Source of the DNA: a virus
Taxonomy: Duplodnaviria > Caudoviricetes
Reading direction: 5' to 3' (one strand)
DNA: 64,000 nucleotides
IMG/VR virus record: IMGVR_UViG_3300036868_000046
Span: 14,783-78,782 of that record
The translations under genes were made by a program, and so were the position numbers. The notes beneath the pieces are model-generated. The model did no database searches and was not told where the DNA came from. It saw only the letters and a list, made by a program, of their open reading frames with translations. Positions 1 through 64,000 of the stretch are shown piece by piece; position 1 is the first letter of the stretch, and each line of letters starts with the position of its first letter.

Positions 1-963
1 CACCACCCCGAGCGGATCGCCGGCGGGGTGACGCTGCCGGGCGGCGACTGCATCGACGTGGTGGGGTACGCGCCGGCCGAGCTGGTGGTGGGGCTCGTCA
101 TCCGGGACAGCCAGTTCCTGGCGTGCGACCGCGGAGGCATCCAGGTGCACGGCGGGACCCTGAACCTCACGGTGACCGGCAACGAGTTCCACCGGACCGG
201 CAACCTCGACCTCAACAGCGAGGGATCGGGCGGATCCAGCCACTGGATCATCGCCGGCAACAGGTTCCGGGCCTCCGACGGCAACCACAGCGAGTACGCC
301 ATCGCGCTCGACCTGGTGGACACCGTGTCGGTGGTCGACAACCAGATCGAGCGCGGCGTGTACCTGTACAGCTGCACGCACTGCTCGCTGGTCAAGAACG
401 CCATCACGATGACCGGGGGCAGCGCGGTCGAGACGGGGACCATCGAGGCCATCAAGGGCTCGAACGATCTGGTGATCGAGGAGAACGTCATCCGCCGGCC
501 GGCGACGCAGGACTTCGGCCCCCTCCTCCACGTTGGTCCGCATGGCACCGCGCAGAGCGTCGGCGTTCGCGTCATTCACAACGAGCTCATCCAGGAGACC
601 ACGTCGGACATGATCTACGCCGAGGGCGTCGCCGACCTGGCCATCGTCGACAACGCGCTCGAATACCGGGCCGCGGCGACCGGCGCCGCCGGGGTGCGTC
701 TTCTGGGCAGCGCCACCTATGGAACGTCGAAGGTGGCGCTGGTCGGCAACACCTTCGCAGGACCGCTCCGCTCGGCCGTCATGACCGGCGGCTCGGGGGA
801 AAGGCAGGGGATCGGCTCGCTCTTGTCCGCCTGGAACATCGCGGAGGCGCCGGGGCTGGCGTGCGTCAACACGTCCGGCATCCAGGGGCCGCTCCTCCTC
901 ATCTACAACAGCTGGCCGGCGGCGATCTGTGGGTCACCGCCCATCCCGCTGATGCTTCCGTAG
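1..963 (+). CDS. Right-handed beta-helix (pectate-lyase-like) protein, 5'-truncated; likely spike or depolymerase
   Basis: Frame is open from base 1. Repeating parallel beta-helix turns (VTGNEF, IAGNRF, VVDNQI, LVKNAI, IEENVI, VIHNEL, IVDNAL, LVGNTF). Confidence 0.8.
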   Translation, partial: HHPERIAGGVTLPGGDCIDVVGYAPAELVVGLVIRDSQFLACDRGGIQVHGGTLNLTVTGNEFHRTGNLDLNSEGSGGSSHWIIAGNRFRASDGNHSEYAIALDLVDTVSVVDNQIERGVYLYSCTHCSLVKNAITMTGGSAVETGTIEAIKGSNDLVIEENVIRRPATQDFGPLLHVGPHGTAQSVGVRVIHNELIQETTSDMIYAEGVADLAIVDNALEYRAAATGAAGVRLLGSATYGTSKVALVGNTFAGPLRSAVMTGGSGERQGIGSLLSAWNIAEAPGLACVNTSGIQGPLLLIYNSWPAAICGSPPIPLMLP

Positions 964-974
964 ATTCCGCTCGC

Positions 975-1086
975 GTCTCAGGCGTTCGCCTGAGCGTGTC
1001 CCCATTGGTCGGTTCGTGGGTCTCAGACCGATGTCTGAGCGCTTCACCCTCGTGGGTCTCAGGCAGACACCTGAGCATTTCCTGAC
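975..1086 (-). repeat. Cluster 1 of CRISPR-repeat-like hairpins (3 units)
   Basis: gtctcaggc-gttc-gcctgagc (975), gtctcagac-cgat-gtctgagc (1020), gtctcagg-cagaca-cctgagc-atttcctgac (1056); intergenic. Confidence 0.85.
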
Positions 1087-1122
1087 TGTGGACATGTCCG
1101 CGCATGATAGTTTCATGTGGAC

Positions 1123-1518
1123 ATGGCGTTCACAGGCACCCCCGTCATCCAGCAGCTGAACGATCGCACGGTGCGCATCACCGGCGTGTCCCTCGCGCTC
1201 TCCACCGCCGGGACCATCGGCCTGACGGGGGCGACGGGCACACCGCCCGACATCACCCTCCCTGCCAACTTCCGCGCGGCCGTGTACAGCTACAACGGCT
1301 CCTCGGTGCCGCTGCAGGCGAGCATCCAGTGCTGGGTCGAGCCGGTGACGATCGCCGGGGTCACCAACCTCCCGCCATCCGTCGGCAAGACTGGGACCGC
1401 CGTGACGGACTTCCGCATCACCATCACGAACACCAACACCGGGCTCGCAACGCAGGACCTCGAGATCCTCGTCATCTCCCACATGCCCTACGTCGGCGCG
1501 CCCGCGCAGATCGCCTGA
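1123..1518 (+). CDS. Small beta-rich virion protein; paralog of 4337..4693
   Basis: MAFTGTPVIQQLNDRTVRITGV...PDITLPA...KTGT...DFRITITN aligns by eye with 4337..4693. Confidence 0.75.
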   Translation: MAFTGTPVIQQLNDRTVRITGVSLALSTAGTIGLTGATGTPPDITLPANFRAAVYSYNGSSVPLQASIQCWVEPVTIAGVTNLPPSVGKTGTAVTDFRITITNTNTGLATQDLEILVISHMPYVGAPAQIA

Positions 1519-1526
1519 GGTCCACC

Positions 1527-2162
1527 ATGTCATCGGACAAGCTGTTCGTCATCCTCGACTTCACCGGGGTCGTCATCGGCGGCACGCAGACGCTGAGCCA
1601 CGGGCTCAAGATCAACGGCCAGCCACTGGCGCCGGACATGGTGTGGCTCCAGTACCCCGACCTCTTCGAGGTCACCGCGGCGACGACCACGAGCATCACC
1701 GTTCACAACGTGAGCGCGAGCGGCGGCGCCACGCTGGCGCTGTGCCAGGTCATCCATCCGATCATGCGCTCGTTCGGTTCGCCGCCTGATGACGGCTCGC
1801 TGATACAGCACATGACGCCCCAGCCGTTCGTAGTCGGCTCGCCGAACGCGACGCCGACTCCGACCCCGACGGGACTGACCGTGACGGCGGTGCAGACAGC
1901 AAACGTCGTCCTGACCTCGAGCTCGAACGTCGTCCGGGTGAACCCGACCGGCGGGGCTTTCAGCGTCACGCTGCCGGCTGCCTCCACGGTCGGTGGCCAG
2001 TCGACCATCGTCAAGAACGTCTCGTCCTCGGGCAACCTCATCACCGTGCTGCCTGGAGGGGGCGACACCATCGACGGTCTGGCACAGGCAACCCTCTCCG
2101 GGGATCACTTCAAGTGGTGGGTCATCAGCGATGGGGCCTCCGGCTGGATGATTGTCGGCTGA
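1527..2162 (+). CDS. Beta-rich fibre/receptor-binding-like protein
   Basis: C-terminal module TLPAA...IVKNV...ITV...GDTIDG...VISDG..W typical of phage fibre tips; Thr/Val/Gly rich. Confidence 0.7.
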   Translation: MSSDKLFVILDFTGVVIGGTQTLSHGLKINGQPLAPDMVWLQYPDLFEVTAATTTSITVHNVSASGGATLALCQVIHPIMRSFGSPPDDGSLIQHMTPQPFVVGSPNATPTPTPTGLTVTAVQTANVVLTSSSNVVRVNPTGGAFSVTLPAASTVGGQSTIVKNVSSSGNLITVLPGGGDTIDGLAQATLSGDHFKWWVISDGASGWMIVG

Positions 2163-2183
2163 CGCATGACGACAGAGACAGGG

Positions 2184-3092
2184 GTCTCAAGGCGATTCCC
2201 TGAGCTTCCTTGCCGTTGGTGCAGGTGTCTCAAGGCATGGAGCCCTGAGCGTTTCTTGCGACGACAGTCTCGGGTCGGGTCTCAAGCACGTCTCAAGGCA
2301 TGGAGCCTTGAGCATTTCTTGCTACCGGATCGCACCTTCGCCGCGCGCGTCCTCGGGTGGCAGGTCTCAAGGCGTTTGAGCCCTGAGCATCCCTTGCGGT
2401 GACGAGCTCGCGGTAGATGAGCCTCCAAGTCTCAAGGCGAGGGCCCTGAGCATCCCTTGTGACAAGTACGGCCTCGCGTGCCTGGTCTCAAGGCGCGGTG
2501 CCCTGAGCATCTCTTGCGACGTCAACGGTAGAGCGCGCATGCTGCACGTCTCAAGGCATGGAGACTTGAGCATTTCTTTGCGACGACAGCCACCGACGCG
2601 TCTCAAGGCATGGAGCCTTGAGCATTTCTTGCTACCGGATCGCACGGAGTTCCCGTCTCAAGACGGGAGCCTTGAGCACTTCCAGAGGGTCCATGGCTGC
2701 AGGTCTCAAGGCGAGGGCCCTGAGCATCCCTTGTGACAAGGACGGCCTCGCGTGCCTACCGACGGAAAGCGTCTCAGGGCGAGAGCTCTGAGCATCCCGT
2801 ATCCCGGGGCTGTCAGTCTCAAGGCGAGGGCCCTGAGCATCCCTTTCCCTGCCCACACATCGCCCGTCGGGTCTCAAAAGACACGGAGCCTTGAGCATCC
2901 CTTGTTGCGTCATTGCTGGGTCTCAGGGCGTCGGCCCTGAGCATCCCTTTGCAACCCACATCACCGCCGGTGCCGATCTCGCGTCTGGAATTCGATCCGT
3001 CCGATCTGCGTCTCAAGGCATGGAGCCTTGAGCGTTTCCAGCGCGTGCTCGAATCTCAAGGTGATGAGCCCTTGAGCATCCTCCTTTGCGAC
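2184..3092 (-). CRISPR. Degenerate, leader-distal part of the CRISPR array (about 16 variant repeats, short irregular spacers)
   Basis: Variant repeats start at about 2184, 2227, 2290, 2364, 2429, 2485, 2548, 2600, 2655, 2703, 2771, 2816, 2871, 2920, 3010 and 3053; all keep the (G/A)TCTCA...TGAGC hairpin. Confidence 0.8.
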
Positions 3093-3154
3093 CGGACCGC
3101 GCGGTAGTCGTCGACGACGGCGCCCCGTTCGACGCTCTCGGTATCTGGATTGGG

Positions 3155-3688
3155 GTCTCAAGGCATGGCGCCTTGAGCATCCCTTGCGACACTTCCGGAC
3201 CGTGTCTCGACATTACGGGAGTTGGAGTCTCAAGGCATGGAGCCTTGAGCATCCCTTGCGACATCTCATGGGCGCCGCCGCCGACAACCACCAACGAGTC
3301 TCAAGGCATGGAGCCTTGAGCATCCCTTGCGACATGTCGGCGGCGACGGCGTATCCGTCGCGCTGCATCTCGTCTCAAGGCATGGAGCCTTGAGCATCCC
3401 TTGCGACCCGTGCCTCGTTGTTGCGCCAGAGCAGCGCTTGTTCGTCTCAAGGCATGGAGCCTTGAGCATCCCTTGCGACATCTCATGGGCGCCGACAACC
3501 ACCAACGAGTCTCAAGGCATGGAGCCTTGAGCATCCCTTGCGACGTCCCCGACCGCGTATCCCGACCGGATGAACCCCTGTCTCAAGGCATGGAGCCTTG
3601 AGCATCCCTTGCGACACAATGTCCGCGCCGCGTGCATCGCCTGCAACCTGGAGTCTCAAGGCATGGAGCCTTGAGCATCCCTTGCGAC
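3155..3688 (-). CRISPR. Canonical CRISPR array, 8 repeats and 7 spacers; repeat (minus strand) GTCGCAAGGGATGCTCAAGGCTCCATGCCTTGAGAC; no cas genes in window
   Basis: 36-bp repeats at 3155 (1 mismatch), 3227, 3298, 3372, 3444, 3509, 3580 and 3653; spacers of 36, 35, 38, 36, 29, 35 and 37 nt. The GTYGCAAGGGAT start and TTGAGAC end resemble type III repeats as recalled from Thermus. Confidence 0.95.
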
Positions 3689-3850
3689 CCTTCGTTCCAA
3701 CTATTCAGTTATCACCAGGACTTGGATACCTGGTTTCGAGCGGTGGGATCTTCCACGCGAAGTGAGTCACGCTCGTTATTGAGCGTGACGAGAATCCCCA
3801 ACGTCTCCAGACAGTTGATACACGCGAGCGGCCTCCTTGGCAAGCGCGTC
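3689..3850 (-). promoter_or_regulatory. Putative CRISPR leader
   Basis: Locally AT-richer non-coding stretch next to the best-conserved repeat; contains inverted repeat gtcacgctc-gttatt-gagcgtgac (3766-3789). Confidence 0.65.
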
Positions 3851-3892
3851 ACCTCTCCGCTCGCGTGATGGTCATCTACCTGGAACTTTCGC

Positions 3893-3920
3893 TTGACAGG
3901 CGATCTCGGATCGCTAGGGT
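3893..3920 (+). promoter_or_regulatory. Sigma70-like promoter with internal palindrome
   Basis: TTGACA-N16-TAGGGT, with gcgatc-tcg-gatcgc inverted repeat at 3900-3914. Confidence 0.5.
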
Positions 3921-3939
3921 GACAACGAGGTGCTTCGAG

Positions 3940-4296
3940 ATGCTGACCACAGAACGACTCCATGCGCTCCGGAGGCGCGCGTCCTCGGTCTACGATGATG
4001 AGACCATGCAGCGCTCAAGAAGCGCTGCCCGAGCGCTTCTCCCAGCGATTCACGCACTTGCGCGATCCAAGGGGCAGACGGCGATGCACGCGATCGCCGC
4101 CGAGCTGGTAGGGGTCGATCCGTCCCTCTGGGACCGGCACGGCTCGCTGGGACGGCTGGCGGCGCGCCTGGCCATCAGCGCGGGGGTCGAGCACGTCCGG
4201 GGAGCGCTGGCGTTCTGGGCGACGGAGCATGATCCCCAGGTGTGGCGGATGATGCTGACCTCGGCCGAGCGACTTCCGGCTGGCTGGACTACGTGA
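3940..4296 (+). CDS. Hypothetical helical protein
   Basis: ATG with upstream GAGG, downstream of the promoter; ORF track 3865..4296. Confidence 0.55.
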   Translation: MLTTERLHALRRRASSVYDDETMQRSRSAARALLPAIHALARSKGQTAMHAIAAELVGVDPSLWDRHGSLGRLAARLAISAGVEHVRGALAFWATEHDPQVWRMMLTSAERLPAGWTT

Positions 4297-4336
4297 GACT
4301 TCCCTTACCTGGGATGGTTCGGGTATCTTCCGGGAC

Positions 4337-4693
4337 ATGGCATTCAACGGAACCGCAGTGCTTCACCAGGTCTCGGATCGAGAGGTCCGCATCACCGGCG
4401 TGCTTCTGACGACCGGGGCGTCCGGGACGATCGCCCTGACGGGCCATACCGGGACGACGCCCGACATCACGCTGCCGGCGGCGTTCAAGCCGGCGCCGTA
4501 CGACTACAGCACGGCGACCGTCTCGCTGATCGACTCGATCCAGTGCACGCTGCGGTACATCGACGGAACCGGCGTGGTGACGAACTGCGTGATCGCCAAG
4601 ACGGGGACCACCAACGCGGACTTCCGCATCACGGTGACCAACCCGAGCGGCTCGTCCACCTCCGCGATGGAGATGTACGTCGAGTACCACTGA
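4337..4693 (+). CDS. Small beta-rich virion protein; paralog of 1123..1518
   Basis: MAFNGTAVLHQVSDREVRITGV...PDITLPA...KTGTTNADFRITVTN. Confidence 0.75.
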   Translation: MAFNGTAVLHQVSDREVRITGVLLTTGASGTIALTGHTGTTPDITLPAAFKPAPYDYSTATVSLIDSIQCTLRYIDGTGVVTNCVIAKTGTTNADFRITVTNPSGSSTSAMEMYVEYH

Positions 4694-4695
4694 AG

Positions 4696-5406
4696 CTACG
4701 GCTTCTCCTGGACCTGGAGACGGATTCCGGGCGTGCGGGCGACGCCGGCCAGATCCTCCCAGCCGTACGCGTGGCGACCGTAGTGGAGTAGGCGAATGGT
4801 GGTGTCGGCCATGATGGCGACCTGGCATGTCCGGGCTCGCTTCGAGAACGCGAAATCCTCGCCCAGGTAGGCCACTGGGCGGCTGCCCGGGTCAATCATG
4901 GCGATGGTGGTCGTGTCAATCATGGGCAGGAAGTACGGCCGCATGACTCGCCCGTGGTACCCGACGCAGTCTGGGATTGGGGACTCGTCATCGAGCCGAT
5001 GGAAGACCTCGGCCCGGACGAGCGTGAACCCCATGGCGGCGTACTGGATCTCGATCAGGCCGCCGCCCTCGCCGAGGGTGAGCTCGGTGGTGTCGGGCAG
5101 GAGGCGACAGGCGAGCTCCGGTACCCCCTTCTTCGTGTAGATGCCGCACACGAAGGGGAGGTTGTGGCCGAGCAACCGATCGACGTCGTCCGGCTCGAAC
5201 CCGATGTCCGCGTCGATCCACATGAGCTCGGAGAACCCGTCGGCCAGCGCCTCGGTCGCCATGAGGCACCGTATCTGATCGATGCAGGCGGATCCGCGCA
5301 GGACGCGGACCTTGTAGCCACGTCGCGACAGCTCGGCGAGGCTCCGCTCGCACTCGGGCTCGAGGGCGCCGAGCGAGGGGACCAGGATGCAGGTGGCGGC
5401 GGTCAT
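4696..5406 (-). CDS. GT-A fold glycosyltransferase-like protein
   Basis: DxD motif LMWIDADIGF, AMGFTLV, GEDFAFS and TTIRLLHYG motifs. Confidence 0.8.
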   Translation of the reverse strand: MTAATCILVPSLGALEPECERSLAELSRRGYKVRVLRGSACIDQIRCLMATEALADGFSELMWIDADIGFEPDDVDRLLGHNLPFVCGIYTKKGVPELACRLLPDTTELTLGEGGGLIEIQYAAMGFTLVRAEVFHRLDDESPIPDCVGYHGRVMRPYFLPMIDTTTIAMIDPGSRPVAYLGEDFAFSKRARTCQVAIMADTTIRLLHYGRHAYGWEDLAGVARTPGIRLQVQEKP

Positions 5407-5597
5407 TCCGGCCCCGGGATCGGCATGATGGCGTACCACTCCGAGGTCCACAGGGTCGCCTCGACCATGCATGACCTCAGTGCCTCCAGATGTCGGGCGA
5501 CGGCGGCGACAGCGGCATCGTACGTCTCGGTCACCTCGACCGGACGCTGGAGCTGTCTGGTAGCATCGCACTTCATGACGACGAACTTGATGCTCAC
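5403..5597 (-). CDS. Hypothetical protein
   Basis: 4-nt start/stop overlaps with both neighbours. Confidence 0.55.
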   Translation of the reverse strand: MSIKFVVMKCDATRQLQRPVEVTETYDAAVAAVARHLEALRSCMVEATLWTSEWYAIMPIPGPE

Positions 5598-5971
5598 TTG
5601 GCCTGCCTCAGCTTCTCGTCGATCACCGCGCGATCGATGAGCCGGTCGATGGCGCCGGCGTCGTCATCTTCCTCGAGTCCATCGAGCTCGTCGTCCGCAT
5701 GGACGTCGGCCGGGCGGGTCTCGTTGGCCAGGGCGACCCGGCCGATGTTCTCGATGGGTGGCGCTTTTTTGGGGGCGACGACGCTCATCGGCTCGACGCG
5801 CGCGGTCTTGGACAGCCGGTTGCCGACCACGTACTCCTTGAGCTTGTGGGCGGCGTCCCAGGACAGGCCCTCCCCCCAGAGCTTCACCCAGTCCTTGTCG
5901 CGGACGCGGTAGAGCATCCCCTCCTGCGGCACGAGCTTGACGATCTTCTGCGGCTTGTGGTGCGGTCTCAT
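5594..5971 (-). CDS. Hypothetical protein with acidic C-terminus
   Basis: ATG preceded by TAGGCT-N7; overlaps next gene by 4 nt. Confidence 0.6.
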   Translation of the reverse strand: MRPHHKPQKIVKLVPQEGMLYRVRDKDWVKLWGEGLSWDAAHKLKEYVVGNRLSKTARVEPMSVVAPKKAPPIENIGRVALANETRPADVHADDELDGLEEDDDAGAIDRLIDRAVIDEKLRQAK

Positions 5972-6029
5972 CGCCGTGAGCCTATCACCACGTGACACGG
6001 ACCTGAACGGTTCAACGTGGGGCATCGAG

Positions 6030-6144
6030 GTCTCAGTCGTCGACTGAGCGCGTCCGGCCAAGAGTCTCAGGCTTGAGCCTGAGCGTTCTCGGGCTGGCGC
6101 CTGAAGCGGCCACATTCCTTCGTCTCAGTCTCAGGTGACTGAGC
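6030..6144 (-). repeat. Cluster 2 of CRISPR-repeat-like hairpins (3 units)
   Basis: gtctcagtc-gtc-gactgagc (6030), gtctcaggc-ttga-gcctgagc (6064), gtctcagtc-tcaggt-gactgagc (6122, overlapping the stop of 6131..6466). Confidence 0.85.
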
Positions 6145-6466
6145 TATCCGATGCGGCGGCGCCCTTCTTGAAGATGGTCTTCCAGATTGCGGCGCTCACC
6201 GGGATGAGCAGCGTCGCGGCGATCTGCAGCCACTTCTGCAGTTCGGCATGCTGGAGCGTGAGGACGCCGGCTCTGAGCTGGTTGATCACGTCCGCTTCCC
6301 ACTGCGTGTAGGGGAGCGTCGGATCGGAGAGCGTGTTCTGCCCAGGGTCGTCGGCGGCGCCGAGCGAGCCGAGGGGGCCCAGCGTACGACGCGGGATCGC
6401 CAGTCCGAAGCTCGTCGACACCCCCGAGAGCGCCCTTGGCCGTCTGTGTGCCTTGCGGTAGTACAT
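6131..6466 (-). CDS. Small virion membrane protein
   Basis: MYYRK leader, LGSLGA motif, C-terminal hydrophobic helix followed by basic residues. Confidence 0.7.
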   Translation of the reverse strand: MYYRKAHRRPRALSGVSTSFGLAIPRRTLGPLGSLGAADDPGQNTLSDPTLPYTQWEADVINQLRAGVLTLQHAELQKWLQIAATLLIPVSAAIWKTIFKKGAAASDSSVT

Positions 6467-6475
6467 GGGAGCCCT

Positions 6476-7090
6476 TCAGTTGGGGACGTTCGGCGACAGC
6501 GAGCCGTAGTCGTCATCGCCGATGATGTCCGACAGGTCGGAGAGGTCGTCGGTCGCGGATGTGGGAGGCGCTGCGGTGGGGGGACGGGGAGAGGGGGTGC
6601 TCATGCGCCCCGCGTCGTAGGCATCGTTGTAGGTGTACTCGTTGGGGTCGTCGGCCACCGGCCGCAGCGCCCGCATCTGGAGATGCGGAAGCCCGAGGTC
6701 GGCGTTCGGGTCCGCGGCCGGCAGCTGGGCGTTCGGGTCCGCGAGCATCCAGCCGAGGGACGGCACGTAGAGCTGGATGAGGTTCTGGATGGCGGCGATC
6801 GCGGCGCCGACCACGATCGGGGTGTGGTACTTCTCGAGCCACTTCCACTTGTGGGCGAGCAGCCACGCGGATAGGAACGCTCCGACGGCCGCAGCCGCGC
6901 CCGCGTGCTTGCCGATCGACGGTGCCCGTTTCGCCACCTGCTCGGTCGCGACCTTGGTGATGAACCGGGTCAGCGCGAACCCGGCGAAGCCGGGCCCGAT
7001 GAACTCGGCCAGGTCGGTCATGAGCGGGGGGTTATGTCGTGGCGCAGCCGCGGCCCTGCCGTATCTGCGCTTGAGCCTGGTTCGAGCCAT
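6476..7090 (-). CDS. Virion membrane/core protein with RHNP motif
   Basis: Basic N-terminus ending RHNP, 2-3 hydrophobic segments, acidic tail. Confidence 0.7.
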   Translation of the reverse strand: MARTRLKRRYGRAAAAPRHNPPLMTDLAEFIGPGFAGFALTRFITKVATEQVAKRAPSIGKHAGAAAAVGAFLSAWLLAHKWKWLEKYHTPIVVGAAIAAIQNLIQLYVPSLGWMLADPNAQLPAADPNADLGLPHLQMRALRPVADDPNEYTYNDAYDAGRMSTPSPRPPTAAPPTSATDDLSDLSDIIGDDDYGSLSPNVPN

Positions 7091-7136
7091 CCCCCCTATC
7101 GTACCCCCAGGACGCCAGGAGGCACAAGGTCGTCGG

Positions 7137-7483
7137 GTCTCAGCGGAGGGCCGCTGAGCAGCCCCAGGGCAGTTCCGCTTGCGGTCTCAGGCTCCATCAC
7201 GAGCTCTTGCTAGTCTCAGGCACACCTGAGCGGGTCCCTACGACGCTATGGTCTCAATCGAGGTTGAGCGTATCCGAATATCACCCGTCTCAGCACCCGT
7301 TCGTGGCCTGAGCTCGTGCATGTCTCAGGGTGCTCGGCTACGGTGTGTCTCAACCAAGCGTTGAGCAGCCACGATACCTGATGTCTCATGGTAATCACCT
7401 GAGCAGTCCCAGCCACGGATGACGACTATTACCTATTCGATTGTCACGACCGCTCCTCTCATGTCTCTGACTATGGGCAGAGC
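7137..7483 (-). repeat. Cluster 3 of CRISPR-repeat-like hairpins (about 9 units)
   Basis: Units at 7137, 7184, 7213, 7251, 7287, 7322 (half), 7347, 7383 and 7463; fixed GTCTC(A)...(T)GAGC ends with different paired inner stems. Confidence 0.85.
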
Positions 7484-7540
7484 GCATCCCTACGGGCCCA
7501 GAGATACCAGCGCGCGCGCCACCTGACAAGCACGATCCGG

Positions 7541-10030
7541 TCAGCCGCCCAGGAGAATGACCTTACCCGGATTGCCGGCGGATCCAGCCACGGATATGCC
7601 GCCGCCCGCAGCACCACCTGCACCTCCGGTCACATCCGTGGTCGGGAACGTCGTGCCGGTGGTCATCGAGATGACCACGTAGCCGCCACCACCACCGCCG
7701 CCACCACCGGAGTTGATCGTCGCGTTGCCCGCGCCGCCGGCGCCGCCTTTGGCGGACACCGTGATGTTCGTCGGGTTCGTGATCTGGCCGGTGATGAGGA
7801 CGACGTAGCCACCGCCCGACCCGCCGCCACCGCCCGACCCACCGACCGCACCGCCGCCGGAGGCGCCGCCGGTGCCGCCGCAGACCGCGGTGGAGGTTGA
7901 AAGGCGCAACCGGGCGGCGGTGGCGCGCACGAAGTTGTTGAGCGAGCCGTTGGTGTCGGGGGAGAGGGTGGGCGCCGTCGATCCGACGCCGCCGGTGAAC
8001 CCCGTGCCTGCGCCGCCAGAGCCACCGAGCCCCGCCTGAAACGACGTGGGCCACTCGCCGGAGACCGGCGCCTGCCCGGTCTGCCCGTTGGATGCAGCAG
8101 GCGCGGAGACGCCGGCGCCCGACGCGGTGACCAGCGTGCCGTTGCCGGTGAACGCCGCACCACCCGCCGCGCTACCGCCGGCGCCGTTGCCGGCCGTGCC
8201 GGGCAGCCCGATCATCTGGATGGTGAGCGTGCCGGAGCTCGGGCCGGCGAGCGTCTTGGCGTAGATCACGAAGCCGCCGGTGTTGATCACCGCCGAGGTC
8301 GTCGCGGAGGCGACCGACCAGTACATGTCGCGGGTCAGGGTGACGGTTCCCGAGAACGTGGTGGCGCCGTCGCTGCCGTCGCCGGCCAGGAGAACCGTGG
8401 ATGGGGCCGAGGTCACGTTGGCGCTCGCGGTGACGGTGGAGCCGTTGAGCCCGAACGAGACGCCGTTCGAGTTCGAGAACACCACCGTGCCCGCTCCCAC
8501 GGATGCCGTGCCGGCGCTGATCGCGACCCCGCCGCCCGGGACCGTGTAGCTGCCGGTGACCGTCGAGCCGTTGAGCCCGAACGAGAGACCGTTGGAGTTC
8601 GAGAACACCACCGTGCCCGCGCCCACCGACGCGGTCCCCGCGCTGATGGCCGCCGGCGCCGTCGACTGCGTGTAGCTCGCGGTGACGGTGGAGCCGTTGA
8701 GGCCGAACGAGACGCCGTTCGAGTTCGAGAACACCACCGTGCCTGCACCGACGGATGCGGCGCCGGCGCTGATCGCCGCCGGTGCGGTGGGCACGGTGTA
8801 GCTGCCGGTGACCGTCGAGCCGTTGAGGCCGAAGGCGAGGCCGTTGGAGTTCGAGAACACGACGGTCCCGGCGCCGACGGATGCGGCGCCGGCGCTGATG
8901 GCGGCTGGGGCGGTCGACTGCGTGTAGCTCGCCGTGATGCGCGTCGAGCCGCTCAGGCCGAACGACACGCCGTTGGAGTTCGAGAACACGATGGTCCCGC
9001 TCGTCGCCGTCTGCGTGCCGGCGGCGATCGCCCCGGGCGCGGTCGACTGCGAGTAGCTCGCCGTGACCGTGGAGCTCGACAGGCCGAACGTGACACCGTT
9101 CGAGTTCGAGAACACCACGACCCCGCTCGTCGCCGTCTGCGTGCCTGCGGCGAGGCCGACGCCCGACGCCGTACCACCGGCGGTCTGCACCGAGGCGGTC
9201 ACCGTGCCGTTGGAGAGGCCGAACGAGACGCCGTTCGAGTTCGAGAACACGACGGTCCCCGCGCTCCGGCTCTGCGTGCCGGCGCTCACCACGAGCGGTG
9301 AGTAGCTCGCCGTCACCGTCGAGTTGCTCATCCCGAACGAGATGCCGTTCGAGTTCGAGAAGTCGACGACGCCGCTCGTCGCCGACTGGGTTCCCGCGCT
9401 GACCGCCACGCCCGCGCTCGTGATGTCCTCGCTGAGCGCCGCGAAGCCGATGTTGACGACGGGGCTTCCGGGGTTGATGGGAGGGACGCCGCTGCGCCGG
9501 ACCCGCATCCAGGCGGCGGCGATCACGCCGGACTGGCCGCCCGGCCCCTGCGAGAACACGAACGGCTGCGCCCAGTCGGTCGTGCCGTCGACCGACACCT
9601 CGACGATGAGCGTCCCGCCGAACGCGCCGCCGACCTGCACCGTCTTGAACAGGCCCAGCACCGCCGTGACGTCCACCGCGGCGCCCGCCCCCGTGCCGGC
9701 CGGCACCGGCAACGAGACGAACGACACGCCCGAGGCCGTGCCGCCGATGTTCACCTGCGACGTGCCACCGAAGGTCGCGTTGAACCCGGACGACCGCACG
9801 CGCATCCAGCGCGCCGCGACCTGGACCGTCGTGGATCCGGAGTTCTGGATGCTCGCGACCGACTGCCACGAGCCGCCCTGCGCGGCGTCGTTGTTGTATT
9901 CGATGTTGATGGTCCGCTGTGCGGTGCCGACCACCACGATGGTCTTGGTCGCACCGAACGCAGAGACGTCCACGGATGCGCCGACGCCGTTGGCCACCGG
10001 GACGGGGAGCGAAACGAACAGGTTGCTCAC
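7541..10030 (-). CDS. Large Gly/Ser/Thr-rich spike or fibre protein with internal repeats
   Basis: GTG start with GGAGG RBS; duplicated N-terminal ~100-aa domain, eight FSNSNG repeats and a Gly-rich C-terminal domain. Confidence 0.8.
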   Translation of the reverse strand: MSNLFVSLPVPVANGVGASVDVSAFGATKTIVVVGTAQRTINIEYNNDAAQGGSWQSVASIQNSGSTTVQVAARWMRVRSSGFNATFGGTSQVNIGGTASGVSFVSLPVPAGTGAGAAVDVTAVLGLFKTVQVGGAFGGTLIVEVSVDGTTDWAQPFVFSQGPGGQSGVIAAAWMRVRRSGVPPINPGSPVVNIGFAALSEDITSAGVAVSAGTQSATSGVVDFSNSNGISFGMSNSTVTASYSPLVVSAGTQSRSAGTVVFSNSNGVSFGLSNGTVTASVQTAGGTASGVGLAAGTQTATSGVVVFSNSNGVTFGLSSSTVTASYSQSTAPGAIAAGTQTATSGTIVFSNSNGVSFGLSGSTRITASYTQSTAPAAISAGAASVGAGTVVFSNSNGLAFGLNGSTVTGSYTVPTAPAAISAGAASVGAGTVVFSNSNGVSFGLNGSTVTASYTQSTAPAAISAGTASVGAGTVVFSNSNGLSFGLNGSTVTGSYTVPGGGVAISAGTASVGAGTVVFSNSNGVSFGLNGSTVTASANVTSAPSTVLLAGDGSDGATTFSGTVTLTRDMYWSVASATTSAVINTGGFVIYAKTLAGPSSGTLTIQMIGLPGTAGNGAGGSAAGGAAFTGNGTLVTASGAGVSAPAASNGQTGQAPVSGEWPTSFQAGLGGSGGAGTGFTGGVGSTAPTLSPDTNGSLNNFVRATAARLRLSTSTAVCGGTGGASGGGAVGGSGGGGGSGGGYVVLITGQITNPTNITVSAKGGAGGAGNATINSGGGGGGGGGYVVISMTTGTTFPTTDVTGGAGGAAGGGISVAGSAGNPGKVILLGG
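8420..9406 (-). repeat. Eight in-frame ~38-45-aa repeats (AISAG..SG/AG.VVFSNSNGVSFGL.GSTVTASY)
   Basis: Directly visible in the translation and the DNA. Confidence 0.9.
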
Positions 10031-10062
10031 GGATATACCTCCACTTGGGCTTTCGGGGCCGT

Positions 10063-11559
10063 CTACCGCCACACGGGGCGGCCGAGCTGCTCGCCCGGCT
10101 CGTCGATGAAGTGGAGGCTTCCGAACGCGTCCTGGATCTCGGAGAGCTCGACCTCGTCCGGGTCCATGTCATCCACGAGGTCGGCGCGCGACAGGTTGAG
10201 GAGCTGCTCGCGGTTCGCGACGAGGAGCTGCTTCTTGAAGTCTTCCAGCGACAGGCCCTGGTAGCCCGGCATGCCTCGGAGCGCGCGCCAGACCGCAGCG
10301 ATGAACACCTTGTCGCTGCCGTAGCGACCCATCGCCCGGCCGCTCGGACCCTTCCGCTCTCGCACCGAGGGCAAGACCGACAGCACTGCCTGCGCCAGAT
10401 CCCCGATCGAATGGGGGGACGCCGTGGCGACGATCGTGCGCGGCACTGGCGGTGGCGATGGCGGCGCAACCGGCGTGTCCACGACGAAGTGATACGTCGC
10501 GATGTCGTCGTAGGTCTCCGACTCGGCGACCTCGTTCGGGTTCATCGCCGCCACGAGATCCGCGCGCGCCAGCACGAGCTGCCGAGCGCGGTGCGCCTTG
10601 GTGAGCTCGTGTTTGAACTCCGGGAAAGCCATCCCGCCCATCCGCGGATCGTTCGCCAGGACGCGCCAGATCGCGCTGATGAACACCTTGCGATCGCCGA
10701 ACCGGCCGCGCCAGCGTCCATCTGGATCGGTCTCGGCGCGGATGGTCGGCATCACGGAGCGAACGATCGCGGCCAGCGCGGCTGGATCGGGTCGCGCGCG
10801 CCGGACCGGAGCTGGAGCTGGAGCCGGCGAGGGCGACAGGACCGCTTCGCGAAACGCCTGGATGCCGGCCGGCTTGGCCAGAAACCTGGCGTTCTCATCC
10901 TTCGCGTCCTCGTTGCCGGTGAAGAACAGGAACCTGTCGACGTACTGCGGGTAGTTGTCGCGCACGTAGTGGAAGAAGTCGATGCCGCTCTTGTCGCCGA
11001 TCACGTCGACGTCCGAGACGATCAGCACCGGCTCGAGGAACCGCAGGTTGCCGATCATGCCGTCGACGTTGTCCGAGACGACGACATGCGCCCCCGGGAT
11101 GATCTTCTTGATCATCCGGGTCGTCGACTTCTGCAGCGCCGGCTCGTCCTCGAGCAAGAGGACCGTGGCCTCCCCCGCGTTGCGCTTGACGGGGTTTGGA
11201 TGGATGCCACCCCGCGGCTCCGCGCCACCCTCCCATCCGACCTCGATGTCGTCGCCCCGGCGTTCGACCTCGACGGTGAACGTCGGGACCGAGATGTCGG
11301 CCCGCGCCGCGGCGTCGACGTAGGAGTCCGGCGCTTCGCCGATCGCGAGCTGGACCAGGCACTCCCCAATGTCCACGCCGCCACCGGCGCGCCGCAGCCG
11401 GTGCGCGACGTCGAGCACGCCCTCGTGGTTGGCGAGCTCGTAGAGGTCGGCCAGCTCTCCAGCCGCCTCCACGATGGCCTTGGGCGCCCGACCGACGCCT
11501 CCGATCTGGTCACGCCAGATCGCGGCGGCCATCTCCAGGATGAGTGCCTGTCGCGTCAT
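10063..11559 (-). CDS. Multidomain protein: response-regulator receiver (REC) domain plus two tandem helical repeat domains
   Basis: VLLLEDEP...LIVSDVDV...FLFFTG...FLAKP receiver motifs; duplicated G(R)FG.KVFI.A.WR...F.K.L..A.R...L.L.RADLV..M.P.EV..SE domain. Confidence 0.75.
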   Translation of the reverse strand: MTRQALILEMAAAIWRDQIGGVGRAPKAIVEAAGELADLYELANHEGVLDVAHRLRRAGGGVDIGECLVQLAIGEAPDSYVDAAARADISVPTFTVEVERRGDDIEVGWEGGAEPRGGIHPNPVKRNAGEATVLLLEDEPALQKSTTRMIKKIIPGAHVVVSDNVDGMIGNLRFLEPVLIVSDVDVIGDKSGIDFFHYVRDNYPQYVDRFLFFTGNEDAKDENARFLAKPAGIQAFREAVLSPSPAPAPAPVRRARPDPAALAAIVRSVMPTIRAETDPDGRWRGRFGDRKVFISAIWRVLANDPRMGGMAFPEFKHELTKAHRARQLVLARADLVAAMNPNEVAESETYDDIATYHFVVDTPVAPPSPPPVPRTIVATASPHSIGDLAQAVLSVLPSVRERKGPSGRAMGRYGSDKVFIAAVWRALRGMPGYQGLSLEDFKKQLLVANREQLLNLSRADLVDDMDPDEVELSEIQDAFGSLHFIDEPGEQLGRPVWR

Positions 11560-11562
11560 GCC

Positions 11563-12063
11563 TCAGGCATCCCGGGCGCGGTTGTCCTCGATGACGAGCC
11601 GCTTCTTGCAGAGCGTGGCGCCGGTGTGCACCTGGCCCTGCACGTGCGCGGCGCGCCCCGCCTCCCAGGTGCACTGGAACGGCTCGATCGAGATCCGCCC
11701 GATGGAGGCGATCTCGACCAGCTCGCGCGCGCCCGCGACCGCAATGCGCTGGCGCATCGGGTTGAGCGCATGCGGCGCGAAGTCGATCGCCTTGCGGTCT
11801 CCCCGGACGGTCAGAAGCTTCTGGCAGCCGGGGCAGACCAGGTGGACCTTGAGCGGTTCACCCGGGATCGCGTAGACGTCGAGCGTCAGGAACGTGTCCT
11901 TGTAGACGACCACGACCTCCTGCTTGCTCGAGGGCCCGGCCGCGCCCAGAAGCCCAGGGTGACCTTCCGGGCCCGGGGCATCGCCGGCCAGCTGCACGCA
12001 CTGCCGGCTCGTCCCGAGCAGCGACTGCACCTGGGGGTCCTGTAGGTCGATGGTGACTGTCAC
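11563..12063 (-). CDS. Hypothetical protein with CxxC
   Basis: GTG overlaps the upstream stop; VCPGCQK. Confidence 0.6.
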   Translation of the reverse strand: MTVTIDLQDPQVQSLLGTSRQCVQLAGDAPGPEGHPGLLGAAGPSSKQEVVVVYKDTFLTLDVYAIPGEPLKVHLVCPGCQKLLTVRGDRKAIDFAPHALNPMRQRIAVAGARELVEIASIGRISIEPFQCTWEAGRAAHVQGQVHTGATLCKKRLVIEDNRARDA

Positions 12064-12323
12064 GACGCCGGCTTTCTGCGCAGGAGGATGAACGCGATGG
12101 CGGCCACCGCGGCGCCACCGATGACCAGGGTGCTCGTGCTGATGCCCTGGGCATTCAGCGCCGTCTGGAGGTCCCGGTTGGCCTGGTCGGCGGCGCCCGC
12201 CTGGCGCTGGCCCGAGCCGTAGAACCGCAGGACGGATCCGACGCCCCCCAGAATGTCGTCCCAGGTGCTGCCGAAGCCGGAGTAGCCGGCCCGGCTGATG
12301 AGGGTGTCCTTGACGTACGGCAT
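12060..12323 (-). CDS. Small virion membrane protein
   Basis: GGAGG RBS; MPYVK leader, SGFGS motif, C-terminal TM followed by RRK. Confidence 0.7.
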   Translation of the reverse strand: MPYVKDTLISRAGYSGFGSTWDDILGGVGSVLRFYGSGQRQAGAADQANRDLQTALNAQGISTSTLVIGGAAVAAIAFILLRRKPAS

Positions 12324-12328
12324 GGAGA

Positions 12329-12688
12329 TCACCTCCGCGTGAGGAGCACGACGAGCAGCACGGCGCCGCCGGCGAGCGCGATCTTGGTGGTCGTCGACAT
12401 GCCCGGCGCGGCGACCGGCGGCGCCGTGGGCGCCGGCGGCGACAGGATGGCGCCGATCGCCGAGCCGAGCCGATCCCAGGTCGATGGGCAGCGACCTGCG
12501 CCGTTCGGGTCACCGTACGTCGATCCGTCCGCGTTGAACGTCACGTAGCCGCCGTCGGTGGTCGCGCAGTAGTTGCCGGGCTGCCGGTACGAGTCACAGG
12601 CCGGGATCGAGGCGCACGGCGTCTCGTCGGTGAACGTGGTGCCGAGGCCCAGGAGCGCGGGGCGCCTGTACTTGTTGTAATACGCCAT
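12329..12688 (-). CDS. Small virion membrane protein
   Basis: MAYYNKY leader, LLGLGT motif, Cys-containing ectodomain, C-terminal TM followed by RR. Confidence 0.7.
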   Translation of the reverse strand: MAYYNKYRRPALLGLGTTFTDETPCASIPACDSYRQPGNYCATTDGGYVTFNADGSTYGDPNGAGRCPSTWDRLGSAIGAILSPPAPTAPPVAAPGMSTTTKIALAGGAVLLVVLLTRR

Positions 12689-12689
12689 C

Positions 12690-13034
12690 TTATCGACCCT
12701 TCTTCGTGAGCAGATAATACGCCAGTCCGCCGCCGGCCACGAGCAGAAGCAGCGATCCGGCGCCGCCGGACTCGGTCGGCGGGGTGGTCGAGGTCGACGT
12801 CGAGCTCGAGTCCGGGAAGAACAGATCCCGGAGCTCGTTGAACCAGGGTTGGTCGTCCGGCGGCGCGCAGACCTGCCCCGGGCGCCGCCAGGGCGAATCG
12901 GCCGGCAGCTCCGAGCAGTCGACGCGGTTCGGCCCCGTCGACCCGACGATCGTGCTTCCGCCGTCGTCGAACGTGCCATCGTCCTGACCTGGGTGGGTGA
13001 CCGGGCCATCGCCCATCGGGCGGATGTAGCTCAT
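12690..13034 (-). CDS. Small virion membrane protein
   Basis: MSYIRPMGD leader, C-terminal TM followed by KKGR. Confidence 0.7.
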   Translation of the reverse strand: MSYIRPMGDGPVTHPGQDDGTFDDGGSTIVGSTGPNRVDCSELPADSPWRRPGQVCAPPDDQPWFNELRDLFFPDSSSTSTSTTPPTESGGAGSLLLLVAGGGLAYYLLTKKGR

Positions 13035-13528
13035 GACGTCCTCCGCAAGAGCAAGTAGCCCACGACGGCCGCCCCGCCGAGGAGGAGCACGGTCTGCAGG
13101 GGGAACCCGCTGTCCCCCGATCCGTCGGGCAGATCCACCGGGGGCGGTGGTGGCCCGGAGGCCACGGTCGGCGGGCGCTGGACCGGCGCCGATCCGCCAC
13201 CGCCCCCTCCACCGCCACCCGAGGACGTGGCCGGCGGCGTGCTGGCCGGCGGTGGTGGCGTGGTCGCCGGTGGCGTGGTCGCCGGCGGAGCTTGCGCCGC
13301 GATGGACTGGGCGAGCTGGCCGCTCAAGTTCCGCGCCGCGCCCCAGATGCCGCCGCTCAGGCGGCGATCGGGGCCCGGCCGAACCGGCACAGGCGTCGGG
13401 GCCGGCGTGGACCCGGGGCGCGTCGGAACCCGCGCGGGCGTGGACCCGGGGCGCATCGGTACGGACGCGCCGCCCGGTAGCCGAACCTGCGACCAGAGTC
13501 CCAGCGCTCTGTGCTTGACGTACGACAT
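13031..13528 (-). CDS. Pro/Gly-rich virion membrane protein
   Basis: MSYVKHRALG leader, C-terminal TM followed by RR. Confidence 0.7.
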   Translation of the reverse strand: MSYVKHRALGLWSQVRLPGGASVPMRPGSTPARVPTRPGSTPAPTPVPVRPGPDRRLSGGIWGAARNLSGQLAQSIAAQAPPATTPPATTPPPPASTPPATSSGGGGGGGGGSAPVQRPPTVASGPPPPPVDLPDGSGDSGFPLQTVLLLGGAAVVGYLLLRRTS

Positions 13529-13839
13529 CAGCGCCGCCCGCGGTGGCCTCCACCGCCGTGGTGGTGCCGCCCCCCGCCTCCGCCCCCGCGCCAGTTCGGG
13601 CGGAAGCCAGAGCCCCAGCCGGGTTGCCAGAACTCGACCGGGCCGTAATCGACCACGTCCGGCTCGTCGAGCTCCGGCGCCGCTGCCTGGGCGGTCAGCG
13701 GCTGCATGACCGGACCACCGCTCTGGTTCACCGTCGAGGCGCCGCTCGATTGCCCGGTCGACGCATCGTCCTTCTTCCGGATGAAGAAGTACCAGACGGC
13801 GATGCCGCCGCCGATCCACAGAAGGGTCGAGTTCTTCAT
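13528..13839 (-). CDS. Small membrane protein with N-terminal TM and Gly/His/Arg tail
   Basis: LLWIGGGIAVWYFFIRKK; coupled to its neighbours. Confidence 0.65.
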   Translation of the reverse strand: MKNSTLLWIGGGIAVWYFFIRKKDDASTGQSSGASTVNQSGGPVMQPLTAQAAAPELDEPDVVDYGPVEFWQPGWGSGFRPNWRGGGGGGRHHHGGGGHRGRR

Positions 13840-14189
13840 TTGGCCGCCTGTCCTTTCGCGATCTCGTAGCCGATCCACATCGGCAGCCCGATAGCGACCG
13901 CGATGATCGTGGGTAGCACCCAGACGTGCTCTTGAGAGTACACGTAGGCGCGGAGCGCCGGCACCGCGCGGCGAAGGCCGATGCCGCCCGTCTGGCTCGG
14001 ATCGTCGGGCGTCTCGTTGCAAGCCGCCGGGGTCTCGCCGCGGTCGATCGACTTGAGCTGGCCGACGCGGCACACGACCTCGTTGAGGTACGGATCGGCC
14101 AGGATGTCGGAGGCGGCGCCGATGACGCCGCCGATGTCACCCATGCCTGCCCGGATCGGGCGACGGCGGCGAGTCCTGCCATACGACAT
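13836..14189 (-). CDS. Small virion membrane protein
   Basis: MSYGR...RAGMGDIGG leader, C-terminal TM. Confidence 0.7.
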   Translation of the reverse strand: MSYGRTRRRRPIRAGMGDIGGVIGAASDILADPYLNEVVCRVGQLKSIDRGETPAACNETPDDPSQTGGIGLRRAVPALRAYVYSQEHVWVLPTIIAVAIGLPMWIGYEIAKGQAAK

Positions 14190-14806
14190 CAGGCGCGTCC
14201 CTTCTTCGTCCAGCTGTGGACGAGTTCCTTACCGCCGGCCTCGCGCCAGAAGAACCAGGCCAAGAACGTCAGGCCGCCGACCTTGAGCCAGAACCCATAG
14301 TCCGTGCAGGCCCCCGCTTCGATGCACGCCTTTTCCTCGCGGTCCTTGGCCACGTCGGCAGCCGTGCCGATCGCCGTGGTGATGACGAGCAAGAGGCCGC
14401 CGACGATGAGCACTGGCCAGGACAGCCAGGGCGTGCCGCCTGCGAACATCCCGCCCGTCGCTGTCGGGCCCGACACCGCCGCGGTCGACCCGTAGATCGC
14501 CAGCTGCGCGAGCTGCACCGCGCCCTGGGGGTTGAGCGACAGGTCCGCTTCCGGCAGCGTCTGGCCCTGCATCACGACCGAGAGCAGCGCTGAGAGCTTG
14601 TTCGCCAGGTCCTGCTCGATCGCTGGACTCCGCGCGCCCACGACCACCTGCTGCGCGTACGCCGTGGGCTTGCGCGTCTGCAGCGTGCCGGCCAGCACCT
14701 GGTCGTTGATGCTCCGGTACTTGAGCCAGGACGTGAGCGATCGCCGCATCTTGTCGAGCTCGACCTGGGCCTTCTGGACCTCGGCCGTCGTGATGGTCGT
14801 CGTCAT
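14189..14806 (-). CDS. Membrane protein with two C-terminal TM helices
   Basis: Hydrophobic segments WPVLIVGGLLLVIT and FWLKVGGLTFLAWFFW. Confidence 0.7.
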   Translation of the reverse strand: MTTTITTAEVQKAQVELDKMRRSLTSWLKYRSINDQVLAGTLQTRKPTAYAQQVVVGARSPAIEQDLANKLSALLSVVMQGQTLPEADLSLNPQGAVQLAQLAIYGSTAAVSGPTATGGMFAGGTPWLSWPVLIVGGLLLVITTAIGTAADVAKDREEKACIEAGACTDYGFWLKVGGLTFLAWFFWREAGGKELVHSWTKKGRA

Positions 14807-14810
14807 TGGC

Positions 14811-15284
14811 TCACCGGCCCTTTCTTGAAGGGTTCAAGACCAGCCAGGCCGCGACGAGGCCCACGCCGATGACCCAGATCGGGACACCGCCCGCATCCCC
14901 GCCCGCTGGTGGGAGACCCAGCGAGTCGGCGAACGCACCGATGGTCTGGGTCACATCGGCGAGGCGCATCGTCACGAAGTCGACCGGCGAAGCGAACCCG
15001 GCGTTGGCTGCCACGATCGCCGCCGCGGATCCTGCGTCGTGGAACTGGTTGTAGGAGTCGGTCGCCCGGCGCAGGTAGATCGTGATCGCGACCGTCGCCA
15101 GGTCGAGCGGCACGGTGCCGCTCGCCAGGAACGGCGTCGTGACGTACTGGTATCCGCTCGGCGCGGACGTGCCGAAGCGGTTCACCTGGCTCGACAGGAT
15201 CGCGACCGGATCCGTCGGCGCAGGCGCAGCGTCGCCCAGGCCACAACAGCCCAGCGACCCGTGCGCTGTGCTCAGGTACCCCAT
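14811..15284 (-). CDS. Virion membrane protein
   Basis: MGYLS...GLGDAAP leader, C-terminal TM followed by RKGR. Confidence 0.7.
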   Translation of the reverse strand: MGYLSTAHGSLGCCGLGDAAPAPTDPVAILSSQVNRFGTSAPSGYQYVTTPFLASGTVPLDLATVAITIYLRRATDSYNQFHDAGSAAAIVAANAGFASPVDFVTMRLADVTQTIGAFADSLGLPPAGGDAGGVPIWVIGVGLVAAWLVLNPSRKGR

Positions 15285-15904
15285 CACATGTTGACGATGC
15301 GGTATCCGATGAGGTCGACGTGGAGGATCCCCTGCGTCGGCGGCGTCGGCGACCCGTTGAACGTGATCGCGTTGTAGATCGGCACGAACTGGATCGCCGC
15401 GTTCGGCGACCAGAGTGTCGGCACGGGACACGGCACGATGTTGTCGGGCCGCGACAGCACGGGGCCCCGGGGGTTGTTCTGCATGAACCGCTGGGAGCCC
15501 GCGTCGTTGAGCTCGTACATGATGTCGATGATGTCCGTGTCGACGACCTGATCGGGGAGCGGGAAGGTCGACACCGGGCGCCACCGACCGAGGTTGGTGG
15601 CGGTGGACGGCAAGGACGGACGCCAGAGCGCCATCGGGTAGTGCGTCATGACGAACGGTCCGTCCTGCGACACCTGGATGATGATGGGCGTCCCGCGCTG
15701 CCCGGAATCGTCGGTCGTGAACGTGATCTCGCCCGACAGGATCATGTCGATCCGCCGACCGGGCGTGGCGTCGAGCTGCTCCTGGACCGATTGGGGCCGC
15801 TGCTGCAGCTGGTTGAACGCGTCGGTGAGATCGTTGAGCTGCTTCTGCAGGTTGCGGATCACGCCGGCGTGCTGGCGAAGTGCGGCTTGCTCGTTAGCGC
15901 CCAT
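15284..15904 (-). CDS. Putative single-jelly-roll major capsid protein 2
   Basis: About 206 aa, beta-rich, YELNDAGSQRFMQN...P...LWSPNAAI...LIGYRI pattern recalled from P23-77/sphaerolipovirus-type MCPs; adjacent to MCP1. Confidence 0.6.
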   Translation of the reverse strand: MGANEQAALRQHAGVIRNLQKQLNDLTDAFNQLQQRPQSVQEQLDATPGRRIDMILSGEITFTTDDSGQRGTPIIIQVSQDGPFVMTHYPMALWRPSLPSTATNLGRWRPVSTFPLPDQVVDTDIIDIMYELNDAGSQRFMQNNPRGPVLSRPDNIVPCPVPTLWSPNAAIQFVPIYNAITFNGSPTPPTQGILHVDLIGYRIVNM

Positions 15905-16002
15905 GAACACGGACTCCCATCGAAGAAAGGGGTTTCCTGGCTCTCGCCAGGACCGTTCGCGGCGCCCCGCGGGGCAGCGCCGGTGGTGAGATCACCTCGG
16001 GA

Positions 16003-16578
16003 CTACTGGACGTCGCGGGTCTGGAGGCCGTCCAGCATGAAGCCGATGACCTTGATGTCGTCGGTCGCGCCGGAGTTGAGGCCGTCGAGAGCCGACACCG
16101 AGCCGATCGGCGTGAAGTCAGCGCTCGCCGCGAAGTTCTGGCGGACCGGGACGACGATCGGGCGGGCCAGCTTCAGGATCGCCGGCTGCTCCGGCGTACC
16201 GTTGTTGAAGATGGAGACCGTCGAGTCGAAGCCCCAGACGCCACCGCCCTGGGGGAAGTACCAGGCCGGGGCCTGGAACATCGGCTTGTTGCCGACGGTC
16301 AGCGTCCAGAACAGCTGGCTGGTCACGTTCATGTAGTTCTGGCGGCGGTTCGTGCCGTCGAAGAACATGAGGCACCGCAGCGCCAGGATGACGTAGGTCT
16401 GATCGGAGGCGAGCTGACCTGCGGTCTGCAGGTTGGTCAGCGCCGTGTTGCCGATGTTCGCGTTGCCGAACAGCTTGGTGCTGTTCTGGATCGCGGGAGA
16501 TGGGTCACCCGACGTACGAACGAGGGTATCCCAGAACGGCTGATGGAGCCGCTCCTTGTAGCCGTGAAGACGAGGCAT
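16003..16578 (-). CDS. Putative single-jelly-roll major capsid protein 1
   Basis: 191 aa, beta-rich, QPFWDT...KLFG...TNLQ.AGQL...PIVVPVRQNF...MLDGLQTRDVQ; AAGGA RBS; directly downstream of the core protein gene. Confidence 0.65.
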   Translation of the reverse strand: MPRLHGYKERLHQPFWDTLVRTSGDPSPAIQNSTKLFGNANIGNTALTNLQTAGQLASDQTYVILALRCLMFFDGTNRRQNYMNVTSQLFWTLTVGNKPMFQAPAWYFPQGGGVWGFDSTVSIFNNGTPEQPAILKLARPIVVPVRQNFAASADFTPIGSVSALDGLNSGATDDIKVIGFMLDGLQTRDVQ

Positions 16579-16687
16579 GGTCGAGATCCTTCTGATGCAA
16601 TCGTTTTGGTTCGGCGCGCTGGGGACCATTCCGCCAACGCAACCAGGCTGGGGCCTCCAGCCACATCTCGGATCTCGGGGTCAGCGA

Positions 16688-18151
16688 CTACCGGCTGAAG
16701 ATGCCGGTGTAGAGCTGGTTGGGGTTGTCGAACGCCGTGCCCGCGCCCGGAACGGCCTTGGTGAACGAGCGCGCGGGGACCGGGGTGAGGAAGTTCTGCG
16801 TCGGGACGCGCTTGACGAGCGCGCCGGTCGACATGCCGCCCAGCAGGTCGTTGCCGAGCTCCTCCTCGATGCCGAGTTCCTCCTCGAGCCCGAGCTCCTC
16901 CTGCACCCCGTCGCTGCCGACGGCCAGGTAGTCGGAGAGCGTCATGCTGTCATTGATGGGCGGCACCGCGCCGACCGCCAGGTAGTCGCCCATCTGGACG
17001 TAGTCGCTCATGCCGACGAGCGACTTGACGCTCGCGGGCGCGAACGCCGACACCAGGGAGTCGAGCGCCGACAGCGCCGCGCCGATGAGCAGCTCGTTCT
17101 TGTGCTTGGCGATGATCGACACCTTCCCGGACAGGAAGTTGAGCCCCAGCATGGTGCCGACCGCGAGCACGGGAGAGGTCAGCGACCCCAGCGCGGACAC
17201 GCCCGGGATCATCGGACCGATCTTGCTCGCGACCAGCCGCGTGCCGTACATGCCGGCGAGCACCGGCACGGCCCGCTTGGCCAGATCGAGGATCATGTTG
17301 CCGGGGTTCCGGCGGTAGTGCCGGCGGCGCGGGTTCCGGCGATAACGCCGACGCGGGTTCCGGCGGTAGTGCCGGCGCGGGTTCCGACGATAGCGCCGAC
17401 GCGGGTTCCGACGGTAGCGCCGGCGCCGCCCCGGATTCATGCGGATCGTGCGCGCGCCCGCTGAGGTCAGCATCACGACCGTCTTGGCGGTCTTGCTCTT
17501 GCGAGGACGCGCCTTGCGGGGACGCGCCTTGCGGGGACGCCCACGCTTGCCCTTGCCCCTCGCCTTGCGGGGACGCCCACGCTTGCCCTTGCCCCTCGCC
17601 TTGCGACTGCGCGCACCGCGCCGCATTTGCGCATGGCGCCTGGTGCGGCCCATGCGACCGAACTTGCCGGACGCCCGACGCGCGCGCCAGCGCGCCTTGG
17701 CCTTGCGCGACAGCTTCGCGCGGGTCTTGGCGCTCATGCGCCGCTTCTTCGCCATGCTGGATTTCCTTCCGGCCTTCCGGCCCTTGCGTGTTCTGCGGCG
17801 AGCTGACGCCTCGGCCGCGAGGATCAGACGGTCTCGTTTCCGCTGCCGGTGCATCGGATGCTTGCGCGGCGCCGGACGCGCCACGCCACGCCGCGACGGT
17901 CCGAGGTCATCCCAGATCCGAACAACCCGACGCTTCTTGCTTCGGTGCTTGGCGGCATGCCTGTTGATGCTCGCCGCCTTCTTCCGCACGCGCTCAAGGA
18001 TGCCCCCGGTCGCCTTGCGCATCCTTTTCCGATGTGAGAGCAGCGCGGCACCCGCGAGCGGGCGCCGCCGCTTCTTGGCCGGATTGCGGATCACGGCACG
18101 GCCGGAAACCCGCATCCCGCGCCGGCGACCGTTGACGTAGAGGATGGGCAC
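16688..18151 (-). CDS. Protamine-like Arg/Lys-rich core (DNA-condensing) protein with RRNP repeats, TM segments and acidic C-terminus
   Basis: Very basic N-terminal 290 aa, KARGKGKRGRPR repeats, tandem R(H/R)YRRNP units, then hydrophobic and EEELG repeats. Confidence 0.75.
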   Translation of the reverse strand: MPILYVNGRRRGMRVSGRAVIRNPAKKRRRPLAGAALLSHRKRMRKATGGILERVRKKAASINRHAAKHRSKKRRVVRIWDDLGPSRRGVARPAPRKHPMHRQRKRDRLILAAEASARRRTRKGRKAGRKSSMAKKRRMSAKTRAKLSRKAKARWRARRASGKFGRMGRTRRHAQMRRGARSRKARGKGKRGRPRKARGKGKRGRPRKARPRKARPRKSKTAKTVVMLTSAGARTIRMNPGRRRRYRRNPRRRYRRNPRRHYRRNPRRRYRRNPRRRHYRRNPGNMILDLAKRAVPVLAGMYGTRLVASKIGPMIPGVSALGSLTSPVLAVGTMLGLNFLSGKVSIIAKHKNELLIGAALSALDSLVSAFAPASVKSLVGMSDYVQMGDYLAVGAVPPINDSMTLSDYLAVGSDGVQEELGLEEELGIEEELGNDLLGGMSTGALVKRVPTQNFLTPVPARSFTKAVPGAGTAFDNPNQLYTGIFSR

Positions 18152-18383
18152 GAGATCAACACAAGAGGCACGAGATCACTTAAGTCAACCCCCCATCGTC
18201 GGTCGGCGGTCGTTTTTCGCAGGGCTTGACGCTCTCATCGGCGTCGATCAGCGCGTTCAGGCGCTCCGCCTTCGCTCGGAGGTCAATGTACGAATGCAGT
18301 GCGCGTACGCACGCGGCCTCGGTACAACTGCCGCGTCCTGACCCACTCCCATCAGCGATGCGTCTCGGTTTCATAAGCAAAAC

Positions 18384-18854
18384 TCAACCCTTTCCGTGTG
18401 GCGGCCGTCGAGTGGACGCCAGGCGGTCGTAGAACCGTTCCAGAACCGTGCCAATCTTCTCGTTCGCGTCGGCAGCCGTGCGGCTGATGAACTCCATGTT
18501 GGCCGTGTACTCGCGCCGCGCCGTGTTCTCGTTCTCGCGCGCCGCCTCGAAGATCTCGCGGATCGTCGTGATGTGGTCCTGCAGCGCCTGGCGGTGCTTG
18601 GCCTCGAACTCGAGCCGCAGCTCGTTCGCGATCTCCTCGCGCGAGCCCGAGAGCTGCGCGCGATCGACCGCCCACTGCGCGCGCTCCTTCGCGACCTCGG
18701 CGTCGTGCTTCTGCCGGTCAGTGTCGAGCTCCGCAATCCGGTTCGTGAAGTGGCGAAACAGGTAGGCGATCACCCCCGCCAGGGCCGTGATTGCAAAGAG
18801 CAGCGCGGCGACGAGGTTGTTCGGGATCCCATCCGCGGATGGGGGTTCAACCAT
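18384..18854 (-). CDS. Protein with N-terminal TM and coiled coil
   Basis: LVAALLFAITALAGVIAYLF followed by a heptad-rich region. Confidence 0.65.
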   Translation of the reverse strand: MVEPPSADGIPNNLVAALLFAITALAGVIAYLFRHFTNRIAELDTDRQKHDAEVAKERAQWAVDRAQLSGSREEIANELRLEFEAKHRQALQDHITTIREIFEAARENENTARREYTANMEFISRTAADANEKIGTVLERFYDRLASTRRPPHGKG

Positions 18855-19350
18855 CGATACCTCGACCGAACACACCGAGCCCACCGCCCCAGATCATCGC
18901 GAGCACCTGCTTGCGCGACTGGATGATCAGCAGGCACTTCCCGTCGGGGGTCGTGTACAGATCTGGATAGGGCTCACGCGACTCCGCTACGACCTTCTTC
19001 CCATCGACGTCCTCGAACGCGAATCCAAGGCTCTGCCCCAGCCGGGTCAACGCCGGCACGTCCCGGAACCGGGCCGGGACTTCGACGCGCGGACCGTCTC
19101 CATCCGCCGTGTAGCAGACGACCCCCGCATCGTGCTCGTGGATGTAGTCGACCGGCCGCTTTGGCTTGCGCAGCGTCGCCGGATCCACCTTGCCGGAGCG
19201 ATAGGTCACATGGAGGTTGCGGCCGGCGCGGTTCAGGTGCGTGGGGATCCGGAACGACGCGGGGAACTCGCCGATGCGGCGCGGCTCGTAGCGATGGAAC
19301 TCGACGTACTTGTCGACGGCCTCCTCGGCCTCTTCGGGGATGCGCTTCAC
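18847..19350 (-). CDS. Hypothetical virion-operon protein
   Basis: GGATGAGG RBS, YVEFH and YIHEH motifs, coupled within the operon. Confidence 0.65.
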   Translation of the reverse strand: MKRIPEEAEEAVDKYVEFHRYEPRRIGEFPASFRIPTHLNRAGRNLHVTYRSGKVDPATLRKPKRPVDYIHEHDAGVVCYTADGDGPRVEVPARFRDVPALTRLGQSLGFAFEDVDGKKVVAESREPYPDLYTTPDGKCLLIIQSRKQVLAMIWGGGLGVFGRGIDG

Positions 19351-19354
19351 CGCC

Positions 19355-20032
19355 TCATCCTTTCGGCTTCAGAAACTTGAACGCGATGAGCGCGCCGATC
19401 GCCGCCAGACCGACCCACTTGTACTTGTCGTACAGCTCGGGCAGCGACGCCGCCACCTTCAGAACGTCCTCGCCCACGAGCAGCGCCGTCGCGCCGATCG
19501 CCTTCACCGCGGTCCAGGCGACCTCGAACCCGCTCTGAAACGCCGACAGTGCGCTCAACCACCAGGGATTCAGGCATGCCGCCACCGAGGCGGTCTGCAT
19601 CGCGTCGGCGCCAGTCTGCAGCGAGGTGATGACCCATTGCTTGAACCCCGGCGCGTTGACGAGTCGGATCCCAGATTGCTGGGCCTGCTGCGCGGCGTGC
19701 GTGTAGTCGAGCGACCGCTGCCCCACGGCGAAGAGGCTATCCGCCGCGGCGTGCAGATCATCGCCGGCGGTCGTGAGATCGGCGAGCACCTGGTCGATGG
19801 TCCCCTGCGCCTTGACCACCGCCGCCATCACCGTGGTGACCCCCGACAAGAGCTCGTCGGGCGTATAGAACCCGGTCGTGTTCCAGTTGTTCGACAGGTC
19901 GTCGATCTTGTCGCGCAGCGGCGCGAGCGTGGCCGTCGCCTGCTGCTGGCACTGCTGGCGCTCCCAGTACTGCGGATCCATCCAGTTCCCGTCGGGCACG
20001 TCCGCCATCGATCCACGCTTCATGTAGGTCAT
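19355..20032 (-). CDS. Helical virion membrane protein
   Basis: MTYMKR leader, amphipathic helices, C-terminal TM followed by KFLKPKG. Confidence 0.7.
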   Translation of the reverse strand: MTYMKRGSMADVPDGNWMDPQYWERQQCQQQATATLAPLRDKIDDLSNNWNTTGFYTPDELLSGVTTVMAAVVKAQGTIDQVLADLTTAGDDLHAAADSLFAVGQRSLDYTHAAQQAQQSGIRLVNAPGFKQWVITSLQTGADAMQTASVAACLNPWWLSALSAFQSGFEVAWTAVKAIGATALLVGEDVLKVAASLPELYDKYKWVGLAAIGALIAFKFLKPKG

Positions 20033-20337
20033 CGCAGCACCTTCCAGGCGACCAGCGCGATCGCTCCGTAGAGCAGCAGGCTACTCGGATCCGAGAACAG
20101 GTCCGCGCCATCCAGGCTGGCGATGCGACCCTGGGGGAGCTCGCCGCTCCCCACCTTCTTGGCCCCCAGCGGCAGCTTCCAGGCAGCACGCGTCGGCGGC
20201 GCCCCCTGCGGACGCCCGTCATCGCCGAGCACCTCGCGCGGACGCGGCGGAGATCCGGCGTGCGTGCCACCCGGCCCAGGTCCGTCGTAGTAGTCGTAGA
20301 CCCGGCGCGTGTAGTCGTATACGGAGTACCGACCCAT
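20029..20337 (-). CDS. Small virion membrane protein
   Basis: MGRYSVY leader, VLGDD motif, C-terminal TM. Confidence 0.7.
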   Translation of the reverse strand: MGRYSVYDYTRRVYDYYDGPGPGGTHAGSPPRPREVLGDDGRPQGAPPTRAAWKLPLGAKKVGSGELPQGRIASLDGADLFSDPSSLLLYGAIALVAWKVLR

Positions 20338-20723
20338 CACCGCCGCTTCTTTTTGAACAGGAACTTCCAGGCGAGGAACGCCCCGACCCCGAGCGTCACG
20401 TAGCCCCCGGGCACCGAGTCCGCGATGTCCGACAGCGCCGCCGACGCCGACCCCGTCTGACAACCGCACGTGCCCGAGCACGAGCAGTTCGCCCCCAGAC
20501 CGGACATCGCCGCGCGCGTGACGCCGATCGGCTCGGGCGCCCCCGGCCGCGGCAAGAGCGAGCTGCCCTCGAGCGTGGAGCCCTGGAGGCTCGTGCCCGA
20601 GAGCGTGCCGCCTGACAGGGATCCGAGCGCCACCGTATCGGCCGCGCGTGATTGGTGGGGGACGTTGCGCTGCCAGCTGAGCAGCGGCGCCCCACCCCGT
20701 TGATAGGCGAACTTCATGGACAT
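20337..20723 (-). CDS. Small virion membrane protein with CxCxxxCxC
   Basis: MSGLGANCSCSGTCGC, C-terminal TM followed by KKKRR. Confidence 0.7.
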   Translation of the reverse strand: MSMKFAYQRGGAPLLSWQRNVPHQSRAADTVALGSLSGGTLSGTSLQGSTLEGSSLLPRPGAPEPIGVTRAAMSGLGANCSCSGTCGCQTGSASAALSDIADSVPGGYVTLGVGAFLAWKFLFKKKRR

Positions 20724-20956
20724 TGCCTCTTCTGGCCGAAGCCTTGGGCCACCGAGATCGGGACCGCGACCACCGGCACGAGCCGCCCCGCCAGGCCGTA
20801 GAACATCGCCCAGAGGATGGAGCCCGTCCGGCGATAGCCGTGGAACGTGAGCGCGATCGCCGATGCCGTCTTCACGCTCGGCGACGTCGCGATGTCATGA
20901 AGGTTGAAAGACGACGTGGTGGTCGTCCCATCCCCCAGCTGCTGGCGGGTGTACAT
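20723..20956 (-). CDS. Small virion membrane protein
   Basis: MYTRQQLGD leader, hydrophobic C-terminal half. Confidence 0.65.
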
Positions 20957-21600
20957 CACTTCCTCTTCTTGCTCTTGCGGAGCACCAAGTAGCCGATCGT
21001 CCCTGCCACCCCCAGAATTGCCAGCTTCTCGACCGGGCCCAGGGTGGCGAACGCGCCGATCGCGCCGGCGTCCGGCGAGGCCACCGTCTTGCCGCTCTTG
21101 GTCACGATGGTGGGCACCGTGATCGCCAGCGGGCCCGACACCTCGGCCGGGGCCCCTAGCGAGTTGGCCAGCGCCATCACCTGCGCCGCCAGCACGTCGA
21201 CGTCCGGCGCCACCCCCATGCAGCTCGAGGTGTCGCCCATGACCGAGCCGCTCGCGATGCCCTGCACCTGGTGAAGGAGCGCCAGCGTCTTGGGCCCCAC
21301 CGCGCCGTCCGTCACGATCTTGCCCCACCCGCGAACCTGCGCCACCCGGTTGAGCTGCCCCTGGAACGCGCGCACGGCGTTGAGCGCGGGGAAGTTCTTC
21401 GCCTTGCACACCCCGCCGATGCTCGAGAAATCGTCCGCGGACGTCGTGGTGCCGCTCGCGGTCTGGTTCACCGCGTCATCGGGCTCTGCGTCCTCGGGCG
21501 CCAGGATGCCCATCCCGAAGTAGTCGAGAACCGATGCCCACCACGGTTGCCCATCGTCGCCGAGCGACTGGTAGACCACCGGAGTCCTCGTGTAGGTCAT
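20956..21600 (-). CDS. Membrane-anchored peptidoglycan-binding-domain protein
   Basis: VRAFQGQLN...TDGAVGPKTLALL (PG_binding_1-like); SLGDD leader; C-terminal TM followed by KSKKRK. Confidence 0.7.
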   Translation of the reverse strand: MTYTRTPVVYQSLGDDGQPWWASVLDYFGMGILAPEDAEPDDAVNQTASGTTTSADDFSSIGGVCKAKNFPALNAVRAFQGQLNRVAQVRGWGKIVTDGAVGPKTLALLHQVQGIASGSVMGDTSSCMGVAPDVDVLAAQVMALANSLGAPAEVSGPLAITVPTIVTKSGKTVASPDAGAIGAFATLGPVEKLAILGVAGTIGYLVLRKSKKRK

Positions 21601-22046
21601 GGCTTGGTCTTCTTCCAGAAGTGGTAGGCCACGATGCCGGCAATGGCGTAGGTCAAGAGACCACCCGGAACGTCGGGCAGGAACCCCAGGCCGCTGGTCG
21701 CCATCGGCGCCGAGTCATCTGGTACGCCCGAGGACAGCCGACGTCCCTGATCGCGCGCCGCCAGGACCGCCACGATGTTGTCTGCCCACGACATGCGCTC
21801 CCAGTCCGGTCCGACGATCTGCCGCAACGCAGATGCCGTAGGCGGGTCCAGGTGGCCGCTGTTGGGCACGCTGGTCGCGCCCATCCGGTAGAGCTCGCGC
21901 TGCAGCTGTCGCACGAGCAGGATGATCTGCGCCGACTTCGGATCCGTCGTCGCGGGAGCGATCATCATGTACGGGATGATCATCGTCGCGCTAAAATCGC
22001 CGATGCCGAGCGACGTCAGAAGGTTGCGTGATGTGACCTCGCTCAT
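21597..22046 (-). CDS. Membrane-anchored protein with PG-binding-like helical domain
   Basis: VRQLQRELYRMG...SGHLDPPTASAL; C-terminal TM followed by KKTKP. Confidence 0.6.
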   Translation of the reverse strand: MSEVTSRNLLTSLGIGDFSATMIIPYMMIAPATTDPKSAQIILLVRQLQRELYRMGATSVPNSGHLDPPTASALRQIVGPDWERMSWADNIVAVLAARDQGRRLSSGVPDDSAPMATSGLGFLPDVPGGLLTYAIAGIVAYHFWKKTKP

Positions 22047-23785
22047 GGCTCCGACCTCTTCCGCGAAGAGAGCAGGATCGCGACCGCCGCGACGGCGCCC
22101 CCTGCGATGAGTAGGGTCGTCGTCAAGGACGACGACGAGGGCGGCGGGACCGGCGCCGGCGGGCGCTGACCGCACGCCTGTTGCGCGAGCGCTGCCCCCG
22201 CCGCGCCCACCTGAGGGGGCGCGCCCGCGGCAGTCGCCGCCGCGGCCGACGCGGCCTGTCCTTGCTGACCACTCAGCGTGCTGTTCAGGACGTCGCACGC
22301 GAGGTCGGCCAGGTCCCGCACCGTGTCCACCACGGCATTGCGCACCGGCATCACCACCGTCGCCGGGATCTGGACCAGCGTGTTCCAGATCGACCCCAAG
22401 ACGCCCGGATCCGGGATCCTCGACAGCCAGACCTTCAACGCCAGCGGATTGGTCGCCGAGCCGACCTGGTACGGGTCGATCGGGTCGAGCATGACGTGCA
22501 TGACCAGGTCTTCGTTCGTCGTCGGATGCTTGGTGCGAACGAGCGGATCGATGCCGGTCAGGAGGTACCACAGGGTGTGCTGCCGGACCGGCGTGTCCAT
22601 CGTGATGCCCATCGCGTCGAACCAGTTCCCCCAGTCCGGCGACGAGCCCTTGCCCTCCTGCGCGATCATGTGCGGATACGTGGTGCCGACGTCCGTCTTC
22701 CCAGCAGCGTCGTGGGCCTCGACGAGCCGGTCGTGAAGCCATCCAAGGACGTCCGCATCGACCGGCCGCATGACGACATTCGCCGAGGTCGTCGTTGGCC
22801 GCCAGTTCGGATCGGGCGATGGATACATGAGGTCTGGGGTGCGGCCAGGGCCCGCCGAGCTCGTGGACCCACCGAACGCCCAGACCCGGTTCTGGAGCCG
22901 GTCATCGAACTGGAACGGCCCGACGTAGAACGCGCCGGTCGGGCGGTTGTCCCGCACCTCGGTCTGCGACGGGTCGACCGTCGCGGCGCCGGGTGGCGCC
23001 CCGCTCGCGCAGAACGGCACGTCCTGCGCGCCTGCCATGGTCCGGGTCCAGTGACCCGGAATTCCCGCGGAACCGTAGACCCAGGAGAACCCGGGGCTCG
23101 ATTGGCAATCCGCGGTATCTCCCAGAACTGCCATGCAGCCATAGCACCCCAGGCCCAGGAGAGATTTTGCCTGGGGTGCCGCGCGTCGCAGACCCGTGTT
23201 GATGACCTCGGCCGCAAGCCCCGTCGACATCGCGCGGCTGATCGCGAGCGGCATGGCCTGGCCGGGGTTCATGCCCTGCGCGATGTACCGCTTCCAGATG
23301 TCCTGCGTCCTCGTCCAGAGGGAGCGGTCGATCTTGTCCATGATCTGCTTGAGCGCATCCTGCCGCTTCTTGGGCGGGACGCTCTTGACCCTGGACAGGA
23401 TGATCTGCGCCGCGCGCTGGCCGTAGTCCTCGTAGGGCGCCGGCAGCTCCGCGTCGCCGAACGCCGAGAGCATCGTGATCTCCCGACCGCCGCCCGGCAT
23501 CCGCGCCGAGCGCACCACCTGCGGATGCTGGTTGAGCCAGTGCGGGATGCGCGGCCCGGCGTACGTCCCACCGGGCGCCCACTTCGTGGTGTAGGTCCCC
23601 TGGCCGTAGCCTTCGTCCATCACGTATTGCGGCACCACGTAGCCGCCCGTCCCGACGTCGGGGTCGTCGTAGGTGCCCCGGGGCACCTGCTTGGTCACGA
23701 ACGCCCGGCGCTCGAGGCCCTCCTCGTCGACGTTGCCCGGAAGGCAGTACCCTGGGTCCCAGGGCTTTGGCAGGTTGTAGGCCAT
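22043..23785 (-). CDS. Large virion membrane-anchored protein
   Basis: MAYNL leader, internal FGD/LGD motifs, C-terminal TM followed by RKR. Confidence 0.7.
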   Translation of the reverse strand: MAYNLPKPWDPGYCLPGNVDEEGLERRAFVTKQVPRGTYDDPDVGTGGYVVPQYVMDEGYGQGTYTTKWAPGGTYAGPRIPHWLNQHPQVVRSARMPGGGREITMLSAFGDAELPAPYEDYGQRAAQIILSRVKSVPPKKRQDALKQIMDKIDRSLWTRTQDIWKRYIAQGMNPGQAMPLAISRAMSTGLAAEVINTGLRRAAPQAKSLLGLGCYGCMAVLGDTADCQSSPGFSWVYGSAGIPGHWTRTMAGAQDVPFCASGAPPGAATVDPSQTEVRDNRPTGAFYVGPFQFDDRLQNRVWAFGGSTSSAGPGRTPDLMYPSPDPNWRPTTTSANVVMRPVDADVLGWLHDRLVEAHDAAGKTDVGTTYPHMIAQEGKGSSPDWGNWFDAMGITMDTPVRQHTLWYLLTGIDPLVRTKHPTTNEDLVMHVMLDPIDPYQVGSATNPLALKVWLSRIPDPGVLGSIWNTLVQIPATVVMPVRNAVVDTVRDLADLACDVLNSTLSGQQGQAASAAAATAAGAPPQVGAAGAALAQQACGQRPPAPVPPPSSSSLTTTLLIAGGAVAAVAILLSSRKRSEP

Positions 23786-23796
23786 GTAGGTTCCCT

Positions 23797-24411
23797 TCAG
23801 GCTGCGATGGGCCAGGAGGACGAGTTCTTGATACGAGACAGCATCTGCGAGGTCTTCTCCGCGGCCACCGGATCGAGCACGATCATGCAGCGCGTGCGCG
23901 GCTCCATCGCACGCGTAAATACGTGCGAATACTGGACTTGGCCGTTGTAGACCATGTTTTGAAAGGCGCAAGTCACAAACTCCGCCCGTCCACCCACCGC
24001 CGTCACCGCCGCCGCCAGCCAGGTCGCCATGTCATCGCAGTCGAGCGATGGGCGGTGACCGGCGAGGATCTGCTGGCTGATGATGTAGGGCGCTCGCACG
24101 AGCTCCGTACGACGCGGGTCGCGCATGTACCGCGTGCGCTGCAGGAGGAAGTGGTAGAGCGCCTGGTACTCGCTCATGTAGTCCTTCGAGTCGAGCCACT
24201 CGCACACGCTCTCGGCGAGCTGCCGCGTCGCGAAGCTGTTCGCGTCGTCGAGCACCGCCTTGCGCATCACCGCGATGGTCTGCGGCGCCCCGTTGTAGCC
24301 GACCCGGCTCGTCGGCACCTGGTCGGGGGTCCAGAACATCCGCGCCCGCCCGTACCCCATGCCGGAGAGCGGGGGAATCGGAGAGCGGGCGGGGTGTCGA
24401 TGGCGGATCAC
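23797..24411 (-). CDS. Transglutaminase-fold cysteine protease (candidate virion maturation protease)
   Basis: Cys-His-Asp triad motifs LDCDD, YSHVF and VLDP; YMRDP...ELV upstream motif. Confidence 0.75.
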   Translation of the reverse strand: MIRHRHPARSPIPPLSGMGYGRARMFWTPDQVPTSRVGYNGAPQTIAVMRKAVLDDANSFATRQLAESVCEWLDSKDYMSEYQALYHFLLQRTRYMRDPRRTELVRAPYIISQQILAGHRPSLDCDDMATWLAAAVTAVGGRAEFVTCAFQNMVYNGQVQYSHVFTRAMEPRTRCMIVLDPVAAEKTSQMLSRIKNSSSWPIAA

Positions 24412-24462
24412 GAGACGACTGTCCTTGGCTGGACGACATCTCGGACCTCGTTCACCGACCCG

Positions 24463-26184
24463 TCATCCGGTGCCGGTGAGCACCTCTCCCACCTTGCGAA
24501 GCCAGTTCTTGCCAGCCTGCGACATGAGGGGTGAGGTACCAGGCAATTTTGCCACCTTGCTCATGAACAAGTCAATGCCGTGCTCCTGAACCCACCCCAT
24601 GACCTCCACCGGCATGTGTGGCCTGGCGCTCTGGGCCACGATCTCCGGCTCCATCCGGTTGGAGAACGCGTTCTCCAGCAGCGACAGCATGGTCTTGATG
24701 GTGTCCGGTTCGATGGCGGGCACCTCGATCTGTGCCCCCTCGCTGGTCGTGACGATCTTGGGCTTGCGCCGCGCCGGCACGACCTGGTTGCCCACCTGGA
24801 TGAACTTCTGCCCGCTCTGGTCCTGCACGACCCGCGGACGCATCGTCGCGGGGTTCTGCATCATGCCCTCGGGCATGCCCGGCTGGCCGCCGCCCACGCC
24901 GGGAATGCGGCTGATGATCTTGCCGATGCCCTCGACGGCCGTGGGGCTCGTGAACGCCTCGACCACCTTGTCGATGCCGGACTTCTCGCCATCGCTCGAC
25001 CCGATCAGGTCCTTGAGCTTCTCGACCTCCTCGATCGAGTCGATGATCGATTTCTCCTTCTTCTCGCGGAGCTCCTTCACGTCCTGCCTGAGCTCCGTGT
25101 TGTCGCGGGTCAGCCGATCGATCTCGGCCTTGAGCGTGTGCGCCTGGACCTCCGCCGTCGTCTTCGCGGCGCTGAACGCTGTCTCGTGCGACAGCCGCAT
25201 CGCCGCGATCTCGCGCTCGTAGCTCATCTTGATCGACGCCGCGGCGTCATCGTGCGAGCGCCGCATGGCCTCGATCGTTCGGTCGTGGCGATCCTCGATG
25301 CGCTTGATGTCCTGCGTGAAGCCTTCCCGGAGCTGGCGGAGCTCGGATTCGTGCTGCGCGCGGAGCGCCGTCAGGCGGGCGCTGTCGCCCGTCATGAGCG
25401 TGTCCAGCATCTTGTCCCGGAACGGGTCGTCCGGCGGCTTCTGGTTGCGCAGCGCCGCGTTCTCGGTCTGGACCGCGTCGAGCTGACGTCGCAGCGCGGC
25501 CATCGCCTCGCGGTTCTGCTCGAACATCATCCGGATCGCGGGATCGATCTCCCGATCTGGCGGGCGCTCGTTCTTGATCTTGAGCTGCTCGGCCATCAAG
25601 TTGAACGCCGCCTTGGCGATGGTCGGTTCCTCATGGCTCATCGTCGGCGCGACGGTGGTCGGCTCGGCGGTCAGCGGAAGATGGTCGAGCCGCGGGTCCC
25701 CGGCGATGGTCAGGTGGCGATGGTTGACGAACTTCCACGAGCCGCGCTCGTTCTGGCGCATCACCTTGATGTGGTACTTGCCGCCGCCGAATTCCCTCTG
25801 GATCTGATCCTCGTCGGGAAACTCGTCGTAGCTGCGCAGGTGACCCTCGGTCGAGACGTCCTGCCCCGTCTTGGGGTTGCGCAGGTGCTTTGGCTCGGTC
25901 CGTCGCAACGCCACGCGAAAGACGCCGCCATCCGCGCTGAGGACCTGCAGCCAGTCACGCAGACCGGACTCCTCCTCGTCGCGAATGCGCTTCATGTTCG
26001 GCGACAGCTTCTCGCGGGCCGGCTCCTTGGCCGTCGGCGGAGCCGCCGGCGGAGGCGTCGTCTCCGCCGGCGCGTCCGGCACCGACTCGAGCGCGGTCTC
26101 CGAGTCAGGGACGGAGCTCGGCTCCGGCTCGTCGTCTGGCGGCTCGACGGGCTGCTCGACCTGCTTGACGGTGGCGCGCTTCAC
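24463..26184 (-). CDS. Large coiled-coil protein (possible scaffold or assembly factor)
   Basis: Pro/acidic N-terminus, long heptad region, helical C-terminal domain. Confidence 0.65.
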   Translation of the reverse strand: MKRATVKQVEQPVEPPDDEPEPSSVPDSETALESVPDAPAETTPPPAAPPTAKEPAREKLSPNMKRIRDEEESGLRDWLQVLSADGGVFRVALRRTEPKHLRNPKTGQDVSTEGHLRSYDEFPDEDQIQREFGGGKYHIKVMRQNERGSWKFVNHRHLTIAGDPRLDHLPLTAEPTTVAPTMSHEEPTIAKAAFNLMAEQLKIKNERPPDREIDPAIRMMFEQNREAMAALRRQLDAVQTENAALRNQKPPDDPFRDKMLDTLMTGDSARLTALRAQHESELRQLREGFTQDIKRIEDRHDRTIEAMRRSHDDAAASIKMSYEREIAAMRLSHETAFSAAKTTAEVQAHTLKAEIDRLTRDNTELRQDVKELREKKEKSIIDSIEEVEKLKDLIGSSDGEKSGIDKVVEAFTSPTAVEGIGKIISRIPGVGGGQPGMPEGMMQNPATMRPRVVQDQSGQKFIQVGNQVVPARRKPKIVTTSEGAQIEVPAIEPDTIKTMLSLLENAFSNRMEPEIVAQSARPHMPVEVMGWVQEHGIDLFMSKVAKLPGTSPLMSQAGKNWLRKVGEVLTGTG

Positions 26185-26633
26185 GGTCCCTCGTCTTCGT
26201 CGTCCTCGGGATCTTCTTCGTCGTCCTCTTGGGGCTCCTCTTCCTCTTCGGACTCCGCCCCCTCTTCGGGCTCATCGAGCGTGATGTCCTCGAGCAGAGA
26301 CTCGGCCTTGGACGCCAGGTCCATCCAGACGCCCACCGCGGCGACCGCCTGGGGGTCGTGCGCCACGCGTTTCTTGAGGTCGAGCATGAGCGCCCGGCCG
26401 GACACGATGAGCGCGGCGAACACGGCCGCACTGTCCGCGTGCAACACGTCCTCGCTGCCCTCGGCGAGCGCCGCGATCGTCGCGTCGATGTCGTCGATCT
26501 CTTCGAGCATCGACCCCACGAAGGGGAGAAGCTCGTCGGCAAGGAACTGCCGGACGTCCGAGGCGGGCACGAGCGGCCCATTGGGTAGCCGCGCGACCAC
26601 GGCTGCGAAATCGGTCTTGAGTTGGTCAATCAT
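26181..26633 (-). CDS. Hypothetical protein with poly-acidic tail
   Basis: GGAG RBS; tail EEEEEPQEDDEEDPEDDEDEGP. Confidence 0.65.
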   Translation of the reverse strand: MIDQLKTDFAAVVARLPNGPLVPASDVRQFLADELLPFVGSMLEEIDDIDATIAALAEGSEDVLHADSAAVFAALIVSGRALMLDLKKRVAHDPQAVAAVGVWMDLASKAESLLEDITLDEPEEGAESEEEEEPQEDDEEDPEDDEDEGP

Positions 26634-27121
26634 GGGGTCTCCTTGGGGGTCAGTGTCTCTTGAACGGAGCGATCGAACTCATCCGCCTCCGCACGAAGCT
26701 CGGCGTAGGCCCTGTCCCATGCTTGAACGAGCGCGGTATGGGACCTGAACTGCTTGGGGTCGGCGCACTCGTAGCGGTTGCACCGAAGGACCGGCGTGGA
26801 TCCCAGCGGGATCTCGATGCCCGGCGTGGGGTAGCAGTAGTGGTGATGCTCCTCGTGGAACACCGGCAGCGCCGTCACCACGGTCCCATCCGGCGTCACA
26901 CGCGCGAACCGCGACGCCGGCAGTCCATGGACCGGGAGGAGCACGCCGCTCGGCGTCGCAGCGTCTGCCTGGATGATGAAGTGATGGTAGTGCGAGCACC
27001 CGGCGGTGCAGAGCGACGGCCGCGGCCGGATCACGTCGCTCGACGAGGCGGTTGGTTGATGGTCTGGCGGCAGGTCGTCATCGTCATGGAGGTCTAACCT
27101 TGGCACCCTCCCATCATGCAC
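26630..27121 (-). CDS. Hypothetical Cys/His-rich protein (start uncertain)
   Basis: CTAGCSHYHH...CY...CNRYEC; overlaps next gene by 4 nt. Confidence 0.5.
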   Translation of the reverse strand: MHDGRVPRLDLHDDDDLPPDHQPTASSSDVIRPRPSLCTAGCSHYHHFIIQADAATPSGVLLPVHGLPASRFARVTPDGTVVTALPVFHEEHHHYCYPTPGIEIPLGSTPVLRCNRYECADPKQFRSHTALVQAWDRAYAELRAEADEFDRSVQETLTPKETP

Positions 27122-27238
27122 ACCTCAGTGGGAACTGCGTGGCGATTGCATGGGGATTCGATGGGAATTTCATGGGGGATCTGCGCACCTCCCTTGGCCA
27201 TGGGGCTGCCTTCCATGGCCAGCACCCCACAGGTAGAC

Positions 27239-27610
27239 GGCCTAACGGTGACACCAGCGGACGTGAGGCGCCTCATTTTCGCCCCGTTAGGGGCCTCACG
27301 GAGCCACCGTTAGGCGCCTCACGATGAGGTAATTCTACCGTTAGGGCGCCTCACGGTCGCCCAGGGCAGGCTAACCGCCCCACAGGGGCCAGGAGGGGCC
27401 AGGAGAGGCCCCCCAGCGCCGCCAGGCCCGCGCCGGGCCAGTCCCCCGGACTCGCGCCGGGGCCAACCCCAAGGCTCGCCCTGGCGACCTGGGCACCGTT
27501 AGGCGCCTCACGGTGAGGAATTCCTACGCGTAGAACGCGACGCGGCTCAAGTACGCGAACTCCCACGAGGTGCCACCCGGACTTCCCAGTGAGACTCCCC
27601 TACGCGTAGG
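27239..27610. promoter_or_regulatory. Cluster of imperfect palindromes in the divergent switch region
   Basis: CCGTTAGG(G)CGCCTCACG(G)-like units at 27284, 27307, 27338 and 27496; TGAGGCGCCTCA at 27264; CTACGCGTAG at 27524 and 27600. Confidence 0.7.
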
Positions 27611-27732
27611 GACGGACCCGGTTTCATAGTGAGGTCAGGCTGCAAACGCTTGAAAGCTTCAAGGCTGGATCTGGCAAGCTCGATGCAATACCGTTCTTCG
27701 ACCGGGCGAGGTTGCCCCGGGAAGGAGACGAG

Positions 27733-27954
27733 ATGCTGAATCTGGTGAGCTTCGAATCGTGGGACGACGTCCTCGCCGCCGCTCGGCGCGGCGATCGACT
27801 CTGGTACCACGCGCCACTCGACACCGCACCCCGGGCCATCGTGGTGCAGACGGTGTTCGAGAACGGCAAGATCCGCATCGATCCGATGTCCGCATCCGCA
27901 GACAACTTCACCGCGGACTGCGGCCATTTGCCCCGCTTCCGGCGCATGGGGTAA
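27733..27954 (+). CDS. Hypothetical early protein
   Basis: AAGGAG RBS, 73 aa. Confidence 0.6.
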   Translation: MLNLVSFESWDDVLAAARRGDRLWYHAPLDTAPRAIVVQTVFENGKIRIDPMSASADNFTADCGHLPRFRRMG

Positions 27955-28237
27955 CCCTCCGCCCCCCCCGGTCGTGAGGGTTCGGCGAGCGCCCGACACA
28001 CGTCGGGATCTCGCCAAGGTCTCACGGTCTCTCTGACAACCGAATAGCCCGAGACTCACGCCAGAGCAGCATTCCCCGGTGTCGCGCATGCCATGCGCGC
28101 ACCGGGCGCAGTCGAAACGCCGGACCACTCCCTTACCCGGAGCGCCGTGCTGCCGCGGACGTGGTCGTGAACGGGCAAGCAAGTTGTGACTTGCGAGAGC
28201 GGCGCGCGCCGATGCGCGCCCCTCATGGAGGTTACAA

Positions 28238-28516
28238 ATGAGAGTGCGCTTTCCGAGCATCGCCGATGTCGCGCAGAACTTGCGCGACATCAATGCCAAC
28301 GTCGAGGGGGAGTGCGACGTTCGGCTGTGCGTCTGGACAGATGGCACGTGGTGCGTGCGCTGGGGAGATGTGCAGTTCGATCCCAGCAGCGCCCCGTACT
28401 GTGGGGCCAGCGGTGTTCCCGGTGTCGTCGGCGGCAAGGTGCAGCGGTTCGACGCGCGCGCGATCGCGCGCGATCTGCTGGACCAGTGCGCAGAAATGCG
28501 CGCCCAGGACGAGTAG
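28238..28516 (+). CDS. Hypothetical early protein; its stop codon begins hammerhead 1
   Basis: GGAGG RBS; TAG at 28514-28516. Confidence 0.7.
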   Translation: MRVRFPSIADVAQNLRDINANVEGECDVRLCVWTDGTWCVRWGDVQFDPSSAPYCGASGVPGVVGGKVQRFDARAIARDLLDQCAEMRAQDE

Positions 28517-28577
28517 GCGAAACCGCGCCGAGCGCGGTCTGCAGGCCACCCCAAACCCTGCACTGACGAGCCTGGGG
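28514..28577 (+). ncRNA. Type II hammerhead ribozyme 1 (predicted cut after 28539)
   Basis: taggc-GAAAC-cgcg..cgcg-GTC-tgcagg..cctgca-CTGACGA-gcctg; loop I CCCCA pairs with tail TGGGG. Confidence 0.9.
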
Positions 28578-28588
28578 AGAACCTCGCA

Positions 28589-28657
28589 ATGTCCACAAAA
28601 GACTACAACCTCGATCAATCCCAACTACGGGCCAACACAGTGAGATCGCGCTTATGA
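28589..28657 (+). CDS. Possible 22-aa peptide
   Basis: GGAG RBS right after hammerhead 1; its stop overlaps the next ATG. Confidence 0.35.
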   Translation: MSTKDYNLDQSQLRANTVRSRL

Positions 28658-28905
28658 TGGAGCTTCTATGGTCTGAGGGATGGTCCGATGGTGTGACGTC
28701 CGCCGTAGTGTACCAGGCCAAATCCTGGCACGGTGCGTACCGAATCGTCCGCGCGGAGGGCGGATGCCGTGCGTGGTATACGCAATGGCGGGGGGCGTTA
28801 CCGCTGCAGACTATCAAGCTCGGCGATGCCCCGGACATGGGTCGCGCGCGAGCGCTATGCCAGTCTCATGCTCATGCCGTCAGATACGGATCTGACCCAA
28901 GGTAG
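28654..28905 (+). CDS. Hypothetical early protein
   Basis: Its TAG begins the half hammerhead. Confidence 0.55.
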   Translation: MMELLWSEGWSDGVTSAVVYQAKSWHGAYRIVRAEGGCRAWYTQWRGALPLQTIKLGDAPDMGRARALCQSHAHAVRYGSDPR

Positions 28906-28936
28906 GCGAAACCGCGCCGAGAGCGCGGTCTGCAGG
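28903..28936 (+). ncRNA. 5' half of a hammerhead (GAAAC, stem III, GTC, stem I 5' arm only)
   Basis: taggcgaaaccgcgccgagagcgcggtctgcagg, then 7 nt, then a full copy. Confidence 0.75.
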
Positions 28937-28943
28937 TCAGGAG

Positions 28944-29011
28944 TAGGCGAAACCGCGCCGAGAGCGCGGTCTGCGGGGGGGCACCCCTACCCCGCACTGA
29001 TGAGCCAGGGG
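28944..29011 (+). ncRNA. Type II hammerhead ribozyme 2 (predicted cut after 28971)
   Basis: Stem I tgcgggg/ccccgca, CTGATGA, stem II ggc/gcc, pseudoknot CCCCT/AGGGG. Confidence 0.9.
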
Positions 29012-29036
29012 ACAGGCCGACACCAGGAGAATCGCA

Positions 29037-29321
29037 ATGTTCGTCATTGTCTACGCCAATGAGGGCCCCGAACAGGGTACCGTATACCTGAAGTGGGAGC
29101 TTCGTGATAACGAGCCAATGGAGGCGCGCAAGTTCGCCGACCGAGTAGCCGGTTTTTTGGGGACAGAGGTGGTGGAGCCTTCGGGATACATCCCGAACTG
29201 CTGTGGTGATATCAGGGTGGAGTTCACCGAGCACGAGCCTACGGTGGATGCCGATGGGCGCTACCTGGGATCCGTCTGCATATGGAGCGGCGAGAGCTAC
29301 TACTTCTCGCGGGATGCATGA
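29037..29321 (+). CDS. Hypothetical early protein
   Basis: AGGAG RBS directly after hammerhead 2. Confidence 0.7.
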   Translation: MFVIVYANEGPEQGTVYLKWELRDNEPMEARKFADRVAGFLGTEVVEPSGYIPNCCGDIRVEFTEHEPTVDADGRYLGSVCIWSGESYYFSRDA

Positions 29322-29372
29322 AAGCTTACGATGACGGAGGCGGAGTACCACGGGGGCACGGGGCACGTGGAC

Positions 29373-29441
29373 TAGGCGAAACCGCGCAGTGAGCGCGGTC
29401 TGCAGGTGATGACGCCCTACCCTGCACTGATGAGCATGGGC
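29373..29441 (+). ncRNA. Type II hammerhead ribozyme 3 (predicted cut after 29400; weak stem II)
   Basis: Intact core; stem I tgcagg/cctgca; pseudoknot GCCC/GGGC; stem II only 2 bp. Confidence 0.75.
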
Positions 29442-29458
29442 TAAAGAGGAAGTCAACG

Positions 29459-30022
29459 ATGACACCGAAACACAAGCTCTGTGAGGCCATGTCCGAGTAC
29501 GGCCTCACGATGGACTGGACGTTCATCCCATTCCGGGGGGACCGCAAGGAGCGGCGCCTGCAGTGGGATATCACGCTGTATCACAGGAGTGCGCCCAGGA
29601 TCGGGGATGACACCCTCCCAAACGACGTCATCGTAACGAGATACGAGGCAGGGATCGGTCACTGTCCCAGCTACCCCGCCTATGGCGGGGTACCCACCGT
29701 CGCACAAGATTCCGCCATCGATTTCGAGGTGACCACAGGGTACCAGGCCCGCCCGCCACATGGCGGTGGTGCGGGTGACCGATTCGAGCGCGGAGCTCGG
29801 ATCGATCCAGATGTCGCCGAAGTGATGCACAGCCTACTCCTGGATGCGGAGGCGATCGATCACGCCTCGTTCGAGGCGTGGGCGGAGGAGTTCGGCTACA
29901 ACACCGACAGCCGGGCTGCAGAGCGCACCTACAAAGCGTGCCTCCGGATCGGGCTGGCCATTCGCGCCGCGGTGGGCGATGAGGCGTTGCGGGCCCTACG
30001 CTCCGCGGCGGAGGGCATGTGA
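29459..30022 (+). CDS. Hypothetical phage protein
   Basis: GAGGA RBS; LLLDAEAID...FEAWAEEFGYNTDSR.AE.TY..C motif recalled from phage proteins. Confidence 0.75.
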   Translation: MTPKHKLCEAMSEYGLTMDWTFIPFRGDRKERRLQWDITLYHRSAPRIGDDTLPNDVIVTRYEAGIGHCPSYPAYGGVPTVAQDSAIDFEVTTGYQARPPHGGGAGDRFERGARIDPDVAEVMHSLLLDAEAIDHASFEAWAEEFGYNTDSRAAERTYKACLRIGLAIRAAVGDEALRALRSAAEGM

Positions 30023-30228
30023 GACCCGCGAAAAGGTACGAGGTGGTTTGCCTCACATCGTTCGACCACGTCACCCCGGCACAGGAGGTCGAGATATGTG
30101 GTCGAACCAAGGTCATGCCCGAGCAGACCTTCCATTACGAGAATGGCCAGCGGATTGACCTCGGCAGTGCGCGGCGGCGCAAGGAGTTCATGGCGTACCA
30201 TGCCGGGCGTTTTGCCATCGCGGACTAG
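30019..30228 (+). CDS. Hypothetical protein
   Basis: GTGA overlap with the upstream gene; its stop lies inside motif A. Confidence 0.6.
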   Translation: MRPAKRYEVVCLTSFDHVTPAQEVEICGRTKVMPEQTFHYENGQRIDLGSARRRKEFMAYHAGRFAIAD

Positions 30229-30285
30229 GGCCGTTGTGCCCATCGACACCATCACCCCAGCGGTGGTGGATCGACCGACACAACA
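30214..30285 (+). ncRNA. Unassigned structured RNA motif, copy A (pseudoknot plus hairpin)
   Basis: GGGC/GCCC stem, GTTGTG/CACAAC crossing pair and a long inserted hairpin; near-identical copy at 30834. Confidence 0.6.
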
Positions 30286-30300
30286 TCCACAGGACATGAC

Positions 30301-30618
30301 ATGACGAACAAGATCTACAGCATCGTCCACAGCAACGGCATCACCGAGCGGCTGCCAGAGGGCAGCACGTACGCGGACGCGCTCGCCGCCGTCCGCGAGA
30401 CGTACACCGACCCCGAGATCGGTCACGACGGTGACATCGCGGATGGCGGCGATACTACTCTGGTGTGGCGAGACGAGGCGTCCGCCAGGGATGACGACGG
30501 CTGCTTTGCCGTTTGCTCGATCCGCGTGTCGCACCCCGAGCCGCCAGGCCGAGACGATCAGTCCGACATGCCAGAATTCATGCCCGTCCATGGACAGGGC
30601 TACGTGCGGCGAGCCTAG
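30301..30618 (+). CDS. Hypothetical protein; paralog of 32441..32713
   Basis: LP.GSTY.DAL..VR..YT...IGHDGDI..GG..TL.WRDE..A..DDG..AVC.I shared with 32441..32713. Confidence 0.75.
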   Translation: MTNKIYSIVHSNGITERLPEGSTYADALAAVRETYTDPEIGHDGDIADGGDTTLVWRDEASARDDDGCFAVCSIRVSHPEPPGRDDQSDMPEFMPVHGQGYVRRA

Positions 30619-30633
30619 GCGGACCAGCCGACC

Positions 30634-30822
30634 ATGCGGCGCGAACAATTGGACTCGTGGGTCCTGGCCCTGTGCAGCGAGGCGATGGCCGTCGACCCGA
30701 TCGCCACCGAGTGCGTGATCCGCGCACTGACCGGCGGCCACGAATCGTTTTGCCCGCAACCACATCCCTCCGAGCGCCTCCATCGTGCCGCCGCTGCATT
30801 TCTGAGGATCGCCCGCCTCTGA
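30634..30822 (+). CDS. Hypothetical protein
   Basis: 62-aa ORF between 30618 and motif B. Confidence 0.5.
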   Translation: MRREQLDSWVLALCSEAMAVDPIATECVIRALTGGHESFCPQPHPSERLHRAAAAFLRIARL

Positions 30823-30833
30823 CTCGGCGGCAC

Positions 30834-30904
30834 GCCATCGCGGACTAGGGCCGTTGTGCCCATCGACACCATCACCCAACGGTGGTGGGTCGACCGACAC
30901 AACA
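30834..30904 (+). ncRNA. Unassigned structured RNA motif, copy B
   Basis: Differs from copy A only in the hairpin loop and one position that improves pairing. Confidence 0.6.
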
Positions 30905-30918
30905 GCGGATCAAACAAC

Positions 30919-31338
30919 ATGACTAGCCATCGCGACCTCTATTTCCGGGGCAAGGCGGTACTCCCTCCGACGCAGCCCTCGGCGCCCGCCCCGGCATCCC
31001 TGCGCCGCGCTCCCGCGCACGAGCGCCACCCCCGAACGGTTCCGACACATCCCGCACGGCAGATGTCCCCACTGTGGGCGCCGAGTCCACAATCCGCCGA
31101 GGTCCGCCTGGCCGACCTCGAGACTGCCCGGGTGGTGGTCCGACGCGCCAGCCTCGCCTACGCCATCCCGCCCATCGCGCCGGAGGCGCCGGTGTCGCAC
31201 CCGGCGTATGTCCACGGAGAGGACCTCACCGCGCGAGATCACCGTGAGCCTTTCACGCTCGTGCGCGCGATGGGGTACGTTCTCGCTGTGGGCGCCCCTG
31301 GCGCCGGGCTGCTCTGGATGCTGATCCACCGCCTATAG
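30919..31338 (+). CDS. Pro-rich protein with C-terminal TM
   Basis: ATG right after motif B; its TAG begins hammerhead 4. Confidence 0.6.
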   Translation: MTSHRDLYFRGKAVLPPTQPSAPAPASLRRAPAHERHPRTVPTHPARQMSPLWAPSPQSAEVRLADLETARVVVRRASLAYAIPPIAPEAPVSHPAYVHGEDLTARDHREPFTLVRAMGYVLAVGAPGAGLLWMLIHRL

Positions 31339-31402
31339 GCGAAACCGCGCGGGCGAGCGCGGTCTGTGGGGGCTACCCCTACCCACACTGATGAGCCAGG
31401 GG
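31336..31402 (+). ncRNA. Type II hammerhead ribozyme 4 (predicted cut after 31364)
   Basis: Stem I tgtggg/cccaca (compensatory changes), CTGATGA, pseudoknot CCCCT/AGGGG. Confidence 0.9.
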
Positions 31403-31416
31403 ATTCAGGAGATCAC

Positions 31417-31632
31417 ATGCTCAAGGTCACGCAACGCATGATCAATGCCGTCGCCATCGCGACGGATGAGGCGAATCGCAAGATCGCCGCGGAACTGAAC
31501 ACATGGACCACGGGCCCCCGTGCCGGGTCCCAACAGGCCAAGGTCGGCACGCACCGCAGCGTGAAACACTATCGGCGCACGCTCGTCTCTCGTCACCCCG
31601 AGGTCACGGACGCGGCCAGGGTGAAGCTGTGA
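31417..31632 (+). CDS. Hypothetical early protein
   Basis: AGGAG RBS right after hammerhead 4. Confidence 0.65.
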   Translation: MLKVTQRMINAVAIATDEANRKIAAELNTWTTGPRAGSQQAKVGTHRSVKHYRRTLVSRHPEVTDAARVKL

Positions 31633-32066
31633 AGGTCACCACCCGTGAACAGTTCATCGCTTTGTTCGGCCGCGGGCGGCCGGAGGCGATGGAGTTCGAG
31701 AACTCCGTCATTCAGGCCATCGAGCGCGAGCATTTGCCGGACGACGCGCTTGCTGTGGTAGATGGTGGCGATGGTTCCGCGGCGTATTGGGACTGGCTCG
31801 CGAGCCAGGTCGAGCCGCAGTGCACGTGTGAATGCGGTAAATGGTCTGGGACGCGGTGCCGTTGGGGAGGACAGCGGTCCGACACGGTCATCGTGGAGTT
31901 CATGCCGGAGGCCCTCCGGGCGAGCCACGTCGCCGCTGGAAACAGCGGCACGTACCCCCACAACGGGGCGGAGCGTATCCGCGTGTCGCGCGACTGCGCG
32001 CAGTGGATGCGCGAGGAGGACCCGGAGTGGTGCTCCGAAGTTCGCCATCTGGCTCCTCGTCGATGA
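31629..32066 (+). CDS. Hypothetical Cys-containing protein
   Basis: GTGA overlap; CxC...C...C motif. Confidence 0.65.
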   Translation: MKVTTREQFIALFGRGRPEAMEFENSVIQAIEREHLPDDALAVVDGGDGSAAYWDWLASQVEPQCTCECGKWSGTRCRWGGQRSDTVIVEFMPEALRASHVAAGNSGTYPHNGAERIRVSRDCAQWMREEDPEWCSEVRHLAPRR

Positions 32067-32388
32067 CACGTGGGGTGTCGTCCGGTTCGCGGATGGCCGC
32101 GCCGACGTGCGCGCCGCCGTCGAGCGCGTCGCCGAGCTGTATCGCATCGGCGGAACGCCAGAGCAGTTTCGCGCCGCCGCCGCCGACGACGCCAGGGCCG
32201 CCGACGACGCCAGGGCCGCCGACGACGCCAGGGCCGCCGACGACGCCAGGGCCGCCGACGACGCCAGGGCCGCCGACGACGCCGTCGCCAGGGCCGTCGA
32301 CGCCGCCAGTTTCGCCTGGAACTGGGACGCCGCCTGGGTAGTGGCAGCGCGTGACAAGCTCCTTGAACTGCTCGGGGATTGCCCATGA
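32035..32388 (+). pseudogene. 3' fragment of a gene homologous to 63568..>64000
   Basis: 124 bp match 63877-64000 with 3 mismatches; no in-frame start with RBS of its own. Confidence 0.65.
32182..32283 (+). repeat. 18-bp tandem repeat gccgacgacgccagggcc (5 copies plus a partial; encodes ADDARA)
   Basis: Directly visible. Confidence 0.95.
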
Positions 32389-32440
32389 CCACCCGCCCGC
32401 CCGGCCAAAGCGGACCAACGCCCGAGCTACAATAGGACGC

Positions 32441-32713
32441 ATGAAAAACTACCGAATCATCCATAGCCACGGGCCAGTCGAGGTGCTGCCGGCGGGCAGC
32501 ACGTACCAGGATGCACTCGACAGAGTTCGCATGGCCTATACGCGTGCCGTCGTTGGTCACGATGGCGATATCTCGCAAGGCGGGCAGGTGACGCTCGCGT
32601 GGCGAGACGAGGAGACCGCCGCGGCGGACGACGGTAGCCGCGCAGTGTGCATGATCACGCTGCATACCGTAGACGTGCCCGCGGTGATCGCCCTCTGGAT
32701 GTTCTCGTTCTAG
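32441..32713 (+). CDS. Hypothetical protein; paralog of 30301..30618
   Basis: TACAAT-N7-ATG; its TAG begins hammerhead 5. Confidence 0.75.
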   Translation: MKNYRIIHSHGPVEVLPAGSTYQDALDRVRMAYTRAVVGHDGDISQGGQVTLAWRDEETAAADDGSRAVCMITLHTVDVPAVIALWMFSF

Positions 32714-32778
32714 GCGAAACCACGCGATTCTTGCGTGGTCTGCGGGGCATGCCCTACCCGCACTGAAGATGCCAGGGC
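32711..32778 (+). ncRNA. Type II hammerhead ribozyme 5 (predicted cut after 32740; extra U after CUGAAGA)
   Basis: Stem III cacgc/gcgtg (compensatory), stem I tgcggg/cccgca, pseudoknot GCCCT/AGGGC. Confidence 0.8.
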
Positions 32779-32797
32779 CAAAAAGGAAGAGAAGAAC

Positions 32798-33835
32798 ATG
32801 ACCCTCACAAGACGGGATTGCGCAGCGGACTTACCGGAGGGGACGGACCCCCTCATCGTCGATCTGCACCTGACGGCCACGGCCGCCGACCGTGTTCGAT
32901 CGCGATGCCAGACCGTGAGCAGCCACGCGCGCGCGTGGCTCCAGCTGGAGCCGGACGACGATGGCGCGGAGGCGCGGAGGCGGCTCCGCGCGCTGCTGGC
33001 CATCGAGCTGGGCGGCACCGGCGGCCCCATGGGATTTGGGGTCGACGGTGGCAATCGCACCGCGCGGATGTCGTGGGCGGCGCGACTCGGCAAGGGCCGC
33101 CGCCACGCCTCCGATGGCCCAGCGTGGGACGATGCGGTCCGCCGCGTGGCCACCTCCCTCGGGGAGGGCGAGGTCACCCCTGCCGATGTCGGTGAGATCG
33201 CCGGGCGATGTGGCCCGGATGACCTCGAGTGGCCGCTCGCCTACGCGCTGCGCCGCGCGCATGCCTGCCGCCTGGATGTGGACCAGGCGGCGCTGTGGGC
33301 GACATGCGCGCGGGTGTCCGCGACGCTCGCCGAGCCGGACTCCGGCGCTGGCCGCCTCGCCGCGCGCTACTCTCTGCGTACCAAGCCCCGGCTGCGTACG
33401 GCTTCCCTGTCACTTCGGTACCAGGATCCGGATCGGGCAGCTGATGCCGAACCAGGCCTCAGCTCGCTGAGTGGGGCGAACTCCCTCATCGATGAGCTCG
33501 TCGAGGACTTCACGGGGGATCCTGCCCCCGATTTCCTCGAGCTCGAGGAAAAGCGCGTCCAGACGTGGGTCACGTCCTCGCCCGACTGTGGCGAGGCACA
33601 GCTGCGCATCACCTGCGACGCGCCCATGAATCAGTACACGGTGGAGCTGCAAAGCCGGGCAGCGCTGCACCCGGCAGCGCTGCGCCTCATCGAAGCCGCA
33701 TGGATCCTCCGTCACGCGGGTGATGAGATCTGGACCACGGACGTCATCGTGGCCCACGAGGCCATGACCGAGATGCACCCGGATATGCTGCGCGCCGAGC
33801 GCGCGGCGTGGGATATCGCCGCCGATGCGGTCTGA
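32798..33835 (+). CDS. Hypothetical protein
   Basis: Purine-rich RBS after hammerhead 5; 345-aa ORF. Confidence 0.65.
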   Translation: MTLTRRDCAADLPEGTDPLIVDLHLTATAADRVRSRCQTVSSHARAWLQLEPDDDGAEARRRLRALLAIELGGTGGPMGFGVDGGNRTARMSWAARLGKGRRHASDGPAWDDAVRRVATSLGEGEVTPADVGEIAGRCGPDDLEWPLAYALRRAHACRLDVDQAALWATCARVSATLAEPDSGAGRLAARYSLRTKPRLRTASLSLRYQDPDRAADAEPGLSSLSGANSLIDELVEDFTGDPAPDFLELEEKRVQTWVTSSPDCGEAQLRITCDAPMNQYTVELQSRAALHPAALRLIEAAWILRHAGDEIWTTDVIVAHEAMTEMHPDMLRAERAAWDIAADAV

Positions 33836-34280
33836 TACCCCCCGCTGCGAGCTCCCCATCAGGTTCCGCAGGGTCAGTGCCGGGGTGTACTGCTCGTACA
33901 TGGAGGTCGGTGGGACGCCGGTGTTCACCATCGTGTCGGCATCGGTCAGGGAACGATGCTGGCTCACGACGCACGCGTCGCTGCGCACGCTGGCCCCGTG
34001 CGACTCCCTGGAGGACGCTTGTCGCCAGGTCAACGCGCTGGTCGCCGACGCGCTGGTGAATGCTTTCCGGGTCGTCGCCGCGTGGTCGCACGAGGCGTTC
34101 ATCGCCTCCGAGCTCGCCGCCGCGCGGCGGGAGAGGCGCGCCCTCCTCGTGGAGCACGTCATGGACGTGCTACCTCAATCGTCCATGCCTGACGCGCCCG
34201 ACCATCTGCGACCGGAGGTCGTGCGCGCGCTCGCCGAGCGCGTGGTCGACGCCATCGCACCGGCGCTCTGCCCTCGCTGA
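33825..34280 (+). CDS. Hypothetical protein
   Basis: Overlaps the upstream stop; start uncertain. Confidence 0.55.
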   Translation: MRSDTPRCELPIRFRRVSAGVYCSYMEVGGTPVFTIVSASVRERCWLTTHASLRTLAPCDSLEDACRQVNALVADALVNAFRVVAAWSHEAFIASELAAARRERRALLVEHVMDVLPQSSMPDAPDHLRPEVVRALAERVVDAIAPALCPR

Positions 34281-34336
34281 CCTCCCAAGGAGATACCAAT
34301 GACCCATGCTTATCCGGTCGACACCCAAGGAGCGGA

Positions 34337-34558
34337 ATGCTTACCGCTAAGTCTATCACTGACGACCAGATCCGCGAGTTGCGCGCGACGCTACTCCGTG
34401 AATCGGGCAATCAACTCACCTCGGAAACGGATGCGACCGGCATGGCTCTCTGTGATCTCGATAAGTACCCTCCCCACCTACGGGAGGATGCCCAGATCAT
34501 CAAGGACATCGCTCGAGAGCGCTGCGTCGAAATCATCAATGATCGAAGTGGCCGTTAA
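34337..34558 (+). CDS. Hypothetical protein
   Basis: AAGGAG RBS, helical. Confidence 0.6.
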   Translation: MLTAKSITDDQIRELRATLLRESGNQLTSETDATGMALCDLDKYPPHLREDAQIIKDIARERCVEIINDRSGR

Positions 34559-34573
34559 CCGGATAGGCATGCA

Positions 34574-34930
34574 ATGACCGCTTACATCGTTGCCTTCGCG
34601 CTGATCAGCGCCACCGCCTGCGCCTCCCAGGAGGCCCCGCTCGTGGGGGAGGTCCCAACGTGCTCCGGTCGCGTAGGTCGGAGCTCCGGCACCCTTCGGG
34701 TACACGGCGAGGTCGAGTGTCTGGACACGCAAGTCCTCACGCTGACGGTCGTCTCGTTCTCCGATGTGGGTGCCCCGTCACCCCTGGTGACGCAGACCTT
34801 CCAGACCGGATGCCCAGGCACCATCGACCTCGTCATCGCGGTGGCCGACACCGGCACGATCGTCACGGGCATGACCATGACGCCGGAGTCCGGCGGCATG
34901 GTGACGACGTGTCCGCTCACGGCTCCGTGA
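34574..34930 (+). CDS. Putative lipoprotein
   Basis: Signal peptide ending SATAC, followed by a beta-rich domain. Confidence 0.6.
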   Translation: MTAYIVAFALISATACASQEAPLVGEVPTCSGRVGRSSGTLRVHGEVECLDTQVLTLTVVSFSDVGAPSPLVTQTFQTGCPGTIDLVIAVADTGTIVTGMTMTPESGGMVTTCPLTAP

Positions 34931-35042
34931 GCCGATAGCGAGGCGCCACGCAACTTGAACCTTTCAGGTGTACAAAAGGGCATGGCCTGGTCCGATTCAC
35001 AAGGTCGGTAGGTCTGCGCTCCGAATTCGGAGAGGAGTCACT

Positions 35043-35453
35043 GTGACTACTACGACCGGCATACCCAGCATCCAGACACTGGTCATTGATGTTCTGCGGG
35101 ATATGTGGCCCGTGGAATGGTCCACGGCCGGGCGGATCGCGAACGCGATCGTCAACCGTCCATCGCCCGAGCCAGGGGACCTCGACATCAGCGAGAAGTA
35201 CATCGCCGCCACATGTCGCCGAATGGTGCGCGATGGCCGCCTGCTGTCCGGCATGCACGGTTTCGCCTTGCCCCTGGAACGCTATGCCGTTCGCCCGGAC
35301 GGGATGCTGTACGAGTTGGTGCGCATCGATCCGGGGTCCGATATCGTCATCATCATCGGACGGATGAGCCACGAAGAGGCGCTCGTATGCTCGACCTCGC
35401 TCAATGAGCACGATCGCAAGGTACGCGCCCTCCGCCAGGGCGGCAATCCGTGA
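35043..35453 (+). CDS. Possible winged-helix DNA-binding protein
   Basis: VIDVLR...STAGRIANAI...YIAATCRRMVRDGRL pattern; AGGAG RBS. Confidence 0.5.
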   Translation: MTTTTGIPSIQTLVIDVLRDMWPVEWSTAGRIANAIVNRPSPEPGDLDISEKYIAATCRRMVRDGRLLSGMHGFALPLERYAVRPDGMLYELVRIDPGSDIVIIIGRMSHEEALVCSTSLNEHDRKVRALRQGGNP

Positions 35454-35626
35454 GACCGGAACGGCCATTCACTCACACCGACGTGGTGCGCCTGGCGCGG
35501 CGTGCCTTGGCTCGCGCCCACGGTGATGCTGACAAGGCAGGTCGGTACGCGGCCGATATGGCCGACCGATATGAGTCGGCCAAGTGGGAGGCCATCATGC
35601 ACTACATCCGCGACGGCCACATCTAA
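35450..35626 (+). CDS. Hypothetical 58-aa protein
   Basis: GTGA overlap; translated by hand as MRPERPFTHTDVVRLARRAL...YIRDGHI. Confidence 0.5.
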   Translation: MRPERPFTHTDVVRLARRALARAHGDADKAGRYAADMADRYESAKWEAIMHYIRDGHI

Positions 35627-35645
35627 CCCCGGAGGAGTTTTCTCG

Positions 35646-36011
35646 ATGATAGAGATGAGTCTACCTATCAACAACCAGTTCACGATCGAGGTCAAGTTGT
35701 GCGACCAGCGTCTGCATGACGTCCTGACCTCGGGCATCGAGGGCGGCTGCGCCTATTGGGCGAGCATCGATTGCGGAGCTCATCAGCCGGGGTGGAGCAA
35801 CTACTTCACGGCCACGTTCTTCCCCCACGGGGACACCGCCATCCCTCGAGTGGGGCACACGCTATCCCTCGAGAAGCTGCGCTGCGGTCTGGCCATCATG
35901 GCGAACAAGTACCCGTTTCACTTCCGTGACGTGATGATGGAGACCGATGACGCCACGACGGGCGACGTGCTCGTGCAGTGCGCCCTGTTCGGCGAAATCG
36001 TCTACTGCTGA
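35646..36011 (+). CDS. Hypothetical phage protein
   Basis: GGAGG RBS; IEGGCAYW and DATTGDVLVQCALFGEIVY motifs recalled from phage proteins. Confidence 0.7.
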   Translation: MIEMSLPINNQFTIEVKLCDQRLHDVLTSGIEGGCAYWASIDCGAHQPGWSNYFTATFFPHGDTAIPRVGHTLSLEKLRCGLAIMANKYPFHFRDVMMETDDATTGDVLVQCALFGEIVYC

Positions 36012-36030
36012 CTCAAGAAGGAGCATCCAG

Positions 36031-37038
36031 ATGTATCTGAAGTCCATCAGCGCGCGGACCGCGTTCCGCATCATTCTCGTCTCTCTCCCCCTGCTGGGGC
36101 TCGTCGGAGCGTGGGTCACCCACATGGCCGTCGCGCAGCAGGAGGACGAGATCCTGCAGCGCGGCCGGGCCCTCGCGCTGTCCGGCGCCGCCGGATACGC
36201 GGCGGTCCTGCAGAAGGGGCTCGACTCCAAGGCGCTCACCTGGGATGACCTCGTCCACCCCTCCTACACGGAGATCCACTTCACCGTGCCGGTCGCGGAG
36301 CCGCGCTACCACGCGAGCTTCGACTGGTACACGGACGCTTCGGGCATCCAGTCCTTCGAGGATGCCATGACGAGCTCCGACTCGATGCTCCTCTACGCCG
36401 TGGGGAACGACCTCACGGGGTACATCCCGACCACGCTCAAGGGCTTCTCCGCGGAGCCCACCGGAGACCCGGTGAAGGACGCGGTGAACGCCCGCAGCAA
36501 GCGGCGCTTCGAGTCGCCGATGCACAAGGCAGCCGCGGCGTGGGTCGGCAATGAACCGCTCATCCAGGAGTACCATCGCGACACCGGCCACGTTGCCTGG
36601 GATGTCGCGGCGCCGATCTGGATCCGCAACAGCTTCAACAAGGAGCTGTTCCACTGGGGATCCTTCCGGGTCGGCATGCGGCAAGAGCGCATCGCAGAGG
36701 TTCGCAACGCGGTCATCCTCCGGCTCGGCGTCGTGTTCGCGGCGTTCGAGCTGCTCCTCGCGAGCATCATGTACTTCGCCGTGCGGCGGCAGATGCGCCC
36801 GCTGCATCGCCTCGCGGGGGAGGCGGTCGCGGTGAGCCTGGGGGAGCGCGAGGACAAGGTCGCGGCGCGCCCAGGGGATGCCGCCGAGATCCGCGAGATG
36901 GCATCGGCGGTCGGCCGGCTCCAGGTCTCCCTGCGAGAAGCGATGCGCCGGTTGGATACGACCGGGTCCAAGGCAATTCCGGCCGCCGTGGACCCGGCCG
37001 CCACCCACCCTTACAAGATGATGGAGGTCGTCCGGTAG
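36031..37038 (+). CDS. Membrane sensor with periplasmic Cache-like domain and HAMP, lacking an output domain
   Basis: TM - (EPRYH..D.YTD, YAVGND..GYIPT, TGDP..D...RSKR.F, DVAAPI, HWGSFRVG) - TM - HAMP (RPLHRL...SLG...EIREMASAVGRL), then the ORF ends. Confidence 0.8.
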   Translation: MYLKSISARTAFRIILVSLPLLGLVGAWVTHMAVAQQEDEILQRGRALALSGAAGYAAVLQKGLDSKALTWDDLVHPSYTEIHFTVPVAEPRYHASFDWYTDASGIQSFEDAMTSSDSMLLYAVGNDLTGYIPTTLKGFSAEPTGDPVKDAVNARSKRRFESPMHKAAAAWVGNEPLIQEYHRDTGHVAWDVAAPIWIRNSFNKELFHWGSFRVGMRQERIAEVRNAVILRLGVVFAAFELLLASIMYFAVRRQMRPLHRLAGEAVAVSLGEREDKVAARPGDAAEIREMASAVGRLQVSLREAMRRLDTTGSKAIPAAVDPAATHPYKMMEVVR

Positions 37039-37273
37039 ACGACACGCCGGCAGAGAGCCCGGCGTTCCTGGAGGCCCTCTGGTATCGCTCGGAGGGCATC
37101 GGCCTCGTGCCCTACGAGGTGCTCTCCAAGTTGACGGAGGCGGAGTGGAAGCGTGTCCAGGGCATCGACGGAGCGCTCGCCACCGAGATCCTCACCCTGC
37201 CCCGCACGATCACGCCTACGATGGACGAGCACGAGCTCGAGATACAGATCGCGATCTCGAAGGACGGAGAGCC

Positions 37274-37582
37274 ATGACCCGAACCCTGACACTGACCCTG
37301 ACCATCGCCCTGTCCGCCTGCGCCTCGCGGCCCCCGGTCATGCTCGACCGCGTGACCGCCTGCGAGGCGCAGGCGAGCGCCTGGTGCCCCAAGTCCGGCA
37401 TGGACAGCCCCGGGTGCCCCATCGTCTACCTGCAGCTGTTCTGTGCCCACGTCGACCTCGATCGGGGCATCCCGGACGACATGCAGGACGCCTGTCTCAC
37501 CGCCATCGCCGATACGCCCGCCCCCATGCCGGTACCCGCAGCCTGCATGGCGACCTGGGCCATGACCCCGGAGACTCCATGA
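37274..37582 (+). CDS. Cys-rich putative lipoprotein
   Basis: Lipobox LSAC, plus 6 further Cys. Confidence 0.65.
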   Translation: MTRTLTLTLTIALSACASRPPVMLDRVTACEAQASAWCPKSGMDSPGCPIVYLQLFCAHVDLDRGIPDDMQDACLTAIADTPAPMPVPAACMATWAMTPETP

Positions 37583-37749
37583 CCGACATACGAGATCGTC
37601 TCAAGCAGCAGATCGCGCACCTGGACCGCGAGCAGCGCCGCCTGACGCGCCTGCTCCAGTACCTGGCGATCCATCAGGCCGCGTCCTCATCCACCCCGGA
37701 ACACGCCCTGGCGATCGCGTTCCGGCGCAAGACCCCGGTGGACGTGTGA
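37579..37749 (+). CDS. Hypothetical coiled-coil protein
   Basis: ATGA overlap with the upstream gene. Confidence 0.5.
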   Translation: MTDIRDRLKQQIAHLDREQRRLTRLLQYLAIHQAASSSTPEHALAIAFRRKTPVDV

Positions 37750-38030
37750 CCCCGCCCTGGATACAGGCACGGATCGCTCGCGCCGAGCGCATCCGTTCGG
37801 CGGCCATCCACCTGCTCGACCTCGCTGCTTCCAATCGTCCGTTTACATTGGCCGAGATCTCCAGGATGGCGGGCATCATGGCGCCAAACGGCAAGCCCGC
37901 CTTCGAACTGGCCCGGGAGACCTACCGGCGAATTTACTGGGTCGGCACCAATGCCGAGTGCTACGCGGAGGCTGCCGGCCTGCTCCGTGACGGCTGGATA
38001 CCCGGAGAACAGATCCTGCTCAGGTGTTGA
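37746..38030 (+). CDS. Hypothetical protein
   Basis: GTGA overlap with the upstream gene. Confidence 0.55.
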   Translation: MTPPWIQARIARAERIRSAAIHLLDLAASNRPFTLAEISRMAGIMAPNGKPAFELARETYRRIYWVGTNAECYAEAAGLLRDGWIPGEQILLRC

Positions 38031-38050
38031 CCGGCACCTGATACCCCTTG

Positions 38051-38085
38051 CAACTTGCAAGTTGGATGGGGCAGCATCCCCATCC
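38051..38085. promoter_or_regulatory. Palindromes upstream of parB (candidate parS or operator)
   Basis: Perfect 14-bp CAACTTGCAAGTTG (38051-38064), followed by ggatgggg-N6-ccccatcc. Confidence 0.45.
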
Positions 38086-38243
38086 ATGGAGAGTCACCCA
38101 ATTCTGTCGGGGCGCGCGAGCTCCCCGGCGCGGCGATGGCGGTAGCCCGCGAGGTCGGTCCCCGACTCTCCCCTCCGACTGTACGCGAAGGGCTTCGGGA
38201 CCCCTCATCCCCCGGAGCCCCCGCCTCCGCAAGGAGATCCAAG

Positions 38244-39596
38244 ATGACGATGATGACGCAAGATCCCGAACTGATGGTTGTCGACGACAGCTACGACATG
38301 CCCAACGCATCGGACGATGACCCGATCGACGAGGATGCTCCAGACGATAGCCTCGAGGACGAGGAGGACGAGGAGGACGAGGAGGACGAGTCGGTCCTTC
38401 CATTCCGCACCCCCAATGAGGGTGCGGAGGACGACGACGACGATGATGATGATAATGTCGAGGTCGTGCCCGACGAGGATGACGAGGACGATGACGACAA
38501 CAAGGACACGATCCCGGACCCGCCCCGGATCGGGGTGGGGCGCGCCAGCGATGCGGTCGGCGAGCGCTGGGTCCGCTTCGGCGACCTGACGCTCGAGGCC
38601 AAGCACTGGACGAATCCCCGATCCGTGACGGGCCTCGACGACGCCAGCCTCAAGGTGCTGGCGGACAGCATCAAGTCGGAGACTGTCACCGACGAGACAG
38701 GTCGGGTCTTCGTCGGACTCATCGAGCGGATGAAGGTCATCCGACTCCGGGGACCGAACGCGACCATCACCGAGCTCGTGGTGGACGGGCAGCGCCGGCA
38801 CCGGGCGATCGAGCTCGCCGGGTTCGACGAGGATGCCATGGTTCCCGTTCTGGACCTGGAGGGTCAGCCGGTCGACTGGACGCGTGAGCTCGCGACCCAG
38901 TACCTGTTCTCCGCGATCGAGAGCGTCGGCACCCGGGCTGGGCTCTCGACCTACGAGCTCGCGGATAATGCCGTCCGCCTCCGCGCCTCGGACGACCCGG
39001 ACACCGGCGCCCAGTACACCCAGGGCAAGATCGCGCGCGCGATCGGGCGGAGTGAGTCCTGGGTGAGCAAGATGCTCAAGGCTCGCGAGCACGCGAGCCC
39101 CAAGCTCCTCCACCAGTGGAAGATGGGCGAGATCACGGACGAGCAGTTCCGGGACCTTGCCTCCTCCAAGGAGGAGGAGCAGGAGAAGAAGGGCCAGGAG
39201 GTCGCCGAGGCCAGGGCGTCCGCCGGCCGGAGCGCCGCGCGTACGCTGGCGCGAGAGACCAAGGCAAAGGCGGTGCGCGCTGCCAAGGCGCCCCCGGAAG
39301 CCAAGCCGAGCAGGGCGAAGGGCCAGGGGCCGGCGGTGCGCGGGCCGCAACAGGAGATGCCGGCGGCTCCGCCGGTGCGCAAGCCGCCGCCGGCGGTCGT
39401 CGATGACATGCTCGCGACGGGCGAGAAGTACCCGCCCACCTCCGACTACGTCAAAGGCATCATGGACGGGGTCAGGTGGGCCACCGGGGGGCTCGACCCC
39501 GCGAAGTTCGGCAAGGCGTGGAAGACGTACATCGATCGGACCTCCGGCCAGATTGCCGAGAAGTCCAAGAAGACGTCGGCCCGCGCCAAGAAGTAG
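38244..39596 (+). CDS. parB: ParB-like partition protein with acidic N-terminal extension
   Basis: NPR...LADSIK...LVVDGQRRHRA (ParB N-domain), HTH TQGKIARAIGRSESWVSKML; AAGGAG RBS. Confidence 0.85.
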   Translation: MTMMTQDPELMVVDDSYDMPNASDDDPIDEDAPDDSLEDEEDEEDEEDESVLPFRTPNEGAEDDDDDDDDNVEVVPDEDDEDDDDNKDTIPDPPRIGVGRASDAVGERWVRFGDLTLEAKHWTNPRSVTGLDDASLKVLADSIKSETVTDETGRVFVGLIERMKVIRLRGPNATITELVVDGQRRHRAIELAGFDEDAMVPVLDLEGQPVDWTRELATQYLFSAIESVGTRAGLSTYELADNAVRLRASDDPDTGAQYTQGKIARAIGRSESWVSKMLKAREHASPKLLHQWKMGEITDEQFRDLASSKEEEQEKKGQEVAEARASAGRSAARTLARETKAKAVRAAKAPPEAKPSRAKGQGPAVRGPQQEMPAAPPVRKPPPAVVDDMLATGEKYPPTSDYVKGIMDGVRWATGGLDPAKFGKAWKTYIDRTSGQIAEKSKKTSARAKK

Positions 39597-39668
39597 GCGT
39601 TACCATCCGGTTGGCGCGGTTCACGAAGGGTTGGCTGTAGTCACTCATCCGGGTGATACTCCTTCGCC

Positions 39669-39899
39669 ATGGGAGCCATCAAGGATCTGCTCGAGTCGGA
39701 ACGTGGTCTCATCGCGCTGGCGCTCATCATCGGCGGCACGGTGTTGTGCGCAACGCGCGTCATGACCGTGGACCAATGGAAGGACTTCACGACGTGGGTG
39801 TTCGGCGCCTACGTGGCCGGCAAGACCGTGACCGGCGCTGTGCAGATCATCAAGGGGCCGGCGCCGAACGCCGCGCCGCCGCAAGGAGAGTCGAAGTGA
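39669..39899 (+). CDS. Small two-TM protein (holin-like)
   Basis: 76 aa, two hydrophobic helices. Confidence 0.55.
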   Translation: MGAIKDLLESERGLIALALIIGGTVLCATRVMTVDQWKDFTTWVFGAYVAGKTVTGAVQIIKGPAPNAAPPQGESK

Positions 39900-40294
39900 T
39901 CAGGATTCGCAAGTCACCCGTTCTGCTCATGCTCATGTGGGTGTCGTCCCTGGCGCTGTTCGGCGCCATGCTCACGACCGCCTGCACCAAGAACCAGCGC
40001 ATCGAGACGCTGGGGGCCAGCCTCATCGCGGTCAACTCGGCCCGCGAGGCGCTTGGGGTCTGGGACCTCGCGCATCAGGAGGACATGGTCAAGCGCGCCT
40101 CGACGCGGGAGGAGGCCGAGCGTGCCGTCGCCGACTACCGCGCGAAACGACAGCGCGTCGTCGACACCTTCGTCGAGGTCTATCGCGGCCTCGCCGCCGC
40201 AGCGCTCGACCCGAGCGACTCGAAGGTCGACGCGGCCATGAAGGCCGTCGATGGCCTTCTGGAAGCTGTCAAGAAGTTCACGGAGGGCACCTGA
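39896..40294 (+). CDS. Helical lipoprotein (possibly spanin-like)
   Basis: Signal ending LTTAC, followed by amphipathic helices. Confidence 0.55.
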   Translation: MIRIRKSPVLLMLMWVSSLALFGAMLTTACTKNQRIETLGASLIAVNSAREALGVWDLAHQEDMVKRASTREEAERAVADYRAKRQRVVDTFVEVYRGLAAAALDPSDSKVDAAMKAVDGLLEAVKKFTEGT

Positions 40295-40295
40295 C

Positions 40296-40622
40296 ATGTC
40301 GACAGAACAGCTCCAGCGTACATTCGTCTCCTCTGCCGTCACCGCGCTCGACGCCGTCATGGACGTCGCCCGGCGCGAGTTCGCCGATGGGACCGGGCCG
40401 GGCATGCAGCGCGCGCTCATCGACAGCAGGCCCATCGAGATCATCGAGAGCATCCTCGGCGCGGTGGTCGCGATCGCCGAGGAGATCAAGAAGGGGCTGG
40501 GCGGACAGGTGTCGGCCGAGTCCGTGGAGGACGCGATCGCCGCGATCGCCGATCGGATGCGGAGCAACGATGCCGTCGTCGACGCCGCGATCGACACCAA
40601 GTTCCCCGATGGCTCGCCCTAA
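40296..40622 (+). CDS. Hypothetical helical protein
   Basis: GGAGG upstream; operon context. Confidence 0.6.
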   Translation: MSTEQLQRTFVSSAVTALDAVMDVARREFADGTGPGMQRALIDSRPIEIIESILGAVVAIAEEIKKGLGGQVSAESVEDAIAAIADRMRSNDAVVDAAIDTKFPDGSP

Positions 40623-41121
40623 GACCAAGGAACCCCGCTGCTCCTACAAGGAGGGGGCCCGGCGATGCTCCTTCGCCGGGGTCGGCGATCCCCCGCTCTG
40701 CCGCCCCCACCAGCTGGCCGTCGCCGAGGCGGCTCGCCCCAAGTCCCCGGGCGAGGTCGTCTGGACGTCGCTCATCGATGCGATCAATGGCGAACAGGTC
40801 GACCCGCGGGCGTTCGCCAACGCGTTCGCCAGCGTCTTCGACGAGTTCACGCGGATGCGGAGGCCGCCCGGCGGCTGGTACCCACCGCCTGGAGACCATC
40901 GACGCGCCCCCACACATGACGAGAACCTGCAGCAGCTCCGCGCGGCGGCGCGTGGCGTCATGGGGTTCGCCCCCCGTGAGCCCTTGACCGAGAAGAAGAT
41001 CAAGGACCGCAAGCGGATGCTCGCCATGCAGCATCACCCCGATCGCGGCGGGACGCCGCAGCGCATGGCCGCCATCAACGACGCTGCTGACGTTCTGCTC
41101 GAAGAGTTGGGAGGAAGGTGA
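40609..41121 (+). CDS. J-domain (DnaJ-like) protein with N-terminal Cys motif
   Basis: IKDRKRMLAMQHHPDRGG...MAAINDAADVL with the HPD motif. Confidence 0.85.
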   Translation: MARPKTKEPRCSYKEGARRCSFAGVGDPPLCRPHQLAVAEAARPKSPGEVVWTSLIDAINGEQVDPRAFANAFASVFDEFTRMRRPPGGWYPPPGDHRRAPTHDENLQQLRAAARGVMGFAPREPLTEKKIKDRKRMLAMQHHPDRGGTPQRMAAINDAADVLLEELGGR

Positions 41122-41124
41122 CCA

Positions 41125-41502
41125 TTGGGGGCTTACGACACCATCAAGACGCATCCCTTCGATACCCGCTTCTATTGCAGCGAAGGGCATCACATGCCCG
41201 GGCTGCAGAGCAAGGACTTCGGCGAGACGCTCGGTCGCGTGGTGGTGGTCTACGGCCACGACTGCGACCTCCTGATGTTCCAACCAGGCAATGGCTCGGA
41301 GCCGGGATACGTCTCCCCCGATGCCTTCGGATGCCACGGCTACTGTCACCGTTGCCCATCCTTCACAACGTTCGCCGGCACGGAGCTCAAGCCGTGGGTG
41401 GAGTTCAAGGTCGAGCGGCTGTTCGCGCGCCTGGCCGTCCGGCGGATCTCGAGTGACTACGCCACGTGGCTCGCCCAGATGCGAGCCAACGAACAGTTCT
41501 GA
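41125..41502 (+). CDS. Hypothetical Cys/His protein
   Basis: TTG start, GGAGG RBS; CSEGH and CHGYCHRC motifs. Confidence 0.6.
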   Translation: MGAYDTIKTHPFDTRFYCSEGHHMPGLQSKDFGETLGRVVVVYGHDCDLLMFQPGNGSEPGYVSPDAFGCHGYCHRCPSFTTFAGTELKPWVEFKVERLFARLAVRRISSDYATWLAQMRANEQF

Positions 41503-41603
41503 CCCGTCCGGGGCCATGTTACGCAGGGAGATCCTGCGGAACCGAGGACAGTCGCGGCATGAAACAGCCCTGAGCGGGTCACCTATCTGGTAGCGTTCTC
41601 GGG

Positions 41604-42248
41604 ATGCCCAATCTCATCAGCTATACCGAGACCACCAATGCCGAGTGCTGGGACGCGTTCTCGCCGCGAGACTTCTCCGACGACATGGAGGTCGAGCTGT
41701 TCGGCAGCCGGAACGTCGGACAACCTCACCTGTGCAATCTTCAAGTCGCGCATGCACTACCTCGGCCGGACGCAGCCTTCATCGTCGACAGCTGGTGGGC
41801 AAGCACCAATGTACCTGCGAACTTCCAAATCTTGGCGTGGATGAGGTCGGCGACCGTCACCCTGTATATGGGCTGCATGCCCGTCCTCGTCCGCAAACTC
41901 GATGACCTGTACGACCAAGGCGCGCTGGGGCGATGCCTCGGCAACGACCGCCGGTGCCGCGGGCTGGCCGAAATCCTCGCGGACGTGTGCGGCGAGGCGT
42001 CGGATTGGGACGAGGCCAAGGCGGAGAAGTGGACCCGACGAGTGAAACAGGTCCGCGATCGACTGATTGGCGTGACGCCAGGGCTGACTGTCCCGATCGT
42101 GATTCCATGTCGCCAAACCTTCCGTGTTCGCGTGCAGTCCGAGCGACGCTCGCTGGGCGCCATGCTCGAGGTATTGCCAGCAAATATCGCACCCCAGGCG
42201 CTGTTCTGGATCCATCTCGGCGGGGTCACGGAAATGACGGTGGTGTGA
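41604..42248 (+). CDS. Diverged paralog of putative major capsid protein 1
   Basis: Colinear motif match to 16003..16578 from the N- to the C-terminus (see findings). Confidence 0.7.
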   Translation: MPNLISYTETTNAECWDAFSPRDFSDDMEVELFGSRNVGQPHLCNLQVAHALPRPDAAFIVDSWWASTNVPANFQILAWMRSATVTLYMGCMPVLVRKLDDLYDQGALGRCLGNDRRCRGLAEILADVCGEASDWDEAKAEKWTRRVKQVRDRLIGVTPGLTVPIVIPCRQTFRVRVQSERRSLGAMLEVLPANIAPQALFWIHLGGVTEMTVV

Positions 42249-42261
42249 TAGCGTTCTCGGG

Positions 42262-42822
42262 ATGGCAACCTTCCACTCCTACGAAATCAGCCCGTGCCAT
42301 TTTTGGGACGGGTTCTCGCCCCGAGACTTGCTCGGTCGTCAAGGCCGCCCCCTGGAGCTATTCATCACCGTGGATGAATCGTTCCGGACGAATACGTGGT
42401 CGCTCAAGACCATCGAGCGTCTCGCCGTGCTCCACTGGCATGCGCGCTCCAATCTGGAGCTCGATCAACTGGCACCGGCGGCACGCAAGGCGATGTTCGC
42501 GTGGACCTCGGCCACCACGGTGGCGATGGGCAATGGCATCGTCCGTCACGACCGGCCACTGTCCAGCCTCTTATCAAACGGGATGGGGCCAAGCGCGAAC
42601 GAGATCCGGGGATCCGGACCCAAGCGCGCCCCGCGCCCCTTCCTCGTGCAGAGCCTTGACGAGCTCCACTGCAGCATCCGGACAGACCCGCGGGCGCTCA
42701 CGGCCATGCTCGAGATGGTCCCTGGCGACGTAGCGCCGGAGATGATGTTCTGGATCCACGTCGACGGCGACCACCGGATCCCCATCAGACATTACCGCGA
42801 CCTCCCCATCGATCAGGGATGA
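42262..42822 (+). CDS. Second, more diverged capsid-protein paralog
   Basis: WDGFSPRD, LELF, AMLEMVP and MFWIHVDG match 41604..42248; identical 13-nt upstream sequence. Confidence 0.6.
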   Translation: MATFHSYEISPCHFWDGFSPRDLLGRQGRPLELFITVDESFRTNTWSLKTIERLAVLHWHARSNLELDQLAPAARKAMFAWTSATTVAMGNGIVRHDRPLSSLLSNGMGPSANEIRGSGPKRAPRPFLVQSLDELHCSIRTDPRALTAMLEMVPGDVAPEMMFWIHVDGDHRIPIRHYRDLPIDQG

Positions 42823-42859
42823 ATGGCGCCGACCAGGCGTTCTGCGGTACGCTCCCGGC

Positions 42860-43591
42860 ATGGCGGATGCCAACTTCGATGCCGCGGTCGCCCAGGCCAG
42901 CGCGGTCTACGACCAGCTGGGCGAATGGATCGACCGCTACCACGGCGGCATTCCCCCGGGGTTCATCGCCGCGGCCATTACCCACGAGAGCGGCGGCGAC
43001 TTCAACGCGCCAGGTGACCCCGTGCTGGGCGAGGTCGGCTACCTCCAGGTCGCGGCCTACGTGCCGCCCCTCTTCGGGTACCCGGCCGAGGCCCGGATGG
43101 ACCCGGAGAGCAACATCGCGATCGGGGTTCTCGAATACGAGATGGAGGCGGCCTACTGGGCCGCCCGTTACCCCGAGGTGATGCTCGGGACCGCCGACAG
43201 CTGGAAGCTTGCACGTCTGGCCTTCGCTATCGGCCGCGCTGGCGCCTACCAGCTGGCGGACATGGCCCGGGCCAGCCAGGGCGGTCTGACGTCTGGTGAC
43301 GTCTACCACGACATCGTCCGGGCCACCTCCGCGGCGGGCGGCGTGGCCCTGGGCAGCCAGAGCGCCGCCAAAGTGCTGTCCCGGGTGGTCGACATCGACC
43401 GGCAGTGGGCGATCGGCCAGGCGGTGAATGGCGCCCCGCCGGGGCCTCCGCTCTACATCCCGGACCCGCCGGCCGGCCCCTACACCATCCCGGAGGACGC
43501 CGCCCCCTATTTCTCCCAGCAGATTCCGGTTACCATCGTGCTGGCGATCGGCCTGGGGTTGGTGGCGTGGCTGCTCTACAAAGGCTACTGA
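42860..43591 (+). CDS. Membrane-anchored lytic transglycosylase (SLT/lysozyme-like)
   Basis: AAITHESGGD (catalytic E), GYLQV, DPESNIAIG; C-terminal TM. Confidence 0.8.
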   Translation: MADANFDAAVAQASAVYDQLGEWIDRYHGGIPPGFIAAAITHESGGDFNAPGDPVLGEVGYLQVAAYVPPLFGYPAEARMDPESNIAIGVLEYEMEAAYWAARYPEVMLGTADSWKLARLAFAIGRAGAYQLADMARASQGGLTSGDVYHDIVRATSAAGGVALGSQSAAKVLSRVVDIDRQWAIGQAVNGAPPGPPLYIPDPPAGPYTIPEDAAPYFSQQIPVTIVLAIGLGLVAWLLYKGY

Positions 43592-43592
43592 C

Positions 43593-44033
43593 ATGAAGCC
43601 CATCATCAAGGCGCCGGATCCACGGCACAACAAGATCGGCCCGGTCTCGACCGACCGGAACATCGCGCAGGTGGCATCGCCGGCGGCGACGACCGGCCAG
43701 TCGCAGATGCGCATCAAGGCCAGCACCTATTTCACGGTGCCCGGAGATGCGCAAATTCTCTACGATGGGTCCCGCATCTGGGTGCGGGTCACGATCACGC
43801 TCCGCACGGCGGGCCCGGTCGTGGTGGGCGAGACGGCGCAGATCGTGCCGGTGACCTCCGGCCAGGGGATCCTCCTGGTCACGAACCAGCCGGTCGTGTT
43901 CGATCTGGCCAAGAGCAACAAGCTATTCATCGCCGCCAACGGTCTCAATCGCGTCGAATACCTCGTCCAGCCTTTGCCGTGGCTCGAGGAGATCACCGGC
44001 ACGCTGAGCACCGCGGCCGGAACGGTGAGGTAG
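43593..44033 (+). CDS. Small beta-sandwich virion protein
   Basis: Alternating beta-strand pattern; adjacent to the SLT gene. Confidence 0.6.
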   Translation: MKPIIKAPDPRHNKIGPVSTDRNIAQVASPAATTGQSQMRIKASTYFTVPGDAQILYDGSRIWVRVTITLRTAGPVVVGETAQIVPVTSGQGILLVTNQPVVFDLAKSNKLFIAANGLNRVEYLVQPLPWLEEITGTLSTAAGTVR

Positions 44034-44036
44034 GTC

Positions 44037-44828
44037 ATGTCGTATCCACAGCCAATCGCCGATACGGCGGGCCGAACCCAGGCCGACTTCTTCCGCATCA
44101 CCACGCCGCTCTCGTCGCCCGGCGACATCTACGAGTCGACGATGAGCAGCCTCGCGTTCGGCGTGGGGCCCGAGTCCGACATCGCCAACGTCCAGCTCTG
44201 CTACTTCGACGCCACGAAGAACACGGCAGCCAACCACACGTTCATGTCGTTCGCCACGGTGTCGCCGACGCGGACGTTCGTCGGGCGGCTCGACGCGAAC
44301 CAGTCGCAGAACTACACGCCGGCCGACCGCAAGGGCCGGATCTTCTTCTGGTCGGACAACATCTACGACCCGAACTACCGGCCGAGCGGGTTCAACCCGG
44401 CGATCAACACCATCGAGTTCGTCGCGCCGGTGCTCGACGTCATCCAGTATTTCCAGCCAGCACAGAGCCTCCAGTCCGCTCGGCTCGACAAGCAGTTCCA
44501 GTTCCTGGTGTTCCGCAGCACGTTCCTGGTCGTGCCGTACTACGGCCGCAAGTACTGCTACGTCGACTTCACGAACCGCAACGCGACCGACTCGGTGCCA
44601 TTCAGTATCCTGGGGGTCAACTACGTCATCACTCAGGACAACATCGCATCGCCGCCGCCGTACCACCAGGAGACCACCATCCTGCCGACCACCACGATCG
44701 CGCCGGGCGCCTCGCACACGACGATCATCACGGCAACGGGCACGGGGATGTTCGATGCCCTGGTATTCGGCACGACCGTCGGCGGCCCCACGCCGCTCCG
44801 GATTGTCGTGTCCGATGACATGGCGTGA
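44037..44828 (+). CDS. Beta-rich structural protein
   Basis: MSYPQ start; Thr/Phe/Val rich. Confidence 0.65.
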   Translation: MSYPQPIADTAGRTQADFFRITTPLSSPGDIYESTMSSLAFGVGPESDIANVQLCYFDATKNTAANHTFMSFATVSPTRTFVGRLDANQSQNYTPADRKGRIFFWSDNIYDPNYRPSGFNPAINTIEFVAPVLDVIQYFQPAQSLQSARLDKQFQFLVFRSTFLVVPYYGRKYCYVDFTNRNATDSVPFSILGVNYVITQDNIASPPPYHQETTILPTTTIAPGASHTTIITATGTGMFDALVFGTTVGGPTPLRIVVSDDMA

Positions 44829-44843
44829 TGAAAGGGTAATGAC

Positions 44844-45194
44844 ATGGCCACCGCAACCACGCTCGCTCAGGCCGCCGGCCAGTGCGCCGACAACATGGGC
44901 GTCTGGTGGAACATCAGCCAGCTGAAGGTCCGCCTCCAGGCGTTCGCTGGACCGCTGTTCGACTTCTTCCCCGACACGGATGCCAACGCGCGGCCAGTCG
45001 CCGACTGGCTGACCGTGCTGGTCTGCGCGGTCGATCCGATGCCCAACAACCTGACCATCACGCAGTACACGGACACGACCCAGATCATGTACCGCCTCTT
45101 GTGGATGGCGAGCTTTCTCCAGACGAGCAGCCTCATCACCAGCTCCCAGGCGGCGCAGGTGTTGGGCTCCTACAACGCCAATATCGGGTTCTAG
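44844..45194 (+). CDS. Hypothetical (structural?) protein
   Basis: Last gene of the plus-strand block. Confidence 0.6.
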   Translation: MATATTLAQAAGQCADNMGVWWNISQLKVRLQAFAGPLFDFFPDTDANARPVADWLTVLVCAVDPMPNNLTITQYTDTTQIMYRLLWMASFLQTSSLITSSQAAQVLGSYNANIGF

Positions 45195-45772
45195 GTCCAG
45201 CGCTCGGACTTGCGGCCCGATCCCACGATGTGGTGGAGGAGCGCCACGAAGTTCGGGTTGTAGAGCGCGCGGGGATCCCGCTTGTCGCGGATGAGCGCGA
45301 TGATCTCGTCCGCGCTCTTGGTGGTCAGCTGCGCGATGGCGAGCGCCGCGACGAGCGCCGACCTGTTGAGGCCCATGGCGCAGGTGATGAGCACGCGCTT
45401 GCCGCCTGCCAGGAACGTCACGACCATCCTGGAGGTCGCGGAGACGCGCGCGAGCATGGACTGGTCGACCGTGCCATCGACGATGGGGCAGCGGATCACG
45501 ACGCCGTGAAACCCGGTCCGCTCCGGCTGGATCTCCTTCGCGCAGAGGACCAGCGCATCGAACCCGGGGATGTCTCGATCGAATGGTGGCTCGCCGCCGA
45601 CCCAGAGGCGGTTCGAGATGGCCGACGCGTTGAGCTCCATGCTGGCCACCAGCCTACGCTTGGCGGCTGACACCCAACCTCCGCGGCGCGCCGCCGGCGC
45701 CTGCTCATGCGCGCGGCAGAACAGGCTCCCGGGCTCCTGGGGCGCCGAGCAGCGCGGCGCGATGCAGGTCAT
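45191..45772 (-). CDS. Dual-specificity protein phosphatase (PTP family) with N-terminal Cys/His finger
   Basis: RLWVGG, CPIVDG general-acid loop, CX5R motif ITCAMGLNRS, NPNF. Confidence 0.9.
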   Translation of the reverse strand: MTCIAPRCSAPQEPGSLFCRAHEQAPAARRGGWVSAAKRRLVASMELNASAISNRLWVGGEPPFDRDIPGFDALVLCAKEIQPERTGFHGVVIRCPIVDGTVDQSMLARVSATSRMVVTFLAGGKRVLITCAMGLNRSALVAALAIAQLTTKSADEIIALIRDKRDPRALYNPNFVALLHHIVGSGRKSERWT

Positions 45773-46608
45773 ACCTCCCAGGCGAGCGCCGCGAACGTCT
45801 TGGGGCCCAGGACCCCATCCGGCACGAGCCCATGCTCCGCCTGGTACTGCTTCAGCGCGCCCACCGTCTCCACGCCGAACGCCCGGGTGACCGTCACATT
45901 CAGCTGTTCCTGCACCCACCGGACGCGATCCCCGAACTCGCCAAGGCGCATCACGTTGAACCGCGACAGGTCCACCGTGTTCGTGAACCCCGGGCACGGA
46001 TACGCGTCGCCCTGGTACTGGTGCATCCACCAGTTACCGGGGTCGCCCCACACGCTCGGCACCTTCGGGCGGTAGGTCGGCTCGTCGAGGGTCAGGTGGG
46101 CCGGCGTGCGTGGCTGCCAGGGCCAGGGCTTGGCGAGCCAGAGCGGTGACCGTTTCAAGGCGCCGGGCGGCAGATTGCCCAGGACTTCTCTGACAACCCG
46201 GTCCGAGAAGTACACGATCGGCGTGACCTGGTACTGGCTTGCCATCTCGTTCCAGGCCGCATGCAGGATGTTCATCACCTCGGTGGCGGGGACACCGGCC
46301 TCCTCCACGTCGACGATGGGCGGGAAGTTCTTGCCCGCGCCCAGGCGGCCGACGTTGTCCGCGAACCTCCGCACCTGATCGGTCGGCGACTGGGTCATGC
46401 GCAGGAAGAGATACGCGCCCGTGATGAGCCCCGCTGCCTGCGCGCTGTTCATGTCGCGCGCGATCGTCGAATCGAGCATCGTGCCGTAGGCGCCGCGGAA
46501 GATCGCGAACCCGAGGCTGTTGCCGGCGCGCGTGCAGGCGTTCTTGAGCGCGCCCCAGTCCGGCGGCAGGTTGCCGTCGACGGAGGCGTAGTCGACACCG
46601 ATGATCAT
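45769..46608 (-). CDS. GH25 muramidase endolysin with C-terminal PG-binding domain
   Basis: GVDYAS, GAYLF, IVDVEE, WWMHQY, VDLSRF; DGVLGPKTFAAL. Confidence 0.85.
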   Translation of the reverse strand: MIIGVDYASVDGNLPPDWGALKNACTRAGNSLGFAIFRGAYGTMLDSTIARDMNSAQAAGLITGAYLFLRMTQSPTDQVRRFADNVGRLGAGKNFPPIVDVEEAGVPATEVMNILHAAWNEMASQYQVTPIVYFSDRVVREVLGNLPPGALKRSPLWLAKPWPWQPRTPAHLTLDEPTYRPKVPSVWGDPGNWWMHQYQGDAYPCPGFTNTVDLSRFNVMRLGEFGDRVRWVQEQLNVTVTRAFGVETVGALKQYQAEHGLVPDGVLGPKTFAALAWEV

Positions 46609-46931
46609 CGCCGCCTCAGCGTGCCGCCCACTGGAAAGGGAAGCGTGCCGGTCACCTTGAGCTCGGCCATCCGACGCACGCCGCGCTCGAACATCTCGCG
46701 GAAGGACTGCGTCAGGCTCTCGGGGATGAACGATGTCCTGCAGTCCTTGCCGTCCCGCTCGAACTCGCGAAACACCGCGACGGTCAACTGACCATCGAAG
46801 GACCGCTGGCTGATCACCGCCACGATCCCGTCGGTGTTCTTGAGGCGGTCGACATCTTGGAACCCACGACCCGAGGTCGGCTCCCCACCCCCATTCTTTG
46901 GCGAAGGCATCACAGATCTTTGCGGTGGCAT
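46605..46931 (-). CDS. Hypothetical protein
   Basis: TACCAT-N7-ATG; overlaps the endolysin start. Confidence 0.6.
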   Translation of the reverse strand: MPPQRSVMPSPKNGGGEPTSGRGFQDVDRLKNTDGIVAVISQRSFDGQLTVAVFREFERDGKDCRTSFIPESLTQSFREMFERGVRRMAELKVTGTLPFPVGGTLRRR

Positions 46932-47076
46932 CCCCTGCATGGTAGGGCATCCTCACCTCCCGGTCCACCACCTCTAGCGTGGTGGACCATGTGGGACACC
47001 TAGGGGTAGCGGCGGGGAGTTTCGGTTGATAGGTTCACGCCGCCACCACTACAGTGGTCGGCAGAGGAGATTCGAG

Positions 47077-47400
47077 ATGAGCAATGACAAGATGGAGCGC
47101 ATCGTCGGCGACGCCGCGCTGCGCGCTCGACACGCGGCCAGATACGAATGCGCGGTGTGCACAGGTATCGGCTGCGCCGCCGGGGCGGTTCTGTTCGCCG
47201 CGACGTACTTCATGGGCTTCTCCGGGATCGTGATCGCGCTGGCTACCTACTGGGGTGGCGGCGCGGTGACGGTCGCGGCCATCCGGTATCGCGCCGGACG
47301 CCAGCCGCCCGAGGTCCGGCAGTTCACCGACTCCTTCTGGCGAGGCTTCCGCGACGGCCTCGCCCTGGGGCCGGTGCGCCGCTGGTGGAGGTCCCGATGA
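47077..47400 (+). CDS. Membrane protein
   Basis: GAGGAG RBS, two TM segments. Confidence 0.6.
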   Translation: MSNDKMERIVGDAALRARHAARYECAVCTGIGCAAGAVLFAATYFMGFSGIVIALATYWGGGAVTVAAIRYRAGRQPPEVRQFTDSFWRGFRDGLALGPVRRWWRSR

Positions 47401-47621
47401 TGCGCCGCGCACCGGCGAACTCGCTCTCGGAGGCGTGGGTCATGCTCCAAGACCTGGCGACCCGCCACCCTGGGGCCACGATGGTCGTCCTGATCGACGA
47501 GGTCCTGGGCGTGGCCGTACCGAACATCACCTACACCATGAAGCTCCGGCTTCTCCAGCGGGTCATCGATCGACTCTCGCTGCAGGTGGACGAGCAGGGG
47601 ACTGGGACGGTGGCGACGTGA
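47397..47621 (+). CDS. Hypothetical protein
   Basis: ATGA overlap with the upstream gene. Confidence 0.5.
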   Translation: MMRRAPANSLSEAWVMLQDLATRHPGATMVVLIDEVLGVAVPNITYTMKLRLLQRVIDRLSLQVDEQGTGTVAT

Positions 47622-47776
47622 CGGAGCGGATCTGGGGACATGCCAGTGGCTGGTATCTGGCCTACCAGCTGCTGGGCGGGGCCGTGGCGCTCGGGATCGC
47701 CATCTGCGATGTCCTCTCCACGGTCATGTTCGCGATCTCCGACCAGATGGCGAACGACGATCTGCGCCTGAACTGA
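47618..47776 (+). CDS. Small membrane protein
   Basis: GTGA overlap; hydrophobic. Confidence 0.4.
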   Translation: MTERIWGHASGWYLAYQLLGGAVALGIAICDVLSTVMFAISDQMANDDLRLN

Positions 47777-48623
47777 CCAGGCCCGAGGCCAGGTCCTGGC
47801 CGATGCGGTCGAGGTCTGCCTGCGAGACGGCGTCGACGTAGCGCGCCGCGGTCGTCATCGACTCCCACCCCATGAACTTCTGCAGCTTCACGATGGCGTT
47901 CGGATCGCCAGCGAGGCGGTCGAGGTAGCGCGTCGCGAACGTGTGGCGGAAGCGGTGCGGGTTCATCTCGTCGATGCCCACCTTCTTGGCCATCCGGCGC
48001 GACGCGCGCCAGATCGCCTTCGATGCCACCTTGGGGTTCTCCGACGTCGTCACCAGCTCGGCGACACGCGTCCACCCAGGGTACGAGTAGAGGACCCGGA
48101 GCGGCTCCAGGATGGGCGTGGCGTCGAACTCGAGGCGCTTCCTGCCCTTGCCCTCGTAGGTCAGCTTGCCCGTCGAGAGCGCGCGCTCCACCTCGCTCCG
48201 CCTCATCCGCAAGATGTCGCCGGACCTAAGGCCGCGCAGGGCCATGATGAGCACCACCTGGCGCTTGGGCTCGGTGTTGACCTTGCTCTCGTCGGTCTGC
48301 ACCTGGTGCAGCACGCGACGCAGGTCGTCGATCGGAAGCGGCGCCTTGTCGCGCAGCCGGCGCGCGGGCGGAAGGCGCAGGTCCGCGAGTCGCTGCCGGA
48401 GCTCCTCGTCCTTGCTGTAGAGTGCCCAGGACCGCAGCGCGGCGAGGTTCGTGCGGAGGCTGTTGGGCGCCAGCGCGCCGGCGATCAGCCGGTGCGTGAT
48501 GCCCTTGGCGTCGGACGCGCACATGCGGAGGTTCGAGACGTAGAGCGCGGCCGTCCCAGAAGACCGCCCTCGCTCCATGAGCCAGGTCGTGAAGCGTTCC
48601 AGGTTCTGCTCCGTGATCTTCAC
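47724..48623 (-). CDS. Tyrosine recombinase / integrase
   Basis: SAM-like N-domain (SSGTAALY), catalytic R (GLRSGD), K (GKGRK), HxxR (PHRFRH), GW and Y (TTAARY). Confidence 0.92.
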   Translation of the reverse strand: MKITEQNLERFTTWLMERGRSSGTAALYVSNLRMCASDAKGITHRLIAGALAPNSLRTNLAALRSWALYSKDEELRQRLADLRLPPARRLRDKAPLPIDDLRRVLHQVQTDESKVNTEPKRQVVLIMALRGLRSGDILRMRRSEVERALSTGKLTYEGKGRKRLEFDATPILEPLRVLYSYPGWTRVAELVTTSENPKVASKAIWRASRRMAKKVGIDEMNPHRFRHTFATRYLDRLAGDPNAIVKLQKFMGWESMTTAARYVDAVSQADLDRIGQDLASGLVSSGADRRSPSGRRSRT

Positions 48624-48645
48624 GTCCTGTCCTACAATACCACGC

Positions 48646-49443
48646 ATGACCCACGTGCTGACCTCGAACCCCCCTTGGGCCACCAGGGTGCTGACCGAGT
48701 CATGGATGACCATGCGCGAGTACGTCAGGCCCGCGTGGCTCCCCATCATCGAAGCCGTCGAGTACACCCAGCCTGGGCTGGTCGTCGGCGAGATCCATGA
48801 ATACGGGTGCGGCGCCTACGGGTGCGTGTTCCCAACGCACGACCCCAAGGTCGTCCTGAAGATCACCGCCGACGACACCGAGGCCGAGTTCGCGGCGATG
48901 CTCGCGCCGTCCATCGCAGCACCGATCTGCACGGACTACTACACCGTGCTGAAGCTCGGGAAGAAGTTCAAGGATAGCCACAAGGGCACGGAGAAGACCG
49001 AGCTCTACCTCCTCTGGCGGGAGGCGGCGTCGCATGTGGGCGACGCCGAACGCCTGGGCAAGGCGGCCCGCCGCCTCATCCTCGAACAGCACGGGCGTGC
49101 CCAGGCGGCCTACCACGCGATCTTTCACCATCAAGATGACCAGGTGATCGCTGGTGACGTCCGCGCGTGGCTCGCGGCGCTCGACCGCATGGCGGAGGAT
49201 CCGACCGTCGGCGCGCTCGGCGCCGGGATGGCCAGGACCTTCCGGGAGCAGCGCATCCTGTTCGGCGATGTCCACGACGGCAATGTAGGTATCGTGCACC
49301 GCGGCGCCGATGACATGTGGGTCATCACCGACCCCGGCCACGTGGCGGTGGTTGAAGTCGACCTCGATGCGCACGTCGCCACGCTACGACGTCAGAGCAC
49401 GCCGCGCCCTGGTCCCGCCGTCACAACGCGTCTGAGTCGCTAG
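48646..49443 (+). CDS. Protein-kinase-like (ePK/APH fold) protein
   Basis: Gly loop YGCGAYGCVF, VLKIT, catalytic GDVHDGNVG, ITDPG. Confidence 0.8.
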   Translation: MTHVLTSNPPWATRVLTESWMTMREYVRPAWLPIIEAVEYTQPGLVVGEIHEYGCGAYGCVFPTHDPKVVLKITADDTEAEFAAMLAPSIAAPICTDYYTVLKLGKKFKDSHKGTEKTELYLLWREAASHVGDAERLGKAARRLILEQHGRAQAAYHAIFHHQDDQVIAGDVRAWLAALDRMAEDPTVGALGAGMARTFREQRILFGDVHDGNVGIVHRGADDMWVITDPGHVAVVEVDLDAHVATLRRQSTPRPGPAVTTRLSR

Positions 49444-49524
49444 CGTCCGGCCGCAAGAAGCGCACTATCGGTAGGGCTGCTCACCGGCGCAGTGCGGCGT
49501 GGGCGCGCGCGATGTGGATGAACC

Positions 49525-49716
49525 TTGCCAGGTTCTGGAGTACCGTCGTTCACGATGTGGAGGATGTACGTCCTGGCTCGCCACCTGCGGTGGTTCGGTC
49601 TGCTCGAGATTGGTCTGGCCATGCTGGATGGGTCCTACTGGCAGGAGACCATCTACGACGATCGGAACTTCGTCGACCGCGGCGACCCGAGCGTCGACTT
49701 CGGCGGAGGGGAGTAG
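49525..49716 (+). CDS. Small hypothetical protein (start uncertain)
   Basis: Abuts the next gene's start. Confidence 0.4.
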   Translation: MPGSGVPSFTMWRMYVLARHLRWFGLLEIGLAMLDGSYWQETIYDDRNFVDRGDPSVDFGGGE

Positions 49717-49962
49717 GTGCCGATCCGCCAGCCGCACGACCGGCGCATCTACCTCATGATGTGCCTGACCCGCCAGGATGAGCGGGTCTCGAAGGTCCGG
49801 CTCATGCGCGATCCGCACGACGAGCCGCTGCTCGCGCTGGAGTTCGATCCGCCCTCCGATCTGCACACCGCCGTGGACACGTTCTGCGGCTACGTCCAGA
49901 AGAAGCTGCCGCAACAGGATGGCGTTCGCTACGTCATCCGGCTGACCGGGAGACCTGCATGA
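49717..49962 (+). CDS. Hypothetical protein
   Basis: GGAG RBS; coupled to the next gene. Confidence 0.55.
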   Translation: MPIRQPHDRRIYLMMCLTRQDERVSKVRLMRDPHDEPLLALEFDPPSDLHTAVDTFCGYVQKKLPQQDGVRYVIRLTGRPA

Positions 49963-50219
49963 CCCGCATGACGCTCGGCGAGTGGCTGCAGGCATACGGC
50001 GAGTGGCTGCAGGCATACGACGACTACCTCGACGGCAAGATCGAGTATCGCGACTTGCCCCAGCGGTTCCTCTCCGCTGGGTCCGCGACGCGTCAGGCCC
50101 TCGTCGCAGCGTGGTACGACGCCAGCACGGGCGGGAGCATGTGCGTCGTGGTCGACTTGCCCGCGCGCCCGGCGAAGCACCGCTCGAACCTTCCCAAGGC
50201 GCGAGTCATCCGGAGATGA
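49959..50219 (+). CDS. Hypothetical protein
   Basis: ATGA overlaps on both sides. Confidence 0.55.
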   Translation: MTRMTLGEWLQAYGEWLQAYDDYLDGKIEYRDLPQRFLSAGSATRQALVAAWYDASTGGSMCVVVDLPARPAKHRSNLPKARVIRR

Positions 50220-51280
50220 CGGTCTTCACCCGCCTCAGCACATCGCTCTGGGATTGGGAGCCGTGGCGGGAACTGGCGATGGGGACGCGCAACCTCTGGC
50301 TCGGGCTCTACACCTCCTCGGAGGCCAAGCGCCACGTGCCCGGGTTGTGGCAGGGCGGGATCTCGGTCATGTCGGACGCGGCGCGCATGCGGCCCGACGA
50401 GACGGTAGATGCCCTCGACGAGCTGCTCTCACGCGAGCTCGTCGAGTACGACTCGCGGACCCGGGTCCTGCGGCTGTGCGAGCTTCCGGACCCGGGAGAG
50501 TGGCCGGCGAACGGCCGGGTGCTGCGGAGCTGGTGGCGCCGGTTCCAGACGGTGCCCGACTGCGGCGTGCGCAACGCTCACGTGACCACGCTGCGCTGGC
50601 TCATCGACAAGGGCGCGGTCGCCTCCGGCAAGCAGATCTCCAAGGACCACGAGTTGGCATGGTCGGAGTTGTTCGGTCGGGTGCCGATCCCGGCTCCGCG
50701 GCGTCGAGGCGTGCGCAGGCTGTCGGATGACAGCGACACAGGTACGACCGTTCAACCCTCTCTCTTCCCGCCCAGCTCTCCTTCTGCTCCCCCTCTGGAC
50801 TCTGGTTCATCCCATTCTGTGGATAACTCTGCCTCTCTGCGTCAATCAAATAAATCCGACCCTCTGGATACCGTATCCGATACGGTATGGATACAGGATA
50901 CCGGATCCAGGATTCCGGATCTGATTTCTTCTTCCGGAGAAGCCACACGCCCGACCCTGACCCTGGTACCGAGCTACACGCTGGACGACGTGCTGGCCGT
51001 CATGGCGCAGGGCCGCTGGGAGACGACGTTCGCGAAAACGCATCAGGATGCGCTCAGAGCGCGTTTCGCGCTCTGGCTGTCTCAGCGGCTGACCCTGGAC
51101 GATTTTCGCGTCCTGGCGCAAGCCAGCCGCGAATTCGGCGATGTCTGGGACGCGCGGGCTCTGGCGCTCGCCGATCTCCCGGAGCGCGTCGCCCGTGCCA
51201 GGCAGCGACTCCAGAGCCGCGCGGACCGCATGGCGCTGCTGGATGAGTTCCGAACGCAGATTGACGCCGTGAAGCGTTGA
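50216..51280 (+). CDS. Phage replication initiator / replisome-organizer-like protein
   Basis: N-terminal FTRLSTSLWD.E.WREL...RNLWLGLYT wHTH pattern, low-complexity central linker, helical C-domain. Confidence 0.65.
   Translation: MTVFTRLSTSLWDWEPWRELAMGTRNLWLGLYTSSEAKRHVPGLWQGGISVMSDAARMRPDETVDALDELLSRELVEYDSRTRVLRLCELPDPGEWPANGRVLRSWWRRFQTVPDCGVRNAHVTTLRWLIDKGAVASGKQISKDHELAWSELFGRVPIPAPRRRGVRRLSDDSDTGTTVQPSLFPPSSPSAPPLDSGSSHSVDNSASLRQSNKSDPLDTVSDTVWIQDTGSRIPDLISSSGEATRPTLTLVPSYTLDDVLAVMAQGRWETTFAKTHQDALRARFALWLSQRLTLDDFRVLAQASREFGDVWDARALALADLPERVARARQRLQSRADRMALLDEFRTQIDAVKR
50841..50932. promoter_or_regulatory. Candidate replication origin within the initiator gene
   Basis: AT-rich gtcaatcaaataaat, 21-bp inverted repeat ataccgtatc-c-gatacggtat (50868-50888) and clustered GGATAC/GGATCC/GGATTC motifs. 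Confidence 0.45.
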
Positions 51281-51475
51281 CATCCGCGTGAGGTGACGCT
51301 CTCGCTTGACGTCCCGCTTTGCGCTTGCTGCGGAAAAACGAGCTGGGGTACAACGCGAAACGCGCCGTGGGGATGGCGCCATCCGCGGAATTCTCCGCGG
51401 ATGGCACAGGCCGTGTTTCGATGTAGGCCCGGCTCGTCAACAGCCATCCTCACGGCGCACCTACCAGGATTCGAG

Positions 51476-51817
51476 ATGTCAGACACCGAGAAGACACCGA
51501 CGGATGACGAGCTGCGGGCCGCCGCCCCGGACATCATGGCGCTGACGGTCAAGGCGGCGGGGGCGTTCATGCAGAGCATCCCGCCCTCGGATCAGGTCGT
51601 CTACGCGCTGGCCATGTTCCAGATGTCCAGGATGGTCTCGGATGCCTACCTGGCGATGAGGGGCGGAGATCTGGAGGCGACGCGGCACGTGCGCACGCTG
51701 TGCGCGAACGCGATCGATGCCCTCGAACACCTGTTTGTCATGAGCACGTCGCAGTCGGTGTACGACGGTATTCAGGCCGAGGTAGCCAGGATCTTCGCGC
51801 CCCCGGTGCCCCGGTGA
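51476..51817 (+). CDS. Hypothetical protein
   Basis: AGGA RBS; helical. Confidence 0.6.
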   Translation: MSDTEKTPTDDELRAAAPDIMALTVKAAGAFMQSIPPSDQVVYALAMFQMSRMVSDAYLAMRGGDLEATRHVRTLCANAIDALEHLFVMSTSQSVYDGIQAEVARIFAPPVPR

Positions 51818-52074
51818 GAGCGAAACGCATCGCGCACGCGCACGCCGACCTGCAGAAGCAGGTCGCACAGCTGGAGTACCAGCTCGCCGTCAAGGAGCGT
51901 GAGCGCGCCGCGCTCGAACGGCAGCTGGCCCGCACGACCGAGCGGTTGCGGCGCGCGCGCGTCTACATCGTTGCCCAGGTGGCTTATCTCGACGACGAGC
52001 TCCGGGGCGACGTCGCTTACCTCGATGACGAACTCCGAGGCGACGCAGCGCCTCTGTCTTCGGTCCGGCGGTAG
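51814..52074 (+). CDS. Coiled-coil protein
   Basis: GTGA overlap; internal duplication VAYLDDELRGD x2. Confidence 0.55.
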   Translation: MRAKRIAHAHADLQKQVAQLEYQLAVKERERAALERQLARTTERLRRARVYIVAQVAYLDDELRGDVAYLDDELRGDAAPLSSVRR

Positions 52075-52081
52075 CCTCCCG

Positions 52082-52570
52082 ATGAGCGAGCACGACAGCT
52101 GGTGCTCCCCCCAGGTGATCGCCGATGGCCTGGTGGAGCTGTTCGGAGGGCCGGTCGACCTCGACCCGTGCTCCAACGGCAAGTCCATCATCCAGGCGCG
52201 GAAGGCGTACACCCGCGGTGGGTTGATCCTGCCGTGGGCGGAGACGACCTACGCGAACTTCCCCTACTCCAAGGGGCGGGTGTGGGTCCCCAAGGGGCTC
52301 GCCGAGCTCGCGTGCGGCAACGTGCACGAGCTCGTCTTGCTCAGCATGTTCGCGACCTCCACCGGATGGTGGCGGTCGATGTGCGAATATGAACCCATCA
52401 ACCCGCGGATCCTCGGCCTCATCAGGCTCGAGTTCATCGATCCGACCGATCGAGGAAGGCAGGTGGTATGTCGCTTCGAGCCGGCCCTGACGTACTTCGG
52501 GCCGAGGACGAACCAGTTCACACGAGCTTTCTCCCACGTCACCATGTGGGCGACATGGGGCAGAAGCTGA
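52082..52570 (+). CDS. Phage DNA N6-adenine methyltransferase (Dam-like)
   Basis: DSWCSPQ, VDLDPCS motif I and NFPYS (NPPY-like) motif IV. Confidence 0.75.
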   Translation: MSEHDSWCSPQVIADGLVELFGGPVDLDPCSNGKSIIQARKAYTRGGLILPWAETTYANFPYSKGRVWVPKGLAELACGNVHELVLLSMFATSTGWWRSMCEYEPINPRILGLIRLEFIDPTDRGRQVVCRFEPALTYFGPRTNQFTRAFSHVTMWATWGRS

Positions 52571-52767
52571 CCGATGGACCGTTCTTCAGGATGTACCGAT
52601 TTGACCACCCCGAACAGACGACCTCGTGCTTTATCTGGGCGCCGACCCACGAGGCGGCGCGGCGGGTAGTGAACGAGCGCTACAACCTCTTGAAGCTTTC
52701 ACCCAACCTGCCGGTGACCTTCGTGGTCATGCCGATCGCCGTGGAGGAGAAAGACGATGACGAATGA
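52555..52767 (+). CDS. Hypothetical protein
   Basis: Short ORF coupled to the next gene. Confidence 0.45.
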   Translation: MGQKLTDGPFFRMYRFDHPEQTTSCFIWAPTHEAARRVVNERYNLLKLSPNLPVTFVVMPIAVEEKDDDE

Positions 52768-52979
52768 GCGATGATGACGACATGTTCAACCTGGCCTGGG
52801 ATCTCGGGCTCGTGGGCATCGACATCCTGACGGGCTTCGTCGTGTGCTGGTTTCTGTACCTCTGGGCCAGCGAACCAGGCCGAGACGCCACGGGCACCAT
52901 CGGCCCCGGGATCGCCGTGGGCTGGCTGGTCACGGAGTGCGTCCGGCACCATGTCCGGGCGCTGCGGAGCACGCGGTGA
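52764..52979 (+). CDS. Small membrane protein
   Basis: Two hydrophobic segments; ATGA overlap. Confidence 0.5.
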   Translation: MSDDDDMFNLAWDLGLVGIDILTGFVVCWFLYLWASEPGRDATGTIGPGIAVGWLVTECVRHHVRALRSTR

Positions 52980-53221
52980 CGGACGGCGGGTGGCATCGCG
53001 TCACCACGGGCGTGGCGATCTACTGGATCTACAAGCTCGTGCTGGTGTTCGTCGGCCTGGTCTACGTCGCCGTGACCCGGCGCGAGCCCATCCTTTGCCT
53101 CATCATCGGCAACCTGGCCGCGTTCACGATCGTCGATGTCACCGATGCGATGGTGATGTCAGGTCGCGAGCGCGCCAAGACCGCAACCCGGACCGCGCGG
53201 TTCGACAGCACCCAGGGATGA
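52976..53221 (+). CDS. Small membrane protein
   Basis: Two hydrophobic segments; GTGA overlap. Confidence 0.5.
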   Translation: MTDGGWHRVTTGVAIYWIYKLVLVFVGLVYVAVTRREPILCLIIGNLAAFTIVDVTDAMVMSGRERAKTATRTARFDSTQG

Positions 53222-53224
53222 TCC

Positions 53225-53449
53225 ATGGTGATTCGGTTCATCGACGTTGGACGACGCAAGATGTCCTGGGACGTCACCGTGGACGATTCCCTCGAGCCCG
53301 ACGATGTCGCAACGGTGCTATTCCGCTCGGTCCGGGTGGAGAGATGCATTGCTTCGCAGGATGTGGAGGTGGCCTGGGATGCAGAGTCCGGCACCGGGGC
53401 CGTATACGCAGGAGGCCGGCAGGTCGGCACCATCCAGAAGGTGGGTTGA
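53225..53449 (+). CDS. Hypothetical protein
   Basis: VAWDAESGTGAVYAGGRQVGT beta pattern. Confidence 0.55.
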   Translation: MVIRFIDVGRRKMSWDVTVDDSLEPDDVATVLFRSVRVERCIASQDVEVAWDAESGTGAVYAGGRQVGTIQKVG

Positions 53450-53450
53450 G

Positions 53451-54482
53451 ATGGGCGCCAAGACAACGATCAGCTGGACCGACGCGACGTGGAACCCCAC
53501 CCGGGGCTGCACGCAGGTCAGCCCAGGATGCCTCAACTGCTACGCCAAGCATCAAGCGTTTCGGATCGTCCGCATGGCCAAGGGCAAGCCGAGCAAGTAC
53601 GACGGGCTCGTGCGGCTGACCGCGCGTGGTGAGCCGGCGTGGACTGGGCGCGTCGACCTTGATCCCAAGAAGCTCGCGGATCCGCTTCGCTGGACCAGGC
53701 CGCGCAAGATCTTCGTCGACTCGATGTCCGACCTGTTCCACGAGTCGCTCAGCAACGAGCAGATCGCGGCGGTGTTCGGCGTCATGGCCGCGGCGAGACA
53801 GCACACGTTCCAGGTGCTCACAAAGCGCGCGAAGAGGATGTGCGAGTGGTTCGAGTGGATTGTCCGTAAGGAGCCGGTCGCTCATGCGCGCTCGATCGCA
53901 TGGGCGTACGCGTTCGAGAACCTCAAGGGCCAGCAATACCGCGGCACGTTCGGGCGCGGTTTCGATATCGAGGAGAGGATGCGGCCGAACAACTTCACGT
54001 GGCCGCTCCCCAACGTGTGGCTCGGGGTCAGCGTCGAGAACCAGGCTGCAGCCGACGAGCGAATCCCCGAGCTCCTCGCCACGCCAGCGGCGATCCGCTT
54101 TCTGTCCTGCGAGCCGCTGCTGGGGCCGCTGATGCTACAGGGTGATGACCCGCTGCCCGCAATGCGGTGTCGTCAGTACCTGCGCGGCGTGACCGGGGAC
54201 CAGCGCGTTTCCTGGGTGATCGCCGGCTGCGAGAGCGGCCCCGACGCGCGGCCGTGTGACGTCGCGTGGCTCCGCTCGCTGCGTGACCAGTGCGCGAGAG
54301 CTGGAGTGCCGTTCTTCCTGAAACAGGCTGTAGAGGAGGGCCGCGATGAGGAGTGGGAGTGCAGTGTCACCGCGCAGCACGGCTCACGTCGAAAGGCCGG
54401 CGGCGTCATCGAGCTGCCCTATCTCGATGGCGTGCAGCACGCCGCGTTCCCCGAGGTTGACACGGCGGGAGGTGAGCCATGA
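53451..54482 (+). CDS. Phage Gp37/Gp68 family (DUF5131) protein
   Basis: TTISWTDATWNPTRGCTQVSPGCLNCYA, IFVDSMSDLFH, FQVLTKR, NVWLGVSVENQ, FLSCEPLLG, WVIAGCESG, VPFFLKQ. Confidence 0.92.
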   Translation: MGAKTTISWTDATWNPTRGCTQVSPGCLNCYAKHQAFRIVRMAKGKPSKYDGLVRLTARGEPAWTGRVDLDPKKLADPLRWTRPRKIFVDSMSDLFHESLSNEQIAAVFGVMAAARQHTFQVLTKRAKRMCEWFEWIVRKEPVAHARSIAWAYAFENLKGQQYRGTFGRGFDIEERMRPNNFTWPLPNVWLGVSVENQAAADERIPELLATPAAIRFLSCEPLLGPLMLQGDDPLPAMRCRQYLRGVTGDQRVSWVIAGCESGPDARPCDVAWLRSLRDQCARAGVPFFLKQAVEEGRDEEWECSVTAQHGSRRKAGGVIELPYLDGVQHAAFPEVDTAGGEP

Positions 54483-54805
54483 GCAAGAGGCCTCGGACGT
54501 CCTGGGTGAAGCTTGCATGGTCGGACGGCACCATGACCCGGTTCCAGGCTCACGTAGTGGGGTTGTGGTGCGTACACGAGGTGCCATGGGGCTCCACCGT
54601 CGTCCCGGGCTACCGGGTGAGTGACGTGGCGACAGGAAGGTACATCCCCGGCGCGGACGGGATTTCCTTCGCGGATGCGTTGGAGGTCGCTACCAAGCTC
54701 AATGAGCTCGGCGTTGCCCCAGAGTTCTGGGATCGCGACATGTTGTGCGTCGCCGAAGCCATTCTCGGAGAGGTGCTCGATGCGGACAGGGAGAAGCGCC
54801 GATGA
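54479..54805 (+). CDS. Hypothetical protein
   Basis: GGAGG RBS; ATGA overlap. Confidence 0.6.
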   Translation: MSKRPRTSWVKLAWSDGTMTRFQAHVVGLWCVHEVPWGSTVVPGYRVSDVATGRYIPGADGISFADALEVATKLNELGVAPEFWDRDMLCVAEAILGEVLDADREKRR

Positions 54806-55317
54806 CCACCACGTGCTGCCCCCTGGAAAGCGGCTGCGGCGCCATGGTCGAGGTAGCTGACATATCCCACCCACGCGCCGCCAAGGATCACTACTGTTGC
54901 GAATGCGACGACCCCATCAAGAAGGGGACCCGCTACGAAAAGTACAAGTCGCTCTGCGACGGACATTGGTCAACATCGCGGACGTGTATGTCCTGCGTCG
55001 AGATCCGGAACCACTTCGCGTGCGATGGGTGGATCTTCGGACAGCTCTGGAGTGACCTCGAGCAGAACTTCTTCCCGGACATGAAGGCAGGCGGACCATG
55101 CATGGATGGTCTGTCTCCGGCGGCGAAGGGGCGGCTCTACGAGAAGCGGCTCGAGTGGGTGTTCGCGCAGGACGAGTTCGAGCCGTGCGATCGGGCCCTT
55201 CCGCCGAGCTGGGAAGAAGCTCGCCGGGCCGCTATCCAGCGCCGCGCAGATGAGAACGCGCGAATCGCACGCGAGCACGCCGCCCAGTTCTGGGCGGCGG
55301 TCACGAACAAGGAGTGA
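54802..55317 (+). CDS. Zn-finger phage protein
   Basis: RAAKDHYCCEC..PIKKG.RY...TCMSC pattern. Confidence 0.7.
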   Translation: MTTTCCPLESGCGAMVEVADISHPRAAKDHYCCECDDPIKKGTRYEKYKSLCDGHWSTSRTCMSCVEIRNHFACDGWIFGQLWSDLEQNFFPDMKAGGPCMDGLSPAAKGRLYEKRLEWVFAQDEFEPCDRALPPSWEEARRAAIQRRADENARIAREHAAQFWAAVTNKE

Positions 55318-55340
55318 AGCATGCTTACCGAGGAGCGTAA

Positions 55341-55580
55341 ATGACCGCCTATGACGACGCCCTGCCTGAACTCAAGCCAGGCAACACTGCCGAGATCATT
55401 CGCGATGGTCACGTCATGCACGTGACCGCAACACGGCACGACGGCCTTCATACCGGGCGGCGCAGGTACAGCGTTGAGTGCCTAACCTGCAAACTCGTTG
55501 TACATCCAGCGACTACTGGACCGCGGTATCAAATCGACTATCACTTGCGGAATCCGACGGAGGCGTGGACTCTTGGGTAA
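55341..55580 (+). CDS. Hypothetical protein
   Basis: GAGGAG RBS; CLTC motif. Confidence 0.6.
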   Translation: MTAYDDALPELKPGNTAEIIRDGHVMHVTATRHDGLHTGRRRYSVECLTCKLVVHPATTGPRYQIDYHLRNPTEAWTLG

Positions 55581-55605
55581 CAACCGGATAGGCGTGGAGT
55601 GACGC

Positions 55606-55851
55606 ATGGCTGAGAATCAGAAGTTCATGCTGACGTTCGAGCTCACCGCGGGGCACGGCATCCAGCTTGATACGCTATGGACCGCGCACTGCCTGCAGCT
55701 CGACATCGTGTCGTGCGCGTCGCAGCCGCACTTCGCCATCGAGGCGGTGGCAGAAAGCATCGCGATGGTGATTGCCAATGATGTGCGGTCCGGTATGAGT
55801 CCGGTCAATGCGCTGCGGGCGCACATGGCGGTGATCGCGAGCCGAAAATGA
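55606..55851 (+). CDS. HicB-like protein
   Basis: WTAHCLQLDIVSCA...AIEAVAESIAMVI resembles the HicB N-terminal partial RNase H fold. Confidence 0.55.
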   Translation: MAENQKFMLTFELTAGHGIQLDTLWTAHCLQLDIVSCASQPHFAIEAVAESIAMVIANDVRSGMSPVNALRAHMAVIASRK

Positions 55852-56252
55852 AGCGCTCGGCTCCGCTCCGCCGCAAGACGCCGCTCCGCACGACACGCCG
55901 AACGAAGTACCGCCGGCGTGAGCGCGACGTGCCGTACATGCTGTGGGTGAAGCGGCAGCCGTGTTGCGCGCTGACCCTGGGCCGCTGTCGTGGGCCAGTC
56001 GAGGCCGACCACACCGGGCGCCGTGGACTGAGCCAGAAGGCGAGCGACGGATCGTGTATCCCGCTCTGCCGTCATCACCACCGATGCCGGGATAGCTTCT
56101 CGGGACCCTTCCGAGACTGGTCGAAGGCCGACATGCGCGCGTGGCTTGCCGCCATGCGGCATCTCATGCGTCACATCTGGGACTGCTCAGGGTCAACCTT
56201 GAGACCGCCGACGTGCGCCACGGCCTCGCTCACCAGTCGGGTGAGACCATAG
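55848..56252 (+). CDS. HNH-like nuclease (DUF968/DUF1364-type)
   Basis: WVKRQPCC...C...VEADH...GLSQKASD...IPLCRHHH. Confidence 0.75.
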   Translation: MKRSAPLRRKTPLRTTRRTKYRRRERDVPYMLWVKRQPCCALTLGRCRGPVEADHTGRRGLSQKASDGSCIPLCRHHHRCRDSFSGPFRDWSKADMRAWLAAMRHLMRHIWDCSGSTLRPPTCATASLTSRVRP

Positions 56253-56385
56253 TATCGCTCATGGACGCCATGAGACGCGTTGAGGCGGTTGGATATGCTC
56301 ATCCAGCGACGAACCGTGATGAGACGTGCGGCAACCAGAGACGCCATGGCGCCCCTTGTGGCAACGTGGCGGGATGCGATCAGGG

Positions 56386-57156
56386 ATGCTGACACCCGAA
56401 GAGATGGCTTCGATCCTCACCGAGGGCCGTACGGCCGAGCAGATCCGCGCCAGCGGCATCGGCTTTGACCGCGTGATGGAGGTCCCCAGCACGAACACGT
56501 ACCGCGACCAGTCGACGGTGCTCATCATGCCCAACCGGGTCCGCGAGTTCGACTTCCGGGTCATCTCGGCGATCTTCTCGATGATCGCGCCGATGAACCA
56601 GAAGCGGCACATGATGTACTGCATCGGCGACGAGGTGGGGGTGGCGTACAACAACCTCATCAAGGCCATCCTCGACAACCCCGACCTTGCAAAGTTCAAG
56701 TATCTGATGACGGTCGAGGCGGACAACGTCGTCCCGGCCGACGCGCACATCCGCCTCCTCGAGACGATCGAGGCCGGGCAGTGGGACGCCGTGTCGGGTC
56801 TCTACTTCACCAAGGGCGACGTGAACATGCCGATGGCCTACGGGGACCCGGCCAGGTTCGAGGCGACGGGCGAGCTCGAGTTCACGCCGCGGGACGTGAC
56901 CGAGGCCCTGACCAAGGGGATGGTCATGCCGGTCAACGGCATCGCGATGGGATGCGCCCTGTGGCGCCTGGAGATGTTCAAGGAGATCCCCGGGCCCTGG
57001 TACATCACGGTCAACGACGTGGTGGGCAGCGGGGTGATGGCATTCACGCAGGACCTGTGGTTCTGCAAGACGGCCCGCAAGGCGGGCCGGCGGTTCGCGG
57101 TCGACTGTCGCGTCCGCGTCGGTCACATGGACCTCGCGACGAAGGAGATCTACTAA
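56386..57156 (+). CDS. GT-A fold glycosyltransferase-like protein
   Basis: YLMTVEADNV (DxD-like), VSGLYFTK, AMGCALW, TQDLWFC, VRVGH. Confidence 0.8.
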   Translation: MLTPEEMASILTEGRTAEQIRASGIGFDRVMEVPSTNTYRDQSTVLIMPNRVREFDFRVISAIFSMIAPMNQKRHMMYCIGDEVGVAYNNLIKAILDNPDLAKFKYLMTVEADNVVPADAHIRLLETIEAGQWDAVSGLYFTKGDVNMPMAYGDPARFEATGELEFTPRDVTEALTKGMVMPVNGIAMGCALWRLEMFKEIPGPWYITVNDVVGSGVMAFTQDLWFCKTARKAGRRFAVDCRVRVGHMDLATKEIY

Positions 57157-58893
57157 ATGCGCATTCTGATCACCGGGGGCTGTGGCTTCCTCGGCTCCCA
57201 CCTGGTGGAGCACTTCCTGAAGACGACCAACTACGAGGTCGTCGTGCTCGACAAGCTCACCTACGCGTCGAACGGCTACGATCGTCTACGAGACGTCCGC
57301 GCGGGGCTCGTGCAGTCGAGCTCCAAGCCGCTCGAGGCGGCGAAACACTGGGAGGACCGCGTCCGGGTGTTCAACACCGACCTGTCGCAGCCGCTCCCTC
57401 CGGGGGTGGTTCAGGAGATCGGTGGGATCGACTACATCATCCATGCGGCGGCGGAGAGCCACGTCGACCGCAGCATCAAGGATCCGCTCCCGTTCCTGAT
57501 GAGCAACGTGATCGGCACCCATCATCTGCTCATGTCCAGGACCGTGGCGTACGCGCGGCGCGTATTCATCGTGTCGACCGACGAGGTCTATGGCCCGGCG
57601 TCATGGGGGGAGCAGGGGTTCGATGAGGAAGAAAGGTTCCGCCCGGCGAACCCGTACGCGGCGTCGAAGGCGGGGGCCGAGTGCCTGGCGTTCGCCTACG
57701 CCAACACGTACCGGCTTCCCATCACCATCGTGAACACGATGAACCTCATCGGCGAGCGCCAGCACCCGGAGAAGTTCGTCCCGCTGGTGATCCGCAAGGT
57801 GCTCGAGGGGGAGACCGTGCAGATCCACGCCGATCCGAGCAAGACCCGAGCGGGAACCAGGTTCTATCTCCACTGCAGGACGTTCGCGAACGCCCTCGCA
57901 TGGCTCATCACGACGGATGGTGCCTGCCCTCAGAAGCTGCACGTGTGCGGCGAGGTCGAGCTCTCGAACCTCGAGCTCGCCACCACGATCGCCGACCTCA
58001 TCGGCAAGCCACTCCAGTACGAGCTCGTGGACTTCCACTCCTCGCGTCCAGGGCATGATCTCCGGTACGCCATGAACGACGCCTACATCCAGTTGCTCGG
58101 CTGGCGACGCCCCATGGGCATCATGGATTCGCTCAAGAAGACCGTCGCATGGTACCTCGCGAATCCGCAGTGGCTCCAGCTGCAGGACACCGTCGCCGGG
58201 ATCACGATGAACGTGAAATGTCAGGCCAAGTCCGAGTGGCCGAAGGATCGAGTCATCGTAGGAGACCGAGTCAGGCTGACGAGAACCGGCCTGGCCGGTT
58301 CGGTTACTGGCGTCGATCCATCCATCGGGCTAGCGTCTGTTGCCGTCGATAACGGCCAGCTTAGTAATAACCTGATCGAAAACCTGCAGCACATCGAATC
58401 GCCAGATGACGACGATGCCGACGACTTGCTAGCAGTTGCGGACTTGATCGCCGCAGAGGGACTGCCGGGCGAGCTTCCTGCCGAGGAGGAAGGGGTGCTT
58501 GTAGCGGACGGACTTCCCTGGGTGACAGCGGCGCTCACCGACTGCCAGGTCGGGATCTTCGCGAACCCGCTCGGCGCCGACATCGAGGATTCACATCGCC
58601 GGGACGCGCAGCAGGCGCGGGATCAGGCCATCCTGGCGAAGATCGACGACCGGCTCGCCTCCTTGGAGGCGCGCGCCCGACCCAAGCCGGTCCAAGGGGC
58701 CATGGTCCGGGTGACCGATGGCTGGTTCGCGGGGGCCACCGGGAAGATCGTCGCCGTGATCCACGCGGAGGAGCCGGATGCGCGGGAAGCCTACTCAGTG
58801 GCGCTGACGGCGGTGTCCTCGCTGACACAGGCGAAGTACATGGGCATGGCGCCGCTCACCTTCGTCGCGGAGCAGTTCGAGGTCCTGTCATGA
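57157..58893 (+). CDS. rmlB: dTDP-glucose 4,6-dehydratase (RmlB-like) fused to a ~240-aa C-terminal extension
   Basis: ILITGGCGFLGSH, DKLTYA, HAAAESHVDRSI, STDEVYG, NPYAASK, RPGHDLRYA, TVAWY; reading continues past the usual end. Confidence 0.88.
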   Translation: MRILITGGCGFLGSHLVEHFLKTTNYEVVVLDKLTYASNGYDRLRDVRAGLVQSSSKPLEAAKHWEDRVRVFNTDLSQPLPPGVVQEIGGIDYIIHAAAESHVDRSIKDPLPFLMSNVIGTHHLLMSRTVAYARRVFIVSTDEVYGPASWGEQGFDEEERFRPANPYAASKAGAECLAFAYANTYRLPITIVNTMNLIGERQHPEKFVPLVIRKVLEGETVQIHADPSKTRAGTRFYLHCRTFANALAWLITTDGACPQKLHVCGEVELSNLELATTIADLIGKPLQYELVDFHSSRPGHDLRYAMNDAYIQLLGWRRPMGIMDSLKKTVAWYLANPQWLQLQDTVAGITMNVKCQAKSEWPKDRVIVGDRVRLTRTGLAGSVTGVDPSIGLASVAVDNGQLSNNLIENLQHIESPDDDDADDLLAVADLIAAEGLPGELPAEEEGVLVADGLPWVTAALTDCQVGIFANPLGADIEDSHRRDAQQARDQAILAKIDDRLASLEARARPKPVQGAMVRVTDGWFAGATGKIVAVIHAEEPDAREAYSVALTAVSSLTQAKYMGMAPLTFVAEQFEVLS

Positions 58894-59120
58894 TCGATGA
58901 CCAGCAGCGCGAGGACGAAACCGTGACTGACCATCCCGAGGCAATCATCTACCGCGGCGATTCCACCTGGCACGATGGACCCGGGTGGTACTACGTCATA
59001 AGCGATTACCCAGATGAGGGATCATGCGGGGCGTTTGCCTCGTGCGACGAGGCGATCGCTCACGCCCAGGATGCCGGCTACCTGCCCATTGTCAGCAGCC
59101 GGCAGCGGAGGGTGTCATGA
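58890..59120 (+). CDS. Hypothetical protein
   Basis: GWYY...GPF-like motif (GWYYVISDYPDEGSCGAF); coupled to neighbours. Confidence 0.55.
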   Translation: MIDDQQREDETVTDHPEAIIYRGDSTWHDGPGWYYVISDYPDEGSCGAFASCDEAIAHAQDAGYLPIVSSRQRRVS

Positions 59121-59758
59121 CCACGCCGCTCGCGAAACCGCCGGTCACCCGCAAGCTCGACCTCGCCGCCGGCCAGAGCCCCAAGGAAGGGTTCGAGGGG
59201 GTCGACCTCTGGCCGGGGAGCCAGCACGTCGTGAACCTGCAGCGGTTCCCATGGCCGTTCGAGGATGAGAGCGTGGCTGAGCTCCACTGCTCGCACTACA
59301 TCGAGCACATCCCGATGGTGTACATGGAGAACCGGGTTAACAGCGAGCACGGATCGCTCCATGGCGGCGTCGGATACAGGGACGCTCTGTTCGCGTTCTT
59401 CGACGAGTGCTACCGCATCCTCATACCGGGAGGATGGCTGACGGTGCAGTGGCCATCGCACCGCTCGGACCGGGCATTCCAGGACCCGACGCACCGTCGG
59501 TTCCCGACGCCGCAGACGATGTGCTACATGAACGAGCAGTGGCGGCGCACGAACAAGCTCGACCACTACGCCGTCGAGTGTAACTTCGGGGATGAGCGCG
59601 GCAACGCGGTGCTCGCGAGCCCCATCGTCGACCAGTCGATGCAGCTCCGACATCCCGAGGCCGCGGAGAAGCTCATCCACCAGCAGTGGAACACGACCAT
59701 CGATTGGGTGTGCCGCCTGCAGAAGCATCCGCGGCTCCCACCCTTGCCGAGCACCTGA
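59117..59758 (+). CDS. Class I SAM-dependent methyltransferase-like protein
   Basis: KLDLAAG, GVDL, FPWPFEDESV, SHYIEH, ECYRILIPGG, DPTH. Confidence 0.8.
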   Translation: MTTPLAKPPVTRKLDLAAGQSPKEGFEGVDLWPGSQHVVNLQRFPWPFEDESVAELHCSHYIEHIPMVYMENRVNSEHGSLHGGVGYRDALFAFFDECYRILIPGGWLTVQWPSHRSDRAFQDPTHRRFPTPQTMCYMNEQWRRTNKLDHYAVECNFGDERGNAVLASPIVDQSMQLRHPEAAEKLIHQQWNTTIDWVCRLQKHPRLPPLPST

Positions 59759-59777
59759 CCGACAAAGGAGAGATACC

Positions 59778-60188
59778 ATGGGAACGCGTGCGGATTTCTA
59801 TATCGGGACTGGTCCCAATGCCGTGTGGCTCGGATCGACGAGCTATGACGGCTACCCGGATGGATGGGGGAAGGGGCCGCTTGCGGCCTCCTCGGAGGAC
59901 GAATTTCGTGCCGCGGTTGAACACATGCTGACGCATGCCGAACTCGCGACGCGCCCAACGGAGGGCTGGCCGTGGCCTTGGCCTGACTCTCGTATCACCG
60001 ACTATGCATATGCATGGGATCCAACGAATGGAGCGATGGTCTCGGTATTCGGGCGGAAATATGCGAAGGACGAGGCCACCAGCTATGATGGCCGGAAGTT
60101 GCGCGATGACGAGGTGGTGGACATGCGGAAGGTCCCCAACGGGGACATCCTGGGGAAATCCGGCCTCGTGTTTTTGAAAACCTCGTAG
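59778..60188 (+). CDS. Hypothetical phage protein
   Basis: AAGGAG RBS; MGTRADFY...WLGS...DGYP...WPWPW.DSR.TDYAY. Confidence 0.75.
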   Translation: MGTRADFYIGTGPNAVWLGSTSYDGYPDGWGKGPLAASSEDEFRAAVEHMLTHAELATRPTEGWPWPWPDSRITDYAYAWDPTNGAMVSVFGRKYAKDEATSYDGRKLRDDEVVDMRKVPNGDILGKSGLVFLKTS

Positions 60189-60199
60189 AATCGACGGCC

Positions 60200-60355
60200 A
60201 TGGCTCACACCAACCACGCACCGGCCGCTCGCGGGGTCAGCCAGCTCATGTACGTGGGCGATGACCAGGCGACGGCGCCATCCAAGCTCCCCACCGCCCT
60301 GACCGTCGCCATCGTGCTCGCGATCGGCTGGTGGCTCGTGGGGCGCAGGCGATGA
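60200..60355 (+). CDS. Small virion-type membrane protein (51 aa)
   Basis: Translated by hand: MAHTNHAPAARGVSQLMYVGDDQATAPSKLPTALTVAIVLAIGWWLVGRRR; TAGAAT upstream. Confidence 0.55.
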   Translation: MAHTNHAPAARGVSQLMYVGDDQATAPSKLPTALTVAIVLAIGWWLVGRRR

Positions 60356-60798
60356 TCACCGAGATCCGCGCGCTGCGGCTGCACGAGATCCGGTCTCAGC
60401 TGGGAACGCCCGCGCACCGCTTGCCCTATCACCCCTTCCGCCTCCTCCAACCACTCGCCCAAGACCATGAGGACCTCATGCCAGACGTGACCATCCCTGT
60501 CGGAAGCTACAGCATCTGGACCATCAGCGTGACCCAGGCGAACGGCCAGCCGGACACGACCTCGCCGATCACCGTCAACGCGGCGCAGCCCGGCTTCGTG
60601 CTGCTCGATCCGGTCGTCCCGAGCGCCGGCAACCGCCAGTTCTACGTCAGCGGCATCGCGATCACCTCGAACGTCACCCTGGTGGCCACCGACCTGGCGG
60701 GGCGCCATGCGTTCGCGCAGGTCACCGTGTCGCAGGTCGACCTCAGCGGCATCGCGAGCGGCGGCTTCGGGCCGGTATTCCAGGGGCCGCATCCCTGA
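60352..60798 (+). CDS. Ig-like beta protein (start may be 60478)
   Basis: Beta-strand pattern, VTLVATD...AQVTV. Confidence 0.55.
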   Translation: MITEIRALRLHEIRSQLGTPAHRLPYHPFRLLQPLAQDHEDLMPDVTIPVGSYSIWTISVTQANGQPDTTSPITVNAAQPGFVLLDPVVPSAGNRQFYVSGIAITSNVTLVATDLAGRHAFAQVTVSQVDLSGIASGGFGPVFQGPHP

Positions 60799-60830
60799 AA
60801 TGGCGCGACGTCACACGTAGGAGATTCGAG

Positions 60831-61127
60831 ATGGAACCTGTATCCGAAGACGACCGTGAAGCCTTGCTCAAGGCAGTCGCGCTGCTCCTGCCCCTGGTGG
60901 AGCGGTACCACGGCTCGCTCCTCATCCTGAACCGACGGGCGATGATGGTCACCGTGACGACCAGCGTGATCCCGGCGGACCCGTTCTTGATCGGTGGAAC
61001 GAGCCTTCCACTTCCTCCTTCGGCCGTCGTGTATGTCCGGGATCGTGCAGCGGCCCTGCTACCGGACTGGAGCATGTCGCCGATCGATGGGACCCGCTTC
61101 TTCGCTTCCAGGAAGGACTCCCAGTGA
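60831..61127 (+). CDS. Hypothetical protein
   Basis: AGGAG RBS. Confidence 0.6.
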   Translation: MEPVSEDDREALLKAVALLLPLVERYHGSLLILNRRAMMVTVTTSVIPADPFLIGGTSLPLPPSAVVYVRDRAAALLPDWSMSPIDGTRFFASRKDSQ

Positions 61128-62260
61128 CCCGCGTCCGCTACTACGGCCACATCGGCGCGCCGACCGGCTATGCGATCGCCGGCGCCGAGATGTGCATGGC
61201 GATGCTCGACGCCGGCATCGAGCTCGACATCATGACCACCGGCAAACGGCTGGAGTCGGAGTACCAGGCGCTCCTTGCAAGCATCAAGGACGAGAAAGAC
61301 GCCCACCCGGAGCCCGACACGGTGATCGTGCACACCCTGCCGCTCGACTGCCACAAGGTGGTCGAGCGCATCGAGGAGAGCCTGCCGGCGTCGACCACAT
61401 ATATCGCCTACACCACCTGGGAGGGGAGAGGGGAACCGCCTCGCGAGATCATGAAGGCGCTCATGTCATTCGATCGGGTCTGGGTCCCGTCGTCCGCATC
61501 GCGACTTCCCATGCCGGGATGCATCATCGTGCCACACGCCTATGACCCGGCCGCGTACCCACCGATCGACGCGCCGCCGCGGGACCACCAGGGACAGCCG
61601 TATAGGTTCTACACCATCGGCGCGTGGACAGCCCGCAAGAACCCCGAGGGCGTCATCCGAGCGTATCTGCGCGCGTTCCGGCGCGGAGACTCGGTCGAGC
61701 TGGTGATCCACAGCGTGGGCGCCCCCCCGTATGCGGTGGAGCTGGCGGTGCTCGCAGCCACCGGGAACAGCCAAGAGCAGGAGGCGCCCATCGTGTTTTC
61801 GACCGAGGAGCTGACGAGCGCCGGGATCCACGAACTCCACCGACGGTCCGACTGCTTCGTCTCGGCGAGCCATGGCGAGGCGTGGAACATGCCCGCCTTC
61901 GACGCGATGCTGTACAGAAACCGCATCATCGTGCCCGACGCCCATGGCAGCTATGACTACCTGTACCACACGGGAGCCTGGTTCTACCAAGGCATGAACG
62001 GCCCGGCGATGGGCGATGTCCGGCTGCAGTACGACCCGAGCGGGCGATGTGCCGCGCAGTTCATCGGCGGTCAGTGTCTCGACGTGCGCGCGCTGTGGTC
62101 GGAGCCAAACCTGGTGGATCTGGCGAGCCGCATGACCGAGGTGATGCACGGCAAGCAGCCTCTTCGCTACAAGGATGGCTTCGATCCCGCCACACAATTC
62201 AGTCGCCAGGTCGTCGGCGCGAAGATCCGACGGCTCCTGGAAGGAAAGGATCCGAGATGA
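61124..62260 (+). CDS. GT-B (GT4-like) glycosyltransferase
   Basis: TGYAIAG, FYTIGAWTARKNP, DCFVSASHGEAWNMPAFDAM. Confidence 0.88.
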   Translation: MTRVRYYGHIGAPTGYAIAGAEMCMAMLDAGIELDIMTTGKRLESEYQALLASIKDEKDAHPEPDTVIVHTLPLDCHKVVERIEESLPASTTYIAYTTWEGRGEPPREIMKALMSFDRVWVPSSASRLPMPGCIIVPHAYDPAAYPPIDAPPRDHQGQPYRFYTIGAWTARKNPEGVIRAYLRAFRRGDSVELVIHSVGAPPYAVELAVLAATGNSQEQEAPIVFSTEELTSAGIHELHRRSDCFVSASHGEAWNMPAFDAMLYRNRIIVPDAHGSYDYLYHTGAWFYQGMNGPAMGDVRLQYDPSGRCAAQFIGGQCLDVRALWSEPNLVDLASRMTEVMHGKQPLRYKDGFDPATQFSRQVVGAKIRRLLEGKDPR

Positions 62261-62781
62261 ACCCGCAGATGCCAGAGAAGCTCGATACCGCGTACGAGAA
62301 CCTGACCAATGCCGCCATGAACCTTGCCCGGTGGTTCTTGTGGCTCGAGGATTACGGCCTCGCCCGCAACGTCATCTATGCCGAGTTCGAGGTCAGGGTC
62401 TGGCAACGGATGCAGGAGATTCGGCCCGATCAGGTGTTCCGGACGGCCAATGCGGCCCTGTCCCTCAGGGATTCGTTCGACCCCGCCCCCACCGCGGACC
62501 GCCTCCGGGCCCGGTTGGAGCGTGCGCGACACGAGACCGGGGCCCGCTCCGTCAACTGCACGGTCATGTTGCGGGGCGCCCCGGGCGAGCTGACGGGCGT
62601 CGTCACCGATGATGGCCGCGGGTTCAAGATGATGTGCCCGGCTGCCAAGCCGAGTCCCGCGGCCCGGCTCGCGCAGGACGCCGAGATGGTCGAGGTCTAC
62701 TTCGACGGACTGGACATCCTGGCCGTGGCCTTCCCGGTCAAGGTCACCGTCGACGGGACGAAGATCCACGTCTCCTCCTAG
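62257..62781 (+). CDS. Hypothetical protein
   Basis: ATGA overlap; AAGGA RBS. Confidence 0.6.
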   Translation: MNPQMPEKLDTAYENLTNAAMNLARWFLWLEDYGLARNVIYAEFEVRVWQRMQEIRPDQVFRTANAALSLRDSFDPAPTADRLRARLERARHETGARSVNCTVMLRGAPGELTGVVTDDGRGFKMMCPAAKPSPAARLAQDAEMVEVYFDGLDILAVAFPVKVTVDGTKIHVSS

Positions 62782-63161
62782 TCGATGAGGATCGTGAGGA
62801 CTGACTCCTCGAGCGCGTGGACGGTCTCATCGATGCGCCCCTGCAGCCACGCGCGATAGGCCGCGTCGCCCTGGATGCCGGACTTCTCGATGGCCTTCTG
62901 ATTGTCCTCGATCCACACCCGCCGGGGCCTGCCCGCGTTGAGGTGCTCGGTCTGCACCTGGCAGAAGTTCATGATGTAGGGGCCGATGCCGCCTGGGATC
63001 ACGACGCCAGGGTCGGCGGCGATCTTCTTGGCGATCTCCTCCGGCGTGAGCCCGAGATCGCCGGTCTGGTCGAGCGTTCCCTCCTCGCCGCGGCCGTCGA
63101 GGTAGAACGTCAGGAGGGTGTTGGGCGGGCTTGGCATCCGTGATCTGGTCATCACCGTCAT
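62778..63161 (-). CDS. Hypothetical protein
   Basis: 127-aa ORF, convergent with 62257..62781. Confidence 0.55.
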   Translation of the reverse strand: MTVMTRSRMPSPPNTLLTFYLDGRGEEGTLDQTGDLGLTPEEIAKKIAADPGVVIPGGIGPYIMNFCQVQTEHLNAGRPRRVWIEDNQKAIEKSGIQGDAAYRAWLQGRIDETVHALEESVLTILID

Positions 63162-63220
63162 CCTACTTGACGACCACGAGGGCCGGACAGTAGATTGTCA
63201 CACAATGAGGAGCAAGAGCC

Positions 63221-63571
63221 GTGGATGACGAGCTCGCGAGACGGCGCGCGGCCAAACGCCGCGCCGAGCGGCCAGCCGGGCTGCACTGGAGGATCCGGCT
63301 CCAGTGGAGCCCCAGGTGGGAGATCGACCTGAACGCTTCCGGCACGTGGCGGATCGCCGTGCTCGGCATCCCTTTGGTCGTCGTGGTGGTCGCCATGTGC
63401 GTGACCGCGCTCGATACCATCGTCCACTGGGTGAGGGAGGACAGCTGGAAGCTCCTCGCTTTCGCCGTCGCGCTGACCGTCCTCGCGACCGGCAAGATCA
63501 TCCAGGAGATCCGGATGTTCACGGAGCCGGTCCCCTACGAAGAGGACGATAACCACCCGGAGGCAGGATGA
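63221..63571 (+). CDS. Two-TM membrane protein
   Basis: GAGGAG RBS; two hydrophobic helices. Confidence 0.55.
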   Translation: MDDELARRRAAKRRAERPAGLHWRIRLQWSPRWEIDLNASGTWRIAVLGIPLVVVVVAMCVTALDTIVHWVREDSWKLLAFAVALTVLATGKIIQEIRMFTEPVPYEEDDNHPEAG

Positions 63572-64000
63572 TGCGCGCGTTTCACGGAGACCCGAAGATC
63601 AAGGAGAATTACCTGGCGCGGGTCGCGGAGCACATGCGCCTGGACCAGGTGATCCAGGGGCATGGCTGGGACCGATCGACGCAGCGCGGGTGTGCAGTGG
63701 GGTGCACGCTCGACGCCTACGATCATGGCCGCTATCCAGTCGAGCTCGGCATTCCGACAGAGGTTGCCCACGTCGAGGACCGGATGCACGAGCTGCAGAC
63801 GCTAGATGACGCGAAGCAATGGCCTCAGCGGTTTCTGTCGGCTATCGAGCCGGGGGCGGATCTCGGCGGCGTGTGGCCGAAGTTCGCCATCTGGCTCCTC
63901 GTCGATGACACGTGGGGTGTCGTCCGGTTCGCGGAGGGCCGCGCCGACGTGCGCGCGGCCATCGAGCGCGTCGCCGAGCTGTATCGCATCGGCGGAACGC
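63568..64000 (+). CDS. Conserved phage protein (AFHGDP...GCAVGCTL family), 3'-truncated by the window
   Basis: MRAFHGDPKIKENYLARV..H...GCAVGCTLDAYDH.RYPVELGIP...WPQRFLSAIEPGADL. Confidence 0.75.
   Translation, partial: MMRAFHGDPKIKENYLARVAEHMRLDQVIQGHGWDRSTQRGCAVGCTLDAYDHGRYPVELGIPTEVAHVEDRMHELQTLDDAKQWPQRFLSAIEPGADLGGVWPKFAIWLLVDDTWGVVRFAEGRADVRAAIERVAELYRIGGT

What the first reader, a model, noticed from the sequence alone, without database searches (positions are those of the whole stretch)
28540..29400. Ribozyme-bounded units could form gene-carrying circular RNAs; the half copy completes a split hammerhead around a gene
Cleavage at consecutive ribozymes releases units of 432 nt (28540-28971), 429 nt (28972-29400), 1964 nt and 1376 nt. 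Each starts with the 3' half of a hammerhead and ends with the 5' half, so end-joining would rebuild a full ribozyme, as in retrozymes and viroid-like RNAs. The half copy at 28903-28936 (taggc...GTC-tgcagg) is complementary to the cctgca-CTGACGA-gcctg arm of copy 1 about 330 nt upstream. It could form a bipartite hammerhead with the ORF inside loop II, giving an alternative cut at 28930. The first two units differ by only 3 nt in length.
Basis: inference. Interest (0 to 1): 0.75.

Follow-up and report, generated by a model that had tools for sequence, protein, structure and literature searches.

The report
Phage hammerhead array with one truncated copy
Five self-cutting hammerhead RNAs sit between small early genes of an uncultivated 79-kb virus and most likely chop one long transcript into linear messages, an arrangement known since 2011; the extra "half" ribozyme looks like a leftover of a lost copy, and nothing supports RNA circles.

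Summary
Five type II hammerheads lie on the + strand, cutting after 28539, 28971, 29400, 31364 and 32740. A truncated 5' half lies at 28903-28943. Unit lengths are 432, 429, 1964 and 1376 nt, as stated. The complementarity between the half copy and hammerhead 1 is real, but it follows from homology, because the half copy carries the same stem I strand as copies 1 and 3.

Neither functional reading gains support. Units 1 and 2 are unrelated in sequence and fold no better than shuffled or background RNA. Related viruses have units of about 320 to 2770 nt, with the genes in a different order. The virus encodes no RtcB, no other RNA ligase family searched, and no reverse transcriptase. No relative has a half-plus-full arrangement. 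A homologue of the 83-aa gene in another contig runs straight into a hammerhead 5' part, so the half copy is probably that gene's own ribozyme, now truncated.

Perreault et al. 2011 described such clusters and looked for circles without finding them. This scan has reached the same verdict for similar arrays on other DNA. Verdict: a new member of a known kind. Circular RNA and the split ribozyme remain untested speculation.

The parts
28514..28580 (+). Type II hammerhead HH1. Core is CUGACGA ... GAA, with the cut after C28539. Pseudoknot CCCCA (28549-53) / UGGGG (28573-77) overlaps the GGGGAG Shine-Dalgarno.
   Evidence: RF02276 32 bits; R1 82.5 bits; sequence
28589..28657 (+). 22-codon mini-ORF whose TGA overlaps the ATG of the next ORF (ATGA). 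Coding status is uncertain.
   Evidence: Sequence; codon score -0.13
28654..28905 (+). 83-aa gene of unknown function. Its TAG stop is the first three bases of the half copy. Codon usage is atypical, but homologues exist.
   Evidence: HMMER hits P0001 (E 3e-16), P0003 (5.6e-9), P0004-P0006; codon score 0.025 against 0.22-0.66 for the other array genes
28903..28943 (+). Truncated hammerhead containing only the 5' half: stem II strand GGC, GAA, the stem III hairpin, C17 at 28930 and stem I strand UGCAGG. The first 31 nt are identical to HH2, and the first 40 nt are 90% identical to HH3. It has no stem I partner, no CUGANGA and no GCC of its own.
   Evidence: Alignment A1; repeat family D3; R1 25.8 bits; same gene-ribozyme junction in L170
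28944..29014 (+). Type II hammerhead HH2, cut after C28971. Pseudoknot CCCCU / AGGGG.
   Evidence: RF02276 44.8 bits, above the gathering score; R1 87 bits
29037..29321 (+). 94-aa gene of unknown function. It is conserved at 40-67% identity in about 30 viral and metagenome contigs.
29373..29446 (+). Type II hammerhead HH3, cut after C29400. Stem II is only 2 bp (GGC/GCA). Pseudoknot GCCC / GGGC.
   Evidence: RF02276 40.5 bits; R1 82.5 bits
29459..31338 (+). Unit 3 cargo: five small genes (29459-30022, 30019-30228, 30301-30618, 30634-30822, 30919-31338).
   Evidence: Codon scores 0.22-0.66; only 29459-30022 hits a family, phrog_4273 of unknown function
31336..31405 (+). Type II hammerhead HH4, cut after C31364. 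Stem I is UGUGGG/CCCACA, compensatory relative to the other copies.
   Evidence: RF02276 32 bits; R1 85.5 bits
31417..32713 (+). Unit 4 cargo: small genes 31417-31632, 31629-32066, a repeat-containing ORF around 32030-32388, and 32441-32713 (a paralogue of 30301-30618).
32711..32783 (+). Type II hammerhead HH5, cut after C32740. Stem III carries a compensatory change (ACCACGC/GCGUGGU). The core is CUGAAGA followed by an extra U before GCC.
   Evidence: RF02276 29.9 bits; R1 71.5 bits; the same GAUGCC form recurs in relatives

Best explanation
This is an array of five active-looking type II, pseudoknot-stabilised hammerhead ribozymes. It sits at the head of the rightward, presumably early, operon of a complete 78.8-kb GC-rich uncultivated virus. 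Each ribozyme starts on the stop codon of the upstream ORF (UAG-GCGAAAC) and ends just before the ribosome-binding site of the next gene. Self-cleavage of the long transcript should therefore give linear gene-length or block-length mRNAs. Each product would begin with a 5'-OH stem I hairpin and end with the stem III hairpin carrying a 2',3'-cyclic phosphate, which would uncouple the stabilities of the individual messages. The half copy at 28903-28943 is the remnant of the hammerhead that originally followed the 83-aa gene. A DNA rearrangement removed its 3' half, and probably a following gene, and placed it 7 nt upstream of HH2. Its complementarity to HH1 is inherited, not designed. Shown here: the motifs, cut sites, covariation, gene junctions and comparative pattern. 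Inferred: cleavage in vivo, the stabilising effect of the end hairpins, and the deletion history.
For: The motifs and cut sites are established.

Stems I and III covary across 24 related hammerheads: 96.8% of cells are paired, 10 of 16 pairs show double changes, and 0 of 500 shuffles reach the observed score. The loop I / 3' tail pseudoknot covaries among the five copies (CCCCU/AGGGG, CCCCA/UGGGG, GCCCU/AGGGC, GCCC/GGGC; sequence, alignment A2). This matches the feature that Perreault 2011 showed to be needed for fast cleavage.

No sigma-70-type promoter or intrinsic terminator is predicted in 26900-34000, and all genes from 27712 onward are on the + strand.

Related viruses (L008/L151, L146, L150, L154, L171) have the same kind of array, but with different unit lengths and a shuffled gene order. 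Two relatives that carry the 94-aa gene have no hammerhead at all.

Copies decay within single lineages: the L008 5915 copy has lost part of its core (CUGAUG-CC), while L146 6789 and L150 3650 keep it intact.

The homologue of the 83-aa gene in L170 ends ...DPRK-TGA-AGGCGAAACCGCGCC..GCGCGGTCTGC. This is the same gene-hammerhead junction as ...DPR-TAG-GCGAAACC in the window.

HH2 is preceded by CAGGAG-TAG, which resembles the CAGGACGAG-TAG gene end before HH1.

Perreault 2011 describes exactly such clusters and proposes mRNA processing.
Against: No expression or cleavage data exist for this virus. Three of the five copies score below Rfam's gathering threshold, although they are clear with the local model. 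The L170 contig ends inside its hammerhead, so it is not shown that the ancestral copy was complete. The deletion scenario is a reconstruction without an intact intermediate. Nearest-neighbour folding does not exclude the split ribozyme: the forced bipartite fold lies 1.5-8.3 kcal/mol above the MFE, depending on the transcript ends.
Confidence: 0.75

Rival explanations
1. Circular mRNAs: after double cleavage, the 5'-OH and 2',3'-cyclic phosphate ends of a unit are joined. The joining is done either by a host RtcB-type ligase or by the reverse hammerhead reaction. This gives gene-carrying circles that rebuild a chimeric hammerhead at the junction.
For: The end chemistry and geometry allow it. 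Stem II (GGC/GCC) is the same in nearly all copies, so every chimeric junction would be a complete hammerhead. Units 1 and 2 are 432 and 429 nt, both multiples of 3.
Against: Perreault 2011 looked for circular or spliced products from such clusters and detected none. The virus has no RtcB, RNA_ligase, T4 Rnl1-type or 2'-5' ligase family, and no reverse transcriptase. The unit ends are held together only by a 3-bp stem II. Circular folds of units 1 and 2 are no more stable than shuffles or background windows. Every unit has in-frame stop codons, so there is no endless ORF. Unit lengths and contents are not conserved in relatives. A rebuilt hammerhead would cut itself again.
Confidence: 0.07
2. 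Functional split hammerhead: once HH1 has cut itself, the part it keeps re-engages the half copy 330 nt downstream. That part comprises CCUGCA, CUGACGA, GCC and the pseudoknot. It cuts after 28930, trimming 41 nt from the 3' end of the unit 1 mRNA.
For: All core nucleotides are present between the two pieces: 6 bp of stem I and 3-5 bp of stem II. The pseudoknot partners stay on the enzyme piece. In the model, the forced bipartite fold is only 1.5 kcal/mol above the MFE for the doubly cut unit, and the long-range stem I pair has probability 0.88 in that context. A split hammerhead exists in rodent lectin mRNAs (Martick 2008, summarised in PMC2920678).
Against: The result depends on the transcript ends. 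HH1's CCUGCA is already paired to an identical UGCAGG tethered by an 11-nt loop, which forms about 360 nt earlier in transcription. The match is not specific to HH1, because HH3 is equally complementary. No relative has a half copy. The cut would leave an mRNA ending in the same hairpin, so little would be gained. The L170 junction indicates a remnant.
Confidence: 0.07
3. The half copy acts as a modulator of HH2. Because its stem III strands are identical to those of HH2, the two can cross-pair into one long hairpin. This fold prevents HH2 from forming, lowering or delaying cleavage between the 83-aa and 94-aa genes.
For: In the 28890-29020 ensemble, the cross-paired fold takes 37% of the population and lies 0.5 kcal/mol above the MFE.
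Against: Co-transcriptional folding favours the two local hairpins. The arrangement is not conserved. The effect is predicted by a thermodynamic model only, without the pseudoknot.
Confidence: 0.08

Closest known systems
Clustered hammerhead ribozymes flanking single genes or short gene blocks in prophages (Perreault et al. 2011, PLoS Comput Biol, PMC3088659)
   Same: Both have several same-strand hammerheads in intergenic positions of a phage operon, cargo genes that vary between relatives, and the type II form with a loop I / 3' tail pseudoknot. mRNA processing is the proposed role in both. The circular-product idea was already raised there and not confirmed.
   Different: This array sits in a novel, uncultivated 79-kb virus lineage with almost no PHROG matches. 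The stop codon lies inside every ribozyme. One copy is truncated next to a full one.
Type II hammerhead family, Rfam RF02276
   Same: The core, the topology (stems I and III closed, stem II open and 2-3 bp long) and the pseudoknot all match.
   Different: Three copies fall below the gathering score. HH5 and many copies in relatives carry an extra U between A9 and stem II (CUGANGA-U-GCC).
Retrozymes and viroid-like circular RNAs with hammerheads (de la Pena et al. 2020, PMC7761336)
   Same: Tandem hammerheads on one strand release units whose ends could be ligated.
   Different: Retrozymes and viroid-like RNAs use type III or type I hammerheads. They are non-coding repeats of one homologous sequence, fold into highly paired rods or branches, and accumulate as circles. 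Here the ribozymes are type II, the units are unrelated protein-coding cassettes of about 430 to 1964 nt, the two units tested (1 and 2) have no excess structure, and the virus has no reverse transcriptase.
Discontinuous (split) hammerhead in rodent lectin mRNA 3' UTRs (Martick et al. 2008, as summarised in PMC2920678)
   Same: Substrate and enzyme segments lie on one transcript, hundreds of nucleotides apart.
   Different: In the rodent case the enzyme segment has no substrate strand of its own, and the paper reports the split form in several mammalian mRNAs. Here the 'enzyme' is the used half of a complete hammerhead with its own tethered substrate strand, and the arrangement is unique to one genome.
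RNase III processing of the phage T7 early polycistronic mRNA (own knowledge, not tested here)
   Same: Intercistronic cuts yield monocistronic early mRNAs with hairpin-protected ends.
   Different: Here the RNA cuts itself. A host enzyme may still act at the separate 72-nt hairpin element seen at 30214 and 30834.

Membership tests
Type II hammerhead ribozyme (RF02276) | Conserved core: C3 U4 G5 A6 N7 G8 A9, G12 A13 A14, A15.1-U16.1, H17 | tested here: met
   All five copies have CUGA(U/C/A)GA, GAA, the A-U closing pair of stem III and C17. The half copy has only G12-A14, stem III and C17.
Type II hammerhead ribozyme (RF02276) | Score at or above the family's gathering threshold (37 bits) | tested here: inconclusive
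   HH2 scores 44.8 and HH3 40.5 bits, above the threshold. HH1 and HH4 score 32 and HH5 29.9 bits, below it, with E-values of 0.006-0.02 in 25 kb.
Type II hammerhead ribozyme (RF02276) | Stems I and III closed by loops, stem II open, and helices supported by covariation | tested here: met
   Across 24 related copies, 96.8% of cells are paired and 10 of 16 pairs show changes on both sides; 0 of 500 shuffles reach the observed score. Caveat: the alignment was fitted to the model.
Type II hammerhead ribozyme (RF02276) | Pseudoknot between loop I and the 3' tail after stem II (Perreault 2011) | tested here: met
   The pairing is 4-5 bp in all five copies and shows compensatory changes, read. No formal statistic was run.
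Type II hammerhead ribozyme (RF02276) | Self-cleavage at C17 | not testable with these tools
   This needs in vitro transcription or end mapping.
Phage hammerhead clusters (Perreault 2011) | Several hammerheads on one strand flanking genes of a phage or prophage operon, with variable cargo | tested here: met
   Five copies lie within 4.3 kb of a complete virus record with direct terminal repeats. Relatives carry arrays with shuffled cargo.
Retrozyme / viroid-like circular RNA | Type III or type I hammerheads | tested here: not met
   All copies are type II.
Retrozyme / viroid-like circular RNA | Units are repeats of one homologous, non-coding sequence | tested here: not met
   Units share only the ribozymes. 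Each unit carries protein genes with homologues elsewhere.
Retrozyme / viroid-like circular RNA | Highly base-paired rod-like or branched fold | tested here: not met
   Circular MFE z-scores are -0.36 and -0.99, against a mean of -0.69 for 12 background windows.
Retrozyme / viroid-like circular RNA | Covalently closed circles detected | not testable with these tools
   No RNA data are available. Perreault 2011 reports none for comparable clusters.
Discontinuous hammerhead (Martick 2008 type) | Separated enzyme and substrate segments that together give a full core and stems | tested here: met
   Bases 28557-28574 plus 28903-28936 supply all core positions, 6 bp of stem I and 3-5 bp of stem II.
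Discontinuous hammerhead (Martick 2008 type) | Arrangement conserved among related sequences | tested here: not met
   No half-plus-full arrangement, and no orphan half, was found in the related arrays or in about 100 IMG/VR loci.
Discontinuous hammerhead (Martick 2008 type) | Split fold favoured over competing local folds | tested here: inconclusive
   The bipartite fold lies 1.5 to 8.3 kcal/mol above the MFE, and the pair probability ranges from 0.88 to 4e-4 depending on transcript ends.

The most novel reading that the evidence does not exclude
The retained enzyme half of an already self-cleaved hammerhead (HH1) is re-used in cis on a substrate-only half site at the end of the same cistron. 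This would be the first split, two-turnover hammerhead in a prokaryotic virus. Separately, the units could be circularised by a host RtcB into translatable circular mRNAs.
Probability: 0.07. Interest if true: 0.6.

Novelty: new member of a known kind. Interest (0 to 1): 0.2.

Why it matters
Taken as it stands, this is one more example, in a very divergent soil-type virus lineage, of ribozyme-punctuated early operons. It adds two small points. First, the hammerhead travels with the 3' end of its gene, with the stop codon inside the ribozyme. Second, copies are lost, truncated or decay in single lineages, which fits hammerheads marking the boundaries of shuffled gene cassettes. If circles or a re-used split ribozyme were shown experimentally, that would be a new mode of gene expression in prokaryotic viruses. 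Nothing found here raises the odds of that.

Tried and rejected
- An exact DNA pattern for this stem III in IMG/VR gave no hit.
- blastn of 28200-33000 against cultured phages gave only a low-complexity hit to Skermania phage SPI1. tblastn of the 573-aa protein encoded at 24463-26184 (- strand) gave no hit.
- PHROG and Pfam searches of the array proteins and of ten minus-strand proteins gave almost nothing.
- The protein 29459-30022 found no related viral locus.
After requiring a stem III hairpin, all the fetched loci other than the window were chance matches or simple repeats.
- R1 weak hits at 6972-7034, 33789-33847 and 43011-43111 are not hammerheads. The first two were read and lack a core; the third was judged from its score of 7.9 bits only.
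- I considered that unit 1 might be non-coding, because it has no GC3 or codon signal. I rejected this after the full HMMER search found homologues.
- An alternative hammerhead made of the half copy plus HH2's 3' half lies 9 kcal/mol above the MFE and was rejected.
- The half copy's chimeric make-up (HH2-type stem III plus UGCAGG) equals the predicted circle or tandem-duplication junction of unit 1 for only 6 nt. HH3 matches for 7 nt, so this is not evidence for circles.
- Genome-contig scans gave no relative of the 94-aa gene, and only scattered single hammerheads in unrelated MAGs. The host remains unknown.

Full report
**Context.** The window is bases 14783-78782 of a 78,782-bp IMG/VR virus record with direct terminal repeats, rated complete. 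It has about 66% GC. Genes from about 4.7 kb to 27.1 kb run on the minus strand, and genes from 27.7 kb onward run on the plus strand. The finding therefore lies at the head of the rightward operon, just after a divergent intergenic region. No sigma-70-type promoter or intrinsic terminator is predicted between 26900 and 34000.

**Observation.** Rfam's Hammerhead_II model (RF02276) hits five places on the + strand:
- 28945-29014 (44.8 bits) and 29374-29446 (40.5 bits), both above the gathering score of 37.
- 31337-31405 and 28515-28577 (32 bits each), and 32712-32783 (29.9 bits), all below it.

A covariance model built from the five copies (R1) finds only these five plus a partial match at 28903-28942 (25.8 bits). 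This holds in the window and in the whole virus. Counting on the sequence, the cleavage-site cytosines are 28539, 28971, 29400, 31364 and 32740.

The helices covary among the copies. Stem I is UGCAGG/CCUGCA, UGCGGGG/CCCCGCA, UGUGGG/CCCACA or UGCGGG/CCCGCA. Stem III is ACCGCGC/GCGCGGU, but ACCACGC/GCGUGGU in HH5. Across 24 related hammerheads, 96.8% of cells pair, 10 of 16 pairs have changes on both sides, and no shuffle out of 500 reaches the observed score. That alignment was fitted to the model, which is a caveat.

The loop I / 3' tail pseudoknot also covaries: CCCCU/AGGGG, CCCCA/UGGGG, GCCCU/AGGGC and GCCC/GGGC. Perreault et al. 2011 showed this pseudoknot to be needed for fast cleavage.

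Each ribozyme begins with the TAG that closes the upstream ORF and ends a few bases before a Shine-Dalgarno sequence and ATG.

**The half copy.** Bases 28903-28943 align with the 5' half of a hammerhead: the stem II strand, GAA, the stem III hairpin, C17 at 28930, then UGCAGG. The first 31 nt are identical to HH2. The first 40 nt are 90% identical to HH3 (family D3).

The same six bases are equally complementary to HH3, and 5 of 6 to HH2 and HH5. The match to HH1 is therefore a consequence of homology and not a specific pairing.

**Is the split hammerhead plausible?** Nearest-neighbour folding gives no clear answer.
- For the doubly cut unit (28540-28971), the long-range stem I pair has probability 0.88, and the forced bipartite hammerhead lies 1.5 kcal/mol above the MFE.
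- For the other three transcript boundaries the probability falls to 0.19, 0.014 and 4e-4.

Several mechanistic points count against it. The partner strand is already paired to an identical UGCAGG that is tethered by an 11-nt loop. That hairpin forms about 360 nt earlier in transcription. Docking would depend on a 3-bp stem II. A cut at 28930 would leave an mRNA ending in the same kind of hairpin, so little would be gained. An alternative hammerhead using HH2's 3' half lies 9 kcal/mol above the MFE. The same calculation shows that the duplicated stem III strands can cross-pair (37% of the local ensemble), which could at most dampen HH2.

**What the half copy most likely is.** The 83-aa ORF (28654-28905) has poor codon statistics: a score of 0.025 against 0.22-0.66 for the other array genes, and GC3 of 0.67. 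It has no k-mer-level homologue. However, a full HMMER search found relatives (P0001 at 3e-16, P0003 at 5.6e-9, P0004), and a profile search added P0005 and P0006. These align over the whole length, so the gene is real.

In the contig that carries P0003 (L170), the gene ends ...GQDPRK-TGA. It runs straight into AGGCGAAACCGCGCCAATCGCGCGGTCTGC, where the contig ends. This is the same gene-ribozyme junction as ...GSDPR-TAG-GCGAAACCGCGCC... in the window. The half copy is therefore best read as this gene's own downstream hammerhead.

HH2 is preceded by CAGGAG-TAG, which resembles the CAGGACGAG-TAG gene end in front of HH1. I infer a deletion that ran from the stem I loop of the gene's hammerhead to the last codons of a following gene. 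This history is an inference, because no intact intermediate was found.

**Comparative picture.**
- A related complete virus (L008 = L142 = L151, 86 kb) has five hammerheads of the same subclass. It shares five proteins with this region at 37-58% identity, but in a different order relative to the ribozymes. Its unit lengths are about 687, 1275, 1754 and 2770 nt.
- Further relatives found through the 94-aa gene (alignment A5) also carry arrays: L146, L150, L154 and L155. In L154 the homologue is flanked by two hammerheads about 320 nt apart.
- Two relatives with the 94-aa gene have no type II hammerhead anywhere in their records, which are rated 40% and 98% complete.
- The L008 copy at 5915 has lost part of its core (CUGAUG-CC), whereas the orthologous copies in L146 and L150 are intact. 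Copies therefore do decay.
- No relative, and none of about 100 other IMG/VR loci fetched with a loose two-half pattern, shows a half next to a full copy.

**Circular RNA reading.** Joining the ends of any unit would rebuild a complete, chimeric hammerhead. In this topology only the 3-bp stem II links the two halves, and stem II is the same in nearly all copies. That follows from tandem type II ribozymes and is not evidence for circles. Against circles:
- Units 1 and 2 share no sequence or protein similarity.
- Their circular folds are no more stable than dinucleotide shuffles (z -0.36 and -0.99) or 12 background windows (mean -0.69).
- Their ORFs have in-frame stops.
- The virus encodes none of PF01139 (RtcB), PF09414, PF09511, PF13563 or PF00078.
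- Unit boundaries are not conserved in relatives.

Perreault et al. 2011 wrote that such clusters imply processing of long phage transcripts into operon-length or gene-length mRNAs. They also wrote that spliced or circular products were conceivable, but that they were unable to detect either. I found no later paper showing circles from phage hammerhead arrays. Earlier notes of this scan on other genomes reached the same verdict for similar arrays. I treat those notes as leads only.

**Verdict.** The array is a new member of a known kind. The half copy is most likely a truncated remnant. The split ribozyme and the circular mRNAs remain low-probability ideas that only RNA-level experiments can settle.

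Noticed in passing
window 30214-30290 and 30834-30910; L008 6566-6648, L146 7443-7525, L150 4304-4386: A conserved structured element of about 72 nt. It is a long imperfect hairpin with outer helix GUUGUG/CACAAC and a covarying apical helix, and it sits between a stop codon and the next ribosome-binding site inside unit 3. The two window copies are 96% identical. Copies in relatives keep the fold, with 3 compensatory pairs. It has no Rfam match and is unrelated to the virus's CRISPR repeat. It could be an RNase III-type processing site or an undescribed RNA motif in the same intercistronic niche as the hammerheads.
   Followed up: partly
L008 5915-5980 versus L146 6789-6856 and L150 3650-3717: One hammerhead of the related 86-kb virus has lost three core bases (CUGAUG-CC in place of CUGAUGA-UGCC), whereas the orthologous copies in two sister contigs are intact. 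This is a naturally inactivated array member.
   Followed up: yes
window 32759-32769 (HH5); L008 3953, 4640, 7669; L146; L150: A recurrent variant has an extra U between A9 of the core and the stem II strand (CUGANGA-U-GCC). It is the majority form in the related viruses.
   Followed up: partly
window 30301-30618 and 32441-32713: Two paralogous small proteins (54% identity over 80 aa) are encoded in different ribozyme-bounded units.
   Followed up: partly
window 32172-32299: An 18-nt tandem repeat (CGACGACGCCAGGGCCGC, 5-6 copies) lies inside an ORF of unit 4. It encodes repeated AADDAR in one frame. The start codon of this ORF is unclear.
   Followed up: no
window 27305-27609: Operator-like direct repeats (CACCGTTAGGCGCCTCACG..., 2-3 copies, spacing 189 and 76 nt) lie in the divergent intergenic region upstream of the rightward operon.
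   Followed up: no
window 28570-28591: In HH1 the pseudoknot strand UGGGG overlaps the only Shine-Dalgarno-like sequence (GGGGAG) of the following 22-codon mini-ORF. That mini-ORF is coupled by an ATGA overlap to the 83-aa gene. The ribozyme's tertiary fold and translation initiation may therefore compete.
   Followed up: no
L154 269-916: A distant relative of the 94-aa gene is flanked by type II hammerheads of another subclass (stem II GGUC/GACC, with no evident pseudoknot). Three ribozymes lie within 650 nt.
   Followed up: partly
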